In this document: positions 1 through 64,000 of the stretch, piece after piece
How positions within the stretch are numbered: position 1 is the first letter of the stretch
Layout: each line of letters opens with the position of its first letter
Sequence record: MF327004
Length of the DNA stretch: 64,000 bases
Direction: 5' to 3' (one strand)
Source: Shigella phage Sf17
Notes under the pieces: generated by a model
Told to the model about the DNA's origin: nothing
The model's database searches: none
Seen by the model: only the letters and a program-made list of their open reading frames with translations
Program-made: the position numbers and the translations under genes

Positions 1-2
1 TC

Positions 3-395
3 TTAAATAGACACAGCTTTGTAGTTAAAAGAAAGGTATCTGAAGATGGTCATTACAATGAAGATGGTGATTGGGTAGTTTCACAGGATATTGTATCAAT
101 TAACTGCAAAGGTAATATCCAACCTTATATTAAGGGTTCTGTAAAGAATGGTACACAGATTGTTTTACCTGAAGGTATCAGACTGACAGATACAAGAATC
201 CTTTTCACTGTAGCTGAGTTAAGAACGTCTGATGATGTTGATTGGACTGAAGCTGATATTGTCATGATTAAGGGACACGAATACGAAGTCTTTATGACAA
301 TGGATTGGTCTGAACAATTAGCTCACACATCCCATTATGAGTATATCATTATTAGAAGGGATAAGATGAATGCAGTTAGAAACAGCAGAACTTGA
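3..395 (+). CDS. hypothetical structural protein, C-terminal fragment (gene starts upstream of window)
   Basis: Frame 3 is open from the window edge to TGA at 393-395; same strand as, and overlapping, the next tail-module ORF. Confidence 0.35.
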   Translation, partial: LNRHSFVVKRKVSEDGHYNEDGDWVVSQDIVSINCKGNIQPYIKGSVKNGTQIVLPEGIRLTDTRILFTVAELRTSDDVDWTEADIVMIKGHEYEVFMTMDWSEQLAHTSHYEYIIIRRDKMNAVRNSRT

Positions 396-969
396 GAAAG
401 GTATTGTCCGAGTTTTGGTTGATGTTATTGGTCACCGTTTAGCGAGAGACAAGAATAACAGACCAAATGTTATTAGGGCTTACCCTTCAGATAATTCCAA
501 TGATAAAGGTCTGAAACCAGACCAACCTTTTATTACAGTATACTGTCAAGATGCTACCACACCTTATGGTTGGGTTCTTGATAAGTTCGTGGAAGATGAT
601 GTAGTTTGTTATAGAATTGCTTTTCAGATTCCTGTACTGATTACTGTAAATGGTAAAGGTGCTCACAGTATTATGCTTGAGCTAAAACAAAGATTAGAGA
701 TGAGTACTACAAGAGATTATCTAGCTGACATGACAGGTGCTTCAGTACTTGATACAGGGGCTATCCCGAATGATTATACTTATCTCAACACAGATTTTGA
801 AAATTCTGCACCTCTTGTTGTAACCCTTGTAAAAAATTCAGTATTAAAAGATGAGCGTGGAAGTATTATCGAGCGTATCATTGTGGATGGTGAATTGGTT
901 TACGAGGAAGGACAGGAGCCACCAGAATATACTATCCATCTAGATGTAGACTCCAAAGGGGTAAAATAA
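370..969 (+). CDS. hypothetical tail/neck structural protein
   Basis: 199-aa ORF directly before the sheath-like gene, stop abuts next start; function from position only. Confidence 0.4.
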   Translation: MQLETAELEKGIVRVLVDVIGHRLARDKNNRPNVIRAYPSDNSNDKGLKPDQPFITVYCQDATTPYGWVLDKFVEDDVVCYRIAFQIPVLITVNGKGAHSIMLELKQRLEMSTTRDYLADMTGASVLDTGAIPNDYTYLNTDFENSAPLVVTLVKNSVLKDERGSIIERIIVDGELVYEEGQEPPEYTIHLDVDSKGVK

Positions 970-2322
970 ATGTGGAATCCAATTGTTAATGTAGATATTA
1001 CATTGAACACAGCAGGAACTACAAGAGAAGGTTTTGGTTTACCATTATTCCTTGCTTCAACAGATAACTTTGAAGAAAGAATCCGTGGTTATACTTCATT
1101 AACAGAAGTAGCTGAAGACTTTGATGAAAGCACTGCTGCGTATAAAGCTGCAAAACAGCTATGGAGCCAAACTCCAAAAGTAACTCAACTGTATATTGGT
1201 AGAAGAACTATGCAATATACTGTTTCTATTCCCGACACAGTGGCTGAAGGGAGTGAATATTCATTGACAGTTGCTATTGGTGGTGGTGTTTCTCAGCCAT
1301 TCCAGTACACTGCAAAAGAAAGCGACACAGCACTTATTGTCTTGAATGAGTTTAAATCACAGATTGAAGCAAGCCCAACAATTAAAGATGGTGTTAATGT
1401 TAGTGTAACAGGTACTGGTGCTTCTGCGACGATGATTATTACTAAAGCTGGTGATAATGACTTCGTAAAAGTAACGTCTATTACACCTACAACATCTATT
1501 GCAGCAACAACTGCTGACACGGCTTCCGCTGCTCTGGCATCCATTGAAACATATTCAACAGATTGGTACTTCATCTCAGCAGAAGACAGAACTCAACAGT
1601 TTGTCTTAGCAATGGCTTCAGAGATTCAGGCTCGTAAGAAGATTTTCTTCACAGCTAATGCTGACGTTAAGGCTCTGCAAGGCACTGATTTGACCTCTGC
1701 AACAGATGTTCCAGCACAGTTAGCTAAGAGCAAGTACACTCGTACAGTTTGCTTGTGGCATCACACAGCCGAGTTTGACTACCCAGAAATGGCTTACATT
1801 GCATATGGTGCTCCATACGATGCAGGTTCAATTGCTTGGGGTAACGCTCAGTTAACTGGTGTTGCAGCATCCCTACAACCTGCTAACCAGAGACCACTGA
1901 CAAGCATTCAGAAGTCAGCTTTGGATACCCGTAGCTGTAACTTCATTGACCTCGATGGTGGGGTTCCTGTAGTGCGCAGAGGTATCACTTCTGGTGGTGA
2001 ATGGATTGATATTGTACGTGGTGTTGATTGGCTTGAATCTGATTTGAAAACATCTCTGAGAGACTTGCTAATTAATCAGAAGGGTGGTAAGATTACTTAT
2101 GATGATACTGGTATTACCCGTATTCGTCAGGTCATTGAAACATCTCTTCAGCGAGCAGTTAACAGAAACTTTTTGTCAACTTACACCGTTACTGTTCCTA
2201 AAGCCTCACAAGTTGCATTGGCAGATAAGAAAGCACGTATCCTGAAAGACATTACCTTCCACGGTATTCTTGCAGGGGCTATCTTGGATGTTGACTTGAA
2301 AGGCACAGTGGCTTACGAATAA
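970..2322 (+). CDS. putative tail sheath protein
   Basis: 450-aa ORF followed by a ~150-aa tube-like ORF, strong terminator, chaperone pair and tape measure gene: the conserved contractile-tail order; not confirmed by search. Confidence 0.5.
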   Translation: MWNPIVNVDITLNTAGTTREGFGLPLFLASTDNFEERIRGYTSLTEVAEDFDESTAAYKAAKQLWSQTPKVTQLYIGRRTMQYTVSIPDTVAEGSEYSLTVAIGGGVSQPFQYTAKESDTALIVLNEFKSQIEASPTIKDGVNVSVTGTGASATMIITKAGDNDFVKVTSITPTTSIAATTADTASAALASIETYSTDWYFISAEDRTQQFVLAMASEIQARKKIFFTANADVKALQGTDLTSATDVPAQLAKSKYTRTVCLWHHTAEFDYPEMAYIAYGAPYDAGSIAWGNAQLTGVAASLQPANQRPLTSIQKSALDTRSCNFIDLDGGVPVVRRGITSGGEWIDIVRGVDWLESDLKTSLRDLLINQKGGKITYDDTGITRIRQVIETSLQRAVNRNFLSTYTVTVPKASQVALADKKARILKDITFHGILAGAILDVDLKGTVAYE

Positions 2323-2336
2323 AGGAGTAATTAGGA

Positions 2337-2783
2337 ATGGCTATGTATCAGCAATATTCCCCTAAAGATGTAGTTTGTAGCTGGAATGGCATTGCCATTG
2401 AAGGTTTTGCACCAGACTCATTCTTGCGTCTTCAGAGAAACTCTCCACTTGTTACGCAAGTTGTAGGTGCAGGTGGTCAAGTGGCTCTGACAAGAAATGC
2501 AGACAAGACAGGTACGATTGAGATTGAGCTAATGCAGACTTCTCTATCAAACCAGATGCTTTCTGCAATTCAAGCTAAACAAGATGACATGGAACTTGAA
2601 GAAGATATCTCATCTAACTTTGTAATTTACGACCCATCTGGTTCAGTTCTGGCAACAGGTATTAATGCTTGGTTGCAAGAGCTTCCACAGATTGAATTAG
2701 GTCGTGACCAGAACTCGAAAACTTGGATTTTCGGTTGTGAGAAGTTAGACTACACTTCAACAATCCCTGCGTCAAGCGTTTAA
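2337..2783 (+). CDS. putative tail tube protein
   Basis: 148-aa ORF between sheath-like ORF and tail chaperones, followed by a terminator. Confidence 0.5.
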   Translation: MAMYQQYSPKDVVCSWNGIAIEGFAPDSFLRLQRNSPLVTQVVGAGGQVALTRNADKTGTIEIELMQTSLSNQMLSAIQAKQDDMELEEDISSNFVIYDPSGSVLATGINAWLQELPQIELGRDQNSKTWIFGCEKLDYTSTIPASSV

Positions 2784-2796
2784 CAAATCCTAATAA

Positions 2797-2830
2797 GGGG
2801 GAGACTGTAAAAGGTCTTCCCCTTTTGTGT
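2797..2830 (+). terminator. rho-independent terminator after tube gene
   Basis: GGGGGAGAC - 8-nt loop - GTCTTCCCC followed by TTTTGTGTTTTT. Confidence 0.5.
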
Positions 2831-2859
2831 TTTTATAGCATAACTTTTAAGGAATCACA

Positions 2860-3261
2860 ATGAAGACTGAAACTAAAATGATTAACGGCAAGAAGGTAAC
2901 TATTATTCTTCTTGGAGCAAGAGATGGTATCCGTATCTCTATGAAACTTGGTAAAGCAGTTGTACCAGCATTTGCACAGATGTTCTCTGGTTTAACCTCT
3001 AAAGATGGGGAAGCTAAAATCCCATTTAAAGAACTCGTTGAAGCTTGCTTTGAAAAGGTTGACGAACTAGATATTGATGCAATGGCAGAGACACTATTTC
3101 AGGGGGCAACAGTTAACGACTTCCCACTGAAAATTGATAGTTACTTCCAAGCGAACTACGGTGAATTTATTGACTTCTTAGCTTTTGCTTTGGAGGCAAA
3201 CTTCGGAAGTTTTTTCGAGGCAAGCATTTTCAAAAGCCTAACTTCTCAGCAGGAAGCTTAA
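2860..3261 (+). CDS. tail assembly chaperone (G-like, frame-0 product)
   Basis: 133-aa ORF immediately upstream of tape measure gene; carries slippery heptamer T_TTT_TTC about 45 nt before its stop. Confidence 0.5.
   Translation: MKTETKMINGKKVTIILLGARDGIRISMKLGKAVVPAFAQMFSGLTSKDGEAKIPFKELVEACFEKVDELDIDAMAETLFQGATVNDFPLKIDSYFQANYGEFIDFLAFALEANFGSFFEASIFKSLTSQQEA
3210..3216 (+). other. putative -1 programmed ribosomal frameshift site (T TTT TTC)
   Basis: X_XXY_YYZ heptamer in frame 0 of ORF 2860-3261; the -1 frame is stop-free from 3210 through ORF 3270-3497. Confidence 0.5.
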
Positions 3262-3269
3262 GTTATTCT

Positions 3270-3497
3270 ATGCAGACCCCGCTGACTGACGGGGCTGTAA
3301 AGGCAACTTATGATGAAGCAGATGAGATGAAATTTGTGCTTGCTATTTATGGTATGGATGGGTGTAAAGAAACACTCAACCAACTTTTTGATATGACCTT
3401 CGTTGATTTATTATCTCTACGTCAGTATTTAGAAATTCAGAAGTCATATAAAGAAGAAATGGCTTACAACGAACTCAGAAAAGCAGGTAAAATTTAA
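3270..3497 (+). CDS. tail assembly chaperone extension (T-like; probably made as G-T fusion)
   Basis: 75-aa ORF in the -1 frame relative to 2860-3261, open upstream across the slippery site; its stop overlaps the tape measure ATG. Confidence 0.45.
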   Translation: MQTPLTDGAVKATYDEADEMKFVLAIYGMDGCKETLNQLFDMTFVDLLSLRQYLEIQKSYKEEMAYNELRKAGKI

Positions 3498-5733
3498 TGG
3501 CACAATATACAGTTGATAGTTTTATTGTTGAACTTGGATTCAGTGAAAAGGTTGTTAAGGGTTTGCAAAGAGTTGAGAAAATGGCTATGCAGTCTGCTCA
3601 ACGTATCGAACGTAATATCAATAAAGCCTTTGATGTGAAGCCTAATAGAAGTTCACAAGACGCTCTAAACAGACTTGTAAAAAACGCTCAGACTGCTTCA
3701 GGCAGAATCAATAAATCCCTAAACAATGCTATGAATTTAGATTCACAAGGTGTAAAATCACTTCGTAGATTAGAAACACAGGGTAAGAAAACAGCCAAAG
3801 AAATTAATAAGGCTCTAAGACAAGCTATGAATGTTGAAGGTAAAGTCAATGTTCGTGGTGGAGTTGGTAGAGGCCGTGGTAATACTATCCCTCCGGTTGG
3901 AGGTGGTGGTTCACCTAGAGTTAGACCTGATATTGCTCAAAGACAGATGGAAAGAATGTTTAATAACAACTTCTACTCTGGTTTGACTCGTCGTCTTGAA
4001 ACAATTGGTGGACAAGGTAACCAAATGGCTACTTCCTTCAGAGGAAGCTTACAAGGAATCTATAATAAGTACAAAGGTAGTGGTAAAGTTGGTGAGTATG
4101 AGATGGAAGTCAAGAAACTCATTGACACTACCAAACGTTGGGTTATTGCAGAAAATGCTAGACTTAAGGCAGTCAGAGAGTCAGCTTGGTTACAAGACAG
4201 AGCAAACTCTTCACTAAGACAGCTTGTAGGTGGTTTTGTTTCAGCGTATGCTATGCTGGAATTAGCTCAGAAGACTATTGATGCAGGTGTAAAGAGACAG
4301 TCTGCACAGTTAGCCTCAACAGCTATCTTTGGAGGGGATACACAGCAAGCTAGAATGTTCGCTGCTACGTTCTCTCACCAGATTGGTCAGAACTACACAG
4401 ACACTATGAAGCAGTACTCAAACTTCGCTGCTGGTGCTCAACCAGAGTTAGGTTTTAAAGGGACTCAAGAGTTCTATAAGAATGCTGCTATGTTCTCACG
4501 TATTCGTGGTGCTTCTGATGAAGACTTGAAAGGTATCATGGTTGCTTTCCAGCAAATGGCATCTAAAGGTAAGATTCAGGCTGAAGAACTTCGTGGACAG
4601 TTAGGTGACCGTTTGGCAGGTGCTGTTCAGTTATTCTCTGATGCTATTGGTAAAACTCCACAAGAACTTGACAAGATGATGAAAGATGGTCAGCTTCTTG
4701 CTAAAGACGTTCTACCAAAAGTCTCAGAAAAAATGAGAGAGCTTGTTGAAGCAGCAGGTGGTATGAATGCAGTTTCTAAGCAGACAGCCACCTCTATGGG
4801 TCAAGCAAAAGCTATGTGGGATAACACTCTTGTAGCACTTTTCAACAACTCTAGCGAAGGTATTTCACAACTCTCTAACTCAGTTGCAATGTTCTTGCAA
4901 GGTTCCCTTGGTACATCTGAAGCACTTGGTACAGGTATTGGTTACCTTTTAAAAGGTGCTAGTAACCTTCTAGACTTCGTGACAGATATCATGTACCGCA
5001 TTTCTTCATTGTACTATACCTCAATGGGCTATTTCAAGGAATTAGATGCTAGTCAACAGAAACTAATCAAGGATTCTGCTGAGTTAGTTGCTACGTTCAC
5101 CGCTATTGGTGTCTCAATTGCAGCTATTACAAAAGTCGCTAAAATCTTTGGTGGTACTGTAGCATTTGTCAAGAGTATCTTTGAAGAAGGTATCTTAGCT
5201 AAGATTGCACAGAAGTTTGGATTAACTACAGCAGCAGAAACAGCAGCTACAACGGCTGGTGTATCAGCAACCAGAATGGCTCTTGGTGTAGGTGGTTCTG
5301 CATTAATGTTATCTGGTTCAGTTGACAAGAATGCTGGAAAGAGATTTAACGAGGTTAACACACCTAATCCTTTCAATGAAGCTATCTCAGGAATCACTAA
5401 TCCAAAACGTCCAATGTTCTTTGACCAGAATGGACAACTTCAGTTTGCACAATATACCACAGACACTTCTGGAAATATTCAGAGAGTTGATAATGGTTTG
5501 TCAAATTGGGATATTATCATGAACAACCTGTCTGAGTCTCTAAATAACTTTGCAAACAAGTTTAACCAGACACCTATGATGATGACTCCTTCTGGACTAC
5601 CATTGCAAACTAAGCAGACGCTTCACGTTTCCTTTAATCTGGATGGTAAGCAGATTGCTACTAAGATGGTGGATATCACTGATAAGAGTCAGGAAGATAT
5701 TCTGTTAAACTCTAGCTACCCAGAGGATGAATA

Positions 5734-5734
<1 letters not shown>
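3497..5734 (+). CDS. tail tape measure protein
   Basis: 745-aa ORF right after the chaperone pair; long helical-looking N-terminal half rich in A/K/Q/R, Gly-rich segment, hydrophobic C-terminal stretches; typical position and composition. Confidence 0.65.
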
Positions 5735-8495
<2,761 letters not shown>

Positions 8496-8496
<1 letters not shown>

Positions 8497-8912
8497 TGAA
8501 AACAGATTTTGCAATCAATCTTGGTGGTGACTACGTAGCTAAATTAGGAAATGATTCTGTATACGTTGCTCACGGAGATTTAAAAATTACGGGTAATCAG
8601 ATTAGAATTATCCCAGAAGACGATAAAGCTACTCAGGTAGCTCAAAGATTACATATTAGGTGTCTTCTAAGGGCTGGAGAAGTATTCTTTAATACATCTG
8701 CTGGATTCCCTTATTTACAGCTTGCGAAGTTCAAGCAGAAGACCTCTATTTTTGATAATTATATGAAAGGTTACCTTGTTGAAACGAGAGATGTAACAAA
8801 CATCTACAACTACTCTTCAACAATGGATAATGCAATGAGAAAAGTGTCAGTAAGATTTAATGCAACGACAACTGCTGACGATGTTGAAATTAATACAGAG
8901 GTAAACATTTAA
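8496..8912 (+). CDS. putative baseplate wedge protein (gp25/W-like size)
   Basis: 138-aa ORF between spike-like and J-like ORFs; position and size only. Confidence 0.35.
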
Positions 8913-10381
8913 TGGCTGGATTAACAACTACAGGTTTACAAACAAAAAGATATCAAGAAATCTTGGATGATGTTAAAGCAAGTCTGTATAGAGATATCTC
9001 ACCAAACCTTGATGTTTCTGAAGATAGCGAACTTGGGTTATTCTTAGCTTCTGTTTGCCGAGGTCTTGCAGACGTTCATGAAATCTTGTCAGAAATCTAT
9101 GATGGTGGTACTATTGACAAAGCTGAAGGATTCAGTTTAGATGATGTAACAGCTTTGAATGCTGTATACAGATATGTGGCACAGGCTACAAGAGGTCAAG
9201 CTGAGTTCACTGGTAATTCTGGTGCTCCTGTACCAGCCACTACAAGATTAAGAAGCACAGCAGGTAACATCTTTTACCCTGTGTCAACTTTCACACTGAC
9301 TCCATCTTACTGTGTAGAGGCAAACTTAGAAGTTAACTCTTTACGAACAGATGCAAACTATGTTATTATCATTGACAACATTGAGTATTCATATCAGCCG
9401 ACTAGTTCTGATACCATTACAACATTGCTACAGAAACTTGCAGATGCTATTAATGGTGGTATTATTGCAAAGGCTGAAGTTACTAATGATGGTTCAGTTC
9501 TGAGAATCTATAAAGACACTGGAGATATCATTGCCAGAACTAACCCTATGGTTGTTACTGCAACGACATTCTTAACATTTACAAAGATTACTTCAATCAG
9601 TGACGTTGTAGCAGATGAAACTGGAGCTATCCAGACTCTTGCAGGAACCTTGATTGAGATTGAAACAACTGTAGATGGTCTCGATAGTGTTTTCAACAGA
9701 TATGACTTGACAACAGGTCGTGATGAGGAAACTGACACAGAACTGAGACAACGTTACTTAGAATCTCTGGCTGTTACTGGTGTAGGTACTCTAGATGCTA
9801 TTGTAGCTGCTGTCAAGAGAGTTCAAGGTGTGTCTGATGCTTCTGGTGTAGAAAATGATACTGAGACAACAAACTCTGATGGTCTTCCTCCGAAGTCTTT
9901 TAAGATTGTTGTAGTTGGTGGTCAGAATGATAATATTGCACAGGCAATCTGGGACACGAAACCTGCTGGTATTCGCCCATATGGTTCAATCTTTGGGACT
10001 GCATATGACTTAGGTTCTCTCCCTCACGACGTTTACTTTAGTAGACCAATGCCTAAATACGTTTTTGTCAAGGTTACTTACTCTCTTTACGATGAAGAAA
10101 CTCTTAACATCCCTGAGCAGGATATTCATGACAGAATTGTTCAAGGTATTAATGCCTACGGTAGAACTTTGAAAGTTGGTAACGATGTAATCCCTAACAG
10201 AATCTATGGACATATCTATGATGTGATTCAAGGTATCGAGATTAATGAGATTAAGGTTGCACTTTCAAATAACCAAGCAATTCCACCTGCTGAGGGGCAG
10301 TACACAACCTCAAGAATCACTATTGATGGTGACCAGTACACTGTTTGGGAAAGCTCACAGTATACAATTACCAAGGAGTAA
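8912..10381 (+). CDS. putative baseplate J-like protein
   Basis: 489-aa ORF following the small wedge-like ORF, the usual position of J/gp6-type baseplate proteins. Confidence 0.4.
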
Positions 10382-10383
10382 CA

Positions 10384-11241
10384 ATGTTTAAAAAGATTGA
10401 AAACTTTTATGAGAAAACATTGGACGAAAGAACTGTAACTCAATTCAAAGATAAGTTTATTTACACAAGTCTATTGAAATCTATCACAGATGAGTTACAA
10501 TTATTAGAGGATATCAGTAATCAGTTATATACTGAAAGAAATATTCGTGTAGGTGTTGGCACACAACTTGATAACATCGGGGCTTTGATTAAAGTCCCTA
10601 GACCTATTGGTGCTGATGATGACACTTACAGAGCTATCCTCTACATTCAAATTTTCTTAAGACGTTCTGACACCACACCAAGCTTCTTACAAAGAGCTGT
10701 TATGACTCTTTACAACGCATCATTCAGCCAGATTTTTGAGCACATTACGCCAATGACTGGTGGAATTGTTATCCGTGTAAACACTCGTAATAACGTGTTA
10801 GATACAGCATACACACTTTCTAAGATTGCTGCAACAACTATTGGTTCAGCAGTTATCCTTAGAGATGTTACCTTAAATGGTACTGCTTGGACTCCTGTAG
10901 AGGTTGCTGATTCATCTCTGGCAATTACTGATGAGAACAATAACTGGTTTGTAACAAACACTAACAAGGGTCTTATTACGAACAACACAGGTGGCTCTCT
11001 AGAAGCAAATAAATTAGGTAGTTTTGCAGATGCAGGTGTAAGGGATGGTTATGTAAGAGTGGATAAAACTGGTGGAAGTACCAGTAAAGATTATTTAAAA
11101 GTCAGCAAAACAAACAATAGCAACGACTATTTCATTGCTGGTAAAGAAACAGTAGCAGGTGGTGATTATGGGATTATGGCAGAAGTCGCCCAAATCGTCA
11201 AAGGCAGAAAAGATAAATCTCAACAAGAAGGAAGTTCATAA
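10384..11241 (+). CDS. putative baseplate/tail-fibre-associated protein
   Basis: ATG at 10384 directly after previous stop (ORF-track start 10345 overlaps upstream gene); 285 aa. Confidence 0.35.
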
Positions 11242-11540
11242 TGTCTCTTTCATGGTCTACAGATACAGTTGATGCTGATGGTAACCAGCTTAAAGTTTTA
11301 CCACCTCCAGAAATTCAAGCCACTGGCCTATTAAGGGGTGAGCCTATGGGTCGTCAGTGGTTTAACTATATTATCAACTATTTGCTTAACAAAGTAAATG
11401 GTACGGTTGGAGAGGTTCGTTCATTTGCTACGGAGCAACCTGATTTAGTTTCCAATGGTTGGGAATTAATTGACACAGTAACAGGAACTGCACCCACTAG
11501 CACGACTAACCTTTACACATACGAATATAAAGGGAGCTAA
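11241..11540 (+). CDS. hypothetical tail protein
   Basis: 99-aa ORF coupled to neighbours, immediately upstream of fibre genes. Confidence 0.35.
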
Positions 11541-11542
11541 TA

Positions 11543-12718
11543 ATGCCAGTAGGTGAAATTCAAATTAGTGCATTGCCTCAAGCCTCGTTGCCTATTGATT
11601 TAAGTGATATCTTTCACCTTAAGCAAGGTATTGAGGATAAACGATGCACACTTGAGCAATTACTTGCTCCACACGCATCTTTAAGAAATAACCCACACGG
11701 TGTTACAAAGGTTCACGTAGAACTTGGTAATGTTGTTAACGCACTCCAATTAGTGGCTGCTAATAACTTGTCAGACGTGGTTAGTGTTGAAGAGGCTAGG
11801 CAGAACCTTAATATTCTATCAAGTGATGAAGTTAATGCTCTTATCCAGAATCACATTAATGACAAGAATAACCCTCACAACACTAACAAGATTCAAGTAG
11901 GTTTGTCTAATATTCAAAACTGGACATATTCAAACTCTTACTCTGAAGACGCTGATAAGTATGCTACTGCAAAAGCTGTGAATGCTTTATATAGAGCTAT
12001 CCAGAATAGCTATCCAATCGGTACTATTCATTTGTCAGTTAACCCTGCAAACCCATCTACATATTTACTTTGTGGTGGTACTTGGGAGTTAGTTTCTAAA
12101 GGAAGGTCTCTTGTCGGTTATGACACAGATACAAGACCTGTAGAATCAGTATTTGGTTCTGCTACTGTAACACTTACACAAAATAACATTCCAAGTCACA
12201 CACACTCTGTATTACTAACTGGTGGTGGACACTCCCACAATGCAACAGTAGTAATTTCTAACTTTGACTATGGGACTAAGAGCACATCAAGTTTTGATTA
12301 TGGTTCTAAGGCCACAAACGACTCTGGAAGCCACGCTCATAACGTTAATGGTTCTGTAAGCAGTGCTGGTAGTCACAGCCACAGGATTCCATTGAGGGGT
12401 TCTGACAGGGGTGGTGTGAATGCTATTACGGCAACGGCTGATGCAGGTGTTGGTAATGCGTCATATACAGACTTTGATGGGGTTCACACACATACCTTCA
12501 ACGTTAATTCTTCAGTTGGTGGTAACCACTCTCACAGTGTGTATATCGGAGCACATGGACACAGTGTTGCAATTGGTTCACATGGACACTCAGGTACTGT
12601 GACAGTTCAATCTTCTGAGCACACTCACTCAGGTACAACTGGTGCATTTGGTGCTGGACAAGCATTTAATATTGAGCAACCTTCTTATGTTGTATATGTT
12701 TGGAAGAGAACTGCGTAA
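11543..12718 (+). CDS. tail fibre protein (short) with His-rich distal domain
   Basis: 391 aa; C-terminal third carries repeated HxH motifs (GGGHSHNAT, GSHSHRI, GNHSHSVYIGAHGHSVAIGSHGHSG); ends ...VWKRTA like the next fibre. Confidence 0.55.
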   Translation: MPVGEIQISALPQASLPIDLSDIFHLKQGIEDKRCTLEQLLAPHASLRNNPHGVTKVHVELGNVVNALQLVAANNLSDVVSVEEARQNLNILSSDEVNALIQNHINDKNNPHNTNKIQVGLSNIQNWTYSNSYSEDADKYATAKAVNALYRAIQNSYPIGTIHLSVNPANPSTYLLCGGTWELVSKGRSLVGYDTDTRPVESVFGSATVTLTQNNIPSHTHSVLLTGGGHSHNATVVISNFDYGTKSTSSFDYGSKATNDSGSHAHNVNGSVSSAGSHSHRIPLRGSDRGGVNAITATADAGVGNASYTDFDGVHTHTFNVNSSVGGNHSHSVYIGAHGHSVAIGSHGHSGTVTVQSSEHTHSGTTGAFGAGQAFNIEQPSYVVYVWKRTA

Positions 12719-12729
12719 TTATTTTATAA

Positions 12730-12745
12730 GGGGCTACACAGCCCC
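12730..12745 (+). other. intercistronic hairpin GGGGCT-acac-AGCCCC
   Basis: Perfect 6-bp stem between the two fibre genes, no T-run; same stem sequence recurs at 46455 and 51519. Confidence 0.4.
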
Positions 12746-12763
12746 TAGAAAGAGGATTTATAA

Positions 12764-15142
12764 ATGGCTGAATATAAGCTAAGTGAGCTAAACAGTATTG
12801 ATACAGTTCGCTCAGAAGATTTACTTCACCTAAGAATTATCAAAAGGTCTGATATGCTAGGTGATGAAGACCGTAAAATGACCTATGCAAATTTCCTTGC
12901 CTCTTTCAAACTAGAAAGATTCTTACAACTAACTGGTGGGGATATGACAGGGAATCTTGGCATCGTTAAATTAAGATACGGTGGAAAAGACTTATTAGAC
13001 CCAACAGGTTCTTCTGAGGTTATTCTCGGTGACACTGCCAAGACCTTTAGAATTAATGCAAGTGCTTTAAGATTAACTGTAAATGATGCCACAAGGTCTG
13101 CAACAGTTTATCACACACTTAATAAACCATCTCCTAATGAATTAGGTATGAGAACTAACACTGAAAATGATGCAAGATATGCTATGAAGGAAACTGAAAA
13201 TACCTTCTTGGCAAGACAAATCATTAATATCAACGGTGTTGGTTTGACACTTAAAAGTATCTTACCAGATGGTGGAGCATATATTGAAGCAAGAGATTCA
13301 AATAATGCTTTGAGATTCACAGTTGGTAACTTGACTTCTGGTACTGATGTTACATTAGTTAACAGCAAAGGTGCTACGTTGACTCTTGGTACAAACTCTG
13401 TTAGTGTTGACAAGAACTTTGAAATCAATGGTCAGGTTCAGCCTAATAACTGGAATAACCTTGATGCAAGATTCTTTACACAGACTGCTGCTGACCAGAG
13501 ATTTGCACGACTTAATGCAAGTAATAACTTTGTTGGGGTTAACAACTTCAACGGGAAGACTTACGTTATTGCAGATAGTAATGCACTTAACTTAAGAGCG
13601 GCTACAGAGAATGCTGCATTATTTATGCGTGGTTATAACAGTGCTGGGACAGGTGCTTGGTATGTAGGTCAACCAGATGGTACGCAGTCTGAGGTTGTTT
13701 TAGCAAACCAGATGACAAATGTTAACTTGAAAATTGCTACAGAGTTTTCATTTAACAAAGCTATCAACGTAACTGGTCAGGTAAAACCAAGTGACTTTGC
13801 AAACTTTGATACAAGATATGTTCCAAGCTCTTTAACGAACGTTCTTGCAAGAACTAATGCTGCAAACGTTTTTACTAACCCACAAACTATTGTTACTACA
13901 GATGCGGCTTTCACATTGCAAAGTGGGACAGCTAATTCATCACTGTATATTGTTGGTGCTAATGCAGACGGCAATAGACGTTGGTATGTTGGTAACGGTG
14001 AAGGTAGCAGACCAAATTCCCTGTTCCTATACAACTATTCAAGTGGTGGTGTGCAGTTAGAAATTGCTGAGACTTTCATGTTTAATAGAAGCGTATCAGT
14101 ATCTGGTCAGGTTCAGCCTACAGATTGGACAAACTTTGACTCAAGATATTACACACAATCTGCTGCAAACTCAAGATATATGTTGTCTGGTGTGTCTGGA
14201 ACTGGAACAGAAGTAGGTGATGCAACAGGTATTGCTTGGAATTCAAAAACAGGTTTGTACAGTGTTACAAATTCAACTGGTGGGTCTACTCACTTAGTTT
14301 ACCAAATGCACCTTGGAGTTGGTACATCTACACCGACTGCACAGTTTAAATTTAACTACAAGAATACTGGAATCTATTATAGAACAGCAAGGGATGGATT
14401 TGGTTTTGAAGAGGTTTGGGCTAAAATCTACACAGACCAAGACAAACCTACACCCTCTGAACTTGGTGCTTACACCAAGGCTGAAGTAGACCAACGTATT
14501 GCCTCTGCGGTAACTGATTCTACAGACCTCAAGAAAGTGTATCCAGTAGGAATTGTGACGTTCTTTGCTTCTAATGTCAACCCAAATACAGCTTTCCCAG
14601 GCACTACTTGGACTTACTTGACAGAGGGTGCAAACAGAACTATTAGAATCGGTTCTGCAAATGGTTCCGATGTGAAAGGGCTTGGTGGTGCTGATACAGT
14701 TGCATTAAGTGTTGGTCATATTCCTGCACACACTCATAGCTTCTCTGGAACAACAAGTACATTTGATTATGGCACTAAGTACACAGACGCTCAAGGTGCT
14801 CACGACCATGACAGAGGTAACATGGAAATCTCTGGTGACTTTGGTTTCTTCAGAAGTGATGCAAATAGCTTCTATACAGCAAGTGGGGCATTCGCTATCT
14901 CAGGTTCACAAGCCTCTAGGGGTTATACTGGTTCACAATTCACTTATGGTACACCTGTCAACTTCTACGCATCAAGAACTTGGACAGGGAGAACAAGTTG
15001 GGTAGGTGCTCACGGTCACGGTGTAGGTATTGGTGCTCACAACCACACATTCAGTGGTAACACTGGTGCAACTGGTTCTGGTGCAGCATTCAGTGTTCTT
15101 AACACTTACATTAAATTAATGGCTTGGGTAAGAACTGCATAA
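12764..15142 (+). CDS. tail fibre protein (long), probable receptor-binding fibre
   Basis: 792 aa; three internal copies of a ~110-aa module (INGQVQPNNW.., VTGQVKPSDF.., VSGQVQPTDW..); C-terminal HxH tracts (AHTHSF, AHGHGVGIGAHNHTF); terminal WVRTA shared with ORF 11543-12718. Confidence 0.6.
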   Translation: MAEYKLSELNSIDTVRSEDLLHLRIIKRSDMLGDEDRKMTYANFLASFKLERFLQLTGGDMTGNLGIVKLRYGGKDLLDPTGSSEVILGDTAKTFRINASALRLTVNDATRSATVYHTLNKPSPNELGMRTNTENDARYAMKETENTFLARQIININGVGLTLKSILPDGGAYIEARDSNNALRFTVGNLTSGTDVTLVNSKGATLTLGTNSVSVDKNFEINGQVQPNNWNNLDARFFTQTAADQRFARLNASNNFVGVNNFNGKTYVIADSNALNLRAATENAALFMRGYNSAGTGAWYVGQPDGTQSEVVLANQMTNVNLKIATEFSFNKAINVTGQVKPSDFANFDTRYVPSSLTNVLARTNAANVFTNPQTIVTTDAAFTLQSGTANSSLYIVGANADGNRRWYVGNGEGSRPNSLFLYNYSSGGVQLEIAETFMFNRSVSVSGQVQPTDWTNFDSRYYTQSAANSRYMLSGVSGTGTEVGDATGIAWNSKTGLYSVTNSTGGSTHLVYQMHLGVGTSTPTAQFKFNYKNTGIYYRTARDGFGFEEVWAKIYTDQDKPTPSELGAYTKAEVDQRIASAVTDSTDLKKVYPVGIVTFFASNVNPNTAFPGTTWTYLTEGANRTIRIGSANGSDVKGLGGADTVALSVGHIPAHTHSFSGTTSTFDYGTKYTDAQGAHDHDRGNMEISGDFGFFRSDANSFYTASGAFAISGSQASRGYTGSQFTYGTPVNFYASRTWTGRTSWVGAHGHGVGIGAHNHTFSGNTGATGSGAAFSVLNTYIKLMAWVRTA

Positions 15143-15150
15143 TTACCTTG

Positions 15151-15179
15151 TTGACTAACTGTCAAGATGGTGTTAATAT
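15151..15179 (+). promoter_or_regulatory. sigma70-type promoter TTGACT-17-TAATAT overlapped by 10-bp inverted repeat
   Basis: -35/-10 hexamers with 17-bp spacer 9 nt after fibre stop; inverted repeat CAAGATGGTG (15163-15172) / CACCATCTTG (15197-15206) overlaps it; about 50 nt upstream of ORF 15229. Confidence 0.45.
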
Positions 15180-15228
15180 TTCTTAGTAGGTATTCTCACC
15201 ATCTTGGCTCAAGAAGTAAGGTGATTAA

Positions 15229-15423
15229 ATGCCAACCATTCTAGCAATCCTCATGAAAAACCTTGGGGCATTCTTTTGGAAGCTTCTTTTTTCTCTTCTC
15301 AGTGAATACATGATTGAAAAAGTGTTCTTTAAGCTTGCAAGATACCTTGCGAGTAAAACAGATACACCTATTGATGATGAATTTGTAGATACCTTGGAAA
15401 AGGCTTTTAAAGGTGAGAAATAA
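15229..15423 (+). CDS. small protein with hydrophobic N-terminal segment (possible membrane protein)
   Basis: 64-aa ORF with own promoter and GGTGA SD; N-terminal ILAILMKNLGAFFWKLLFSLL. Confidence 0.4.
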   Translation: MPTILAILMKNLGAFFWKLLFSLLSEYMIEKVFFKLARYLASKTDTPIDDEFVDTLEKAFKGEK

Positions 15424-15797
15424 TGAAGTGGCTTGAAGATGCTTTTAAGAATAATATTGGTGCAATCGTTGTAGGTATTTTCAGTGTAATTGGTATGTAC
15501 ACTACAATGCAGGTCTCTGATGGTAAACAGGAAGTGTCTATCACAAATAAGTTACAGCAGTTGGATGGTTACTCAAAAGGTAACTATTCAGCTATTCGTG
15601 ACTTACAATCTGATATGAAGCTCCTACAATTAGGGATGGAGAACCAGAAAGTTCAGCTAGAGAATGTTAAGGGAGAAAACGCTAAGTTGACTAAGACCCT
15701 TGATAAGTTCTCTGACAGTGTTAACAACTTAGCACAATCTGTATCAGCTTTGCAAGCAATTACAGAACAAAATACCCAAAGCACTAAAAAGAAATAA
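15423..15797 (+). CDS. membrane-anchored coiled-coil protein
   Basis: 124 aa; N-terminal hydrophobic helix IGAIVVGIFSVIGMYTT then heptad-like region; start overlaps previous stop. Confidence 0.4.
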   Translation: MKWLEDAFKNNIGAIVVGIFSVIGMYTTMQVSDGKQEVSITNKLQQLDGYSKGNYSAIRDLQSDMKLLQLGMENQKVQLENVKGENAKLTKTLDKFSDSVNNLAQSVSALQAITEQNTQSTKKK

Positions 15798-15802
15798 TTC
15801 TA

Positions 15803-15830
15803 AGGCTCCTTTTTACGGGAGCCTTTTTTG
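15803..15830. terminator. terminator at convergence of + and - blocks
   Basis: GGCTCC - loop - GGAGCC followed by T6; sits between the last + strand structural ORF and the thyA stop on the - strand. Confidence 0.55.
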
Positions 15831-15833
15831 TTT

Positions 15834-16733
15834 CTACTTACCTACTGATAAAGGTGCTTCAATCTTACCAGCATGTTTATACCCTTTCAACCCACCTAGG
15901 AAGTCATCTGCTGTCATATGTCTCAAGTCTTCAAGAGACTTCAAATCTTGATGAATTTCAAACTTAGGTGCTGGGAACTCTTCATTACCAAGAAGCTGAA
16001 AAACCTGTGACATATGGTTCTGGTAGATTTGAGTATCACCATAAGTCCCTACCAGATATCGCGGTGTATACCCCGTCAGTTTACACAACACTTCCAAGAT
16101 AAAGGCATAGGAAGCAATGTTAAATGGTAATCCTAAGAACGTATCACAAGAGCGCTGATACCATTTCAAATCTACCTCATTAGTGTTCGAGATGTAAATC
16201 TGAAAAAGTACATGGCAAGGTGCTAATGCCATAGAGTTACTTGATATATCTGCTGCATTCCATGCGTTAACGAGCATGTAACGGTCTGTAGGAGACTTTC
16301 TCATCTTCTCTACAAGATTACTCAACTGGTCTACAACAACTCCACCATGACCTTCGTAGGCTCTCCATTGGACTCCATAGATTCTTCCTCCAGCGTCCTC
16401 CAGCCAATCATTCTCTGTAGCATAGGTTGTTTTCAACCAACGTTTAAAATCATCTGTCCAGATAGTCCAACGCTCTCCGTCATTCTCCCCCCAAGTTCTG
16501 TAACGCAAATGGCCTAGTTGGTTTTCACCGTTCATAAACCATAATGCTTCACCGAGGACTTGACGCATAAACGTTTGTTTTGAGGTGATTAATGGAAATC
16601 CACTACGCATATCAAAACGGAACTCAGGTGGAGCAAAGGTAGAAATCACTGAGCCAGTTCTGGTTTTACGCAACTCACCAACTGATAAAACATGGTTTAA
16701 AATAGCTTTGTAGCTTACATCTGCTTGTGACAT
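15834..16733 (-). CDS. thyA: thymidylate synthase
   Basis: 299 aa; LAPCHVLFQIY and YQRSCDTFLGLPFNIASYA match the ThyA active-site signature; ATG at 16731-16733. Confidence 0.85.
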   Translation of the reverse strand: MSQADVSYKAILNHVLSVGELRKTRTGSVISTFAPPEFRFDMRSGFPLITSKQTFMRQVLGEALWFMNGENQLGHLRYRTWGENDGERWTIWTDDFKRWLKTTYATENDWLEDAGGRIYGVQWRAYEGHGGVVVDQLSNLVEKMRKSPTDRYMLVNAWNAADISSNSMALAPCHVLFQIYISNTNEVDLKWYQRSCDTFLGLPFNIASYAFILEVLCKLTGYTPRYLVGTYGDTQIYQNHMSQVFQLLGNEEFPAPKFEIHQDLKSLEDLRHMTADDFLGGLKGYKHAGKIEAPLSVGK

Positions 16734-16734
16734 A

Positions 16735-17280
16735 TTAGAAAAGCCCTCTTACTTGTGGAACATAGGTATCAAACACCACAGACTTATCTTCTGAAGGTTT
16801 GGACTGTACTTTAGCAAATAAATCTGTGTCATACAAGTACTGGAAGAAACCCTCATAAGGTAGCTTGACAGTAGCCTCTTCAGTAACTTCCTTAATAACA
16901 CTGTGGAAAACTACGTCAGCATACGGCAAAGCTGAGATTAAGATATTGGCTCCACCGATTACTAAAACATCTTCATCAATAGAGCTATCAATATACTTCA
17001 GGAAAGCCCCAAAAGCTTCAGGCTTAACTCTTGCTTTACAATGAGAGTCATCTTTAAAATCCAGACCATAAAAGTCAAGAGAGTTTGTCAAGACAATGTT
17101 CTCACGGTTTGGCAAAGGCTTGCTCCCAAGAGTCTTCCAAGTTTCGCTACCCATCAAGACTAACTGGTTAACAGTCTGCTTCTTAAACTCTGCCATATCT
17201 TGTTTATTACGAGGCCAAGGCATTCCAGTAGCTGTGCCAAACTCCCCGTTAATACCACTTGCAAAAATTAACTTAATCAT
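16735..17280 (-). CDS. frd: dihydrofolate reductase
   Basis: 181 aa; N-terminus IKLIFASGINGEFG..MPW and LMGSETW resemble DHFR; adjacent to thyA. Confidence 0.75.
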   Translation of the reverse strand: MIKLIFASGINGEFGTATGMPWPRNKQDMAEFKKQTVNQLVLMGSETWKTLGSKPLPNRENIVLTNSLDFYGLDFKDDSHCKARVKPEAFGAFLKYIDSSIDEDVLVIGGANILISALPYADVVFHSVIKEVTEEATVKLPYEGFFQYLYDTDLFAKVQSKPSEDKSVVFDTYVPQVRGLF

Positions 17281-17549
17281 TTTGTAAATCCTTTGATAAT
17301 GAACCAGTTCAGAACACGCTTCACAATCCTGTTTGGATGGTAAATAAGGTGGGGTTGTGGTTCATAACTTCCATAAGCCCAAAAAGATAAAATCTTTCCA
17401 CATCCACAGCAACGGGTGTACTCTTCAGCGATATTGCCAGAGACAATCTCTGAAACTTCACCTTGGAAGTTCTCACCTCCACAATGGCAGCATTTAACTG
17501 GCTCACCATCATTCATGTAACACTGTGATACTCCGCTTAAGATTTTCAT
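17277..17549 (-). CDS. small Cys-rich protein (putative zinc ribbon)
   Basis: 90 aa with CCHCGG ... CCGCGK cysteine clusters. Confidence 0.4.
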   Translation of the reverse strand: MKILSGVSQCYMNDGEPVKCCHCGGENFQGEVSEIVSGNIAEEYTRCCGCGKILSFWAYGSYEPQPHLIYHPNRIVKRVLNWFIIKGFTK

Positions 17550-18061
17550 TTTTTGTTTACCTTAAAAGTGCGTTCAAATTTTAGTATGAAATCAAGGTCA
17601 TCAACTTCACTTGACAGGAAGTCTTCAAAGTGTTTTGGAACAAAGTCTAAGAAACTCATAGAACCAAAATCACCTGTCAGCTTGATAGTGCCTTGTTCAC
17701 ACTCAGCAGTTACTACATGACCACCTTCAGTTTGCTTAACAATCTCTACAATATCAGCTATGAAGATGTTTAGCAATGCTTTAAAACTTCTTGGATACTG
17801 TGTATCTGAGTACAGTTCAATACTTGGCTCAAGATTAACTTCAATAGAACGACTATCCCGTAGCTCTGGAGTAAATAAGTGAGCAGGAAGAACACACAGA
17901 GAATCAGCAGTGTCTTCATCAATGAACTCAATAGTTCCTGCATCATAGTTAGTGTCAATCAAGAATGTCTTCTCAGTATGATTTGTGGACTTCATATGCT
18001 CAGACAACATTGATTTCAAGAACTCTGCTTCAGGCTGGCAAAGGGTAATTCCAATTTTCAT
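17546..18061 (-). CDS. hypothetical protein
   Basis: 171-aa ORF, co-oriented, overlapping stops/starts with neighbours. Confidence 0.4.
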   Translation of the reverse strand: MKIGITLCQPEAEFLKSMLSEHMKSTNHTEKTFLIDTNYDAGTIEFIDEDTADSLCVLPAHLFTPELRDSRSIEVNLEPSIELYSDTQYPRSFKALLNIFIADIVEIVKQTEGGHVVTAECEQGTIKLTGDFGSMSFLDFVPKHFEDFLSSEVDDLDFILKFERTFKVNKK

Positions 18062-18062
18062 G

Positions 18063-18566
18063 TTAAACCTCTACAAAAGTATCTTTGTCATTATCGTACT
18101 TGAAGAATTTTATACACTTTTGTGTCTTCCAGTCAACCTTTTCATCATAAGCAAGACCTTTTGCTACACGCTTTCCAATGGTCTGTATAATGATTTCACG
18201 GAGTTTTTCATATTCCTTCCAAGCTCTTGATACAACAGTTAGGTTATATTTGCGATAACTTTCAACAGATTGTTCGTTATAGCGTATCTCCATAGGGCTT
18301 GCAGGCTTGTACAGATGGGGTAGTAAATCCCAACCCATATGCCCTTCTTCTTTGGCTAGTTCTAGTTGGTGAAGATATTCATTCAACCGTCCATCTTCCT
18401 CAAGCCACCTGTGAAGTGTCTGCAAGCCTAAGATATTGTTGTTAAAGTGTGATGCACGTTTCACAGAACCTAAATCACAACGATAATCTGACTTTGGTAG
18501 TGATAGTATACTGCCTTGCAATACACTGTACCCAAAGTATAAATCGAGTTTTAAGGGAAGAGACAT
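18063..18566 (-). CDS. hypothetical protein
   Basis: 167-aa ORF, co-oriented in - strand early block. Confidence 0.4.
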   Translation of the reverse strand: MSLPLKLDLYFGYSVLQGSILSLPKSDYRCDLGSVKRASHFNNNILGLQTLHRWLEEDGRLNEYLHQLELAKEEGHMGWDLLPHLYKPASPMEIRYNEQSVESYRKYNLTVVSRAWKEYEKLREIIIQTIGKRVAKGLAYDEKVDWKTQKCIKFFKYDNDKDTFVEV

Positions 18567-18910
18567 TTGATATCCTCATTTTTAAACACAAAAGTTGTAT
18601 AGTTGTGACCATCAACATCTAACCAGACAGCCTTGACTTCAACACCATCTAGGTTCTCTGACAACTCTTTGATGAAGTGGTCTCGCACCTTTTTAGCACT
18701 TGTAGTTTCAAGTTTGATGTTAGAGATTGCAGAGCCAATTGCCATATAACCTCTTACACGATTTGCTTCAGTATGCTTCATACCACCAGTTGTGTAAACC
18801 TCTTTCAAGGTCTCCAGAATTGCATTACCATAAAGCTTCTCTGCTGGAGTTGGTTTACCATAGAAGCCAATTGCAAAGTTATCGTTAAAGATTGCATTTT
18901 CACGTTTCAT
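18551..18910 (-). CDS. hypothetical protein
   Basis: 119-aa ORF, co-oriented. Confidence 0.4.
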   Translation of the reverse strand: MKRENAIFNDNFAIGFYGKPTPAEKLYGNAILETLKEVYTTGGMKHTEANRVRGYMAIGSAISNIKLETTSAKKVRDHFIKELSENLDGVEVKAVWLDVDGHNYTTFVFKNEDIKCLFP

Positions 18911-18911
18911 A

Positions 18912-19211
18912 TTAATCTGCCAGCCTTAAGTTAAAGTTTACACCAAGTTTTGTACAAGCATTAAGCATGTACTCTAAAGAAATCTTTTGAGGGTCGTTAA
19001 TGATATTTGACACACGACTCTGTGAGATTTCACAAACAGTTGCTACTTGAGCCTGAGAAAGTTTTAGCTTCTCAATCTCTTTAGAGAATCTGAAAGATAC
19101 AAAATCTTTCATCTCTTCTATATCCATTGGACAGATATAACTCTCCATTTCCGCCTCTCTATCAGCCTCCCAAGAATCTTGAGGTGCATATGGGTCAAAG
19201 ACTTCATTCAT
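18912..19211 (-). CDS. helix-turn-helix domain protein (possible transcription regulator)
   Basis: Segment LKLSQAQVATVCEISQSRVSNII resembles an XRE/Cro-type HTH. Confidence 0.4.
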   Translation of the reverse strand: MNEVFDPYAPQDSWEADREAEMESYICPMDIEEMKDFVSFRFSKEIEKLKLSQAQVATVCEISQSRVSNIINDPQKISLEYMLNACTKLGVNFNLRLAD

Positions 19212-19407
19212 CTTTCTTTCTCCGTTTTCGAGAAGTGTCTATTAACGAATCAAGATTAGTTGCTCTGACGTTTTCACGAGTCCCATTGATGTAGTTATCT
19301 AAAGACTCTACAACGGTTGAATAATCACTTGCCCAAACTCTGTAAATAACTACTCCGTCATCATCGACTACTTCACCGTAGTCTACTCTACAGATGTTCT
19401 TCTTCAT
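19204..19407 (-). CDS. hypothetical protein
   Basis: 67-aa ORF, basic C-terminus (RKRRKKDE). Confidence 0.35.
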   Translation of the reverse strand: MKKNICRVDYGEVVDDDGVVIYRVWASDYSTVVESLDNYINGTRENVRATNLDSLIDTSRKRRKKDE

Positions 19408-19409
19408 GA

Positions 19410-19790
19410 TTATAAACCCATGCAGTGACGATTTTCAATAAAGTATTGAACACCTTTGAAAGACTCACGCATAAAATTATCTTTCACATCTTCTACAGTT
19501 TCGATACCTTTACTATCAAGAAGGTCAACGTTCTGAGTAACCATCTCATCTGCTAATCTGTCATAGTAATCTCCCATAAAATGGTAGTTGTAGTCAACCA
19601 TCTTATCAGTCATTTCTTGAACAGTCTGAGCAGATAACGGTTTAGTTAACTCTCCAGCATTTGATGCAATTTTCTGTACAATCTTACAAGATTCTAAAGC
19701 AACACCACTAAAGTTTGCTTCAGGCATCTTCATAGCTGCTGCACTAAAACTCATACCAAGAGCAATGATACCAACAAGTAACTTTTTCAT
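19410..19790 (-). CDS. secreted/periplasmic protein
   Basis: 126 aa; N-terminal signal-peptide-like MKKLLVGIIALGMSFSAAA. Confidence 0.45.
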   Translation of the reverse strand: MKKLLVGIIALGMSFSAAAMKMPEANFSGVALESCKIVQKIASNAGELTKPLSAQTVQEMTDKMVDYNYHFMGDYYDRLADEMVTQNVDLLDSKGIETVEDVKDNFMRESFKGVQYFIENRHCMGL

Positions 19791-19906
19791 AACTACCTCC
19801 TATATAAAATTTTGTATACATTTGAGTATAAAAATAAGCTATAACACCTGACTTGTCAACAGATTTTATAGCTTATTTGGCAGATTTTTTATAAGGCTAC
19901 TGCCAT

Positions 19907-19965
19907 CCTTCCGCACCCGACCTGACCTCGCCCAACCTTACCTGACTGAACCACACCCGACCAAA
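19907..19965. repeat. phased pentanucleotide (NNACC)n tract 1
   Basis: About 11 consecutive in-phase pentamers, + strand nearly G-free; left flank GGCTACTGCCATCC. Confidence 0.7.
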
Positions 19966-20004
19966 CATCACTTAAAAACCCTTTTCAAAGACTCTTAAGT
20001 GATG
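19966..20004. other. hairpin A (CATCACTTAA - 19 nt - TTAAGTGATG)
   Basis: Perfect 10-bp inverted repeat capping tract 1; second copy at 21499-21537. Confidence 0.6.
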
Positions 20005-20033
20005 TAATCGAATTTTTATGTAGCTCCGATTAA

Positions 20034-20084
20034 CTACCCATACCTAACCCCACCTTGCCACACCGAACCAGACCAAACCCAGCC
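20034..20084. repeat. phased pentanucleotide (NNACC)n tract 2
   Basis: About 10 in-phase pentamers (ctacc catac ctaac cccac ...); left flank GTAGCTCCGATTAACTACCC. Confidence 0.7.
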
Positions 20085-20104
20085 TCATTAAAAGACCCTT
20101 TTAA

Positions 20105-20136
20105 AGACCTTTTAAAAAGGAGCCTCCGAAGAGGCT
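20105..20136 (-). terminator. rho-independent terminator of - strand cassette (UUCG-tetraloop hairpin)
   Basis: On - strand: AGCCTC-TTCG-GAGGCT followed by CCTTTTTAAAAGG, 12 nt downstream of the stop of ORF 20148-20588. Confidence 0.5.
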
Positions 20137-20147
20137 ACCTAGTCAAC

Positions 20148-20588
20148 TTAGAAAGGTTTTCTACGTTGCTTGTTAATGTTAGCTTTCATGGCAGCTAAAT
20201 GGTTTTGCTGTTCAATCAGTCGTGAACGTTCTTGATGACTAAGTACCATAGTGTTCACATTCTCAATCGCTTGAGTGGCTTGTTTTAAAGCACGACCAAT
20301 CTTACTAGACATTTTACGTTTTGCAATAGTTGCTTGATGTTTAGGTTCCACCACACGATAACCAACACCCATTGAAGTGACCAGATAAATCTTCTCTTCT
20401 TTAAGAAGCTTCTCAATAAACTTCTCAAGTCGATTTAGGCGTGTAAGTGCGTAAGCTTTCATTTCATCTTCGTACTTAACAATGTCACCTTGATAAGTCG
20501 GCTTCACAATACCTAAGAAGGTGTCCATCTCAGAGTGTGATACAGTATCACCGTAACTGAACTTTGCTGCTAATGCTTTTGTATTCAT
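20148..20588 (-). CDS. hypothetical protein
   Basis: 146-aa ORF, ATG at 20586-20588, basic C-terminus (NKQRRKPF); no recognisable motif. Confidence 0.45.
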   Translation of the reverse strand: MNTKALAAKFSYGDTVSHSEMDTFLGIVKPTYQGDIVKYEDEMKAYALTRLNRLEKFIEKLLKEEKIYLVTSMGVGYRVVEPKHQATIAKRKMSSKIGRALKQATQAIENVNTMVLSHQERSRLIEQQNHLAAMKANINKQRRKPF

Positions 20589-20590
20589 AA

Positions 20591-21196
<606 letters not shown>

Positions 21197-21284
21197 TTAG
21201 TTGATTGTTAAGTTGTTTGTAAAGAACCCTCAACAGAAGACTCTTTAGAAACTTGGTAGATTTTTAACGTGGCTACTACCATCC

Positions 21285-21346
21285 ACCCTTACCTCACTTT
21301 ACCTAACCTGACCTTACCAGACCCAACCGGACACTACCCTACCTAG
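21285..21346. repeat. phased pentanucleotide (ACCNN)n tract 3
   Basis: In-phase pentamers accta acctg acctt accag accca accgg acact accct accta; left flank GGCTACTACCATCC. Confidence 0.7.
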
Positions 21347-21417
21347 CGAAACCTCATTAAAAGACCCTTTTAAAGACCTTTTAAAAAGGTGAGTCTCATT
21401 TTAATGTAGCTGAGACT

Positions 21418-21497
21418 AACTACCCTCACCAAACCGGACCAGACCCAACCCAGCCATACCAGACCATACCACACCCAACCGAACCGAACCTTACCGA
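21418..21497. repeat. phased pentanucleotide (NNACC)n tract 4
   Basis: 15 consecutive in-phase pentamers taccc tcacc aaacc ggacc agacc caacc cagcc atacc agacc atacc acacc caacc gaacc gaacc ttacc. Confidence 0.75.
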
Positions 21498-21498
21498 G

Positions 21499-21537
21499 CA
21501 TCACTTAAAAACCCTCTTAAAAGACTCTTAAGTGATG
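21499..21537. other. hairpin A, second copy
   Basis: CATCACTTAA - 19 nt - TTAAGTGATG, near-identical to 19966-20004. Confidence 0.6.
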
Positions 21538-21758
21538 CTGGTGAGTACCCGTTGGTTTATGCTGCTCAGTATACTCACCAAATTTTCTATGTCAACAACT
21601 TTATATTAAAAATTCTCTGACTACTGCATTTACTACAAATGATAACAGAGTAAGGGCTAAGGCTGATTTGTATGTTATGCTTAACAGTTTACTTATGAAG
21701 TAAGATAATGATAAAACAACAAAAACAAACAGGATAATTGCGCTAAACATGCTAACCT

Positions 21759-22859
21759 CTATTCATAATCTCGTATAACAAGCCCAACAGGGAACTGTAA
21801 AGACCCCTTACGAGTCATCTTCTGGAACTGAACCGTTAAAGGCTTCCCGATAAACTCTTCAGGATGTTCAGCAAGATACTTTTTCTTCTCGTGTGTAGTT
21901 TTCCATGAAACATCTACAAAGACGTTAGGAAGAGTCTCTACAACGAACTTACCATGACCACGTTTATCAGTCTTTACACCAGTTACTTTAAATTCCTGTG
22001 TGTGCATCTTCTTGTGCTTAATCAGGAAGTAAGAGCGATGACCACACTCATAGAACGAATCTGGTGAGATTGACCGATACATTGCCCCTTCAAACTTGAG
22101 TTTAACCCAGTTGTCATGAGCATTATCAAATTCTTCCCAAGAGTTAACACGGATTGTCTGAACAGGTACAACCCTGCAAGCATCACCGAGTTCAACGATT
22201 GGTGAATTATCAATAACTTCACGACGCTCAGGCCAAGATTTAGTCTTGTCACAGATATCATACCAGTAGAATTTAAGAAGGTGACGGTCTGGATTGTCAG
22301 CATTCTTAATCATAGATACAATATCTTCCAAGTCCCAACCATGAGCATAAATCTCCCCGTCGAAATCCTCAACATCTTTGTGCAGTTTCAGCATAAGAAG
22401 AACATCAGGAATCAACTCTACAGGAATGTTGTATACCGTGTTCTCACGAGAATATGCCGTAAAACTTTCTGAGTCAGCATCTCTTGAAATCCTGCAACGA
22501 ACACCATCAAGTTTAGGTTGAGCATCGGCAGGGAATACCAGATACTTCTTGTGACTTATCTTGGAAGCATCCTGAGCAAGCTGTACACCAACCTTCTCAA
22601 CATTCTCTGCTTCAGATTTTGTGTAAGCATATCCTTTACGGTCAACCTGCTTCTTGTACTTAGCAGCAACTTCAAAGAGAGCTTGCTGTTCAGCATTACG
22701 CTCATTCTTTTTACCGATGTTCTTAGGTTCTGCTGTGTACTCTTCAAACATCATCTTGCCATTTTCTTTACCATAAGTTGTGACGACTTTATCACCTACA
22801 GCAACACATGACCAGACGTTGAAAGAACCATCTTTATTTTGTTTGTACAGAATTGTCAT
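21759..22859 (-). CDS. ATP-dependent DNA ligase
   Basis: 366 aa; nucleotidyltransferase motif I PKLDGVRC (KxDG), motif III FDGEIYA, downstream LKFEGAMYR and KHKK; T7-type ligase size. Confidence 0.75.
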   Translation of the reverse strand: MTILYKQNKDGSFNVWSCVAVGDKVVTTYGKENGKMMFEEYTAEPKNIGKKNERNAEQQALFEVAAKYKKQVDRKGYAYTKSEAENVEKVGVQLAQDASKISHKKYLVFPADAQPKLDGVRCRISRDADSESFTAYSRENTVYNIPVELIPDVLLMLKLHKDVEDFDGEIYAHGWDLEDIVSMIKNADNPDRHLLKFYWYDICDKTKSWPERREVIDNSPIVELGDACRVVPVQTIRVNSWEEFDNAHDNWVKLKFEGAMYRSISPDSFYECGHRSYFLIKHKKMHTQEFKVTGVKTDKRGHGKFVVETLPNVFVDVSWKTTHEKKKYLAEHPEEFIGKPLTVQFQKMTRKGSLQFPVGLVIRDYE

Positions 22860-23113
22860 TTACGTTTCCCACCAATTTCTACATCAATAACTTGTGTGTC
22901 TCCACAAACATCAAACTTATGAATGATATTCTCTACAGTGTAAGTCCAACCATCAATCCTTACCCATTCACCTTCTCGTGGCACTATTGGGTTACGTTGT
23001 GCTACAGTTGTAGTTGAGTGAACAACGTCATACTTATAGATAAAATTTACCAGAACCTGCATATCAATATCCTCCATCAAAAACTGTGGTGTGTGACTGA
23101 CTATTCTTCCCAT
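22856..23113 (-). CDS. hypothetical protein
   Basis: 85-aa ORF, start overlaps ligase stop. Confidence 0.4.
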   Translation of the reverse strand: MGRIVSHTPQFLMEDIDMQVLVNFIYKYDVVHSTTTVAQRNPIVPREGEWVRIDGWTYTVENIIHKFDVCGDTQVIDVEIGGKRK

Positions 23114-23309
23114 ACTTGTAAGAAGTTGTAGTCTGAGAATTTGGGCAGCGAACTACAATAACATCCCTGCTAATGGCATCACCATTAAGCTTATAAATCT
23201 TGCAGTCTTGCATTTCTGGAGGAAGTCTGTAAGAGGCATCCTTATTCTCATAAGAAGGGTTGCACCCCACCAGTAAGACTACTAAAGCTGGTATCAATAA
23301 TTTTAACAT
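23064..23309 (-). CDS. putative lipoprotein
   Basis: 81 aa; MLKLLIPALVVLLVGC with lipobox LVGC then Cys-containing mature part. Confidence 0.5.
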   Translation of the reverse strand: MLKLLIPALVVLLVGCNPSYENKDASYRLPPEMQDCKIYKLNGDAISRDVIVVRCPNSQTTTSYKYGKNSQSHTTVFDGGY

Positions 23310-23319
23310 TTTAAACCTC

Positions 23320-23571
23320 TCAATAAAATAAGTCTGAAGCTTTTGAATTTACAGGATTCAAAGAACCTTCGTAATGTTCTTCATAACCCTCTTGGCAGAT
23401 ATTATACAGTTCTTTGAATCGGGTTTCATCAACTGGTTTAACATCTTTCTTAGCGCATAAGAAGAGATACCAATCATACCCCAAATCCCTGCACCAAGCC
23501 TCTGAGACAAAAGCTATTGATTTGTCTTCGCTCTTGAAGATTGCTAAAGCTTCTTGCTCTTTATTGCTCAC
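23320..23571 (-). CDS. hypothetical protein
   Basis: 83-aa ORF, co-oriented. Confidence 0.4.
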   Translation of the reverse strand: MSNKEQEALAIFKSEDKSIAFVSEAWCRDLGYDWYLFLCAKKDVKPVDETRFKELYNICQEGYEEHYEGSLNPVNSKASDLFY

Positions 23572-23782
23572 GATACTCTACCTCTCTAAAAGTTTTATGG
23601 TAATAGATTTTGTAGTAAGCTATCTCGTTACTTTTAACATTTGTTTTAAGAAGAGTCCAGTCATAACCTTCACCAACTCTTCCCCAAATGCTATAAAGTT
23701 TCATTAAAGATACTCCATCCAGTTTTCTGCCAAGGTTCCCCCTTGTACCATGCAGCCATTGGGTAACCCATTTCACATACAA
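23561..23782 (-). CDS. hypothetical protein
   Basis: 73-aa ORF; overlaps ORF 23691-23897 by 92 nt, internal ATG at 23704 would reduce overlap to 14 nt. Confidence 0.35.
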   Translation of the reverse strand: MYVKWVTQWLHGTRGNLGRKLDGVSLMKLYSIWGRVGEGYDWTLLKTNVKSNEIAYYKIYYHKTFREVEYREQ

Positions 23783-23897
23783 CCTTTCCGTCTTTTATTT
23801 CAAAGAACTCATCAGATGTGAAATTTTCATTTCGAACTTTCTTGCCCTGTTTCATAGCTTCGAGAGCTTCTTCGTATGTCATTTTTGGTGTCTCCAA
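23691..23897 (-). CDS. hypothetical protein
   Basis: 68-aa ORF, co-oriented. Confidence 0.4.
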   Translation of the reverse strand: METPKMTYEEALEAMKQGKKVRNENFTSDEFFEIKDGKVVCEMGYPMAAWYKGEPWQKTGWSIFNETL

Positions 23898-24088
23898 AAT
23901 TCAATGTCAATAAGTTCCTGTGCAATACTCTTCAGATTCCCTTTCAAGAAAACCTTTTCAGAGTTAGGTAGGCTTGCATTATCAATGAGTCTATTCATTC
24001 TGTCAAAAAGAGTTTTCTTCCGATTCTTGATAGTCTCTTTTGAAGCACCTTGCATCATGGCAAGATGAGTTCTTCCACGGTGGCTCAT
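23879..24088 (-). CDS. hypothetical protein
   Basis: 69-aa ORF, co-oriented. Confidence 0.4.
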   Translation of the reverse strand: MSHRGRTHLAMMQGASKETIKNRKKTLFDRMNRLIDNASLPNSEKVFLKGNLKSIAQELIDIEFWRHQK

Positions 24089-24285
24089 AGACGTTCACCT
24101 TTAAGGTAACCTGTCTTATCCTTGATAATCTTACCTCCAGCAATAAAAATATCAACCTTGCGAAGATTTTCATTAGAAAGCTTGAGGTGCTTATGGCTAC
24201 TGCAAATGATGATGCACATAGTCTCAATCTCACTTTGAGAATATCCAGCACATTGCAGTTGAACTTCAATTTCTGAAATAGTCAT
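24085..24285 (-). CDS. hypothetical protein
   Basis: 66-aa ORF directly downstream of DNA polymerase on - strand. Confidence 0.4.
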   Translation of the reverse strand: MTISEIEVQLQCAGYSQSEIETMCIIICSSHKHLKLSNENLRKVDIFIAGGKIIKDKTGYLKGERL

Positions 24286-24346
24286 ACAAGTCTCCTATAC
24301 AATATATAGTATAAGGTACTCTTCCATGAGCACCTTGTCAACACTA

Positions 24347-27046
24347 TTAGTGGACTTCAAGCCACGATTTACCAACTTTCCCTGCACCTGTGACCAATGT
24401 CTCTTTTCTTAGCCCAAGGTTCTTAGATGCTTGACCATAATACCAGTCAGTTACTGCTTTCACATCTGCTGTCATGCTCTCTGGACATTCCCAGCTTGTT
24501 TCATCGTGGTAAGCACAGAGTAAGCGAGCACCAATAGCTGGTTTACGACCATTCAACTTCATCAAACCTTCGTCAATCATACGACGACATGCAAGGTTGA
24601 TTGCTTCATTCTGAACTTGTGCTTCTGAACCCATCAGCAAATAGTTCAAGAGTTTGTGTGGAGACTTACACCACAGCCAAGCCCCAGCAACCTTCACAAA
24701 ACCACCTTTAGAGATTGCAGCAGTTTTACCAAACACCTCTTCAAGTGCTTTCTTAGTTGCTTTGAAATCAGCTTCCAAGTTGTCTAACAGTTTCTTAATC
24801 TTCGGCAAACGCACAAAGTAAGTCTGCTTAGTCAATGCACCTTCCTGAGTAGTTGCTGCTTTAATTGTCTTGGCAAACTTCTCATCACCTGCACCGAACA
24901 ACAAAGCATAGATACCATTCTTAGCTTTCTTACGTCCCTTGCTAATCTCATGAAGAAGATTCTCATCCTGAGTAGCACGACAAGTCAAGATATCTTGCTC
25001 ATCATTAAGGCTGAAGTAGATACTGTTCAGAGTGTGAGCATCAGTCCCTGAGTAAACTACGTACAAATCGTTTTCAGAGTCGTAACGCAGATACTTGTCA
25101 ATCTCTGGATTCAGATACTGGTCAAAGTGTTTACAGTAGTATCTTCCATCCTCTTGACGGACAAACTCAATCTCTTCTTTACCCTCTGTTACCGCTTTGG
25201 TGAAGTCTTTATCACCCATGAAGTTACAGAGTAGTACAAGCTGTGCAGAGTTCATATCAACAGATACTACGTTGGTTCCCTCTTCACAAATCCACACTGC
25301 CCTCATTGGCTCACCGTACACGGCAGCACCAGAAGGTACGTTTACAATACCATACTGAGTCATACGTCCAGTAGAAGTACCAAACACCATTGCACCTGCA
25401 CTCAAACGACCATCTGGACGAATCTGGTTCAGCCAACCTTTCTCATCATCCTTTGAGTTCTCAATAGTCCTGCGTCGGTGCATCAAAGTATAGTACTTCG
25501 CAATCTTCTGTCCAAGCTCACCTTCGATTGTATCATAAGAAGACTCTGTAAGCTTTGGTGAAGTCCTAATCAAGCAAGGCTCAAGCACATCTGTGTACTT
25601 CTTAACAGACCAGTTATGCTCAATGTAATAGACACCTTCATGCTCAATGTAATTCAATCCACAACGTTCAACCATCTCATCCCACTTAGGATGTTTGCGA
25701 ATCATCTTTTTGTTGTCTTTGAATCTGCAAACCTTGATAGGACGACCATCAGAATCTTTTTTATAGTTCCAATCATCAGGAATCCAACCAACGGATTTTA
25801 AGTAATCCTTCACCACAGCTACCTGAGTCATTCGTGAAACTTCAAACTCAATTGGTGTGAATGGTGCATCAATCAAACCAGTGTAGCGACTAGACTCTAA
25901 CTCAAAGTGGTTAACAACGTGAACATTGTAGTACTTCACAGTTTTCACAGTCTTAACTGGCTTCCAATCTTTACACTTCTTGCCAATCTTCTCATTCAGT
26001 TCATTACAAACTGCACGAGCATCTTTCATTGCTACAAAACCTTCAGGGTACTCTTCTTTTGTGACCGTGTTAGTTGGAGTGTAGCAGTTGCGTTTCTCAA
26101 CATTAAAAATCTTTGTAGTTGGCTTACCATACGGCTTGATAGGGTACTGCTTCAACTCGCCTTCACGCATCTGTTCACGATACTTTGTCTTAGGGTACTT
26201 GGTAATCCTTTTTAAACCGTCAACGTGACCAAATGTATCTACATACTCATTCCAAGACTTGGCAAATTCTTCACCTGTGACTTTACCTTTTGTCTTAATA
26301 GTTGGTGGAAGGTGTGGTTCAACCTCAGCAGCCAACTCATTAGTTAACTTGTCAAGCTCTTTAACGTGGAACTGCATAAGCTCTACATCAGCTTTCCAAC
26401 CGTTGATAGCTTGCTGACTCATCCAGAAAGATGTTTCTTTAGCTCGCATGTAGGTTTCATAAGTGTCAACACCACACTTCTTAAGCTTGAGGTACTCATT
26501 ATCAAGAGCACGTTTAGTTTTGGCGTTAATCTTAATATCTTCTACAACACGAGTAAGAATCTCTGCATTCCAGACACCCCACTCTTCAATCTCTGGTTTA
26601 CGGACACCTACACGAGCACCCCATGCAGCCAAACCATGAGCACCTTTGTAACCTTTTGGTGTAGGTCTATCCATCCACTGTACGCGAGATTGGATAAGTG
26701 AATCCTGAAAGAAGTCACCCCAAGGCTTACACTTAGGATTCTCAAAGTTCCACAGGTCAGGTGCAATGTGATTAAACACCCACCAGTCATAACCAAGACC
26801 ATTATGGATACAAAGACGTTTAGCTTTCAGTGCAAACTCAACCCCTTCACGCAGACCACCTTTGATGTACTTCGTGTACTTGTGACCAAGGATAGGCTCA
26901 TCAGTGAACACCCACACAGCAGGTTCGTCACTGTCATCTTTATAGTCTGCGAAAGCCATTACGTGTGCTTTTGTAAACTCAAGGAGCAACCCATCAGTTT
27001 CTGTATCACCAACCAAATGTAATTTTTCGAAATCTACATTGTCCAT
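24347..27046 (-). CDS. DNA polymerase, family A (T7 gp5-like)
   Basis: 899 aa; Exo I motif GDTETDG near N-terminus; polymerase segments GRMTQYGIVNVP, DMNSAQL, ALLFGAGDEKFA, AYHDE parallel T7 DNA polymerase. Confidence 0.85.
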   Translation of the reverse strand: MDNVDFEKLHLVGDTETDGLLLEFTKAHVMAFADYKDDSDEPAVWVFTDEPILGHKYTKYIKGGLREGVEFALKAKRLCIHNGLGYDWWVFNHIAPDLWNFENPKCKPWGDFFQDSLIQSRVQWMDRPTPKGYKGAHGLAAWGARVGVRKPEIEEWGVWNAEILTRVVEDIKINAKTKRALDNEYLKLKKCGVDTYETYMRAKETSFWMSQQAINGWKADVELMQFHVKELDKLTNELAAEVEPHLPPTIKTKGKVTGEEFAKSWNEYVDTFGHVDGLKRITKYPKTKYREQMREGELKQYPIKPYGKPTTKIFNVEKRNCYTPTNTVTKEEYPEGFVAMKDARAVCNELNEKIGKKCKDWKPVKTVKTVKYYNVHVVNHFELESSRYTGLIDAPFTPIEFEVSRMTQVAVVKDYLKSVGWIPDDWNYKKDSDGRPIKVCRFKDNKKMIRKHPKWDEMVERCGLNYIEHEGVYYIEHNWSVKKYTDVLEPCLIRTSPKLTESSYDTIEGELGQKIAKYYTLMHRRRTIENSKDDEKGWLNQIRPDGRLSAGAMVFGTSTGRMTQYGIVNVPSGAAVYGEPMRAVWICEEGTNVVSVDMNSAQLVLLCNFMGDKDFTKAVTEGKEEIEFVRQEDGRYYCKHFDQYLNPEIDKYLRYDSENDLYVVYSGTDAHTLNSIYFSLNDEQDILTCRATQDENLLHEISKGRKKAKNGIYALLFGAGDEKFAKTIKAATTQEGALTKQTYFVRLPKIKKLLDNLEADFKATKKALEEVFGKTAAISKGGFVKVAGAWLWCKSPHKLLNYLLMGSEAQVQNEAINLACRRMIDEGLMKLNGRKPAIGARLLCAYHDETSWECPESMTADVKAVTDWYYGQASKNLGLRKETLVTGAGKVGKSWLEVH

Positions 27047-27305
27047 TTTTACTCCCTCTCAAATCATTCTGGGTAATACCCTACAGCAATTTTCTGCAAA
27101 AAGCAAGTTGACAAACTGCTTGACAAGGTGTTAGTCTTTTCGAAGTGGGTTTTATCTTAATAGACTCCCTTTATAGATTAACTATACAGTTTCTTTAAAA
27201 GTCTTAAAAGATTTTTAATAGCTTTTAAAAAGCTTTAAAGTTATATGTATAACATACATAAAGATAAGAGATTAAAATCTTTATAGATACTTAACAGAGG
27301 CAATC

Positions 27306-27746
27306 ATGCAGAGGATGTACGTTCACCCAGATATCAATAACCTTGTCCAAGCTTTAGAAAGAGTTGAAGCACTTTACATCGAGGCTCAGAAGGAGTATGC
27401 TTATCAACATCGTCGAATGGTTGATGTTCAGCATGAGATAGAACTATCAAGTGGATACGACGAAGGTTTAAAGTGCTCGGTATTTGAGCACATGAAAGAG
27501 ATATCTTCAGAAAGACGTAAAGCGAAAGACACAATCTTTTTGATAGATACCTTAAAAAATAAGTTGCAAAATGGAACGGACTTAGATAGTCTATCCCAAC
27601 TGCTTCAGGATGCAGAGAATACATGGGACAGAAATTACTTCCCACGGTCTGAAAAAGGACTTGACTTCTCTTCACAAGAAAGCTTAAGATTGTCACGACT
27701 TACTATTAACAAAATGAGAGAGATTAAAGATGAAAACTGTAAATGA
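27306..27746 (+). CDS. hypothetical protein
   Basis: 146-aa ORF, first gene of + strand block after AT-rich strand-switch region. Confidence 0.45.
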   Translation: MQRMYVHPDINNLVQALERVEALYIEAQKEYAYQHRRMVDVQHEIELSSGYDEGLKCSVFEHMKEISSERRKAKDTIFLIDTLKNKLQNGTDLDSLSQLLQDAENTWDRNYFPRSEKGLDFSSQESLRLSRLTINKMREIKDENCK

Positions 27747-28524
27747 GATTCTTGAAGAAAAAGGTATTGACGAAGCATTCATGCTGAACACTGTTGAGAC
27801 TCTTGCTATCATTATGCGTAGCAACTCACTGTCAGGAAAATTTATCCCTGAATCTCTGCGTGTTGTAGAAAACGCTGTAGAGAATGACGAAGATTTCCGT
27901 AAAGAGGTTGAATACCTGCTGGCTAATAAGACTGATGCTCTGAAAACCATCCTCATTGGTGTTGATGCCTTTGCAACATACATCTTTGATGAAATGTATT
28001 CAGGTGGATACATCCAGATTACTGAGAAGGGTATTAAAGAGCTTGATAACATGAGTGATGAAGACCTTCTGAAAGCTATTTGTACGCCAGTTGCTGCTGT
28101 AATGGCATCGCTAGAGAAGCGTATGAATGATAAGTCACCACGTTATGCAAAACTGGATTGGGGCTTTGATGAAGTATCTGACAAGGCAATTCAGTATGCT
28201 GATGAGACAATGAATAAGCTGTCAGAGATTACTAATGGTCTCTCTTTAGACCCTATTCAGGTTAAGGTAACTTCACTGTTAAATGCTATCTTTAGCATCA
28301 TGGGTATCCATGCTTTACTTGAAGTGTCAAAAATGTTAGAGTCTGACCCAAGCTTTGTAGAGAGCATTTCACAAGGTGCTCATACAGCAGCACTCGGGGA
28401 TGTATTTAGCCAAACTGGTGCAGCAGTTCTTAGCACCAAGATTGCAATCAACTTCGGTGAAGAGTTTGTTCAGCAGTTAGAAGCAATGTCTGAGCGTGAA
28501 CTCACTGGTTCTAAACTACAATAA
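27730..28524 (+). CDS. hypothetical protein
   Basis: 264-aa ORF, overlaps previous stop; no recognisable motif. Confidence 0.45.
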   Translation: MKTVNEILEEKGIDEAFMLNTVETLAIIMRSNSLSGKFIPESLRVVENAVENDEDFRKEVEYLLANKTDALKTILIGVDAFATYIFDEMYSGGYIQITEKGIKELDNMSDEDLLKAICTPVAAVMASLEKRMNDKSPRYAKLDWGFDEVSDKAIQYADETMNKLSEITNGLSLDPIQVKVTSLLNAIFSIMGIHALLEVSKMLESDPSFVESISQGAHTAALGDVFSQTGAAVLSTKIAINFGEEFVQQLEAMSERELTGSKLQ

Positions 28525-28540
28525 TTGTGGCATACCCTTA

Positions 28541-28565
28541 AGCCTCCTTAATTGGGGGCTTTTTA
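28541..28565 (+). terminator. rho-independent terminator
   Basis: AGCCTCC - ttaatt - GGGGGCT (one G-U pair) followed by TTTTTATT. Confidence 0.4.
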
Positions 28566-28581
28566 TTATGGAGTGAACGAT

Positions 28582-29322
28582 ATGAAAAGTGTTATTGCAT
28601 TTACTGGAAAAGCTCGTTCTGGAAAGGATACATCTTGCAGCATTGTAAAAAATCTATTGAATGAGGCTGGATACACTGTTAAAGTGTTTGCGTTTGCCGA
28701 TAACTTAAAAGCAACTGCTGGATTTATCTTTGACTTGAACTGGCAAGACCTGTATGGTGATACGAAAGAAACACCTAAAAAGTTTAGCTTAGATTTTGAC
28801 AATCTTAACTCCCGTGTGGCATGGGCTTTCCAGCTAAACATGAAAAGTAAGGGCATCCATGAAGATGCAAAACTTTGTGGGGAAATCACAGACAGGCTTA
28901 TCAAAGAGTTAAAGAAAGTTGGTAAACCTACATTGCTTACAAAGCTTGGTTTGAAAAATGAATATATGATTTCCTCAAGACAAATACAGCAAGTCTGGGG
29001 TAGTGAGGTTATCCGTAAAATTCTTGGAGAGCGTTTCTGGATTACAGACTTGGCAGAACGTATTGAAAAATTCTATGGTGATTGTGTTAAGAAAAGTCAC
29101 ATAGGTATTGCACTGATATGTGATTTAAGGTTTGATATTGAAGCTGAGTTCCTTCAAAGCTATGATAGCCAGATAATTGAGATTACAAGAAAAGATGCTA
29201 TTCAGGTGGCTTCCCATAGCTCTGAACGTGGTATTTCCACTAACTTCTCTCGTGATATTATCCAGAATAATGGAACGATGGAAGAATTAGAGAGTAAACT
29301 TAAAACCATTATCAATCTATAA
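28582..29322 (+). CDS. deoxynucleoside monophosphate kinase (T4 gp1-like)
   Basis: P-loop GKARSGKDT; C-terminus IIQNNGTMEELESKLKTIINL parallels T4 dNMP kinase C-terminus; ATG 28582 after terminator (track start 28552 is TTG inside hairpin). Confidence 0.6.
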   Translation: MKSVIAFTGKARSGKDTSCSIVKNLLNEAGYTVKVFAFADNLKATAGFIFDLNWQDLYGDTKETPKKFSLDFDNLNSRVAWAFQLNMKSKGIHEDAKLCGEITDRLIKELKKVGKPTLLTKLGLKNEYMISSRQIQQVWGSEVIRKILGERFWITDLAERIEKFYGDCVKKSHIGIALICDLRFDIEAEFLQSYDSQIIEITRKDAIQVASHSSERGISTNFSRDIIQNNGTMEELESKLKTIINL

Positions 29323-29334
29323 AAGGTGTTGAAG

Positions 29335-29526
29335 ATGAGAGAGAATAACTTTAAAGTAATTGACCACCGTACAGTGGAACTCTCATCTCTTTCCAAAGAA
29401 GTTATGATGGAGCGACTTGAAAGGGTCGCTTCAAGAAGGAAAGAGATTGCAGAAGAAATCCATGAGCTTGATAAGATTGAAAACGGTCTTAAGGCAGAAC
29501 TACAACGAAGAGGTGTGAATGGCTAA
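29335..29526 (+). CDS. hypothetical coiled-coil protein
   Basis: ATG at 29335 with AAGGTG SD (track start 29326 is GTG); about 63 aa. Confidence 0.4.
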   Translation: MRENNFKVIDHRTVELSSLSKEVMMERLERVASRRKEIAEEIHELDKIENGLKAELQRRGVNG

Positions 29527-31510
29527 ACAGAGAAAACTGAAAGATGCTGGAACATTTGTAGGTCACTGTGCATGTCCACGCCATCAATGTTTATCTTCAG
29601 ATGCAGGTTCTATATATCGTCATGATGACGGTTCATATTCAATGACATGTTTCAGTTGTGGAAAAGGTTTTCCAGAGTGGGATTTTGATAAAGGGCAGAT
29701 TGTGAGTACTCATACTTCAGGTTCAGAGAATAAAAACCGTACATTTCGTGGTATGGATTTAGATGATGTGAAAGAAAACCTAGAAGCAATGGATTTAAAA
29801 GACAGGAAGATTCCTGCAAAAGTCCTTGAGCGTCTTGGTATTAAAGTTGATATTGATGATAACGGTGATATTGATGCACATTTCTATCCAACATACAAAA
29901 AGGATGAAGATGGGAAGTTGCAACATGTAGGTTATCGTGTTCGTCACAAATATCCAGATGACTATCATAAAGAGCACTTACGTGGGAAGTTGAAAGATTT
30001 TTCTGGTGGTGTCGGAGATATTAAAGGTGAACTGGCTATGTTCGGTTCATGGATTGCTCCAGAAGGTGGTAACCGTCTTTTCATCTGGGAAGGTGAGATG
30101 GAATGTGCTACAGCAATCTACATGACTTCTTTAGCAATTAAAGATAAGTCTAGACGTAAGAATTACTGCCACGTTTCTGTACCATCTGGTGCTAATGTTA
30201 AGTCTATCAAAGAGAACTATCAGTATATTACTTCCTTTGATGAAATCTACCTGTGCTTTGATAATGATGAAGCAGGGGCTAAAGCAACTAAGGAAGCTGC
30301 TGGTATCTTACCTATTGAGAAAGTAAGACTGTTCCAGTATCCTGAAGGTATTAAAGACCTTAGTGAGTGGTGGACTAAGTTCTTCAAAGACAAAGATACA
30401 GTCTTAGAAGGATTTAAACAACGAATCTACAATGCACCTCGTTACTGTCCTGCTGGTATCAAGAACTTTGCAGACGGTTTCGATGCTATGAAGAATCGTG
30501 GTCAGATTCCTTTAATTCCTTTCCCAGATTCTTTCGGGGATTTGAATAAGCTGACTTATGGCGGGTATGGTTTAGGTGAAATTACAACCCTTGCTGCACC
30601 TTCATCTGTAGGTAAATCTGCATATACTCGTGAGATGATTTACAAAGCATGGAAAGATACCGAGTACAACATTGGTGTGATTCCTGTAGAAGATACTTAC
30701 GAAGAACTCATGGAAATGCTCTGTGCAATCCATCTTAGTAAGCAGATTTCAGAGATTCCTTACGATGAGCGTAATTGGGATGAGATTAAGGTTGCACATG
30801 CTGAGTTATCAAAAGGTCGTCGTATTCACATCGTAGACCACCAAGGGGCAATTGACCAAGATAACCTGCTGGAGTTTGTTGACTATCTGGTTAACAGTCT
30901 CGATTGTAAGATTATCATCCTTGACCCTATTACATTGGCACTGTCACGCTCTGATACAGATGAAGAAGAAGTTCTGTCTGAGTTACTTCGTCGCTGTAAG
31001 CGTTATCAGTATGCTCAGGTAAACGTATGTCACGTTCGTAAGAGTGCAGGTGGTCAAAAGGCCAACTCTGAAGGTGGTGATATTTCTGAAGAAGATATCA
31101 AGGGTTCTGGTGCATACTTCCAGATTTCCATGAACAACATTTTGCTTATGCGTAACAAGGTTGACCCAGACCCTGTTAAAAAGAACTTGACAAAAATCAA
31201 GCTAACGAAGTGTCGTCGTCATGGTAAATCAACTGGTATTGCTGGTCACACTTGGTACAATCCAGATACAGGCCGTCTTGTAAAGGCTGCTGGATGCGGT
31301 GTTGATATTGATGGTGCAGCAGAGAATATTCGTCAGCAGTTTGGTATTGGTGAGGCTGAAGACCATTACGATGACTCTATGCCACACTATGAAGATGTTG
31401 ATTTTGACCGTGAATCTGGAGAGATTTACACACAAGAGCAACGTGAAAGCTCCACCATTCCACCTGTGATTAACGAGGATAATGATGACTGTCCGTTCGA
31501 AACTGATTGA
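29519..31510 (+). CDS. DNA primase-helicase (T7 gp4-like)
   Basis: 663 aa; N-terminal Cys cluster (CACPRHQC ... CFSCGK), TOPRIM-like acidic motifs (EGEMECATA, CFDNDEAG), helicase P-loop AAPSSVGKS. Confidence 0.8.
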   Translation: MAKQRKLKDAGTFVGHCACPRHQCLSSDAGSIYRHDDGSYSMTCFSCGKGFPEWDFDKGQIVSTHTSGSENKNRTFRGMDLDDVKENLEAMDLKDRKIPAKVLERLGIKVDIDDNGDIDAHFYPTYKKDEDGKLQHVGYRVRHKYPDDYHKEHLRGKLKDFSGGVGDIKGELAMFGSWIAPEGGNRLFIWEGEMECATAIYMTSLAIKDKSRRKNYCHVSVPSGANVKSIKENYQYITSFDEIYLCFDNDEAGAKATKEAAGILPIEKVRLFQYPEGIKDLSEWWTKFFKDKDTVLEGFKQRIYNAPRYCPAGIKNFADGFDAMKNRGQIPLIPFPDSFGDLNKLTYGGYGLGEITTLAAPSSVGKSAYTREMIYKAWKDTEYNIGVIPVEDTYEELMEMLCAIHLSKQISEIPYDERNWDEIKVAHAELSKGRRIHIVDHQGAIDQDNLLEFVDYLVNSLDCKIIILDPITLALSRSDTDEEEVLSELLRRCKRYQYAQVNVCHVRKSAGGQKANSEGGDISEEDIKGSGAYFQISMNNILLMRNKVDPDPVKKNLTKIKLTKCRRHGKSTGIAGHTWYNPDTGRLVKAAGCGVDIDGAAENIRQQFGIGEAEDHYDDSMPHYEDVDFDRESGEIYTQEQRESSTIPPVINEDNDDCPFETD

Positions 31511-31763
31511 TAGTTATCTGAAGGAGGGTTTTGAACCCTTCTATTCAGAAGAAAGCAGAGAAAAATTTGTAAAAGAGTGCTTGACTAAGATAGAGCAGTT
31601 CGGTAAAGTACTCATCAACAAGGGACATGAAGTAAAGTTTGAACACTTATCAAAAGATAATGTTGAGCAGTTTGCATTAGCGATTGATGGTTTATCTACA
31701 GTTTACATCTTTACCTTGACTAATAAACATTTTGAATATGAAATATATCGGAGAGATTCATGA
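31482..31763 (+). CDS. hypothetical protein
   Basis: 93-aa ORF overlapping the 3' end of the primase-helicase gene. Confidence 0.4.
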   Translation: MMTVRSKLIDSYLKEGFEPFYSEESREKFVKECLTKIEQFGKVLINKGHEVKFEHLSKDNVEQFALAIDGLSTVYIFTLTNKHFEYEIYRRDS

Positions 31764-31982
31764 AACATTCTAAAGCATTCGAGAAAGTATTTGGCGATTC
31801 CATGAAAGCAACTGCTGGTAAATCTGCTGAACACTATGTACAGAAGCGAGTTCGTACAGGTAAGACGGCTCGTAAAGCAGCTAAGAAATCTGCTTAAAGT
31901 GTTTGACAAGGGAGTACGAAGTCTGTAAGATTGTACTCCTTGATAGTTGAGTTGAAAGTTAATTTGAGAAAGAGGTATTAAA

Positions 31983-32846
31983 ATGTCTAAAGTTGTTAAA
32001 ATGAAAGCTCCGGTAGAGAAGTACAATGGTCAAGAACGTGAGACTCTGCGTTACCTGCTGAAAGATGTTTGGTTCTATTACCTGAACACTATTCCACGCC
32101 CTCAAAAGGGTAAATCTGTGGATAAGCATTTTCCGGGCAAAGATTGTAACTACAGCGTTTCAATTCTGGCAAAAGATGGTAACAAGCTCTTTAAAGAGTT
32201 CACCAAGTCTAAAAAGAGTCCTGAAGGTTGGGATAAAGTTACTACAGAGGCTGTTGATGCAGATGACTTCGAAGAGAAGTTTGGTTGTGAGCCTCCGTTT
32301 GAAGCTGACACCTATCACATCCTGAAGGTTAGCCGTTCAGCAGCATATAAAGATGGTGCTGTGTGGTCAGCAAAACAGAGTTTCCCTGTAATGCTGGTTG
32401 AAGAAATCAACGGTAAGCGTGTTGCAGTTAAGCAGCCTATGAAGAAAATCAAGGCAGCAAAATCTGATAAGCACGATGATGATAAGACTTACGATGTAAT
32501 TCATCCAGATATTGCAGTTGGTAACGGTTCATTTGGTAGTGTGATTCTGGCGACTCACTTCTACACATTTGAAGGTAACGTTCTGACCAAGCCAATTCAG
32601 GAACAATTTATCATTGATACTCTGGTTCCTTACACTGGTGGTACTGGTGGTGCTACTGAGACTGAACTGGATGAAGATGAACTGGCAATGCTTGGTCTTG
32701 CAGGTGTTGAAGACAACGGTGAAATCACTGAAGAAGATGCAAAAGATTCTGGTGATGAAGGTAAAGGTGGTGATGACGACGATGACGACGACCTGCCAAA
32801 CCCAGATGATGACGACGAAGATGATTTCGAAACTGACGACGAGTAA
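31983..32846 (+). CDS. ssDNA-binding protein (T7 gp2.5-like, acidic C-tail)
   Basis: 287 aa; long acidic C-terminal tail GDDDDDDDLPNPDDDDEDDFETDDE with aromatic residue; between helicase and exonuclease genes. Confidence 0.45.
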   Translation: MSKVVKMKAPVEKYNGQERETLRYLLKDVWFYYLNTIPRPQKGKSVDKHFPGKDCNYSVSILAKDGNKLFKEFTKSKKSPEGWDKVTTEAVDADDFEEKFGCEPPFEADTYHILKVSRSAAYKDGAVWSAKQSFPVMLVEEINGKRVAVKQPMKKIKAAKSDKHDDDKTYDVIHPDIAVGNGSFGSVILATHFYTFEGNVLTKPIQEQFIIDTLVPYTGGTGGATETELDEDELAMLGLAGVEDNGEITEEDAKDSGDEGKGGDDDDDDDLPNPDDDDEDDFETDDE

Positions 32847-32908
32847 TAGTCAGTAACTACTACAAAGCCCTGTACAGACGTATGGGGCTTTTTCGTATGG
32901 AGAGTACA

Positions 32909-33949
32909 ATGGAACAATACACCTTAACAAAGCTCCCAGAGAGCGTTACACACGTCTTTATTGACTCTGATAGCATTGCTTACAAAGGTGCTTGTGTAGT
33001 TGAAAAAGCAAAGTACAAGTATGTGAATAAAATCACTGCTGAAGAATCCGACGCTTTTGATAGTGCAAAACTGGCAGCACAATGGCTGTCTGACCAAAGA
33101 GTTTTAACTGAAGAGTTAGGACTTGACTTTGATGAAGATGAATGGGAAAGACAGACTTGGAAGGAGGCTAAGAGTGAAGCTGAAGCAATTATGGCTACAC
33201 AGCAAGTTCTTCAGGAGTGGTTGAAAGTCGTTGGTAAAGAACGCAAATGGATGGGTTACCTTACTGAGAAAGGTGTTCACAAACACAAGGATATCAAAGG
33301 TCTTGAACACCAATACCAAGGTAACAGAAAAGAAGCTGTAACACCTACACACCTAGTTGCTTGTCGTGAGTATCTTCTGTCACGACCAGAGTTTAAGCTC
33401 CTAAAGGGGGGCTTCGAAGCAGACTCTATCGTTATTGCAAAAGCTGAGAAGATGGGTAAAAAAGCTGCTCTGATGAGTATTGATAAAGACCTTCGTCAAG
33501 CTGAAGGAACTTACTGTATTGATATGACTTACGAGAAAGCTCCATTAATTTTCATTGCAGATAATAACGTTGGTGAGATTTGGGATTGCCCTATCAAATC
33601 TAAACCGAAAGCTAAGAAGACAGTCGGAGTAGGTTTTAAATTCCTCTGCTATCAAGCTGTAGCAGGTGATAATGCAGATAACTACTTCGGTTTAAAAGGT
33701 GCTGGTAAGGTTGCAGTGATGAATGCACTGGAAGGTAAAACTACCTACAAAGAGTGCTTAGACGCAATCTATGAGCTTTATGCTAAGAAAGAGTCATACA
33801 CCTATGAATCATGGGATGGTCAGATTGTGACAAGAACTCCACTAGAATTAATGGAGCAACACTTCTGGATTGCTTATCAAGAACGAAATCCTAAAGATGA
33901 TTTTACGTTTAAAAAATACAATTGGGAGCCAGTTATGAATGAAGATTAA
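32909..33949 (+). CDS. 5'-3' exonuclease / flap endonuclease
   Basis: N-terminal acidic cluster VFIDSDSIAYKG and GDNADNYFGLKGAGKVA (HhH-like) typical of FEN family; likely start ATG 32909 after GGAG (track start 32882). Confidence 0.6.
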   Translation: MEQYTLTKLPESVTHVFIDSDSIAYKGACVVEKAKYKYVNKITAEESDAFDSAKLAAQWLSDQRVLTEELGLDFDEDEWERQTWKEAKSEAEAIMATQQVLQEWLKVVGKERKWMGYLTEKGVHKHKDIKGLEHQYQGNRKEAVTPTHLVACREYLLSRPEFKLLKGGFEADSIVIAKAEKMGKKAALMSIDKDLRQAEGTYCIDMTYEKAPLIFIADNNVGEIWDCPIKSKPKAKKTVGVGFKFLCYQAVAGDNADNYFGLKGAGKVAVMNALEGKTTYKECLDAIYELYAKKESYTYESWDGQIVTRTPLELMEQHFWIAYQERNPKDDFTFKKYNWEPVMNED

Positions 33950-34439
33950 AGGATTTGGAAATTGCCCTGTTTATGGACATTGGGTTTCACTGTGCGGGGA
34001 AATTGACCCCGCTAACTATTTTGGTTTTGTCTATTTAGTATACTGTAAGAAAACTGGACAATATTATATTGGAAAGAAACAATTTAATAACGTCACTAAG
34101 AAAAAGGTTGCTGGAAAGACCAGACGTAAAGTCGTGACAAAAGAAAGTGATTGGATGACTTATCAAACATCTTCTGAATACATTAAGAAAGATATTGAAT
34201 CTTTTGGTGAAAAAGAGTTTGACTTCTACATCATCCAGACTTACTATACGCGAGGTGGCTTAGTTTATGGCGAAGCTAACCTACAACATAAGTTTGACGT
34301 CATGACAAAAAGGATTGACTCTAAGCTTCGACTCTTCTACAATGCAAACATTGCAGCAATCAAGTTTCTTACAAAAGAGACTTATGATGAAGCTGAGAAG
34401 AGAATCACTAAAATCATGAAACTTAATGAGAGAGTTTAA
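33939..34439 (+). CDS. GIY-YIG-type endonuclease-like protein
   Basis: Segment GFVYLVYCKKTGQYYIGKK fits GIY-(10-11)-YIG spacing; free-standing between replication genes. Confidence 0.45.
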   Translation: MKIKGFGNCPVYGHWVSLCGEIDPANYFGFVYLVYCKKTGQYYIGKKQFNNVTKKKVAGKTRRKVVTKESDWMTYQTSSEYIKKDIESFGEKEFDFYIIQTYYTRGGLVYGEANLQHKFDVMTKRIDSKLRLFYNANIAAIKFLTKETYDEAEKRITKIMKLNERV

Positions 34440-34656
34440 AATGTTTAATAAAATCAAAAATGACCATGTTTCTAAAATCCAGAGTGGTGTAGCAGCACTG
34501 AAGGAAACTATCAGTAAAGCTAAGTCAGCTACAGAAGCTGAGATGGATGCTCTGGAATCACAAATTCAACATCTGTTAAGCAAACGTGTTGAACTCAAAG
34601 AACGAATGGACTATATTGAGTCTCAACAAAAGTTGTTTGAAGATAAGGAGGCTTAA
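34426..34656 (+). CDS. hypothetical coiled-coil protein
   Basis: 76-aa ORF, overlapping neighbours. Confidence 0.4.
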   Translation: MREFKMFNKIKNDHVSKIQSGVAALKETISKAKSATEAEMDALESQIQHLLSKRVELKERMDYIESQQKLFEDKEA

Positions 34657-35411
34657 TGTTTAATTCCAGAGAATCCGTAAGAAATTGGAATCTACGTTGT
34701 GGCAATAATCCAAAAGAACCATACAGCACAGAGTATTGGGAATCACTGAAAAGCCAATCTCTGTGTATGCTTGAAGAAGCTAGAGAGTTAGTCGCAGCAG
34801 TAGAAGCCAAAGACCCTGTTGAGACCCTTGATGCTCAAGCTGATTTGCAGTATGTACTTGATGGTTTAATTTTCCTGACACAACATGACCATGATGGTGC
34901 TATCAAGGCTGTTTGTGAAAACAACAACCTCAAATACACAGACGACTATCAAGAAGCTCTACAGCGAATGTTTGATATTGAGAAACGTACTGGTGATGAA
35001 TGTTACCTGCGTCAATCAATCATCGAAGGTAAAGAGTGGTTTGCGATTATTCGCAAGTCTGATGGTAAGATTATGAAACAGTCTAATCTTCCAAAAGTTC
35101 AACTTGAAAGTTTTATTGCAGAAGTTGACGCAAAAGAATTATTTGTGGTAACATCTGACACATGCGTTATCTGCCAAGGACTGATTGGAAGTCTTGGTAG
35201 TCTTGGCATTAAAAACTTTTCTAAAGTTGAACCAATCTCTTCAAAAGCAGATAAAGATTTCTGCCGTGAGAATGGATTATGGCTTGCGGATATTGTGTAC
35301 TATGATGGTGAGAAGTTCCATGTAACCTCATATCCGAAATTGAATTATGATGCAATCAACCTCAAGCAGTGGTTGAAAGGAGTCGGTTATAATGGATTCA
35401 CAGAACATTAA
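34656..35411 (+). CDS. hypothetical protein (N-terminal region vaguely MazG/NTP-pyrophosphohydrolase-like)
   Basis: 251 aa; N-terminal helical region with conserved acidic residues (EEARELVAAVEAKD, LDGLIF); assignment unverified. Confidence 0.3.
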   Translation: MFNSRESVRNWNLRCGNNPKEPYSTEYWESLKSQSLCMLEEARELVAAVEAKDPVETLDAQADLQYVLDGLIFLTQHDHDGAIKAVCENNNLKYTDDYQEALQRMFDIEKRTGDECYLRQSIIEGKEWFAIIRKSDGKIMKQSNLPKVQLESFIAEVDAKELFVVTSDTCVICQGLIGSLGSLGIKNFSKVEPISSKADKDFCRENGLWLADIVYYDGEKFHVTSYPKLNYDAINLKQWLKGVGYNGFTEH

Positions 35412-35718
35412 TAAAGGTGAAGAAGTGGTGGCAAAAAGCCACTTCTCCAACTACAACCTCTCTATGACAGTGTTTATGAATGATTCACTGTTAGACAAGT
35501 ACGGAGAGAAGCCAGAAACGATTCTGGATAATGAACAAGTATTAGCAGCAGTGTTGTATAAGTATGGCTTAAATATTGATAAACCGTACTCTTACGAGAT
35601 TTGCCAGCACAGAAATACTTTTGGTAAAGTTGTTGTAGCCCCCCTGTTCATGGGTGTAGAGCGCACAGATGACCAGTGGATTTACTTGAAACGAAACTTG
35701 GATAGATATCATGTCTAA
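35392..35718 (+). CDS. hypothetical protein
   Basis: 108-aa ORF. Confidence 0.4.
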   Translation: MDSQNINKGEEVVAKSHFSNYNLSMTVFMNDSLLDKYGEKPETILDNEQVLAAVLYKYGLNIDKPYSYEICQHRNTFGKVVVAPLFMGVERTDDQWIYLKRNLDRYHV

Positions 35719-36046
35719 AATTAAGAAGTTAACTAAAGAAGAAATCAAAGCTGGTGAAGAACTAGGCAATGATAAGTTTGGTGAGACATTACATCATGGT
35801 GACTTTGTAATGTACACTGAAGATTGCAAAGGTCGCAGCGATATCAAATTTGGACGAGTTGTCTGCAAAGTACGTGGTAACTTTTCAATTGCAAGACTTG
35901 AAGAAGATATTAGTGAGAAACTTGACATGGCATTCGATGAAGGTAAACGTTACTGGTACATGAATACAATGTCTAAAGGTTCACTAACAAAAGTGTCACA
36001 GAAGTTCATTGAACTCTGGGAAAGTAAAAAGATTTTTAGCATTTAA
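35711..36046 (+). CDS. hypothetical protein
   Basis: 111-aa ORF followed by terminator. Confidence 0.4.
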   Translation: MSKIKKLTKEEIKAGEELGNDKFGETLHHGDFVMYTEDCKGRSDIKFGRVVCKVRGNFSIARLEEDISEKLDMAFDEGKRYWYMNTMSKGSLTKVSQKFIELWESKKIFSI

Positions 36047-36053
36047 TCTCTAA

Positions 36054-36078
36054 GGGGTCTCTTCGGAGACCCTTTTTC
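36054..36078 (+). terminator. rho-independent terminator (UUCG tetraloop)
   Basis: GGGTCTC-TTCG-GAGACCC followed by T5. Confidence 0.6.
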
Positions 36079-36097
36079 ACCTGTAGGATTTAATATA

Positions 36098-38332
36098 ATG
36101 ATTACTACTATTCGCAAATCAGACGGTACAATCGTACCATTCGAACCAGAACGTTTAAATAAGTGGGCTTCATGGGCTGACAAGAGAGGAATTATCTGGT
36201 CAGAAGTTGTAATGGAAGCTATGAAGCGTGTCTATGAAGGTTGCACAACAAAAGAAATGCACCAAGCTATGATTGACGTTTGTATTGATAAGCAAACTCA
36301 AGAGTACTCTGATATGGCTGGGAGACTACTTCTTGGCATTATCTACAAAGAAGCTTTTGGTGGATTTACAAAGGTTCCTCAATTACTTCCATTTGTGATG
36401 AAGATGGAGCAGATGGGGCTTTGGGAGCATATGGATTACACACCTGAAGAGATTGACTATTTACAAGGTCACATTGTACATTCAAAAGATATCTCTTATG
36501 GGTATGCAGTACTGAAGCAGTTCCGTGATAAGTATGGAATCCGTGACATTAAAAGTGGTAAGCTGTTTGAGTCTCCACAGTTTATGTTCATGGGTATGGC
36601 TATGAAATCCTTTGAAAGACAGCCTAAACAGCGCCGTTTAGATGATGTTATTAAGCTCTACACATATCTATCTGACCTGAAGATTAATGCCCCTACACCG
36701 TATCTGAATGGTCTGAGAGCTACAAAATCTGGCTATGCTTCATGCTGCCTAATTAAAGCAAACGATACTGCTGAATCTCTTGGCATTGCTACAAAAGTAG
36801 CTTATGACATGACCACTAAGCAAGCAGGTATTGGTATGCTGATGGAGACCAGAACAATTGGTGATGGAATCCGACAAAATACTATTGAGCATATGGGAAA
36901 ACTCCCTTATTATAAGCTTGTACGTGCTGCTGTAGAAGCTAATAAGCAGAAGAGTCGTGGTGGTTCAGCTAATAACTTCTTCACTGCATTAGACCCACAG
37001 ATTGAGGATTTGCTACGCTTGAAGCACCCTACAACGGTTCCTGCAAAGCGTATTAATGAAATGGATTACTCATTTGGTGCAAATGATTACTTCTGGCAAT
37101 GTGTACAGTACGATACAGATTGGTTGCTATTCTCTTACAAAGACGCACCAAGACTGTATGATATGTTCTACACAGCAAGTGCTGATGAATTTGCTATGGC
37201 AGTAGGTCACGCAGTTCATACAGGTGTTAAACATAAACGTGTAAAGGCTCGTGAGGTTGCCAAGTTGTTTATTCAGCAACGTTATGCTACAGGACGTGTT
37301 TACCCGTTCTTTACTAACAACGCAAACTATCATACACCTTTCAAAGAGCCTTTGAAAATGTCAAACCTGTGTATGGAGATTGTCTTACCAGTTCATGGTT
37401 TTGAGGATGAAAGAGACCTGTATAGCTACACAGCCAAGAAAGAAGATGGTGAAGTTGCTCTTTGCTTCCTAGCTAGTTTGGTTGCAGGGAGAATCACAGA
37501 AGATGAATACGCTGACGTTGCTTATTATGCTCTTGCAATGGTTGACTCCGTTATTGACCTTATGGATTATCCGTATCCGTCAATGCGTAACCATGTTCAG
37601 AAGCGTCGTTCTGTTGGTATTGGCCTTACTAATGTGGCTCATTACCTTGCGAAGAACTATGTGAACTACTCATCAAGGGCTGGTAAAACTAAACTTCATG
37701 AGTTGGCTGAGATGCACTCTTACTTCTTGCATGAAGCATCTTTAAGACTCGCAAAAGAGCGTGGTGTACCAGAGTACATGCAGTTTACTAAGTACCCTGA
37801 CGGTTGGGTTCCACCAAAGACTGCTAACAAGAAAATTGATGAAAAGCACGATGCAAAACTTCGTTATGATTGGGATGACCTGTCACATCGAATCAAAGAA
37901 AATGGAGGTATCCGTAACTCTGTGTTAGAGGCTTACATGCCTAATGAGAGTTCTTCTCTGGCAACTAACACGACAAACGGTCTGTACCCTATTCGTGACT
38001 TCATCTTAACTAAGAAGTCTGCAACTGGTAACGTTCTGTTTATTGTACCTGATTATGAAGAGTTGAAGTATGTATATGAAATTGCTTGGGATATTGATAC
38101 ATTTGATATGATTGATTGCTATGCAATTGTTCAAAAATTCACTGGTCAAGCTATCTCTTCAGATTTCTATGTTGACTACTCGAAGTCTAAGAAGGTATCA
38201 TTAGAGCAAGCTTTGAAGTACATGATTTATGCAAACCTTGTTGGTTTGAAAACTATGTACTACCTGAACAGTCGTATCGGTGTTGGCAAATCAGCACTAC
38301 AAGATGCCTACTGTGAGGGTTGCGGCGTTTAG
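36098..38332 (+). CDS. nrdA: ribonucleotide reductase class Ia large subunit
   Basis: 744 aa; segments NLCMEIVLP, SSSLATNTTNG, C-terminal KTMYYLNSR and thiol pair YCEGCGV as in NrdA. Confidence 0.9.
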   Translation: MITTIRKSDGTIVPFEPERLNKWASWADKRGIIWSEVVMEAMKRVYEGCTTKEMHQAMIDVCIDKQTQEYSDMAGRLLLGIIYKEAFGGFTKVPQLLPFVMKMEQMGLWEHMDYTPEEIDYLQGHIVHSKDISYGYAVLKQFRDKYGIRDIKSGKLFESPQFMFMGMAMKSFERQPKQRRLDDVIKLYTYLSDLKINAPTPYLNGLRATKSGYASCCLIKANDTAESLGIATKVAYDMTTKQAGIGMLMETRTIGDGIRQNTIEHMGKLPYYKLVRAAVEANKQKSRGGSANNFFTALDPQIEDLLRLKHPTTVPAKRINEMDYSFGANDYFWQCVQYDTDWLLFSYKDAPRLYDMFYTASADEFAMAVGHAVHTGVKHKRVKAREVAKLFIQQRYATGRVYPFFTNNANYHTPFKEPLKMSNLCMEIVLPVHGFEDERDLYSYTAKKEDGEVALCFLASLVAGRITEDEYADVAYYALAMVDSVIDLMDYPYPSMRNHVQKRRSVGIGLTNVAHYLAKNYVNYSSRAGKTKLHELAEMHSYFLHEASLRLAKERGVPEYMQFTKYPDGWVPPKTANKKIDEKHDAKLRYDWDDLSHRIKENGGIRNSVLEAYMPNESSSLATNTTNGLYPIRDFILTKKSATGNVLFIVPDYEELKYVYEIAWDIDTFDMIDCYAIVQKFTGQAISSDFYVDYSKSKKVSLEQALKYMIYANLVGLKTMYYLNSRIGVGKSALQDAYCEGCGV

Positions 38333-38387
38333 TTTTAATAACTATGAGGGTCGTAAAAGACCCTCTAAAATTAACTTGGAGAAAGGT

Positions 38388-38663
38388 ATGCTAGATTTAA
38401 TTCGCAATGCGAGAATACGTAGCAAAGACAACTCACTATATTTATTTTATATTCCAAGACGGTCTTTGTATTATATTGCAGACTTAGACTTAAAAGTTAA
38501 GATGCCAGATGGTTCTTGGAAAGAACATATACGATATATTGATTGTTTTAATCCAAAGCAAACATATGCAAGACCACTTGATATGTTCAACAAGGACAAA
38601 TGGGTTGTTATGACAACAACTGAAGCCAGAAACTTTCTAGATACAGGAATCTTACCAGAATGA
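38388..38663 (+). CDS. hypothetical protein between nrdA and nrdB
   Basis: ATG at 38388 after nrdA stop (track start 38280 overlaps nrdA); 91 aa. Confidence 0.35.
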   Translation: MLDLIRNARIRSKDNSLYLFYIPRRSLYYIADLDLKVKMPDGSWKEHIRYIDCFNPKQTYARPLDMFNKDKWVVMTTTEARNFLDTGILPE

Positions 38664-39733
38664 TTAACCCACATCCAATTTTCTTAGGCGGTGAACGGAA
38701 AACTTTCGATTCACTGAATAAACACTATCCAAAAATCTTTGAACTGTATAAGCAGCAGAAAGCACAAGACTGGTCTGAAGATGAGTTCCCATTTGAACAG
38801 TCACGTTTAGACTTTGAGAGTGTCCCTCAGTCAATGTCTGGTGTAATGCTTGAGATTCTGAAATGGCAATGGGAAGCAGATACACAAGTTGCTAAGAGTT
38901 TAGCTTTTGCCTTTGCACCATTCATCTCTGATGATATCTATGCAACTGCTATCATGAAGCAATCAGAAATTGAGAACCTTCATGCACTAACTTATTCAGA
39001 GATTGTTCGTCAGTGTATCAAGAACCCTGAAACAATCCTTGATGAGATTAACCAGAACGCTGCTGTACAGGACAGATTGAAGACTGTGAACAGAGCACTG
39101 GCAGAACTTCTTGACGAAGGTATTAACTATCGTTTAAGCTATGTTCGTCAAGAGCTAATGGAGAAAGACCCTTTACACTTCCACAAAGTAATCTTGAAAG
39201 GTCTCTTTGCAGTAACAGCACTTGAGGGTATTTCCTTCATGGCATCCTTTGCATGTACCTTTGCACTTGATGCACAAGATAAATTCCAAGGGATTGCACA
39301 AGCAGTACAGAAAATTATGCTTGACGAAATCATTCACACAAAGATTGATATCGAAGCATTAAAAGAAACTTTGAAAGATGAAGAGTGGCAAGAAGCTTTC
39401 CGTCAAGTACTACCAGAGATTAAAGTAATTCTGGATGAAGTAGTTGAAAGTGAAGAGAAATGGTCTTATTATATCTTCTCTGAAGGACGTGCTGTTGTAG
39501 GTTTGAATACAAAACTTCTTCACGAATGGGTTTACTACAACGCTGCTCCATTGTATGATATGTTTGGTATTCCAAGAGACTTCGTAGCTCCTAAAGAACC
39601 ACCTTTGAAATATATGATTAAGAAGATGGAAATTGATAAAGAGCAAAACGCTAACCAAGAACAACAAAATGGTGCGTACCTTTTGAATACCGTTGTTGAT
39701 GATTTAAATTCAGGATTTTTAGAGGTTCCTTAA
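38660..39733 (+). CDS. nrdB: ribonucleotide reductase class Ia small subunit
   Basis: 357 aa; diiron-site ExxH motifs (SEIENLHALTYSEIV, IMLDEIIH) and LEGISFMASFACTFA. Confidence 0.85.
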   Translation: MINPHPIFLGGERKTFDSLNKHYPKIFELYKQQKAQDWSEDEFPFEQSRLDFESVPQSMSGVMLEILKWQWEADTQVAKSLAFAFAPFISDDIYATAIMKQSEIENLHALTYSEIVRQCIKNPETILDEINQNAAVQDRLKTVNRALAELLDEGINYRLSYVRQELMEKDPLHFHKVILKGLFAVTALEGISFMASFACTFALDAQDKFQGIAQAVQKIMLDEIIHTKIDIEALKETLKDEEWQEAFRQVLPEIKVILDEVVESEEKWSYYIFSEGRAVVGLNTKLLHEWVYYNAAPLYDMFGIPRDFVAPKEPPLKYMIKKMEIDKEQNANQEQQNGAYLLNTVVDDLNSGFLEVP

Positions 39734-39975
39734 TGACTTATGTAATTTACTCAAAAGATGGATGCCCACAGTGTGTGACTGCTAAGAACTTTGCTCAGGC
39801 TCGTGGCTTAGACCATGTTGTTAGAATGCTTGGGAAAGATTATGAGCTAAGTGACCTGATGGATATTGCAAAGATACCTGTTCGTCAGATGCCTTTCATT
39901 ATGAAGGTTGAAGACAATGAAATGAAACCTGTTGGAACACTACAGAACTTTATGGCAGAGGTGAATAATGCTTAA
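39733..39975 (+). CDS. glutaredoxin/NrdH-like redoxin
   Basis: 80 aa with CPQC active-site motif near N-terminus; directly after nrdB. Confidence 0.6.
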   Translation: MTYVIYSKDGCPQCVTAKNFAQARGLDHVVRMLGKDYELSDLMDIAKIPVRQMPFIMKVEDNEMKPVGTLQNFMAEVNNA

Positions 39976-40168
39976 ACGTTTATGGGATGGTTTTGTTGAA
40001 GATGCTCCGATGATTGCTCTGGCATTCATGGTTACTAGCCTGTTTACTGATTTAAAACAAGGTGCTCTATTTGGAGCTATGCTAGTATGGGTTATCTTTG
40101 AGATATTAGATATCAAACATGATTTGAGTGGAAAGCTTAAAAAGCTTATTGAAAAGTTTTCTAAGTAG
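39968..40168 (+). CDS. small hydrophobic protein
   Basis: 66-aa ORF with hydrophobic core (IALAFMVTSLF ... LFGAMLVWVIF). Confidence 0.35.
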   Translation: MLKRLWDGFVEDAPMIALAFMVTSLFTDLKQGALFGAMLVWVIFEILDIKHDLSGKLKKLIEKFSK

Positions 40169-40178
40169 AATTAATATA

Positions 40179-40204
40179 AGGGTCTCTTCGGAGACCTTTT
40201 TTGT
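40179..40204 (+). terminator. rho-independent terminator (UUCG tetraloop)
   Basis: GGTCTC-TTCG-GAGACC followed by T7. Confidence 0.6.
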
Positions 40205-40217
40205 ATTAGGAGTCAGA

Positions 40218-42362
40218 ATGGTTAAAGTACAAATTATTAAGAAAGACGGTTCACTGGAAAAACCAAATGTAAATAAAATCGTCGAAGCAGTTACCAAGTC
40301 AGCTAATAGAGTTGGCTACAAAGAGTTACCACTAGAAGTTATCCATGCTCTTGAATCAGCCTTTATGAGACTGCTTGTCAGAGCAACTAATCAGAATGCT
40401 ATGCTCATCTCTGTAGATGATGTTCACAGTATTGTGGAAGGAACTCTGGCAGAGGTAAACCATGAAATCTATGAGTCATATTCAACCTACAGAAACTATC
40501 GTAAAGAGGTTGCACAGAATTGGGATGAACTTTACCAGAAAACTAAAGACACACTCTTCTTAGGTGACCGTGAGAATGCTAACTTTGACAGTAGCTTAAT
40601 CTCTACAAAAGGTTCAATCATCCGTGGGTATCTGACAAAAGAAATCTTTAAGCAGTATCACTTGACACCAGAAGAAGCAAGTGCTATTGAAGATGGATTC
40701 ATTTATATCCATGACTTAAGAGATTTAATCTTCGGTGGTATTAACTGTTGCTTGTTTGACATTGGAAGTGTCTTGAAAGGTGGTTTTGAAATGTCCGGCA
40801 TCGAATACTGTGAACCAAAGTCTGTACTTTCAGCTTTACAGGTTATTGGTGACGTTGTACTCTCAGCAACTGCACAGCAGTTTGGTGGGTTCACTATCCC
40901 AGAGATTGACAAGGTTCTTGTGCCATATGCTAAGAAGTCTTTTGAGTATCATCTGGAAAAAGCAAAGCAGTATAATATCACAGGGAGAGGTGGTGCATAC
41001 CACTATGCTAAAGAACAACTTCAGATTGAGCTAACCCAAGGCTTCCAATCTCTGGAAATGAAACTGAATACAGTTCCTTGCAGCCGTGGTGACTTTGCAT
41101 TCACAACCTTAACATTTGGTTTACTCGAACCAGATATGGCTAGTGAAGATAACCGCTTGCAATTTATGATTGCGAAGACTATTCTTGATGTGAGAATGAA
41201 TGGTCAAGGTAAATCTAAGAAGCCTGTTGTATTCCCTAAACTGGTTTACATTTATGATGAGACAAGACATATGCTAGACCCTTGGCAGGGAACTCTTTAT
41301 GACAAAGCTATTGAGTGCTGTTCTAAAGCTATGTACCCAGACTTCTTAAGTGTTTCTGGTCATGGTTCTGTTGCAGAAGCTTTTGAGCGTTCAGGTGCAG
41401 TCATCTCTCCAATGGGTTGCAGAGCTTTCTTATCTCCATATCATGATGAAGATGGTAAAGAGTTCTACACAGGGCGAGCAAATATCGGTGCAGTATCTCT
41501 TAATCTGCCAATGATTTACAAGTATTCTGAAGAGAATGGTTTAGACTTCTGGACAGAACTTGACAAGTATCTTGAGATGATTAGAAGCTTCCATAAAAAG
41601 CGTTATGAGATGATTGCTAATATGCCAGCAAGTTCTAACCCTCTGGCATTCACACAAGGTGGTTTGTATAAAGGTCATAAGAAGCCAACTGACAAGATTG
41701 GTTGGGATACTGTGAAGTCTTTTACAGCCTCTTTCGGTGTCACTGCATTGGATGAGTTGACAGTCCTTGCACAAGGTAAGAGATTACATGAGTCAGACGG
41801 TGATATTGCAAGTAAGGTTTTAAACTACCTGAATGGCAAACTGGAGCAGTTTAAACAGGAAGATGGTTTCTTGTATGCCCTCTATGGTACACCTGCTGAG
41901 AGCCTTTGTGGTACACAATTGAAGCAGTTTAGAAATATGTTTGGAGTTGTTAAAGGTGTATCTGATAAAGAATACTTTACAAACAGCTTCCACATGAATG
42001 TTGGTGCAGATATTACACCATTTGAAAAGCAAGACTTAGAAGAACCTTTCTTCCATGCTTGTAATGGTGGTCATATCCAGTACGTTCGTATTGCTAATCC
42101 AGAGAATCATAAAGCTATTAGGGCTTGTGTGACAAGAGGTATGGGTAAAGGCTTCTATCAAGGTGTTAACTTTGACTTGGCAATCTGTGAGAACTGTGGT
42201 CACCGTCCAAGTGCAGATGTTGAATTGTGTCCTAAGTGTAACTCACATGATATCTCTGTGATTAACCGTGTATGTGGATACCTTGGTTGGACTAAGATTA
42301 AAGGTACTTCCAGAATGAATGATGCAAAAATTGCTGAAATTCAGGATAGAAAATCTATGTAA
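40218..42362 (+). CDS. nrdD: anaerobic ribonucleoside-triphosphate reductase
   Basis: ATG 40218 after terminator and AGGAG SD; C-terminal glycyl-radical motif RVCGYLG and Zn-ribbon CENCGH ... CPKCN. Confidence 0.9.
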   Translation: MVKVQIIKKDGSLEKPNVNKIVEAVTKSANRVGYKELPLEVIHALESAFMRLLVRATNQNAMLISVDDVHSIVEGTLAEVNHEIYESYSTYRNYRKEVAQNWDELYQKTKDTLFLGDRENANFDSSLISTKGSIIRGYLTKEIFKQYHLTPEEASAIEDGFIYIHDLRDLIFGGINCCLFDIGSVLKGGFEMSGIEYCEPKSVLSALQVIGDVVLSATAQQFGGFTIPEIDKVLVPYAKKSFEYHLEKAKQYNITGRGGAYHYAKEQLQIELTQGFQSLEMKLNTVPCSRGDFAFTTLTFGLLEPDMASEDNRLQFMIAKTILDVRMNGQGKSKKPVVFPKLVYIYDETRHMLDPWQGTLYDKAIECCSKAMYPDFLSVSGHGSVAEAFERSGAVISPMGCRAFLSPYHDEDGKEFYTGRANIGAVSLNLPMIYKYSEENGLDFWTELDKYLEMIRSFHKKRYEMIANMPASSNPLAFTQGGLYKGHKKPTDKIGWDTVKSFTASFGVTALDELTVLAQGKRLHESDGDIASKVLNYLNGKLEQFKQEDGFLYALYGTPAESLCGTQLKQFRNMFGVVKGVSDKEYFTNSFHMNVGADITPFEKQDLEEPFFHACNGGHIQYVRIANPENHKAIRACVTRGMGKGFYQGVNFDLAICENCGHRPSADVELCPKCNSHDISVINRVCGYLGWTKIKGTSRMNDAKIAEIQDRKSM

Positions 42363-42371
42363 GTAGTTGAC

Positions 42372-42410
42372 AAGGTGGTGTAGGTCTTGATAGGCTTACA
42401 TCACCTTTTT
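42372..42410 (+). terminator. rho-independent terminator after nrdD
   Basis: AAGGTGGTG - 18-nt loop - CATCACCTT (one G-U pair) followed by T5. Confidence 0.45.
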
Positions 42411-42425
42411 ATTGGAGATAATAAA

Positions 42426-42608
42426 ATGTTGAAAATTGGCAAGGTTTACCTTTTCGTTGCAGGAAAGTCTAATCGCACACTTGAGGCTGTCCTCAAACAT
42501 GTATCTGAAAATAAATACACTGTGTCTTGGCAAGGTTCTAATGGGGTATGGTATGACGAGGACTTAACAAAAAACGTTTGGAAAGTGTATCAAGAGGTCA
42601 CAGCATGA
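42426..42608 (+). CDS. hypothetical protein
   Basis: ATG 42426 preceded by GGAGA SD (track start 42387 lies within terminator); about 60 aa. Confidence 0.4.
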   Translation: MLKIGKVYLFVAGKSNRTLEAVLKHVSENKYTVSWQGSNGVWYDEDLTKNVWKVYQEVTA

Positions 42609-42862
42609 GCTATGATTTTTGGCCTAAATTTTGGTTATGGTTTCTTGGGATTGCATTAGTAATTCTGATAGGTTTTGCTGTGTATGACAGTTACCACACT
42701 AAGCTTTGGATGACTGCAAACCATTGTCAGCAAACGTCACAGAGTAGAAATTACCTATACTATATGACAGTCATATCAGGCAACACTACAATCATCGTCC
42801 CACAAATCGGGACAGAGTACCTGTATGTTTGTGATAACAACCAAACAATATGGTGGTATTGA
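42578..42862 (+). CDS. putative membrane protein
   Basis: 94 aa; hydrophobic segment FWLWFLGIALVILIGFAVY. Confidence 0.4.
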   Translation: MESVSRGHSMSYDFWPKFWLWFLGIALVILIGFAVYDSYHTKLWMTANHCQQTSQSRNYLYYMTVISGNTTIIVPQIGTEYLYVCDNNQTIWWY

Positions 42863-42963
42863 TGATGATTAAGACATTCTTGTTAGTCACCTTAGTAGGC
42901 TCTGTCTTACTAGGTTTCTTGTTAGGGCTTTTATACAACACATTGAAAGGAAAGAGAAATGAC
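42862..42963 (+). CDS. small hydrophobic peptide
   Basis: 33-codon ORF MMIKTFLLVTLVGSVLLGFLLGLLYNTLKGKRND, start overlaps previous stop (TGATG), stop overlaps next start; below ORF-track cutoff. Confidence 0.3.
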
Positions 42964-43351
42964 TAAATTAAATAAAAATCAAATGGACTGGCTTAAAGAC
43001 TATGCTTTAGAGTGTGGCTCTTGTGAGAAAACTCACAGAAAATACTCAGAGTTTTACATAGCATGTACTCTTTTAATAACTGACTCTGTTATTGATGACG
43101 CAAAGGATGATGACATTGAACTCCCTACGGAGTTGAGTGATAAAGTCTTAGTAGTAACTGGAACATGGTCAGATTCATATGGTACAGAAATTGGTGACAT
43201 GTCTTTCTACAGTATTCAGCAAACAATGAATCCAAAGTATGTTGCTTTGATGACTCGTGCTCAGGAAGATGAACTGCTTCAGGAATTTATTAAAGAGCAT
43301 TGTGAAGAGTACGTCACAAAACATGTAAGTTTTGAAGTTGAGGTGTGCTAA
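42959..43351 (+). CDS. hypothetical protein
   Basis: 130-aa ORF between membrane ORFs and nrdG. Confidence 0.4.
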   Translation: MTKLNKNQMDWLKDYALECGSCEKTHRKYSEFYIACTLLITDSVIDDAKDDDIELPTELSDKVLVVTGTWSDSYGTEIGDMSFYSIQQTMNPKYVALMTRAQEDELLQEFIKEHCEEYVTKHVSFEVEVC

Positions 43352-43836
43352 TGAACTACATGGAAATACGAAAATTCGATACAGCGAACGGTGAAGGTGC
43401 TCGTGTCAGTCTTTTTGTAGCTGGCTGCAAACATCACTGTGAAGGTTGTTTTAACAAGGAATCTTGGAAGTTTAATGCTGGTAAAGAGTTTACTTATGCA
43501 AACCTTTATGGCATTATGCAGATAATGAATGATGATGGAATCAGTGGTCTATCTATCCTTGGTGGAGAGCCACTTGATGATAGGAATGTTCAGACAGTAA
43601 CAAATATCTGTAAGCGGATTAAAACCGTATACCCAGACAAATCTATATGGTTATGGACAGGTTACCAGCTACATGAAAAAATCAACTTAGAAGTGATGAA
43701 ATATGTTGACGTGGTAATAGATGGTAAGTATGATGCTTCTAAACCGACACACAAACCGTATCGTGGGTCTGACAATCAAATACTTTGGAGAAAAGAATAT
43801 GGCTGGCAAGGCGACTGTCAATGGAGAGCAGAATAG
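43351..43836 (+). CDS. nrdG: anaerobic ribonucleotide reductase activating protein (radical SAM)
   Basis: CxxxCxxC cluster CKHHCEGC near N-terminus; about 160 aa; ATG 43351 (track start 43345 is GTG). Confidence 0.8.
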   Translation: MNYMEIRKFDTANGEGARVSLFVAGCKHHCEGCFNKESWKFNAGKEFTYANLYGIMQIMNDDGISGLSILGGEPLDDRNVQTVTNICKRIKTVYPDKSIWLWTGYQLHEKINLEVMKYVDVVIDGKYDASKPTHKPYRGSDNQILWRKEYGWQGDCQWRAE

Positions 43837-43861
43837 AGCGGGTTTTCGAAGAGGTGAGATT

Positions 43862-44119
43862 ATGACCATCTCTTGCAATAGCTCACTGTTTGGAGAGTAT
43901 AAGGTTAACCCTAACACTCTTGAAGATTGGCAGAAGTACACAAAGAGTCTTTTTGATACAACTGGATTAGACGCTTTAAAAAAGCTTGCAGAAGTTGAAG
44001 TTTTCAGAGTAAAATATAAGTCACACATGTCAAACTTCTACGCAACAAATATTGTTGAAGATGACAAAGTGGTTTCCGTAACAGAAGAAGAACTGAAACA
44101 GTTCTGTATTAAACTTTAA
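43862..44119 (+). CDS. hypothetical protein
   Basis: ATG 43862 after nrdG stop (track ORF 43721 overlaps nrdG); about 85 aa. Confidence 0.35.
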   Translation: MTISCNSSLFGEYKVNPNTLEDWQKYTKSLFDTTGLDALKKLAEVEVFRVKYKSHMSNFYATNIVEDDKVVSVTEEELKQFCIKL

Positions 44120-44134
44120 TAGAGAGATATTAAA

Positions 44135-44392
44135 ATGGGAATTTTTTCAAACATGAAAGCAGGTTTCTTAGCAGCTCTGGCAAAAGCAGCAGCTATCGTT
44201 TCAATGACTGGTAAGCAGGTTGGAGTAGACGCTTCAGCAGTTGCACAGGTTCTTGCAAGCCAGATTGAACAGCAACCTTACATCCATGTTGGACGTGGTA
44301 AAGGTGGCAAGAAGCAAGCTCATCGCCAAACTGGTGCAGCAGCAATTAAACGTGCAGCTAAAAAAGCTCGCAACCGCAAACGTAGCAAGTAA
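44135..44392 (+). CDS. small basic protein
   Basis: 85 aa; Ala-rich N-terminus, strongly basic C-terminus (KRAAKKARNRKRSK). Confidence 0.4.
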   Translation: MGIFSNMKAGFLAALAKAAAIVSMTGKQVGVDASAVAQVLASQIEQQPYIHVGRGKGGKKQAHRQTGAAAIKRAAKKARNRKRSK

Positions 44393-44403
44393 GGATTATT
44401 AAA

Positions 44404-44715
44404 ATGGAAAAGATTTATAACACTCGTAAAATTCAGATTTCTATCCTGTGCCAGTTTATGGCTGATAAACACAAATCCCACTATTGTGGTACAGGTTTCC
44501 TTACTTTAGGTGGTGGCTACATTAGCTTTAAAGAAGCTGTGAAGATGTACAACGAGCACCCTGAAGATGACAAAGAGTTGAAACAACTGAAGCTTACTTA
44601 TGACAAGAAGCATAAGAAAATTGTATGCTTGAACAACCTTATCAAGCCAACTGAAAACGTTTATGATGCAATTGGTGAGGAAGGTTTCTTAAAAGTCTTG
44701 AAAATAGCTCAGTAA
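44404..44715 (+). CDS. hypothetical protein
   Basis: 103-aa ORF followed by terminator. Confidence 0.4.
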   Translation: MEKIYNTRKIQISILCQFMADKHKSHYCGTGFLTLGGGYISFKEAVKMYNEHPEDDKELKQLKLTYDKKHKKIVCLNNLIKPTENVYDAIGEEGFLKVLKIAQ

Positions 44716-44728
44716 ACGTATATGATTA

Positions 44729-44756
44729 GGGAACTGTAAAAGGTTCCCTTTTTATT
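44729..44756 (+). terminator. rho-independent terminator
   Basis: GGGAAC - tgtaaaag - GTTCCC followed by TTTTTATTTT. Confidence 0.55.
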
Positions 44757-44767
44757 TTGGAGAAATC

Positions 44768-45283
44768 ATGTACCATTCAAATCTGAAACGTGCTGCTGCA
44801 ATGTCTGTTCTTCGTCTTGATTTTGATGAGCGTCAAGAGTTCATCGATTCACATCAGTATGACCCTTCAAATTCTAACCACATGGTACTTTGGAACCGTG
44901 GTAAGTTTCGTGATAGTGCCTTGTTCCAGTACTACCCTCACTATACTATTGACAACCTCTATGAATACTGTGTTGTCAAGAACACTATTGCAACTCTTAA
45001 TAAGCTTTGTAGATATTCTGGAAAGAAAGCTTTCACATTAGGCCACCATAAGCCCGTGACAAAAGGTGGAGAGCACCATTGCTCGAACTGGTTTATCCAG
45101 ACTCAAGAAGATAACCAGAAGCAGGGAGAGAAGCTTCCAGAAGCCCCTAAGATGACTTGGGAGGAACAGAAAGCATATCTTAAAAATAATATGCCACCAA
45201 TGCTTGACAGGGAATATGCAGTTCTGGCAATATCACTCTTGTTGAAGCTTGAGACAGTTTATGAGGCAACTTATCATGGCTAG
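44768..45283 (+). CDS. HNH-type endonuclease-like protein
   Basis: His/Cys-rich core GHHKPVTKGGEHHCSNW resembles HNH motif; free-standing gene. Confidence 0.4.
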   Translation: MYHSNLKRAAAMSVLRLDFDERQEFIDSHQYDPSNSNHMVLWNRGKFRDSALFQYYPHYTIDNLYEYCVVKNTIATLNKLCRYSGKKAFTLGHHKPVTKGGEHHCSNWFIQTQEDNQKQGEKLPEAPKMTWEEQKAYLKNNMPPMLDREYAVLAISLLLKLETVYEATYHG

Positions 45284-45554
45284 AGAACAATGGGATATCA
45301 AAGAGCTTATTAGCGAAGCTGGAAATGGTAGTGAGATGTATATGATACGTGGTCACGTCCCAGATGCACTTGCTATTGAGATGATAGACCACTACTCCAA
45401 CGGATTCTATAAAGAGTTTGGAGAGCCAAATATTGAACGTACTTGGACAAAACCAGTACCAGACGGAACAGGAAACTGTTCAGTTATCTACCACATTGTA
45501 GACCCAAAGAAATGTAAATCAGCTATGGCTGTAACATTTGTAACTTTTGACTGA
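45276..45554 (+). CDS. hypothetical protein
   Basis: ATG 45276 overlapping HNH stop; about 92 aa. Confidence 0.35.
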   Translation: MAREQWDIKELISEAGNGSEMYMIRGHVPDALAIEMIDHYSNGFYKEFGEPNIERTWTKPVPDGTGNCSVIYHIVDPKKCKSAMAVTFVTFD

Positions 45555-45564
45555 GAGAGATATT

Positions 45565-46446
45565 ATGAAAACTACTATTCGAGTTCTACTTAATTCAAAT
45601 TCCAAAGGTTCTCATCAAGAGACCTTCAACATTATCCAGTTCCCTTCTGGGGAGATTGGTGGTAACTTCTCAGAAGACTTAGTAGGCTTTGTTGAACATG
45701 CTGCTGGTAAGATTGAAAATGTTATCTTCACTGTACAAGGCTATGACAAAGACACACTCTTTGCATTGGCTATGGCTAAAGAGGCTATTGACCGTTTGAT
45801 TCCTCAGAAAGCAACCATGAAAACTGTTCTTTTTGGATTCTTACCAAATGCTCGCTATGACCGTCACATGTTTAAAGGTGATTCAGCAGCACTTAAAGTC
45901 TTTGCAAATCTTGTAAATGCTATGGGGTTTGATGCAGTATGTGCTCTGGATACTCACAGTAATGTAGCAGAGAACTTGTTTAAGTGCTTCTACAACATCC
46001 CTCAAAAAGAGGCAGCAGTCCACTTTGCAAGTGACCCACGTATTGATTACTTAGTGGCTCCAGATGCAGGTGCAGCTAAGAAGACTGAAGAGGCTGCTAA
46101 AGAGGTTGAGAAACCTTATATTACAATGGCGAAGGTACGAAACCTGAAAACTGGTGAAATCACTGGTATGCGCATCCTTGATGATGTAGACTTAACAGGT
46201 AAGACTGTTATGATTCTGGATGATATCTGTGATGGTGGTCGAACCTTTATCGAGGCTGCAAAGTATCTTCGTGAAGCTGGAGCAGAACGTGTAGAGCTTT
46301 ATGTTACTCATGGGATTTTCTCTAAAGGTGTTGAAAATCTCCTTGACAATGGTATCGACCATATCTACACTACAAACTCACTAGGGGATGAAAAAGACCG
46401 TGGTCTTTCCCACTTCTCACAAGTGACCGTAGCAAATATTGAATAA
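45565..46446 (+). CDS. prs: ribose-phosphate pyrophosphokinase (PRPP synthetase)
   Basis: Segment GKTVMILDDICDGGRTFIEAAKYL matches the PRPP-binding loop; ATG 45565 after GAGAGAGA (track start 45547 is TTG). Confidence 0.75.
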   Translation: MKTTIRVLLNSNSKGSHQETFNIIQFPSGEIGGNFSEDLVGFVEHAAGKIENVIFTVQGYDKDTLFALAMAKEAIDRLIPQKATMKTVLFGFLPNARYDRHMFKGDSAALKVFANLVNAMGFDAVCALDTHSNVAENLFKCFYNIPQKEAAVHFASDPRIDYLVAPDAGAAKKTEEAAKEVEKPYITMAKVRNLKTGEITGMRILDDVDLTGKTVMILDDICDGGRTFIEAAKYLREAGAERVELYVTHGIFSKGVENLLDNGIDHIYTTNSLGDEKDRGLSHFSQVTVANIE

Positions 46447-46454
46447 CAACTTTA

Positions 46455-46470
46455 GGGGCTGAAAAGCCCC
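46455..46470 (+). other. intercistronic hairpin GGGGCT-gaaa-AGCCCC
   Basis: Perfect 6-bp stem with GAAA loop between prs and NAMPT genes; identical to the hairpin inside the rIIB promoter spacer. Confidence 0.4.
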
Positions 46471-46490
46471 ACTTTGAGAGAGATAAAAAG

Positions 46491-48308
46491 ATGACTAAAT
46501 CAATCTATGCAGTACCAGCAGGTCTTAATGCAGATGCTTATAAAGCGGGTCATATCTATCAGTATCCAGATGCTACACAGTATCTTATGCTGAACTTAAC
46601 ACCTCGTGGAGATAAATGGTTTAACTCTCCGTTAGAGATTGATGGTGTTGTAGCTTTTGGTATTCAGCGTTTTGTAAAAGACTATCTGGTAGACCACTGG
46701 AATGCAACGTTCTTTGAACGTGATAAGAAAGAAGCCATTGACGAAATCTTGGAAATCATGAATGGTGTCCTTGGTGCAGATGCTATTGGTCGTCAACATT
46801 GGGAAGAACTTCATGACTTGGGTTACCTGCCTGTTGAAGTCTACTCTGTAGAGGAAGGTACAATTGTCCCTATGCGTGTCCCGATGATTGTCTTCAAAAA
46901 CACTGTAGAAGGATTCCATTGGGTAGCTGGTTATCTTGAAGATGCTTTCTCTGCTGAAATCTGGAAGGCTTGTACGATTGCAACTATTGCACTGCATTAC
47001 AAACGTATCTGTAAGCAATGGGCTGATAAGACCTGTGACAATGACTTCCATTTACCTTGGCAGTGTCATGACTTTGCAATGCGTGGTATGTCTGGCTTCA
47101 CAGATGATGCGTTTAACGCAGTAGGTCACCTGACAAGTTTTAAAGGTACTGACAGCTTCCCTGCTGTATATACAGCTAAACGTGCATATGGTCAGTTTAT
47201 GAATGTAGGTGAGATTGGTAACTCTGTCCCGGCTACTGAGCACTCTGTGATGTGTGCAAACATCTCATGGAACAGTCTTAACAAAGAGGTAAGTGATTGG
47301 CATCTATCGCATTCTGACAACTTACTTGATGCAATGCGTTGGCGTGGTGAGGTAGAAACTTTCCATCGCCTTCTGACAGAAGTTTACCCAACTGGTATTG
47401 CAAGTGCCGTATCAGATACTTACAACTTCTGGCGTACTGTTACACAGATTCTGCCAGAGCTACGTAATGTAATCCTGAATCGTGATGGTAAGTTGGTAAT
47501 CCGTCCAGACTCTGGAGACCCTGTTCACATTGTCACAGGTTACAAAGCCATTGAATGGGAAACTGCTAAGTCAATGTTCTATAAGCACATGAAAGAGCTT
47601 GCACCGAACAATACACATCTGCATGACACAATCTTGAATTGTGAAATGTCTGATATTGGCTTTGGGTTCTCTGCTTGGCTAATCTCTGAAGGTTATGAGA
47701 TGGTTGTTGATAAAGAAGATTTTGAATCTGCTGATACAATCAACCTTATTACTGCTCAGAAGACTGGACAGTTTACTGTGAAGCGTATGTTAACAGCAGA
47801 AATTGATGGAGCTATCCACACGCTGTATAACATCTTTGGTGGCACTGTTAACTCCAAAGGGTACAAAGTACTGGATGAGCACATTGGGCTAATCTACGGT
47901 GATTCTATCACTCTGGAAAGGGCTAATGAGATTCTGTCACGTCTTGCTGATAAAGGTTTTGCAAGTTCTAACGTAGTGTTTGGTGTAGGCTCATACACCT
48001 ATCAGTACCTGACTCGTGACACCTTTGCATTTGCTGTTAAAGCAACTCTTGCACAGATGGACGGTCAAGAAATTATGCTGGCTAAAGACCCTAAAACTGA
48101 CAGCGGTCTTAAGAAGTCTGCTTTTGGTGGAGTTGTCCCTATGTGGGATGGTGACAAGCTGGTAGCTGTAGATGGTTTTGGCTTTGCAGAGTTTGAAGGT
48201 GCAATTGACAACTGTCATAGTGCTTTGAAACTGGTATTTAGCAACTCGCAACCTTATGGTTACATTAACCTGCGTGATGTTCGAAATACTATTGACAAGC
48301 AACTTTAA
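46491..48308 (+). CDS. nadV: nicotinamide phosphoribosyltransferase (NAMPT/NadV)
   Basis: 605 aa; segments LVIRPDSGDP and IYGDSITLERANEI match the NAMPT active-site region; about 100-aa insertion relative to canonical length. Confidence 0.75.
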   Translation: MTKSIYAVPAGLNADAYKAGHIYQYPDATQYLMLNLTPRGDKWFNSPLEIDGVVAFGIQRFVKDYLVDHWNATFFERDKKEAIDEILEIMNGVLGADAIGRQHWEELHDLGYLPVEVYSVEEGTIVPMRVPMIVFKNTVEGFHWVAGYLEDAFSAEIWKACTIATIALHYKRICKQWADKTCDNDFHLPWQCHDFAMRGMSGFTDDAFNAVGHLTSFKGTDSFPAVYTAKRAYGQFMNVGEIGNSVPATEHSVMCANISWNSLNKEVSDWHLSHSDNLLDAMRWRGEVETFHRLLTEVYPTGIASAVSDTYNFWRTVTQILPELRNVILNRDGKLVIRPDSGDPVHIVTGYKAIEWETAKSMFYKHMKELAPNNTHLHDTILNCEMSDIGFGFSAWLISEGYEMVVDKEDFESADTINLITAQKTGQFTVKRMLTAEIDGAIHTLYNIFGGTVNSKGYKVLDEHIGLIYGDSITLERANEILSRLADKGFASSNVVFGVGSYTYQYLTRDTFAFAVKATLAQMDGQEIMLAKDPKTDSGLKKSAFGGVVPMWDGDKLVAVDGFGFAEFEGAIDNCHSALKLVFSNSQPYGYINLRDVRNTIDKQL

Positions 48309-48322
48309 AACAGTATGATAAG

Positions 48323-48344
48323 AGGCTCCTACGGGAGCCTTTTT
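48323..48344 (+). terminator. rho-independent terminator (UACG tetraloop)
   Basis: AGGCTCC-TACG-GGAGCCT followed by TTTTT. Confidence 0.6.
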
Positions 48345-48349
48345 AATTT

Positions 48350-48577
48350 GTGGAGAATGATATGAGATTTAACACGGATTTATTTTATACAGATAGCACT
48401 GGATTTTTTGGTGGATATTGTGTAGCATCTTGGCAATTATGGTTCTCAGAAGAGTACAGGGGTGATATGCAGGTTTTTGTAGAAGACTATAAGTTCCCTG
48501 CAAAACCTACTAAACGCCAGATTAGAAAGCTTCGCAGAGAGTTTCGTAAAACTTGCAAAGGGATTAACAGGCTATGA
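48350..48577 (+). CDS. hypothetical protein
   Basis: 75-aa ORF with GTG start after GGAGAATGA; basic C-terminus. Confidence 0.35.
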   Translation: MENDMRFNTDLFYTDSTGFFGGYCVASWQLWFSEEYRGDMQVFVEDYKFPAKPTKRQIRKLRREFRKTCKGINRL

Positions 48578-48909
48578 AAATTAAACAGATGAATGTTAAT
48601 TTAATCATTGAAGAACGTTGGGAAAACATCAATCGCCCTGAAGATGGTCATAAGTTTATCAATGAACTGTTTCAAGCAGCACAATCAGAGTTAGCTTCTG
48701 AGATTTATACAACGGTTACTTTGAAGGTCTATATCAAAGGTCTTCCACAGAACCATCAAGAAGCTCTTGATTTGTTTCAAGAAAGGTTTTACAATCCAAA
48801 CAAAAAGATACTTGAGAATAGTTTTGCAGTATCTTCGAGTATTGTTCATGACAGGAGTTTTGTCCTATTCAGAACTATAGGAGATAAGGTATGCAAGGTT
48901 ATTGGTTAG
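48574..48909 (+). CDS. hypothetical protein
   Basis: 111-aa ORF overlapping previous stop. Confidence 0.4.
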   Translation: MKIKQMNVNLIIEERWENINRPEDGHKFINELFQAAQSELASEIYTTVTLKVYIKGLPQNHQEALDLFQERFYNPNKKILENSFAVSSSIVHDRSFVLFRTIGDKVCKVIG

Positions 48910-49070
48910 AAATTGTTCTTTCACTCGGTTGTATAGTTGCTATTGCAGTGTTACTATGCAAGTACTTCTCAGAGACTGAACCTTGTGATGAATGTGAAGG
49001 TTCTGGGGTAGTTGGTATAGGGCATTGTTGCCCTTACTGTAATGGAACTGGAAAGAAATTTAAAAAGTAA
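48891..49070 (+). CDS. small membrane-anchored Cys-rich protein (zinc-ribbon-like)
   Basis: 59-codon ORF MQGYWLEIVLSLGCIVAIAVLLCKYF..CDECEGSG..CCPYCNGTG; below ORF-track cutoff. Confidence 0.3.
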   Translation: MQGYWLEIVLSLGCIVAIAVLLCKYFSETEPCDECEGSGVVGIGHCCPYCNGTGKKFKK

Positions 49071-49071
49071 C

Positions 49072-49099
49072 TTGACAGTGGCATCTATAAAATTATATA
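49072..49099 (+). promoter_or_regulatory. sigma70-type promoter TTGACA-16-TATATA upstream of rIIA
   Basis: Starts 2 nt after preceding stop; GTGGCA (49078-49083) / TGCCAC (49103-49108) inverted repeat overlaps it; AAGGAG SD precedes rIIA ATG. Confidence 0.5.
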
Positions 49100-49132
49100 G
49101 TTTGCCACATCGACAACTAAGGAGATATTCTT

Positions 49133-51505
49133 ATGCGCATGGTAAATGACCACGCAACGGTAATTAAAAGCTCAAGTACACTGGAAACCTCTCAGGCTCA
49201 GATTAAGATGACACCTGAAATGTTCAGTCTTCTAAGCTCAGGTGTTTACACATATAAAGAACGTGCTGTAATTCGTGAATTGTCATGTAACGCAGTAGAT
49301 GCTCACATTGATTCTGGTAACGTTGATAAACCTTTCTTGGTTCACTTACCAACTCGTTTCGAGCCATTCTTTGAAGTTCGTGACTTTGGTACAGGACTGA
49401 CTCATGATAAAGTTATGAAACTTTACATGACCTATGGAGAATCTACAAAGAACGATTCAAACGACTACATTGGTGCTATGGGTATCGGTTCAAAGTCCCC
49501 ATTTGCAATTGCTCAGTCATTCACTGTATCAAGCTATGTTGATGGTGTAGTTAACAAATACTCAGTTTACCTTGAGAATGGTATCCCTCAAGTAACTAAG
49601 TTGACTACTAACCCAACTACAGAGCCAAATGGTTTAGCTGTTCGAGTAGCGGTATCCGATAACCGTATCAACAAGTTTCATGAAGAAGCGAGCAATGTAT
49701 ACTCGTACTTTAAAGTTAAGCCAGAGTGTAATGTTGAGTACTATGACATTCTTGAAGCAATGACTTCCATTTCTCGTGAAGATGGTGTCTATGATGCAAT
49801 GAAGTACAAAGAGAACTGGCGTTCAAATAGTAACAGTGTCCATTTCAATGTAATCATGGGTAATATTGCTTATCCTGTTGAAATGGGTGAGTTGCTTGGT
49901 TCAGAGTTTACAAGCATTCTGCCTCAGTTCTTCCGTAGTGCTGTAGACCTTGTTAACATCTACATGCCAATTGGTTCAGTGGCTATTGCTGCATCTCGTG
50001 AAGCATTGCAGATGAATGAGACCACTAAGACCAAGATTGTTGAAGCTGTGAAGAAAATCACTAAGACAATCGTAGAAGATGTGGTAAAAGAGATTGCTAA
50101 CAAGCCAACTCTGATTGATGCTGCTCAAGCCTATGATACCATGAGGAAGGAGGCTCGTGAAATCTTTATTCACGTCCAAGATTCTCTGGAATGGCAAGGC
50201 CAGAACTTGAAAAAACTTGAACAAAAACTGTTAGGTATCCGTCGTGGTCAGTTAACTGAAGCAGATGGTTCTCCGTCATTCTTGAAAGATGATGCAGGTA
50301 ACTTGAGGCTTGACAAAGATGGTAATCCAGTTCCTAATATTGGTAATCTGTATGAACCTGTAGCATACTACAAGTACAGCAGTCTGGAGAACCGTATTCG
50401 AGCAACTTCAGCAACTTATTCACAAGATGCAGCAATGTTTAGTATCTTTGGTGCAATGAGTAAAGATAAGTTGAGCAACTATTTGTTCCTTATCAATGAC
50501 CGTCGAAACAAGAACGGGTCTGAGAAGACAACTGGTAAAAACCAGATTATCCGTGGAGCTTGCCGTGACCGTGAACAGGAAGACTCTAACTTCCGTCGCT
50601 ACAACGGTATTGCTTTCTTGTTCAGCAGTCAGCAGCAATTCGATGAGTTTGTAGATTTGCATATGCTTGACAAGAGTCTGTTAAGTGTGCATACAATGTC
50701 ATCTAAAGAGCACCACTATGAGAAACGTACTATTGTACGTGGTGTTGTAAAACTGTATAAAGCATTTATATGTCCAAATACTGACATGATTCGCTATACA
50801 GAGGTTAAAGAGAACTTTGATGAGATTGAAGAACCACAACTGTATATCAAAGCACAGAGTGATGAAGTGATTGGTGGAATCTTCTCATGTTCACCAGAAC
50901 GTGCTGCAACGTTGATGACAGAGTTAACTGGACAGTCAGTTTATGTCTTCCGTAAAGCCAACTGGAAAAAGATTCCTGAAGACTGGACAGAAGTCAATGA
51001 ACAAGTGATGAAAGATTTTATTGATAATACTCATTGGATTGAGTATCACCGTTACTTGACTCACCAATATATGACTAATAATCATGATATCACTGATTGT
51101 AATGTGATTTCTCGAAACTTTATGTTTGCTGATAAGCGTAAGTCCAGAGGCCACATTTACAGTAAAGACTTTAAGAAGACTATTTTCTTAGAGGGGAATG
51201 AAGAGGCTATAGAAGCAATGTTTGGACGCTTGGCATATACTGCTGCACCAGTTGCTTACAAAGATATTACCAGCACTCTTGATACCATTCGTAGGAATAT
51301 GAGAGGTTCTTGTAAGCCAAGAAAGGTTCTGGATAATGCTAAGAAGCGTCTTGAAAGCAAGTTCAAAGATTACTTTGAGAAACGCCGTAAAGAAAACTTC
51401 TTGCTTTCTAATCTGGATTGGAATAAAGTATCACCAGTCGAAGTTGGTAAGTTTTTAGGTTTTGACACTAAGAGCATTCCAGAAGATACTGTATGCTGGG
51501 ATTAA
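49133..51505 (+). CDS. rIIA: rIIA-like protein
   Basis: 790 aa; N-terminal GHKL-ATPase-like motifs RAVIRELSCNAVDAH, RDFGTGL, IGAMGIGSKSPF parallel T4 rIIA. Confidence 0.8.
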   Translation: MRMVNDHATVIKSSSTLETSQAQIKMTPEMFSLLSSGVYTYKERAVIRELSCNAVDAHIDSGNVDKPFLVHLPTRFEPFFEVRDFGTGLTHDKVMKLYMTYGESTKNDSNDYIGAMGIGSKSPFAIAQSFTVSSYVDGVVNKYSVYLENGIPQVTKLTTNPTTEPNGLAVRVAVSDNRINKFHEEASNVYSYFKVKPECNVEYYDILEAMTSISREDGVYDAMKYKENWRSNSNSVHFNVIMGNIAYPVEMGELLGSEFTSILPQFFRSAVDLVNIYMPIGSVAIAASREALQMNETTKTKIVEAVKKITKTIVEDVVKEIANKPTLIDAAQAYDTMRKEAREIFIHVQDSLEWQGQNLKKLEQKLLGIRRGQLTEADGSPSFLKDDAGNLRLDKDGNPVPNIGNLYEPVAYYKYSSLENRIRATSATYSQDAAMFSIFGAMSKDKLSNYLFLINDRRNKNGSEKTTGKNQIIRGACRDREQEDSNFRRYNGIAFLFSSQQQFDEFVDLHMLDKSLLSVHTMSSKEHHYEKRTIVRGVVKLYKAFICPNTDMIRYTEVKENFDEIEEPQLYIKAQSDEVIGGIFSCSPERAATLMTELTGQSVYVFRKANWKKIPEDWTEVNEQVMKDFIDNTHWIEYHRYLTHQYMTNNHDITDCNVISRNFMFADKRKSRGHIYSKDFKKTIFLEGNEEAIEAMFGRLAYTAAPVAYKDITSTLDTIRRNMRGSCKPRKVLDNAKKRLESKFKDYFEKRRKENFLLSNLDWNKVSPVEVGKFLGFDTKSIPEDTVCWD

Positions 51506-51512
51506 AAATAGT

Positions 51513-51541
51513 TTGACAGGGGCTGAAAAGCCCCTTAGAAT
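51513..51541 (+). promoter_or_regulatory. sigma70-type promoter TTGACA-17-TAGAAT with hairpin filling the spacer
   Basis: Spacer is GGGGCT-gaaa-AGCCCC-T; 44 nt upstream of rIIB ATG. Confidence 0.5.
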
Positions 51542-51584
51542 ACGAACCACTAAGTAATTTTAAACAACAAAGAGAGATATTGAA

Positions 51585-52715
51585 ATGACTACTAAGACTA
51601 AAGCACAAATCGACGCAGAAATCTATGCACTGGTTAAAGAAGGTAAACTGACCAAAACTGCAATCGCTCTGAAGTATAACACTTCAACCCGTTCGGTAGG
51701 TCGTGCTGTAGAGCGTCATGAAGCAACGCTGCTGTCAGGGAAAACCAAAGCAAAACCTGCAAAGACTCTGAAAGATATTGCAAAGAGTGCAAAGAGTGCT
51801 AAGAAAGCTAAAGCGACCAAGAAAGTATCTAAGCAGAAACCTGTTACAAAAGCTGTTAAAGAAGCAGTCAAAGCAGAACCTGTAAATGCTCTGCATGAAG
51901 CAATGCAGAATAACAGCCAGATTGAATACATGATTACTGGTGATTCTGTTATCATGACTTTCGGTGCAGAGTCTGAGATTGTTGAGTCAACTCATCCTAA
52001 CTACACTGATATTGTAATGGCTGTTGTTTCAGGTGAGTACAAGAAAGCTTTTGAACTGATGAACATTCGCAAGTCTATTGAGAACTTCACTCAAGGTGCT
52101 GTAACCATCAAAGGTGACAACCTGTATTACGGTGCTGTTCAGATGCGCTCAACTCTGGTAGACCGTATTCTGGATATGATGAAGAAAGGTGATAATGGTT
52201 TTGTTCGACTGATTGCATTCTTCGAAAAACTGATGGAAAACCCATCAAAAGATTCTGTAGAACAACTTTGGGGCTTCGTATCACACCTTGATGTTGAAAT
52301 TGATGAAGAAGGTTATATCATCGGCTGGAAGAAAGTCACAACTCGTGGTGGTAAACTGTTTGACTCTCGTACCTGCAAAGTTCCAAATGATTTGGGTAAC
52401 ATTGTAGAGATGCCACGTTGGATGGTTGATAATAACCGTCATGTAACCTGCTCTCAGGGTCTGCACGTTGGTGCTTGGGATTATGTAACTAGCTTCTCTG
52501 GTGACACTATCCTAAAAGTTCGTGTTCATCCTCGTGATGTTGTTTCAGTACCAACTGACTACAACGACATGAAAATGCGAGCTTCCCGCTATGAAGTTGC
52601 AGCGATTGTAAATAGTCGCCGTGAAGTCATCAAAGAGTGGGATGGTTCAGAAGCACTCCACGTAGTTGTAGGTACTGCTGGTGAACTAATTTCTCAGCGT
52701 AAACGTGAAGTTTAA
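51585..52715 (+). CDS. rIIB: rIIB-like protein
   Basis: 376 aa; segments RSTLVDRILDMMKKGDN, CSQGLHVG, VRVHPRDVVSVPTDYNDMKMRA parallel T4 rIIB; directly downstream of rIIA. Confidence 0.8.
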   Translation: MTTKTKAQIDAEIYALVKEGKLTKTAIALKYNTSTRSVGRAVERHEATLLSGKTKAKPAKTLKDIAKSAKSAKKAKATKKVSKQKPVTKAVKEAVKAEPVNALHEAMQNNSQIEYMITGDSVIMTFGAESEIVESTHPNYTDIVMAVVSGEYKKAFELMNIRKSIENFTQGAVTIKGDNLYYGAVQMRSTLVDRILDMMKKGDNGFVRLIAFFEKLMENPSKDSVEQLWGFVSHLDVEIDEEGYIIGWKKVTTRGGKLFDSRTCKVPNDLGNIVEMPRWMVDNNRHVTCSQGLHVGAWDYVTSFSGDTILKVRVHPRDVVSVPTDYNDMKMRASRYEVAAIVNSRREVIKEWDGSEALHVVVGTAGELISQRKREV

Positions 52716-52731
52716 TAAGTAAATTCCTAAA

Positions 52732-52756
52732 GGGGCTGCTTCGGCAGCCTTTTTTA
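52732..52756 (+). terminator. rho-independent terminator (UUCG tetraloop)
   Basis: GGCTGC-TTCG-GCAGCC followed by T6. Confidence 0.6.
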
Positions 52757-52757
52757 T

Positions 52758-52785
52758 TTGAAAAATGTGCAGGTTAGTGTATAAT
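52758..52785 (+). promoter_or_regulatory. sigma70-type promoter TTGAAA-16-TATAAT
   Basis: Consensus -10 TATAAT; spacer contains TGTGCAGGT, the core of the 56.9-57.2 kb repeats. Confidence 0.5.
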
Positions 52786-52816
52786 TGTCTGCATGTTTAA
52801 CAAAATAGGAGTGCAA

Positions 52817-53365
52817 ATGAAGAAATTTGTTTTAGGTTTGTGCTTATTCTTTACAGCACATTTAGCTACAGCATCTGACTGTCCAGAGCTTACAATCAGC
52901 CAGAAAGTTAATATGTTAAAAGCATATAACTATGGCGAAGGGCAGATGGGAAAAGGTTGGGGAATCCCTTTAGCAGCTATAGCCTTACAAGAGTCACAAT
53001 TAGGTGTCATGTTAGAAAATAAAAAGACTCATGATTATGGTGTTTTCCAGAATCACTTGAAGACTGTTGTAAAGCGTAACAAGGTATCTCCAAAGGTTGC
53101 TAAGAAGAAGCTAGTAAGTGACTTCCATTACTCAGCGAAAGAGGCTCATAAGGAGCTATTATTCTGGACTAAGGTTCATGGTAACCCAGATGGAAAGTAC
53201 TCTATGAAGCGTGTCCTAGCTTCTTATAATGCTGGTTACAAATACAAGATTCCAAAGGCTAGACAATACTCTCAAGATGTGTACAATAACATGAAACTGC
53301 TGGCTCAATGTGAGTTTGCAACAAACATTAAAAAGGTAAAATATGAGCGAATCAAAACAATTTGA
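52817..53365 (+). CDS. lytic transglycosylase-like protein with signal peptide
   Basis: ATG 52817 after AGGAG; signal-peptide-like MKKFVLGLCLFFTAHLATA; motifs ALQESQLG, YGVFQ, SYNAG resemble lytic transglycosylase catalytic region. Confidence 0.45.
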   Translation: MKKFVLGLCLFFTAHLATASDCPELTISQKVNMLKAYNYGEGQMGKGWGIPLAAIALQESQLGVMLENKKTHDYGVFQNHLKTVVKRNKVSPKVAKKKLVSDFHYSAKEAHKELLFWTKVHGNPDGKYSMKRVLASYNAGYKYKIPKARQYSQDVYNNMKLLAQCEFATNIKKVKYERIKTI

Positions 53366-54038
53366 TATGGTTCTGTGTCATGCTTATGATATTAAGCCAC
53401 TTGATTTAGATATCAGTTCTGCAAGTTGGTCAGATATTGCTAAAGCTGACTTTGCAGATACAGCAAGAGATGTTGTGTGTAGCTTTGAAGACTTCCACTC
53501 AACAAAGACACAGATTCCTTGTCAGGATTTGCTAACAGGTAAAACTGTATATGTTGGTCGTAACAGCCTTATCTTGGTTGCAAAGAACTTGGAAGAAAAA
53601 CGTAAAATGGTCTTAGCAGACATTGATGGTGTTCTTACAAGTTTTGACAAGAAACTTAATGCAACTTTGTTAGATGATGGTACTTACTCACAGTATACTA
53701 ACTTGGTAGACTCTCGCAGAGCTAAACCAACATATGTTTTTAACATTCTGTGTGGTATATCAAGAAATGCTGATATAGGATTCTTAACTGCTCGTGGTGA
53801 ATCACAAAGAGTTGTCACACATCTTTTCCTGAATGAGAATGTAGACAGTGATTTCCTACTGTTTATGCGTGGATTTGGTGACAATGAGATTAGTGCAGAA
53901 AGTTTGAAAGTTCGTATGCTTCAGTCTTGCATTCTACCTTACTATGATGTAGTATGCTTTATAGAAGATACAGTGAAGAACGTGGAGAAGGTTGAAAGAA
54001 TCTTACCACACATCAAAACAATGCTTGTTAAAAACTGA
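53343..54038 (+). CDS. HAD-superfamily hydrolase-like protein
   Basis: 231 aa; motif LADIDGVLT (DxDG[TV]) typical of HAD phosphatases/nucleotidases. Confidence 0.4.
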   Translation: MSESKQFDMVLCHAYDIKPLDLDISSASWSDIAKADFADTARDVVCSFEDFHSTKTQIPCQDLLTGKTVYVGRNSLILVAKNLEEKRKMVLADIDGVLTSFDKKLNATLLDDGTYSQYTNLVDSRRAKPTYVFNILCGISRNADIGFLTARGESQRVVTHLFLNENVDSDFLLFMRGFGDNEISAESLKVRMLQSCILPYYDVVCFIEDTVKNVEKVERILPHIKTMLVKN

Positions 54039-54049
54039 GAGAGTAAACC

Positions 54050-54514
54050 ATGCAAAACATTATTACAGTAGCTATCGATGCTTCCGGTAACAAATCACAG
54101 GTAGTTCGTGAGATTATCAAAAGTAATTTCGATGGTAAAATCTTTCGTGCAGTAAACGTGAAAGCTGATGGTAACATTCGTGAGTATCGTGCAATGTTGA
54201 ATGTCACAAAACACGTTAAGGGTGTTGGTTCAACTACTGCTCATAAAGAAAATCTGATGACTATCTATGATATGGGTATGGCTTCAGAGTTAGGTGCAAA
54301 AGGGATTGTACAATCCGGTGCTCCTTACCGTTCTTTCAATCTGGAAACTGCTCTTATGCTTTCCTTTACAAGTGGTTCTCAAACTACCACTTACCTCTTC
54401 ACAGATACTGCAACGGTTTCTGCGATTAAGGACAATACCATTAAGGCTGGCGTAGCTGCTGCTTCAAAAGCCTCAACAATGGCAGCAAATGTCCTTGCGA
54501 AAGTTCTTGGTTAA
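54050..54514 (+). CDS. hypothetical protein
   Basis: 154-aa ORF followed by terminator; N-terminus ITVAIDASGNKSQVV. Confidence 0.4.
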   Translation: MQNIITVAIDASGNKSQVVREIIKSNFDGKIFRAVNVKADGNIREYRAMLNVTKHVKGVGSTTAHKENLMTIYDMGMASELGAKGIVQSGAPYRSFNLETALMLSFTSGSQTTTYLFTDTATVSAIKDNTIKAGVAAASKASTMAANVLAKVLG

Positions 54515-54525
54515 AGTTATTATAG

Positions 54526-54548
54526 AGGCTCCTTCGGGAGCCTTTTTC
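54526..54548 (+). terminator. rho-independent terminator (UUCG tetraloop)
   Basis: AGGCTCC-TTCG-GGAGCCT followed by T5. Confidence 0.6.
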
Positions 54549-54566
54549 ATTTCTAGGAGAAGTTAA

Positions 54567-54914
54567 ATGACGTTTAAAGAATTTTGTCAAGCAGCTTTTG
54601 TAATCATCTTCTTAACAGGTGTTGGTGCTTGGGGAGGTTACACTTACAAGACCAGCCAAGTTAATGAAAAGGAGCTAACTAACCAGAGACTGGTAAGTGT
54701 TGCTAAAGATGCTTATCAAGAAGGTTTATCAAATCTTAGCTCCAATTACAAAAATGATTTGAAAGATGTGCTTGCTAAAAACAAACACACCAAAGAGGTA
54801 TTGAACTATGAAAAAACTAAGACAGTCTTTATTAATGATTGTGCTACTGAGCCTTATGTCAGGGTGTTCAACGAGCAAAGTGAGCAGTACCTTCAAAAAC
54901 TCCCAAGTAAGTGA
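54567..54914 (+). CDS. putative i-spanin (inner-membrane spanin subunit)
   Basis: 115 aa; N-terminal transmembrane segment AAFVIIFLTGVGAWGGY then charged helical periplasmic part; o-spanin-like lipoprotein gene starts inside it in another frame. Confidence 0.45.
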   Translation: MTFKEFCQAAFVIIFLTGVGAWGGYTYKTSQVNEKELTNQRLVSVAKDAYQEGLSNLSSNYKNDLKDVLAKNKHTKEVLNYEKTKTVFINDCATEPYVRVFNEQSEQYLQKLPSK

Positions 54915-55077
54915 GAGTGACAAGTACACTCAAGAAGAAGCACGATATGAGGTTAAAGGCACTAAAGGTGCAGACCTTGCAAGTGCTCTTGAGTTTTATC
55001 GTGATGGTTACTATGAATGTACTATTAAGGCAAACAATTTGATTGATATGATTTTGTTAGGGAATAAGCAGCAATGA
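54808..55077 (+). CDS. putative o-spanin (outer-membrane lipoprotein subunit)
   Basis: 89 aa; MKKLRQSLLMIVLLSLMSGC lipobox (MSGC); starts within the i-spanin gene (+1 frame) and extends beyond it, with AAGAGG SD. Confidence 0.45.
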   Translation: MKKLRQSLLMIVLLSLMSGCSTSKVSSTFKNSQVSESDKYTQEEARYEVKGTKGADLASALEFYRDGYYECTIKANNLIDMILLGNKQQ

Positions 55078-55343
55078 CAGAGAAGAATGAAACATTTTTT
55101 GTGGAAGGTTATCTTCTGTTACCAAGACCAAGTAACACTTACATGAGATTTGACATTATGCCAACGGTTATGGATGATGTAACTTGTCACATCTTTATGC
55201 AGGGTGTTTCTGCACAACTTAAACATGTTGGAAGAGATTGCAAAATACGTGTTGACAACCATCCTGAAATCAACGAGAATCACTACACATGGTTCGGAGA
55301 AGATTCTAAAGAAATCTATGCAGTCCTTAAAACGAGGAAGTGA
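55074..55343 (+). CDS. hypothetical protein
   Basis: 89-aa ORF overlapping previous stop. Confidence 0.4.
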   Translation: MTEKNETFFVEGYLLLPRPSNTYMRFDIMPTVMDDVTCHIFMQGVSAQLKHVGRDCKIRVDNHPEINENHYTWFGEDSKEIYAVLKTRK

Positions 55344-55352
55344 GGTTTAGTG

Positions 55353-55679
55353 ATGCAACTAGATGGTAAGAATTATGTAGCCGTCTTTTCAGACGGTGAG
55401 AAAGAAATTGGTACAGCACAAGTCTGTCACAGTGGTAAAGAGTTTCTCTATGGGGTTGTTGCATTCATTGGTACTCGTGGAGATATGAAGTCTTTTAAAG
55501 ATTGTGTTGACAAGCTTGAAGAATCCATAGAGAATCATTGGTGTCTGATATGGCTTAATGCAGAGAATGTTAAAGAACGCTATGCAAAAGTTGGTATCCA
55601 TATTGAAAGCATCGAACATGTTGACCTGTTTGAGCTAACTGAAAAGGTGATGTATGAAAGCAATTCTGGTAAGAAGTAA
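55353..55679 (+). CDS. hypothetical protein
   Basis: ATG 55353 after GAGG (track start 55350 is GTG); about 108 aa. Confidence 0.4.
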   Translation: MQLDGKNYVAVFSDGEKEIGTAQVCHSGKEFLYGVVAFIGTRGDMKSFKDCVDKLEESIENHWCLIWLNAENVKERYAKVGIHIESIEHVDLFELTEKVMYESNSGKK

Positions 55680-55914
55680 AGTTACACGTCAAGTATTAGC
55701 AGGGGCTATATTTGTTGGAAGGGATGAGGTGATGCCATTTGGTTCACGAATCTATAAAGGTTCTGTACTATCACATAGCCACTTTAAGGCTGGTGATTTT
55801 TGTCACTATATTAACAGGGGCTATCTAAGAGAGGAACTTGGATATTGGAAGACCCGCATTAAGGAAAGATACGGTGACAGAGTATTCTTACAAGAGGTAA
55901 TTTCAAATGGCTGA
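55654..55914 (+). CDS. hypothetical protein
   Basis: 86-aa ORF with AAAGGTG SD. Confidence 0.4.
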   Translation: MKAILVRSKVTRQVLAGAIFVGRDEVMPFGSRIYKGSVLSHSHFKAGDFCHYINRGYLREELGYWKTRIKERYGDRVFLQEVISNG

Positions 55915-56107
55915 TTTCTGCACTAAGTGTTCTGTTGAGATGTTTGGAAAAGATACAGGAGACTTAAAAGGTCTCTTTACAAAAGCAGAGTTTGAAGCTG
56001 GTTCAGCAATGCCAGTAATCTGTGAAGGCTGTGGTGCTTTATGGGTAGACCATGAAGGTAACCGAGTTAAACCCTCTGAAGATAACGAACGTTGGGAGCA
56101 TTACTAA
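55907..56107 (+). CDS. small Cys-rich protein (zinc-ribbon-like)
   Basis: 66 aa with CTKCS ... CEGCG cysteine pairs. Confidence 0.4.
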   Translation: MADFCTKCSVEMFGKDTGDLKGLFTKAEFEAGSAMPVICEGCGALWVDHEGNRVKPSEDNERWEHY

Positions 56108-56108
56108 T

Positions 56109-56903
56109 ATGGGTATCGTAAAAATTATTAAAGGTGATATCTTTAAAGACTTTGATGGTAAGAAGTTTGATATCATTGGTCACGGTTGTAACTGCATGAA
56201 CTTGATGGGTTCAGGTATCGCAGCAACAATTGCTAAACGCTACCCAAAAGCTTATGAAACTGACGCTGAGGTTTATGCTACAGTAGGTGGTGAAAATCAT
56301 AACCCTAAGCACCTAATGCTTGGTAACATCTCTGTAGCACGTTTTAAGCAGGGTCGGATTGCTAACCTTTATACTCAGGTTATCACTGGCAAAGATGCAC
56401 GGTACAATGCTTTAGAAGCAGCTTTGCAGCGTCTGAATAATTACTGCAAAGTCAACCAACTTAAGAAAGTTGGGCTTCCTATGATTTGTGCAGGGATTGG
56501 TGGTCTTGATAGTATGGCTGTGCTGTCCATTATTAATCAGACTATGAAAGATGTTGACGTATATATGTATGTCTATGAAGATAAGATGTACAGTCAGTTG
56601 ACTAGTCCTGTTACTGGTTGGGAGAACTTCAGTGAGCCTCAATATTTTGATGGTGTTGCTGTGGTAGGCAAGGATAAAGTTACCCTCAAGGTGAAGCGTA
56701 ATGGCAAGGTACACACCAGTTACCCTCCGGTTGAGAAGTACAATCGAAGTAACGCTCAAGTTACCCACCCGTTACAAGGTCACCACCACAGAGCGGTAAC
56801 GTTTGGTGATGATGCAAGTGTGTATATCAATGCGACTACAGAAGAGTTTGCAGAAGATTATATCACACATGAAAACGTAAACTATGTTGAAGCACGTAAC
56901 TAA
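56109..56903 (+). CDS. macro-domain protein (Poa1p-like ADP-ribose-phosphate phosphatase family) with C-terminal extension
   Basis: ATG 56109; motifs KGDIFK, DIIGHGCNC, GSGIAATIAKRYP, GLPMICAGIGGLD parallel yeast Poa1p (IHSCNC ... GGGIAYQLALRYP); about 100 extra C-terminal residues. Confidence 0.5.
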   Translation: MGIVKIIKGDIFKDFDGKKFDIIGHGCNCMNLMGSGIAATIAKRYPKAYETDAEVYATVGGENHNPKHLMLGNISVARFKQGRIANLYTQVITGKDARYNALEAALQRLNNYCKVNQLKKVGLPMICAGIGGLDSMAVLSIINQTMKDVDVYMYVYEDKMYSQLTSPVTGWENFSEPQYFDGVAVVGKDKVTLKVKRNGKVHTSYPPVEKYNRSNAQVTHPLQGHHHRAVTFGDDASVYINATTEEFAEDYITHENVNYVEARN

Positions 56904-56930
56904 TAAGTTACCCAGATAAACATAGACAAG

Positions 56931-57156
56931 CCCTCCAAAGTTTGAGTTTAAAATCTCAGGTAAGGGGGGCTTTTTCATTTTAAATTTGTGCAGGTATAGT
57001 TGCATAGAACTCTGGACAGATTTCTTTAGCTGAACTCCAAAGGGAAAATTCATTTCAAATTTGTGCAGGTTTAGACTCCAAAGAGCTTTTTCATTTTCAA
57101 TCTGTGCAGATGCAGTTGGACTCCAAAGGGAAAATTCATTTTCAAATTGTGCAGGT
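56931..57156. repeat. tandem direct repeats (4 copies, about 36-bp unit at 41-45-bp period)
   Basis: CTCCAAAG-N-TTCATTT(T)CAAAT(T)TGTGCAGRT at 56931/56971-56995 (split copy), 57035-57070, 57076-57111, 57121-57156. Confidence 0.65.
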
Positions 57157-57173
57157 AGGTAGCTGTAGGAAAC

Positions 57174-57208
57174 CAGCCCCACCATCCCCTCTTACTCCCC
57201 TTCCTCCC
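57174..57208. other. C-rich polypyrimidine tract
   Basis: AGCCCCACCATCCCCTCTTACTCCCCTTCCTCCC, G-free on + strand, directly after the repeat array. Confidence 0.4.
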
Positions 57209-57250
57209 AAAAGTCAAGAGAAAAATTTGTAGAGAACTGAAAAATAATTC

Positions 57251-57279
57251 TTGACTAGATTTCTGTTTTAGTGTATTCG
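57251..57279 (+). promoter_or_regulatory. possible sigma70-type promoter (TTGACT-17-TATTCG)
   Basis: Good -35, weak -10. Confidence 0.3.
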
Positions 57280-57329
57280 CATACGTGCGTTCTATTCACG
57301 AAACATCAAAAATATTTTAAAAATTTTTG

Positions 57330-57358
57330 TTGACTTCATAAATCCAGTCTTATAGTAT
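57330..57358 (+). promoter_or_regulatory. sigma70-type promoter TTGACT-17-TAGTAT
   Basis: In AT-rich region; followed by CATCAACGGGAAACATCCC hairpin and the conserved leader CAATCCTAAACTGGAGAATCTAAAAATG. Confidence 0.5.
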
Positions 57359-57407
57359 TTGCATCAACGGGAAACATCCCAACAATCCTAAACTGGAGAA
57401 TCTAAAA

Positions 57408-57614
57408 ATGTTATATCAACGTGAGTTAATGATTGTTGACAACAACAAAACAAATAAACGTCGTTTCTATATGCTAATTTGTGATGTTTGGCAACGTATC
57501 TCAGAAAAGGATTTTGATGAATATGTTGATACGTCAATCAGGTCTGATTGTTATTTGACAACTCATACAAGACAGTTTACAAGGCATACAGCAATTTATT
57601 ATTATAACGTTTAA
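57408..57614 (+). CDS. hypothetical early protein
   Basis: 68-aa ORF behind conserved leader/SD CTGGAGAATCTAAAAATG. Confidence 0.45.
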   Translation: MLYQRELMIVDNNKTNKRRFYMLICDVWQRISEKDFDEYVDTSIRSDCYLTTHTRQFTRHTAIYYYNV

Positions 57615-57619
57615 AGTGC

Positions 57620-57648
57620 TTTACATGGGGTTTAAAAGCTAGTATATT
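57620..57648 (+). promoter_or_regulatory. early-cassette promoter TTTACA-17-TATATT
   Basis: Spacer starts TGGGG, -10 followed by AAGCCCCA (inverted repeat spanning the -10), then conserved leader. Confidence 0.5.
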
Positions 57649-57698
57649 AAGCCCCAGATAAAGAGCTTTACCAACAATCCTAAACTGGAGACTCTAAA

Positions 57699-58079
57699 AT
57701 GAAATATCGTGCGCCTAAATTTATCAACAAAGAAAACTTTCGTAGTATCTTAGAAGAAACTATGAAAGAAAACTTCAAAGGAAAAATAATTGTTGTTCAC
57801 GCTTACAATTTTAAGTATGATGTTAATGGTAACCGTATTAACCACTACAAAGCTACTATGCTTGACGGTACATTATCCGGTGAAAAAGCTATCATAAATG
57901 CTATTGCAGGACGTGGTAAAACTGTGATACGATGCGAAAAAAGACGCTATCAAGGCGGTAAATATGGGTATGAAGATGCAATGTACCATCTTGATAAAAT
58001 GGGGTATGATGTAGAGAAAGCTGGAGTATCTCAAACTATTGGTAGTGACGGCTACGTTACAGTTTTCAAAATTAACTAA
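57699..58079 (+). CDS. hypothetical early protein
   Basis: 126-aa ORF behind conserved cassette leader. Confidence 0.45.
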   Translation: MKYRAPKFINKENFRSILEETMKENFKGKIIVVHAYNFKYDVNGNRINHYKATMLDGTLSGEKAIINAIAGRGKTVIRCEKRRYQGGKYGYEDAMYHLDKMGYDVEKAGVSQTIGSDGYVTVFKIN

Positions 58080-58088
58080 ATAAAGTCC

Positions 58089-58117
58089 TTTACATGGGGT
58101 TTATAATTAGATAAGAT
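58089..58117 (+). promoter_or_regulatory. early-cassette promoter TTTACA-17-TAAGAT
   Basis: Same cassette architecture. Confidence 0.5.
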
Positions 58118-58170
58118 AAGCCCCAGATAAAGAGCTTTACCAAACAATAACCTAAACTGGAGTATCAAAA

Positions 58171-58428
58171 ATGGCTACTATCAAAAACATCATTGTATCT
58201 GCAAAATCTCGTGATGACGCTCGCGCAACTGCTAAAAAATTAAATGGTAAGGTGGTTGACAACGGAAAAGAATCTGCTGTAAGATGGGGCGTAAAATGTG
58301 ATAAGGAAATTACTTTAAAACGTAGTTCCTATGACCTTTTCAAAGGTGTAAAAGCAATCGGTAGAACTAACGTCTACACGAAGAAAGGTTATAAAATGCA
58401 CTTATCATTAACTGACAATTTAATCTGA
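58171..58428 (+). CDS. hypothetical early protein
   Basis: 85-aa ORF behind cassette leader. Confidence 0.45.
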   Translation: MATIKNIIVSAKSRDDARATAKKLNGKVVDNGKESAVRWGVKCDKEITLKRSSYDLFKGVKAIGRTNVYTKKGYKMHLSLTDNLI

Positions 58429-58436
58429 TAAAGTGC

Positions 58437-58465
58437 TTTACATGGGGTTTATAGTTAGATAAGAT
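58437..58465 (+). promoter_or_regulatory. early-cassette promoter TTTACA-17-TAAGAT
   Basis: Same cassette architecture. Confidence 0.5.
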
Positions 58466-58519
58466 AAGCCCCAGATAAAGAGCTTTACTAACCAATAGTC
58501 CTAAACTGGAGAATCTAAA

Positions 58520-59032
58520 ATGAATTTTGTTGAAGCTACCTTTGAAGTTCAAAAAGAAAAATTCACTATCATCTATGAAGCTGTTAATATTTGTGAAGCA
58601 TCCCATTGTGTGGAAAATTGGAAGTTTACCGATGAGCACAAAGGCGGGGTTACAATCAAACTTAAAAATCCAGAGCGTAACGGGTACAAATATGCAATTC
58701 CACAGCATTACAGCCTTTCACAATTGATGAGTGATTATGCTAAACAAGGCCGCGAAAATCCATCTATAGAGGCTTACAAGAGCTTACAAGATGAATTACA
58801 AAGAGATTTAGAGGCTAACAGCTACGTGCTATTTGCAAAGGTAGAAGATAAAGAAGGTAATACAGTATTAAATAGCTTTTCTCTTGCTTATGGCTTCGAT
58901 TGGTGCTATCTTGACGGGGAAGATTTAGATTCACGATTAGAAGAGGAAGTGTCGAACTCCGATGGAGAATCTGAAGTAATGGAACGTTTAGAAGCCTTGA
59001 AAGATTCTGTTATGAATATCTTTAATATCTAA
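58520..59032 (+). CDS. hypothetical early protein
   Basis: 170-aa ORF behind cassette leader. Confidence 0.45.
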   Translation: MNFVEATFEVQKEKFTIIYEAVNICEASHCVENWKFTDEHKGGVTIKLKNPERNGYKYAIPQHYSLSQLMSDYAKQGRENPSIEAYKSLQDELQRDLEANSYVLFAKVEDKEGNTVLNSFSLAYGFDWCYLDGEDLDSRLEEEVSNSDGESEVMERLEALKDSVMNIFNI

Positions 59033-59037
59033 AGTGC

Positions 59038-59066
59038 TTTACATGGGGTTATCAAGTTGATAAGAT
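59038..59066 (+). promoter_or_regulatory. early-cassette promoter TTTACA-17-TAAGAT
   Basis: Same cassette architecture. Confidence 0.5.
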
Positions 59067-59115
59067 AGCCCCAGATAAAGAGCTTTACCAACAATCCTAA
59101 ACTGGAGAATCTAAA

Positions 59116-59412
59116 ATGTTTATTGCCGCAAACGTTAGAACTAAATTAAGCCAGCTATTAAGTAATATTCAATTCATTGAATCCATGCGCCGTACTTCTG
59201 AAGCCGTAGAGTGGTATCATGGAAAGATTAACAAAAAAGAAGTAATAATTTGTGTATGGAACTTTTGCAAAGAATACAAAAAACCATTGCTTCAGGTTGA
59301 TATATATGATAACACTAATAAGTCATCGATTAAGACTACTAGAGATATGGTTGATTCATATGAAATTAGTCACACTGGTAAACTATTTCACAAAGGCGTG
59401 AACAAATGTTAA
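59116..59412 (+). CDS. hypothetical early protein
   Basis: 98-aa ORF behind cassette leader. Confidence 0.45.
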   Translation: MFIAANVRTKLSQLLSNIQFIESMRRTSEAVEWYHGKINKKEVIICVWNFCKEYKKPLLQVDIYDNTNKSSIKTTRDMVDSYEISHTGKLFHKGVNKC

Positions 59413-59780
59413 TCACATACACTGCAATTTTTATCTCTATTGTGGCGCTCTATAAAGCCTTGCAAGCGCACAGTATAGCTAATAAGGCACTTACAAGGGA
59501 TTTAAAAATAAATCTTGTACGGGGCTTTTTAGAGCGTTTGAGCTTAGAACAATTGAAACGTTTAGAGATGAGCTTTCGATTCAAAGCAGAAACATACCGG
59601 ATTGATAACATCCTAGATGGTGATTTTAAATTAATCAGTGATTATGACATACTTCTTGAGTCAATTCAAGATATAAACCTGAAAGATTATTATATCGTGA
59701 TAGCGCAAGAAATTAATAAAAAAGAGCTTGCAATGCGGGGCAAGATAGAAGCCCCAACAATCCTAAACTGGAGAATCTGA
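59406..59780 (+). CDS. hypothetical early protein
   Basis: 124-aa ORF with hydrophobic N-terminus; its 3' end encodes a leader-only cassette copy (59748-59782). Confidence 0.4.
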   Translation: MLITYTAIFISIVALYKALQAHSIANKALTRDLKINLVRGFLERLSLEQLKRLEMSFRFKAETYRIDNILDGDFKLISDYDILLESIQDINLKDYYIVIAQEINKKELAMRGKIEAPTILNWRI

Positions 59781-59782
59781 AA

Positions 59783-60055
59783 ATGTATACTACTAATGAC
59801 GGTCGAACTTTGAACGTAACTTTAAAACACTATATAGACGGTGTATTAAACTTTGAAGAGTTAAGAGCAGAACAGCACCTATTAGATTGGCAAGTAGCAG
59901 GTTTACAAAAACCCGCCACAGGATATGGAAAGAAAATTCCTACATCTTGGAAAGTTCGATACCTTGGAAAGTTACGCAGAATTTATCAAGATGTTTATAG
60001 TAATAGCGGTGTAAGTTACATTATTGTTAGCGGTAAAAAATTGTATTTAGTCTAA
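59783..60055 (+). CDS. hypothetical early protein
   Basis: 90-aa ORF behind leader-only cassette copy. Confidence 0.45.
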   Translation: MYTTNDGRTLNVTLKHYIDGVLNFEELRAEQHLLDWQVAGLQKPATGYGKKIPTSWKVRYLGKLRRIYQDVYSNSGVSYIIVSGKKLYLV

Positions 60056-60063
60056 TAAATTGC

Positions 60064-60092
60064 TTTACATGGGGTTATCAAGTTGATAAGAT
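60064..60092 (+). promoter_or_regulatory. early-cassette promoter TTTACA-17-TAAGAT
   Basis: Same cassette architecture, leader variant AACCTAAACTGGAGACTAGAAAATG. Confidence 0.5.
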
Positions 60093-60144
60093 AGCCCCAG
60101 ATAAAGAGATTTATCTAAAACTAACCTAAACTGGAGACTAGAAA

Positions 60145-60552
60145 ATGACTAATGTTAATCACAAAGAAGTTGCAATTTTGAAAGCACGTTTGACCATTAA
60201 CCGCATCAACATTGTAACATCAGCAGCACCAGACGAAACACTACATAATATCATCGGTAAAATTCAGGGCGCAGTAGTAGACACAAAACAGCTTAAAGAA
60301 TCCTTGCAAGATGTAGCAGCAGGAGCTATAATTGACGGTGCTCAGTATGAGATGAAAGAAATGCTGTCAAAGTCAAAAGTAATGAATAAAGAACTTGACT
60401 TGAAAATGTTTAGATTTGCTGTTAAAGTGTGGCTATGTGTTGATTTTGATGCAAACTTTGCAATTGCTGATTTCTTTGCAACATGGTTACAGCGTAACTT
60501 ACCGGTTGAAGTTTTCCGTGAAATCTGCGATGCAATTTATTCAGAGATTTGA
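60145..60552 (+). CDS. hypothetical early protein
   Basis: 135-aa ORF behind cassette leader. Confidence 0.45.
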   Translation: MTNVNHKEVAILKARLTINRINIVTSAAPDETLHNIIGKIQGAVVDTKQLKESLQDVAAGAIIDGAQYEMKEMLSKSKVMNKELDLKMFRFAVKVWLCVDFDANFAIADFFATWLQRNLPVEVFREICDAIYSEI

Positions 60553-60581
60553 TTGACATTGCAAAAGCATAGTAGTAGAGT
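60553..60581 (+). promoter_or_regulatory. sigma70-type promoter TTGACA-17-TAGAGT
   Basis: Begins immediately after preceding stop; followed by ACTCATCAACGGGGCAAG motif. Confidence 0.5.
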
Positions 60582-60658
60582 ACTCATCAACGGGGCAAGC
60601 TGATACATGCCGACTCTTAACACAACTTGATAACCTTGGCAAGCCGTTTTTATATCAT

Positions 60659-60826
60659 ATGCCAGATAACACTGCAAAAACTTACAGTTACATTGTAAAC
60701 CGTTTTACGGCTTATGGTTCAAAGTATGGCTATAATGTCAAGACTCAAAAAGTGACTTTGTTCACAAGTATTGAAGAGTTACCAACTGTTGCCGTTAAAC
60801 TAATCTTTACAAAGAAAACTAAATAA
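60659..60826 (+). CDS. possible small ORF
   Basis: 55-codon ATG ORF downstream of promoter 60553-60581, no clear SD; below ORF-track cutoff. Confidence 0.25.
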   Translation: MPDNTAKTYSYIVNRFTAYGSKYGYNVKTQKVTLFTSIEELPTVAVKLIFTKKTK

Positions 60827-60831
60827 AGTGC

Positions 60832-60860
60832 TTTACATGGGGTTTATAGTTAGATAAGAT
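60832..60860 (+). promoter_or_regulatory. early-cassette promoter TTTACA-17-TAAGAT
   Basis: Same cassette architecture. Confidence 0.5.
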
Positions 60861-60910
60861 AAGCCCCAGATAAAGAGCTTTACCAACAATCCTAAACTGG
60901 AGAATCTAAA

Positions 60911-61468
60911 ATGAAATGCTTTCATGGTACTACACAAGAAAACTTTGTAAACCTTATCAATGGCGGTGATAAACCATCAGGAGCTTGGAATTGCTCTGAT
61001 ATGGATGGATGTTTTTACGTCTACCCTGTTAACAAGTTCTATGATGTAGAGAATCTGGATGACGAACAAATCACAGATGAAGGTATTAGAAACGCGCTTG
61101 ATAGCGCAAGCATTACAGCAGCCTATCAAATGAAGTCACAAAAGCTTGTTATCTTGGAACTGGATATTCCAGAAGATGATTTACAAGATGACTGGAGCTG
61201 TGAGAACATGAGCGACGTAGCAAGCTTTACAGAATATTTCGATAAAGAATGGATTAAAAAGGTTTACACAACTGAATTTAATGCTATGTATGCACCTTTC
61301 TTTGTCCCTAACCTAAACAATAGAAATTTAGGATATGTACCAGACGAACTACGCAACATTGCAGAAATAGTCCAACGTAGTGATGGGATGAGTAATGTAT
61401 ATTGTGATATCTTTGACACCATGCAATGCAACGTAACAGAAACGGTTATAAACGACTTAACAGCATAA
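60911..61468 (+). CDS. hypothetical early protein
   Basis: 185-aa ORF behind cassette leader. Confidence 0.45.
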   Translation: MKCFHGTTQENFVNLINGGDKPSGAWNCSDMDGCFYVYPVNKFYDVENLDDEQITDEGIRNALDSASITAAYQMKSQKLVILELDIPEDDLQDDWSCENMSDVASFTEYFDKEWIKKVYTTEFNAMYAPFFVPNLNNRNLGYVPDELRNIAEIVQRSDGMSNVYCDIFDTMQCNVTETVINDLTA

Positions 61469-61531
61469 ACCATAGAATCACACCAGTTCACTAGAAAAGC
61501 CCCGCACAGGGGCTTACAAGAGGCTTAAAAG

Positions 61532-61762
61532 ATGCTTACAACAATCTATCTTATCTTATCTATCTGCAATGGTTCACAATGTGACTTTAAAGGTTTAGAA
61601 GAGTTTACAGGTAGCGAAAATAATGCTATTGTTGCTTGTCAGATAGCAAGGCAAGACTACCCTACATCAGATGATATCCAATGTTACTATAAATCAGAAG
61701 ATGAATACGGGATTTATTTTGATAGTGTGAATGGTGATTATGAAATTCTTATAGAAAAGTAG
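61532..61762 (+). CDS. hypothetical early protein
   Basis: 76-aa ORF with AAGAGG SD, preceded by hairpin AAGCCCC-gcaca-GGGGCTT. Confidence 0.4.
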   Translation: MLTTIYLILSICNGSQCDFKGLEEFTGSENNAIVACQIARQDYPTSDDIQCYYKSEDEYGIYFDSVNGDYEILIEK

Positions 61763-61791
61763 TTGACACTGAAAACGCAAACCAGTAGAGT
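61763..61791 (+). promoter_or_regulatory. sigma70-type promoter TTGACA-17-TAGAGT
   Basis: Begins right after preceding stop; followed by ACTCATCAACGGGGCAAG and cassette leader. Confidence 0.5.
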
Positions 61792-61847
61792 ACTCATCAA
61801 CGGGGCAAGTTAGAAGCCCCAACAATCCTAAACTGGAGATTCAAAAA

Positions 61848-62069
61848 ATGTTGCAAGTTCTTAACGTAAAAACCATTGATTTTAAATTCTCAAATGTTCG
61901 TCGTACCTATTTACAACCGTTTAATAACCCTGTTAGAATTCCCAATGATGACGCTAAAAAGTTGATTGATGAAATTCTAGCTAATGGCGGTTATCTGGCT
62001 AGTCATAAGCAGTATAATGATGAGGCTGGAAGCCTGATAAATGAGTTTACATATTATTACTACAAATAA
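61848..62069 (+). CDS. hypothetical early protein
   Basis: 73-aa ORF behind cassette leader. Confidence 0.45.
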   Translation: MLQVLNVKTIDFKFSNVRRTYLQPFNNPVRIPNDDAKKLIDEILANGGYLASHKQYNDEAGSLINEFTYYYYK

Positions 62070-62081
62070 CTAATAAAGTGC

Positions 62082-62110
62082 TTTACATGGGGTAAACTGG
62101 AGAATCTAAA
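62082..62110 (+). other. truncated early cassette (-35 and GGGG joined directly to SD)
   Basis: AAAGTGCTTTACATGGGGTAAACTGGAGAATCTAAAATG: the -10, CCCC arm and leader body are missing. Confidence 0.5.
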
Positions 62111-62308
62111 ATGTTATCACTGATGCAAAAACTTTCTACCTTGTGGTGTTTAAAAGGTGTAGAGTGTAACCTTAACATGGAAGGTTCAAAGATAGACCTA
62201 AAAATAGTATACAATGGAGAAATACTATTCTCACAGAATAGCAGTCATCCACACTTCAAAGATAATGCAATTATGGCCGTGAATAATCTGATGGATAGAA
62301 TTTATTAA
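62111..62308 (+). CDS. hypothetical early protein
   Basis: 65-aa ORF behind truncated cassette. Confidence 0.4.
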   Translation: MLSLMQKLSTLWCLKGVECNLNMEGSKIDLKIVYNGEILFSQNSSHPHFKDNAIMAVNNLMDRIY

Positions 62309-62313
62309 AGTGC

Positions 62314-62342
62314 TTTACATGGGGTTTAAAAGCTAGTATCTT
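62314..62342 (+). promoter_or_regulatory. early-cassette promoter TTTACA-17-TATCTT
   Basis: Same cassette architecture, weaker -10. Confidence 0.45.
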
Positions 62343-62393
62343 AAGCCCCAAAGAAAGAGCTTTACCAACAATCCTAAACTGGAGAATCTGAAA

Positions 62394-62735
62394 ATGGCCT
62401 ATGTAACAATTATCACCGATAAAGAAAATTCGTCATGGTCTACCCAAGTTAACGACAAAATGAAACCTATGCAGTGTCTCAAGTACTTTGAGCAATGGAA
62501 CAGGGGAGAAGATGTAAGCCCGTTTCAAGTGATGCAGATTGTACATGTTGACAATGAAGGGAATAAAACTACCCTTAACACTGAATACTATGCTACACGT
62601 TTCGAAACTCGCAAATCAGCTATGCAGGAGTTAAGAGAAAAGGGATATAGTCACATTGCCGCGCTCATTTGGTCTGATTTGCTTAAAAAACAGTCATTAA
62701 CCTATGTTAAGCCAGAAAAAATCTTTATAAGCTAA
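62394..62735 (+). CDS. hypothetical early protein
   Basis: 113-aa ORF behind cassette leader. Confidence 0.45.
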   Translation: MAYVTIITDKENSSWSTQVNDKMKPMQCLKYFEQWNRGEDVSPFQVMQIVHVDNEGNKTTLNTEYYATRFETRKSAMQELREKGYSHIAALIWSDLLKKQSLTYVKPEKIFIS

Positions 62736-62862
62736 TCAACAACTTATAAAAATCTTTTGAAAAACTATTGACAATGCCCCTTGACAAGTGTAACTTTGTT
62801 CGAGGGGGTTTATCTAAAAGGGATTAACTTAATAGATTCTTTATAGATAAGCGTAAAAAGTA

Positions 62863-62891
62863 CTTGCAAAGGTCTAATCATATCTATATAG
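62863..62891 (+). promoter_or_regulatory. sigma70-type promoter TTGCAA-17-TATAGT
   Basis: Upstream of leader TTCCTAAACTGGAGAATCACTAAATG. Confidence 0.45.
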
Positions 62892-62931
62892 TATCTTCAA
62901 AAGGCAACTTCCTAAACTGGAGAATCACTAA

Positions 62932-63063
62932 ATGTTAGATATCATTAAAAACCCTATCCTTTGCGGTATGATTGTTTCTGTTGTGTTGCCATTAGCAATG
63001 CTCATCATTGGTGAAATCTCAGATAAACTTTTTGATAAAAAACTAGGGAGACTTCCCCACTAA
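62932..63063 (+). CDS. small hydrophobic peptide
   Basis: 43-codon ORF MLDIIKNPILCGMIVSVVLPLAMLIIG... behind cassette leader; its last codons are the GGGAGACTTCCCCACTAA element. Confidence 0.35.
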   Translation: MLDIIKNPILCGMIVSVVLPLAMLIIGEISDKLFDKKLGRLPH

Positions 63064-63092
63064 AACAAAATTCCTAAACTGGAGAATCTAGA

Positions 63093-63620
63093 ATGAATAA
63101 GTTTAATGCTGTTAATGCAATCCGTAGCCGTGAAGTGATGAGCAAGCCTTGTAAAGATACTTGGGAATTTACCTTAAAGAGCAAAGTTTTTGCAGTTATC
63201 ACAAAAGGGGAAGATAAGAAGTTTTATGTACACCGACCAAATGTAAAAGCGGTAACAGCCAACAACTTTATGGGGGCTATTTCTCTTATTCTGAATGATT
63301 ATATGGCTATAGTCGCAGAAATTCACGAAATGGCTATTAAGGCAACTAAAAACGAGTTAAACCGCTTTAAAATGGCTTATGAGCGCTCTATTAAGTCCCA
63401 TAATCTTTTTATTGCAATCCACTATACAGGCATGTATGCTATGGGAACGGGTAACCAACAATACCCACTCTATGAAGTGGAAAACATCTTTACAAGTGAC
63501 TACCCAACAACTAATTTTAAAATTACGTTAGGGGAAGCATTAAGTAGGGGAATTAGGCTTTACGAACAATCTTTAAAAAACTTAGAAAATTCCCTTGACG
63601 AAATCATCACAAATCTATAA
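63093..63620 (+). CDS. hypothetical early protein
   Basis: 175-aa ORF behind cassette leader. Confidence 0.45.
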   Translation: MNKFNAVNAIRSREVMSKPCKDTWEFTLKSKVFAVITKGEDKKFYVHRPNVKAVTANNFMGAISLILNDYMAIVAEIHEMAIKATKNELNRFKMAYERSIKSHNLFIAIHYTGMYAMGTGNQQYPLYEVENIFTSDYPTTNFKITLGEALSRGIRLYEQSLKNLENSLDEIITNL

Positions 63621-63623
63621 AGT
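63595..63623 (+). promoter_or_regulatory. sigma70-type promoter TTGACG-17-TAAAGT inside 3' end of ORF 63093-63620
   Basis: Followed by ACTTATCAACGGGGAGGGAGACTTCCCC hairpin and leader. Confidence 0.45.
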
Positions 63624-63685
63624 ACTTATCAACGGGGAGGGAGACTTCCCCACTAAAACAAAATTCCTAAACTGGAGAATCTAGA

Positions 63686-63949
63686 ATGAATAATCAAGAA
63701 ATCACTATCCTGTTACAAATCGGTACTGACAAAGAAGATATCCAACTTTGCAAACGTATTGAAAGTGATTGGTTCAACGGTGAAATCATCGCAGAATCTT
63801 ATGAAGTAGTTGGATTTATGAATGGTGCAATTGTAAGCCATTTCGGTTTAACTAAATCTGAAGCCGTTGCAAAGTATGACGTTTTATCTTGTGAGATTCT
63901 TACAAAATACAATGAAAAAAGACTTGCAACTTATGCAGCAATGAATTAA
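63686..63949 (+). CDS. hypothetical early protein
   Basis: 87-aa ORF behind cassette leader. Confidence 0.45.
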   Translation: MNNQEITILLQIGTDKEDIQLCKRIESDWFNGEIIAESYEVVGFMNGAIVSHFGLTKSEAVAKYDVLSCEILTKYNEKRLATYAAMN

Positions 63950-63952
63950 TAT
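63924..63952 (+). promoter_or_regulatory. sigma70-type promoter TTGCAA-17-TAATAT inside 3' end of ORF 63686-63949
   Basis: Followed by TTTCAACGGGGAGGGAGACTTCCCC hairpin and start of another leader at window edge. Confidence 0.45.
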
Positions 63953-64000
63953 TACTTTCAACGGGGAGGGAGACTTCCCCACTAACCTAAATTCCTAAAC

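What the first reader, a model, noticed from the sequence alone, without database searches (positions are those of the whole stretch)
59748..63063. Cassette decay and reuse: truncated copy, leader-only copies, and leaders that double as coding sequence
At 62082-62110 the -35/GGGG part is fused directly to the SD (TTTACATGGGG-TAAACTGGAG), deleting the -10 and leader body. At 59748-59782 and 62895-62931 only the leader is present. The GGGAGACTTCCCCACTAA element supplies the last codons and stop of ORF 62932-63063 and recurs intergenically at 63630 and 63965; promoters at 63595 and 63924 lie inside the 3' ends of ORFs. This pattern suggests recombination at cassette sequences.
Basis: seen in the sequence. 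Interest (0 to 1): 0.5.

Follow-up and report, generated by a model that had tools for sequence, protein, structure and literature searches.

The report
Decaying promoter cassettes in a phage

Summary
From about 57330 to the window end, nearly every small + strand ORF is preceded by one of three cassette types that share a 26-bp leader (CCAACAATCCTAAACTGGAGAATCTA). The closest relative, Shigella phage Sf19, is 98.6-98.8% identical across the array and has every cassette intact.

The anomalies are window-specific deletions, each with 0-1 nt of junction homology:
- 30 bp at 59735/6
- 60 bp at 60599/600
- 50 bp at 62092/3
- 45 bp at 63044/5

Each has one end within 4 nt of the G4 run of the cassette hairpin. 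Two of them fuse an ORF to leader sequence, which gives it a new C-terminus. One decapitates a gene, leaving the remnant 60600-60826. The "leader-only" copy at 62895 is not decayed: it has its own conserved promoter at 62864-62892.

Recombination at cassettes is well supported in 14 relatives:
- Gene indels are bounded by cassettes.
- Cassette type switches at orthologous positions.
- Separated promoter copies evolve in concert.
- A 56-bp leader conversion exists inside the window.

This matches PeSL-mediated modular shuffling of T4-like phages, here in Ounavirinae. I found it described there only as unexplained repeats. Interest is moderate: a new member of a known kind.

The parts
57330..64000 (+). 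Array of small early ORFs, each preceded by a promoter/hairpin/leader cassette. It continues past the window end.
   Evidence: gene map.
57330..57406 (+). First cassette, class B: TTGACT-17-TAGTAT, ATCAAC, hairpin GGGAAACATCCC, shared leader.
57612..57698 (+). Intact class A cassette (TTTACA-17-TATATT inside a long hairpin, then leader). Its 5' edge is also the junction of a 174-bp gene indel (52-aa ORF F25, TAAA microhomology), present in Sf19 and absent here and in KPS64.
58081..58170 (+). Intact class A cassette.
58429..58519 (+). Intact class A cassette.
59030..59115 (+). Intact class A cassette (stem variant GGGGTTATC/GATAGCCCC).
59727..59782 (+). Promoter-deleted cassette: -35 remnant CTTGCA (59727-59732), 30-bp deletion junction at 59735|59736, hairpin GGGGCAAGATAGAAGCCCC (59737-59755), leader. 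ORF 59406-59780 now reads through it to a TGA stop 2 nt before the next ATG.
60056..60144 (+). Intact class A cassette (outer-helix variant TAAATT/GATTTA).
60553..60599 (+). Class B promoter (TTGACA-17-TAGAGT), ATCAAC and the 5' half of the hairpin, ending at the 60-bp deletion junction 60599|60600.
60600..60826 (+). 5'-truncated remnant of an 82-aa gene (F10). It lacks SD, ATG and 7 codons. The longest remaining ORF is 60659-60826 (55 aa) with no SD.
60824..60910 (+). Intact class A cassette (reference copy; RNA fold -25.6 kcal/mol, z -4.65).
61763..61847 (+). Intact class B cassette with hairpin GGGGCAAGTTAGAAGCCCC. Sf19/Sf13/Sf18 carry GGGAAACATCCC here and Mordin/Michonne carry GGGGAGGGAAACTTCCCC.
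62074..62110 (+). Truncated class A cassette: the -35 and G4 are joined to the SD. 50-bp deletion junction at 62092|62093. No stable fold remains.
62306..62393 (+). Intact class A cassette. Together with gene 62111-62308 it forms a 282-bp unit that is absent from KPS64.
62777..62808 (+). Terminator-like hairpin CCCCTTGACAAG...CTTTGTTCGAGGGG followed by GTTTATCT. It is the only such candidate I found on the + strand of the array.
   Evidence: the consensus scan found none on the + strand.
62864..62931 (+). Hairpin-less promoter (TTGCAA-17-TATAGT, 62864-62892) plus shared leader.
63045..63092 (+). Remnant of a class C cassette after a 45-bp deletion (junction 63044|63045): partial hairpin GGGAGACTTCCCC plus leader. 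It supplies the last codons and stop of ORF 62932-63063.
63595..63685 (+). Class C cassette. The promoter lies in the last codons of ORF 63093-63620, with the stop TAA inside the -10 TAAAGT. Its hairpin and leader (63638-63693) are a 56-bp exact copy of 63045-63100, unlike the sequence at this position in all relatives that could be compared.
63924..64000 (+). Class C cassette, cut by the window end. The promoter TTGCAA-17-TAATAT lies in the last codons of ORF 63686-63949.

Best explanation
**What the region is.** The region is the hyperplastic early-gene array of a Mooglevirus (Ounavirinae, Felix O1-like) phage. Each small ORF carries a composite regulatory cassette.

**Cassette types**
- Class A: a sigma-70-type promoter (TTTACA-17-TAAGAT) buried in a roughly 59-nt hairpin that starts at the upstream stop codon.
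- Classes B and C: a promoter placed just after, or inside, the last codons of the upstream ORF. It is followed by ATCAAC and a short G3-4...C3-4 hairpin, which would sit at the 5' end of the transcript.
- All classes end in the same SD-containing leader.

**Shown from sequence and comparison**
- The four anomalies are recent 30-60-bp deletions, essentially without junction homology. They removed three promoters and one gene start.
- Two of them forced the upstream ORF to terminate in leader sequence.
- Across relatives, the shared parts of the cassettes (leader, -35, ATCAACGGGG) are where genes are gained, lost and moved. Cassette copies also convert one another there.

**Inferred**
- The promoters are early host-RNA-polymerase promoters.
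- The hairpins act in RNA, as a 3'-end barrier or processing site for class A and as a 5'-end stabiliser for classes B and C.
- The G-rich hairpins are fragile sites that seed the short deletions.
- After each deletion the downstream gene is expressed by read-through from the next promoter upstream.
For: **Identity of the phage.** Sf19 is 99.5% identical over window 30-55 kb and 98.6-98.8% identical over the array.

**The deletions are derived**
- All cassettes are intact in Sf19 and in 12-20 other records per junction.
- Junction homology is 0-1 nt.
- Five of five independent microdeletions (four here, one in Sf18) have an end within 4 nt of a G4 run. The chance of this is about 5e-5 for random placement, and about 2e-4 if deletions are constrained to overlap non-coding DNA.
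- The array holds 5 deletions of 30 bp or more in 7.6 kb. The rest of the genome holds 3 indels in 49.6 kb.

**Promoters.** The consensus scan finds every class A and B promoter, plus those at 62864 and 63595.

**Hairpins**
- Class A folds at -23 to -26 kcal/mol, z -3.1 to -4.65.
- In 45 distinct copies, inner-stem positions 6-8 are paired in 45, 45 and 44 of 45 copies through TA/AT/CG swaps. The next two positions pair in only 7 and 9 of 45.
- Outer position 5 switches between GC and TA.
- Two positions are mostly T-G. These pair only on the sense strand.
- Classes B and C carry many different hairpin sequences, more than eight as I read, at one fixed position.

**Shuffling among relatives**
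- Gene map.
- A 282-bp gene-plus-cassette unit that leaves one hybrid cassette.
- The F41 insertion bounded by ATCAACGGGG and the leader.
- F16 lost by a leader-leader junction in Moogle and HP1, and by a junction at the -35 CTTGCAA in Felix O1.
- Cassette type switching at orthologous sites.
- Concerted evolution of two promoter copies 3.4 kb apart.
- The 56-bp conversion in the window.
Against: - No transcript, promoter-activity or RNA-end data exist for any of these elements.
- Class A hairpins lack a U-tract, and the scan found no + strand terminator. The terminator role claimed for PeSLs is therefore not supported by sequence here.
- The G4-run association was noticed after the fact, and its threshold was chosen post hoc.
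- Three of the four junctions are seen in no other public record. They rest on a single assembly.
- All four deletion lengths are multiples of five. This is probably coincidence, but I could not check it against reads.
- Cassette copies are paralogues, so covariation counts are not independent events.
- Small-ORF indels also occur elsewhere in the genome without cassettes. Cassettes are therefore not required for gene gain or loss.
Confidence: 0.75

Rival explanations
1. The truncated and promoter-less copies were produced by homologous or unequal recombination between different cassettes.
For: Cassettes share 26-45 bp of identity. Exchange between cassettes clearly happens elsewhere in the array, and a 56-bp conversion exists in the window itself.
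Against: Each anomaly is a simple internal loss of 30-60 bp relative to an otherwise collinear relative that is 98.6-98.8% identical. The flanking genes are unchanged. Junctions share only 0-1 nt. Exchange between two cassettes would remove or duplicate the gene between them.
Confidence: 0.08
2. The deletions are sequencing or assembly artefacts at hairpin-forming DNA, not features of the phage.
For: All four lie at strong hairpins. Three are found in no other record. All four lengths are multiples of five.
Against: - The 50-bp deletion recurs base-for-base (111/111) in an independent GenBank record, vB_SflM_004.
- The deletions are asymmetric with respect to the hairpins, unlike palindrome collapse.
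- Sf18 carries a different deletion in the same cassette as the 30-bp one, and vB_SflM_004 appears to have a different deletion in the 45-bp one. Such events therefore recur in independent assemblies.
Confidence: 0.07
3. The deletions were fixed by selection for lower or re-timed expression of particular early genes on this phage's host (promoter pruning), not because hairpins are mutational hot spots.
For: - Three of the four deletions remove a promoter while keeping the SD and start codon of the downstream gene.
- Both copies of one promoter type (CTTGCAATGCAGAATCAAAACAAGTAAAGT) were lost independently in this genome. The same module was also hit in Sf18 and apparently in vB_SflM_004.
- Sf13, at similar divergence from Sf19, has no such deletion.
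Against: Selection does not explain why one endpoint always abuts the G4 run. One deletion destroys a gene start rather than a promoter. This rival is compatible with the main explanation rather than exclusive of it.
Confidence: 0.3
4. The shared leader and hairpins are binding sites for a phage- or host-encoded protein that regulates translation or transcription, as proposed for SAS/ESAS. Their repetition reflects regulation only, and rearrangements at them are incidental.
For: - The leader is conserved well beyond the SD (CCTAAACTGGAGAATCT; 13 copies against 0.08 expected).
- The Mordin authors likened it to start-associated sequences (PMC4611695).
- ATCAAC is essentially invariant in front of the class B and C hairpins.
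Against: - Hairpin sequences differ widely while pairing is kept, and class A shows compensatory changes. This argues for structure rather than a sequence-specific site.
- Concerted evolution and cassette switching show that the repeats are actively exchanged.
- A regulatory role and a role as recombination substrate are not exclusive.
Confidence: 0.2

Closest known systems
PeSLs (promoter-early stem-loops) of T4-like phages (Arbiol, Comeau & Krisch 2010, PMC2839356; Comeau et al. 2014, PMC4122927)
   Same: - A composite intergenic cassette: upstream stop codon, sigma-70-like promoter, a stem-loop with poly-G then poly-C placed between, over or after the promoter boxes, then the SD and ATG.
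- Concentrated in a region of small ORFs of unknown function.
- Insertions, deletions and replacements between close relatives are bounded by the cassettes.
- That paper also recalls T4 deletions associated with GGGC/GCCC motifs, which resembles the G4-anchored deletions seen here.
   Different: - A different phage subfamily (Ounavirinae) and unrelated sequences.
- All classes share one long leader.
- One class puts the promoter inside the last codons of the upstream ORF, with the stop codon inside the -10.
- The hairpins have no U-tract, so a terminator role is not evident.
- Mini-circles and promoter or terminator activity have not been tested here.
Start-associated sequences (SAS) and extended SAS of Cluster K mycobacteriophages (Pope et al. 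2011, PMC3203893)
   Same: - A conserved asymmetric repeat that contains the SD core.
- It lies a few bases upstream of ATG starts, in one orientation, only in the non-structural half of the genome.
- It is associated with genes of different families and is often preceded by an inverted repeat.
- The Mordin genome announcement (PMC4611695) made this comparison for the 26-bp leader.
   Different: - Different consensus (GGGATAGGAGCCC) and different host and phage group.
- ESAS inverted repeats do not covary and were proposed to be DNA-binding sites. The hairpins here do covary and include sense-strand-only G-T pairs.
- SAS have not been linked to promoters or to gene shuffling.
Direct repeats listed in the Felix O1 genome paper (Whichard et al. 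2010, PMC3185647)
   Same: The 57-bp repeat CTTTACATGGGGCTTAAAAGTCTGTAAAGTAAGCCCCAGATAAAGAGCTTTACCACT is a class A cassette. The 39-bp repeat TTGACACTGGTTTTTAGATAGATTAAATTACACATCAAC is a class B/C promoter ending in ATCAAC. Both were confirmed in the Felix O1 sequence.
   Different: They were reported only as direct repeats, without promoter, hairpin, leader or recombination interpretation. That paper states that how transcription is organised in Felix O1 is unknown.
Morons of lambdoid phages (as contrasted with PeSLs in PMC2839356)
   Same: Single small genes that bring their own expression signals into a phage genome.
   Different: Morons are not flanked by a conserved repeat shared with their neighbours, and they are thought to insert by illegitimate recombination. 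Here the conserved flanks are themselves the exchange sites.

Membership tests
PeSL regulatory cassettes | A sigma-70-like early promoter (-35 and -10 boxes) in the intergenic space | tested here: met
   The consensus scan finds TTTACA-17-TAAGAT or close variants at all 7 intact class A copies, TTGACA-17-TAGAGT at 60553 and 61763, TTGACT-17-TAGTAT at 57330, TTGCAA-17-TATAGT at 62864 and TTGACG-17-TAAAGT at 63595. This is sequence only; activity was not measured.
PeSL regulatory cassettes | A stable stem-loop, usually poly-G...poly-C, between, overlapping or just downstream of the promoter boxes | tested here: met
   In class A the GGGG...CCCC stem spans the spacer and the -10 (-23 to -26 kcal/mol, z to -4.65), with compensatory changes. 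In classes B and C a G3-4...C3-4 hairpin begins 10 nt after the -10.
PeSL regulatory cassettes | The upstream gene's stop codon at the 5' end and the SD plus start codon at the 3' end of the motif | tested here: met
   Class A begins TAAAGTG, with TAA as the stop of the upstream ORF in most copies. All classes end in CTGGAG-N7-9-ATG.
PeSL regulatory cassettes | Concentrated in hyperplastic regions rich in small non-essential ORFs of unknown function | tested here: met
   All 13 leader copies lie at 57387-63678 and none lies elsewhere in the 64 kb. The ORFs are 43-185 aa with no credible Pfam domain; one sub-threshold hit only. Gene content varies among relatives. Non-essentiality is inferred from presence/absence only.
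PeSL regulatory cassettes | Insertions, deletions and replacements between close relatives are bounded by the motifs | tested here: met
   All indels of 10 bp or more in Sf19 versus Sf18, KPS64, Henu11 and the window end in cassettes or in the last 30 nt of an ORF, apart from one replaced gene. Hybrid cassettes are left behind.
PeSL regulatory cassettes | The stem-loop acts as a transcription terminator or attenuator | tested here: inconclusive
   No U-tract follows the class A stem (CCCCAGATAAAG), and the scan reports no + strand terminator in the array. Attenuation or RNA processing cannot be judged from sequence.
PeSL regulatory cassettes | Recombination between neighbouring motifs yields excised mini-circles detectable by inverse PCR | not testable with these tools
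   This requires infected-cell or virion DNA.
PeSL regulatory cassettes | Described in T4-like myoviruses | tested here: not met
   The window is a Mooglevirus (Ounavirinae) by nucleotide identity to Sf19, Sf18 and Sf13. PeSLs are defined by architecture rather than homology, so this limits the name more than the mechanism.
SAS/ESAS of Cluster K mycobacteriophages | A 13-bp consensus GGGATAGGAGCCC | tested here: not met
   The leader consensus here is CCAACAATCCTAAACTGGAGAATCTA. Only the GGAG core is shared.
SAS/ESAS of Cluster K mycobacteriophages | Located a few bases upstream of start codons, in one orientation, restricted to the non-structural part of the genome, and in front of unrelated gene families | tested here: met
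   There are 7-9 nt between GGAG and ATG. All copies are on the + strand and all lie in the early array, in front of at least 13 different ORF families.
SAS/ESAS of Cluster K mycobacteriophages | An upstream 17-bp imperfect inverted repeat whose departures do not support RNA pairing (proposed DNA-binding site) | tested here: not met
   The inverted repeats here keep their pairing through compensatory changes and use G-T pairs that work only on the sense strand.
Rfam RNA families | A match to any curated covariance model | tested here: not met
   Only two chance-level miRNA hits (E 0.29 and 0.62) in 56500-64000.

The most novel reading that the evidence does not exclude
The G4...C4 hairpins would not be passive homology patches. 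They would be the recognition or cleavage sites of an active, structure-directed process, such as a phage or host nuclease or a replication-fork event specific to these hairpins. That process would both seed the short deletions and target the insertion and excision of hairpin-leader-ORF-promoter units. The Ounavirinae early region would then be an integron-like gene-cassette system without a recognisable integrase. A corollary is that the promoter module ending ...CTTGCAATGCAGAATCAAAACAAGTAA travels as a portable 3' gene end. It would supply a tail (LAMQNQNK in the Sf-group phages) and a stop codon to whatever ORF it lands behind.
Probability: 0.1. Interest if true: 0.8.

Novelty: new member of a known kind. 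Interest (0 to 1): 0.45.

Why it matters
- **Reach of the PeSL idea.** It would extend promoter/hairpin cassettes as linkers for modular gene shuffling from T4-like phages to an unrelated group of therapeutic and typing phages: Felix O1 and the Shigella and Citrobacter Moogleviruses.
- **Earlier unexplained features.** It explains two features noted without interpretation in earlier genome papers: the Felix O1 "direct repeats" and the Mordin "SAS-like" repeat.
- **Transcription map.** It gives a testable transcription map for a subfamily whose Felix O1 genome paper (PMC3185647, 2010) stated that transcriptional organisation and timing were unknown. I found no later transcript map in the searched library.
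- **Practical use.**
  - The cassettes mark where accessory early genes, likely host-takeover or anti-defence genes, can be swapped or inserted safely.
  - They also mark where engineered phages may be genetically unstable.
- **Deletion hot spots.** The G-run-anchored deletions offer a natural system for studying hairpin-associated deletion in a lytic phage.

Tried and rejected
- **Rfam:** the search of 56500-64000 found nothing meaningful.
- **Pfam:** a scan of ten array ORFs found no domains. The one sub-threshold Transposase_1 hit (E 0.0095, 16 bits against a 24-bit cut-off) was dismissed.
- **IMG/VR:** scans for the four deletion junctions found none. The control scan shows that the collection holds only about seven Mooglevirus contigs, so this negative result is weak.
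- **vB_SflM_004 and the 45-bp deletion:** I first read as showing that vB_SflM_004 shares this deletion. The alignment shows that it has a different lesion, so the claim was dropped. The record is also locally scrambled, with two 50-bp blocks swapped, so I treat it only as independent confirmation of the 50-bp junction.
- **Gene remnant at 60600:** I first thought it contained a premature stop. Translation in the correct frame shows an intact frame that lacks only its start.
- **Class A alignment:** the MAFFT alignment of class A copies (A1) puts a gap in the 3' arm and is out of structural register. I therefore counted pairs with a script anchored on the G and C runs instead of using count of structure pairs.
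- **Leader mini-hairpin:** a 3-4-bp hairpin in the leader, UCC(U)...(A)GGA, with coupled T and A insertions in Felix O1-type leaders, was seen in 188 and 9 copies with no single-insertion forms. The two forms look like a single lineage split, so I do not count it as covariation evidence.
- **Cassette-mediated loss of the 174-bp ORF at 57612:** rejected. The junction is a 4-nt TAAA repeat at two stop codons.

Full report
**What the window is.** Window 59400-64000 matches Citrobacter and Shigella phages of the genus Mooglevirus (Ounavirinae, Felix O1-like). It does so only in 3-9 pieces per genome, and no record covers 80% of it. Window 30001-55000, by contrast, is 99.5% identical to Shigella phage Sf19 in essentially one block. 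The finding therefore lies in a hyperplastic part of an otherwise conserved genome.

**The array and its cassettes.** From about 57330 to the window end, every small + strand ORF but two (59406-59780 and 61532-61762, which have no cassette of their own) is preceded by a repeated unit.
- The leader core CCTAAACTGGAGA occurs 13 times, all on the + strand between 57387 and 63678, against 0.08 expected by chance. TTTACATGGGG occurs 8 times against 0.85 expected.
- Class A has seven intact copies plus one truncated copy. It reads TAAAGTGC-TTTACA-TGGGG...TAAGAT...CCCC-AGATAAAGAGCTTTACC-AACAATCCTAAACTGGAGAATCTAAA-ATG.
- Classes B and C read -35 (TTGACA, CTTGCA or CTTGAC), 17 nt, -10 (TAGAGT, TAAAGT or TAATAT), four bases, ATCAAC, a short G3-4...C3-4 hairpin, and then the same leader.
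- In class B the -35 follows the upstream stop codon directly. In class C the promoter occupies the last eight or nine codons of the upstream ORF, and the TAA stop forms the first three bases of the -10.
- A simple consensus scan recovers these promoters. It also recovers TTGCAA-17-TATAGT at 62864-62892.
- Rfam has no family for any of this, and the ORFs have no credible Pfam domains.

**The hairpins are real structures.**
- Class A folds as RNA into an extended hairpin of about 21 bp that begins at the upstream stop codon. The fold is -23 to -26 kcal/mol, with z from -3.1 to -4.65. The truncated copy does not fold.
- I collected 45 distinct class A copies from the window and 13 relatives. Stem positions 6, 7 and 8 are paired in 45, 45 and 44 of 45 copies through TA/AT/CG exchanges. 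The two positions beyond the stem pair in only 7 and 9 of 45.
- An outer-helix position alternates between G-C and T-A.
- Two positions are predominantly T-G. These pair only on the sense strand, which points to RNA or sense-strand DNA rather than a symmetrical cruciform.
- Classes B and C carry many different hairpin sequences at one fixed position between the invariant ATCAAC and the leader: more than eight as I read.
[quoted passage not shown] By general knowledge of RNase E-dependent decay, a hairpin there stabilises mRNA.
- These functional roles are inference. No transcript data exist.

**The anomalies are recent short deletions.** Aligned to Sf19, the array (window 56056-63700) shows 94 mismatches and five deletions in the window:
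- 174 bp at 57612
- 30 bp at 59735/6
- 60 bp at 60599/600
- 50 bp at 62092/3
- 45 bp at 63044/5

Junction-spanning searches of 50,697 phage records gave the following results.
- The 30-, 60- and 45-bp deletions occur in no other record. Every relative that covers a junction carries the longer, intact form.
- The 50-bp deletion recurs exactly (111/111) only in vB_SflM_004. It lies there inside a 200-bp patch that is 100% identical to the window, within an otherwise roughly 75% identical and locally scrambled record.
- IMG/VR holds none of the four junctions, but it holds few Moogleviruses.

**Consequences of each deletion.**
- **30 bp.** This removed the spacer, the -10 and the stop codon of a 115-aa ORF. 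The ORF now reads through hairpin and leader to a TGA stop 2 nt before the next ATG. Its tail changed from LAMQNQNK* to LAMRGKIEAPTILNWRI*.
- **45 bp.** This removed the same type of promoter from a 46-aa membrane-protein ORF, which now ends GRLPH* in the hairpin remnant.
- **50 bp.** This removed the -10, most of the hairpin and the leader body of a class A cassette, but kept the SD and ATG.
- **60 bp.** This removed half a hairpin, the leader, the SD, the ATG and seven codons of an 82-aa gene. It left the promoter at 60553 driving a startless remnant.

I infer that the three downstream genes that kept their SD are now expressed by read-through from the next promoter upstream.

**How the deletions arose.**
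- The junctions share only 0-1 nt, so they are not exchanges between cassettes.
- Each deletion has one end 0-4 nt from the G4 run that opens the hairpin. So does an independent 51-bp deletion in the same cassette in Sf18.
- Random placement of five deletions of these lengths reproduces this about 5e-5 of the time. Constraining them to overlap non-coding DNA raises that to about 2e-4. The threshold was chosen after seeing the data.
- The two copies of one promoter module were hit four times in four genomes: the window twice, Sf18, and apparently vB_SflM_004.
- Sf13, at similar divergence from Sf19, has no indel of 10 bp or more in the array.
- I therefore favour hairpin-associated fragility, possibly combined with selection to prune promoters. 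I cannot separate the two.
- The PeSL paper recalls T4 deletions associated with GGGC/GCCC motifs (PMC2839356), which is a similar pattern.

**The "leader-only" copy at 62895.** This is not a remnant. A terminator-like hairpin sits at 62777-62808. It is followed by the promoter at 62864-62892 and then the leader. The whole unit is conserved in every relative that carries the downstream gene.

**Recombination at cassettes is nonetheless clear.** A gene-family map of 12 genomes shows a fixed backbone with optional genes between cassettes.
- The 65-aa gene at 62111-62308 plus one class A cassette is a 282-bp unit absent from KPS64, which has one hybrid cassette in its place.
- Mordin and Michonne have an extra gene inserted between ATCAACGGGG and the leader of the cassette at 61763.
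- Moogle and pEC-M719 lack the 82-aa gene, and its class B promoter now drives the next gene.
- The 46-aa gene is absent from Moogle and HP1 with a leader-to-leader junction. It is absent from Felix O1 with a junction at the -35 hexamer CTTGCAA.
- The cassette type in front of the same gene changes between close relatives. This is seen for the genes starting at 58520, 59783, 60145, 60911, 61848 and 62394.
- The two promoter copies that end the 115-aa and 46-aa ORFs lie 3.4 kb apart. They share lineage-specific variants: ATGCAG in the Sf group, ATAAAG in the Mordin group and AAGGCA in Silverhawkium. This indicates gene conversion.
- In the window itself, the hairpin and leader before ORF 63686 are a 56-bp exact copy of those before ORF 63093. 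All ten relatives that could be compared carry a different sequence there.
- Outside the array, 49.6 kb of the window differs from Sf19 by only three indels. All three are small-ORF insertions without cassettes.

**Comparison with what is known.**
- The architecture and behaviour match the PeSLs of T4-like phages. Those combine a sigma-70 promoter with a G...C stem-loop between stop codon and SD, lie in hyperplastic regions, and mediate modular shuffling (PMC2839356, PMC4122927).
- Differences: the phage group, the single shared leader, the class with the promoter inside the ORF end, and the absence of a U-tract. Activity and mini-circles have not been tested.
- In Ounavirinae I found only fragments of this picture. 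The Felix O1 paper lists the class A unit and the class B/C promoter as unexplained direct repeats and says transcription control is unknown (PMC3185647). I confirmed both in its sequence. The Mordin announcement calls the 26-bp leader "reminiscent of" start-associated sequences (PMC4611695; SAS defined in PMC3203893).
- Full-text searches for PeSL, Mooglevirus, Felixounavirus promoters and the motif strings found nothing further. The library lacks most subscription-journal papers.

**Verdict.** The feature is a PeSL-like cassette system in a new phage subfamily, caught in one lineage that has recently lost three promoters and one gene start by short hairpin-anchored deletions. Interest is moderate.

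Noticed in passing
window 23571-23866, 42415-42604, 48380-48571: These are three short insertions relative to Sf19 in the otherwise 98-99% identical core genome. Two carry a small ORF: ATG 42426 to stop 42608 (about 60 aa) and ATG 48362 to stop 48577 (about 71 aa). They are wedged between conserved genes with no class A, B or C cassette. Small-gene gain or loss therefore also happens without cassettes.
   Followed up: partly
L011 (vB_SflM_004, MK295205.1) 5890-7060, against window 61930-63020: This Felixounavirus-like record is a mosaic. Patches 100% identical to the window (61983-62183 and about 62880-63016) lie in roughly 75% identical sequence, and two adjacent 50-bp blocks are in swapped order. 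It is either a recent recombinant or a chimeric assembly. I treat the record with caution.
   Followed up: partly
window 62777-62808: A 12-bp hairpin CCCCTTGACAAG...CTTTGTTCGAGGGG followed by GTTTATCT (-15.9 kcal/mol, z -2.7). It is the only terminator-like element I found on the + strand of the array. It contains two TTGACA motifs, and the flanking 62790-62860 stretch is unusually conserved even in distant relatives.
   Followed up: partly
all leaders, e.g. window 63070-63085; L015 (Felix O1) 6860-6895, 7425-7459, 8020-8057: The leader can form a mini-hairpin, UCC-UAAACU-GGA, that occludes part of the SD. Felix O1-type leaders read (T/C)CCTTAAACTAGGAG, with a T and an A inserted together, which extends the stem by one U-A pair. 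Counts are 188 copies of the short form, 9 of the long form and none with a single insertion. This is possibly one lineage split, so the evidence is weak.
   Followed up: partly
L015 (Felix O1, NC_005282) locus 5984: The annotated start of Felix O1 ORF19 is the ATG inside the loop of a class C hairpin (CAACGGGGAGGGAATGACC...), not an ATG after the leader. The same cassette in front of the homologous gene (F8 probe) runs on to a normal leader ...TCCTTAAACTAGGAGACTCGAAA, so the annotated start is probably wrong.
   Followed up: no
L004 (KPS64) 7159-7471: A 127-128-bp tandem duplication covers the 3' end of the 46-aa ORF plus its class C cassette, with the junction just after the leader (GGAGAATC|TTTGGTGAAATC). 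It is another rearrangement at the same cassette that suffered the 45-bp deletion in the window.
   Followed up: partly
L002 (Michonne) 47-734; L003 (Sf18) 6573-6821: Michonne carries two tandem copies of the 85-aa gene (the homologue of window 58171-58428), each with a cassette. In Sf18 the 82-aa gene is replaced by an unrelated ORF of the same length between the same two cassettes.
   Followed up: no
window 59735, 60599, 62092, 63044: The four microdeletions are 30, 60, 50 and 45 bp long, all multiples of five. This is probably coincidence, since one is reproduced in an independent record, but I could not check it against raw reads.
   Followed up: no
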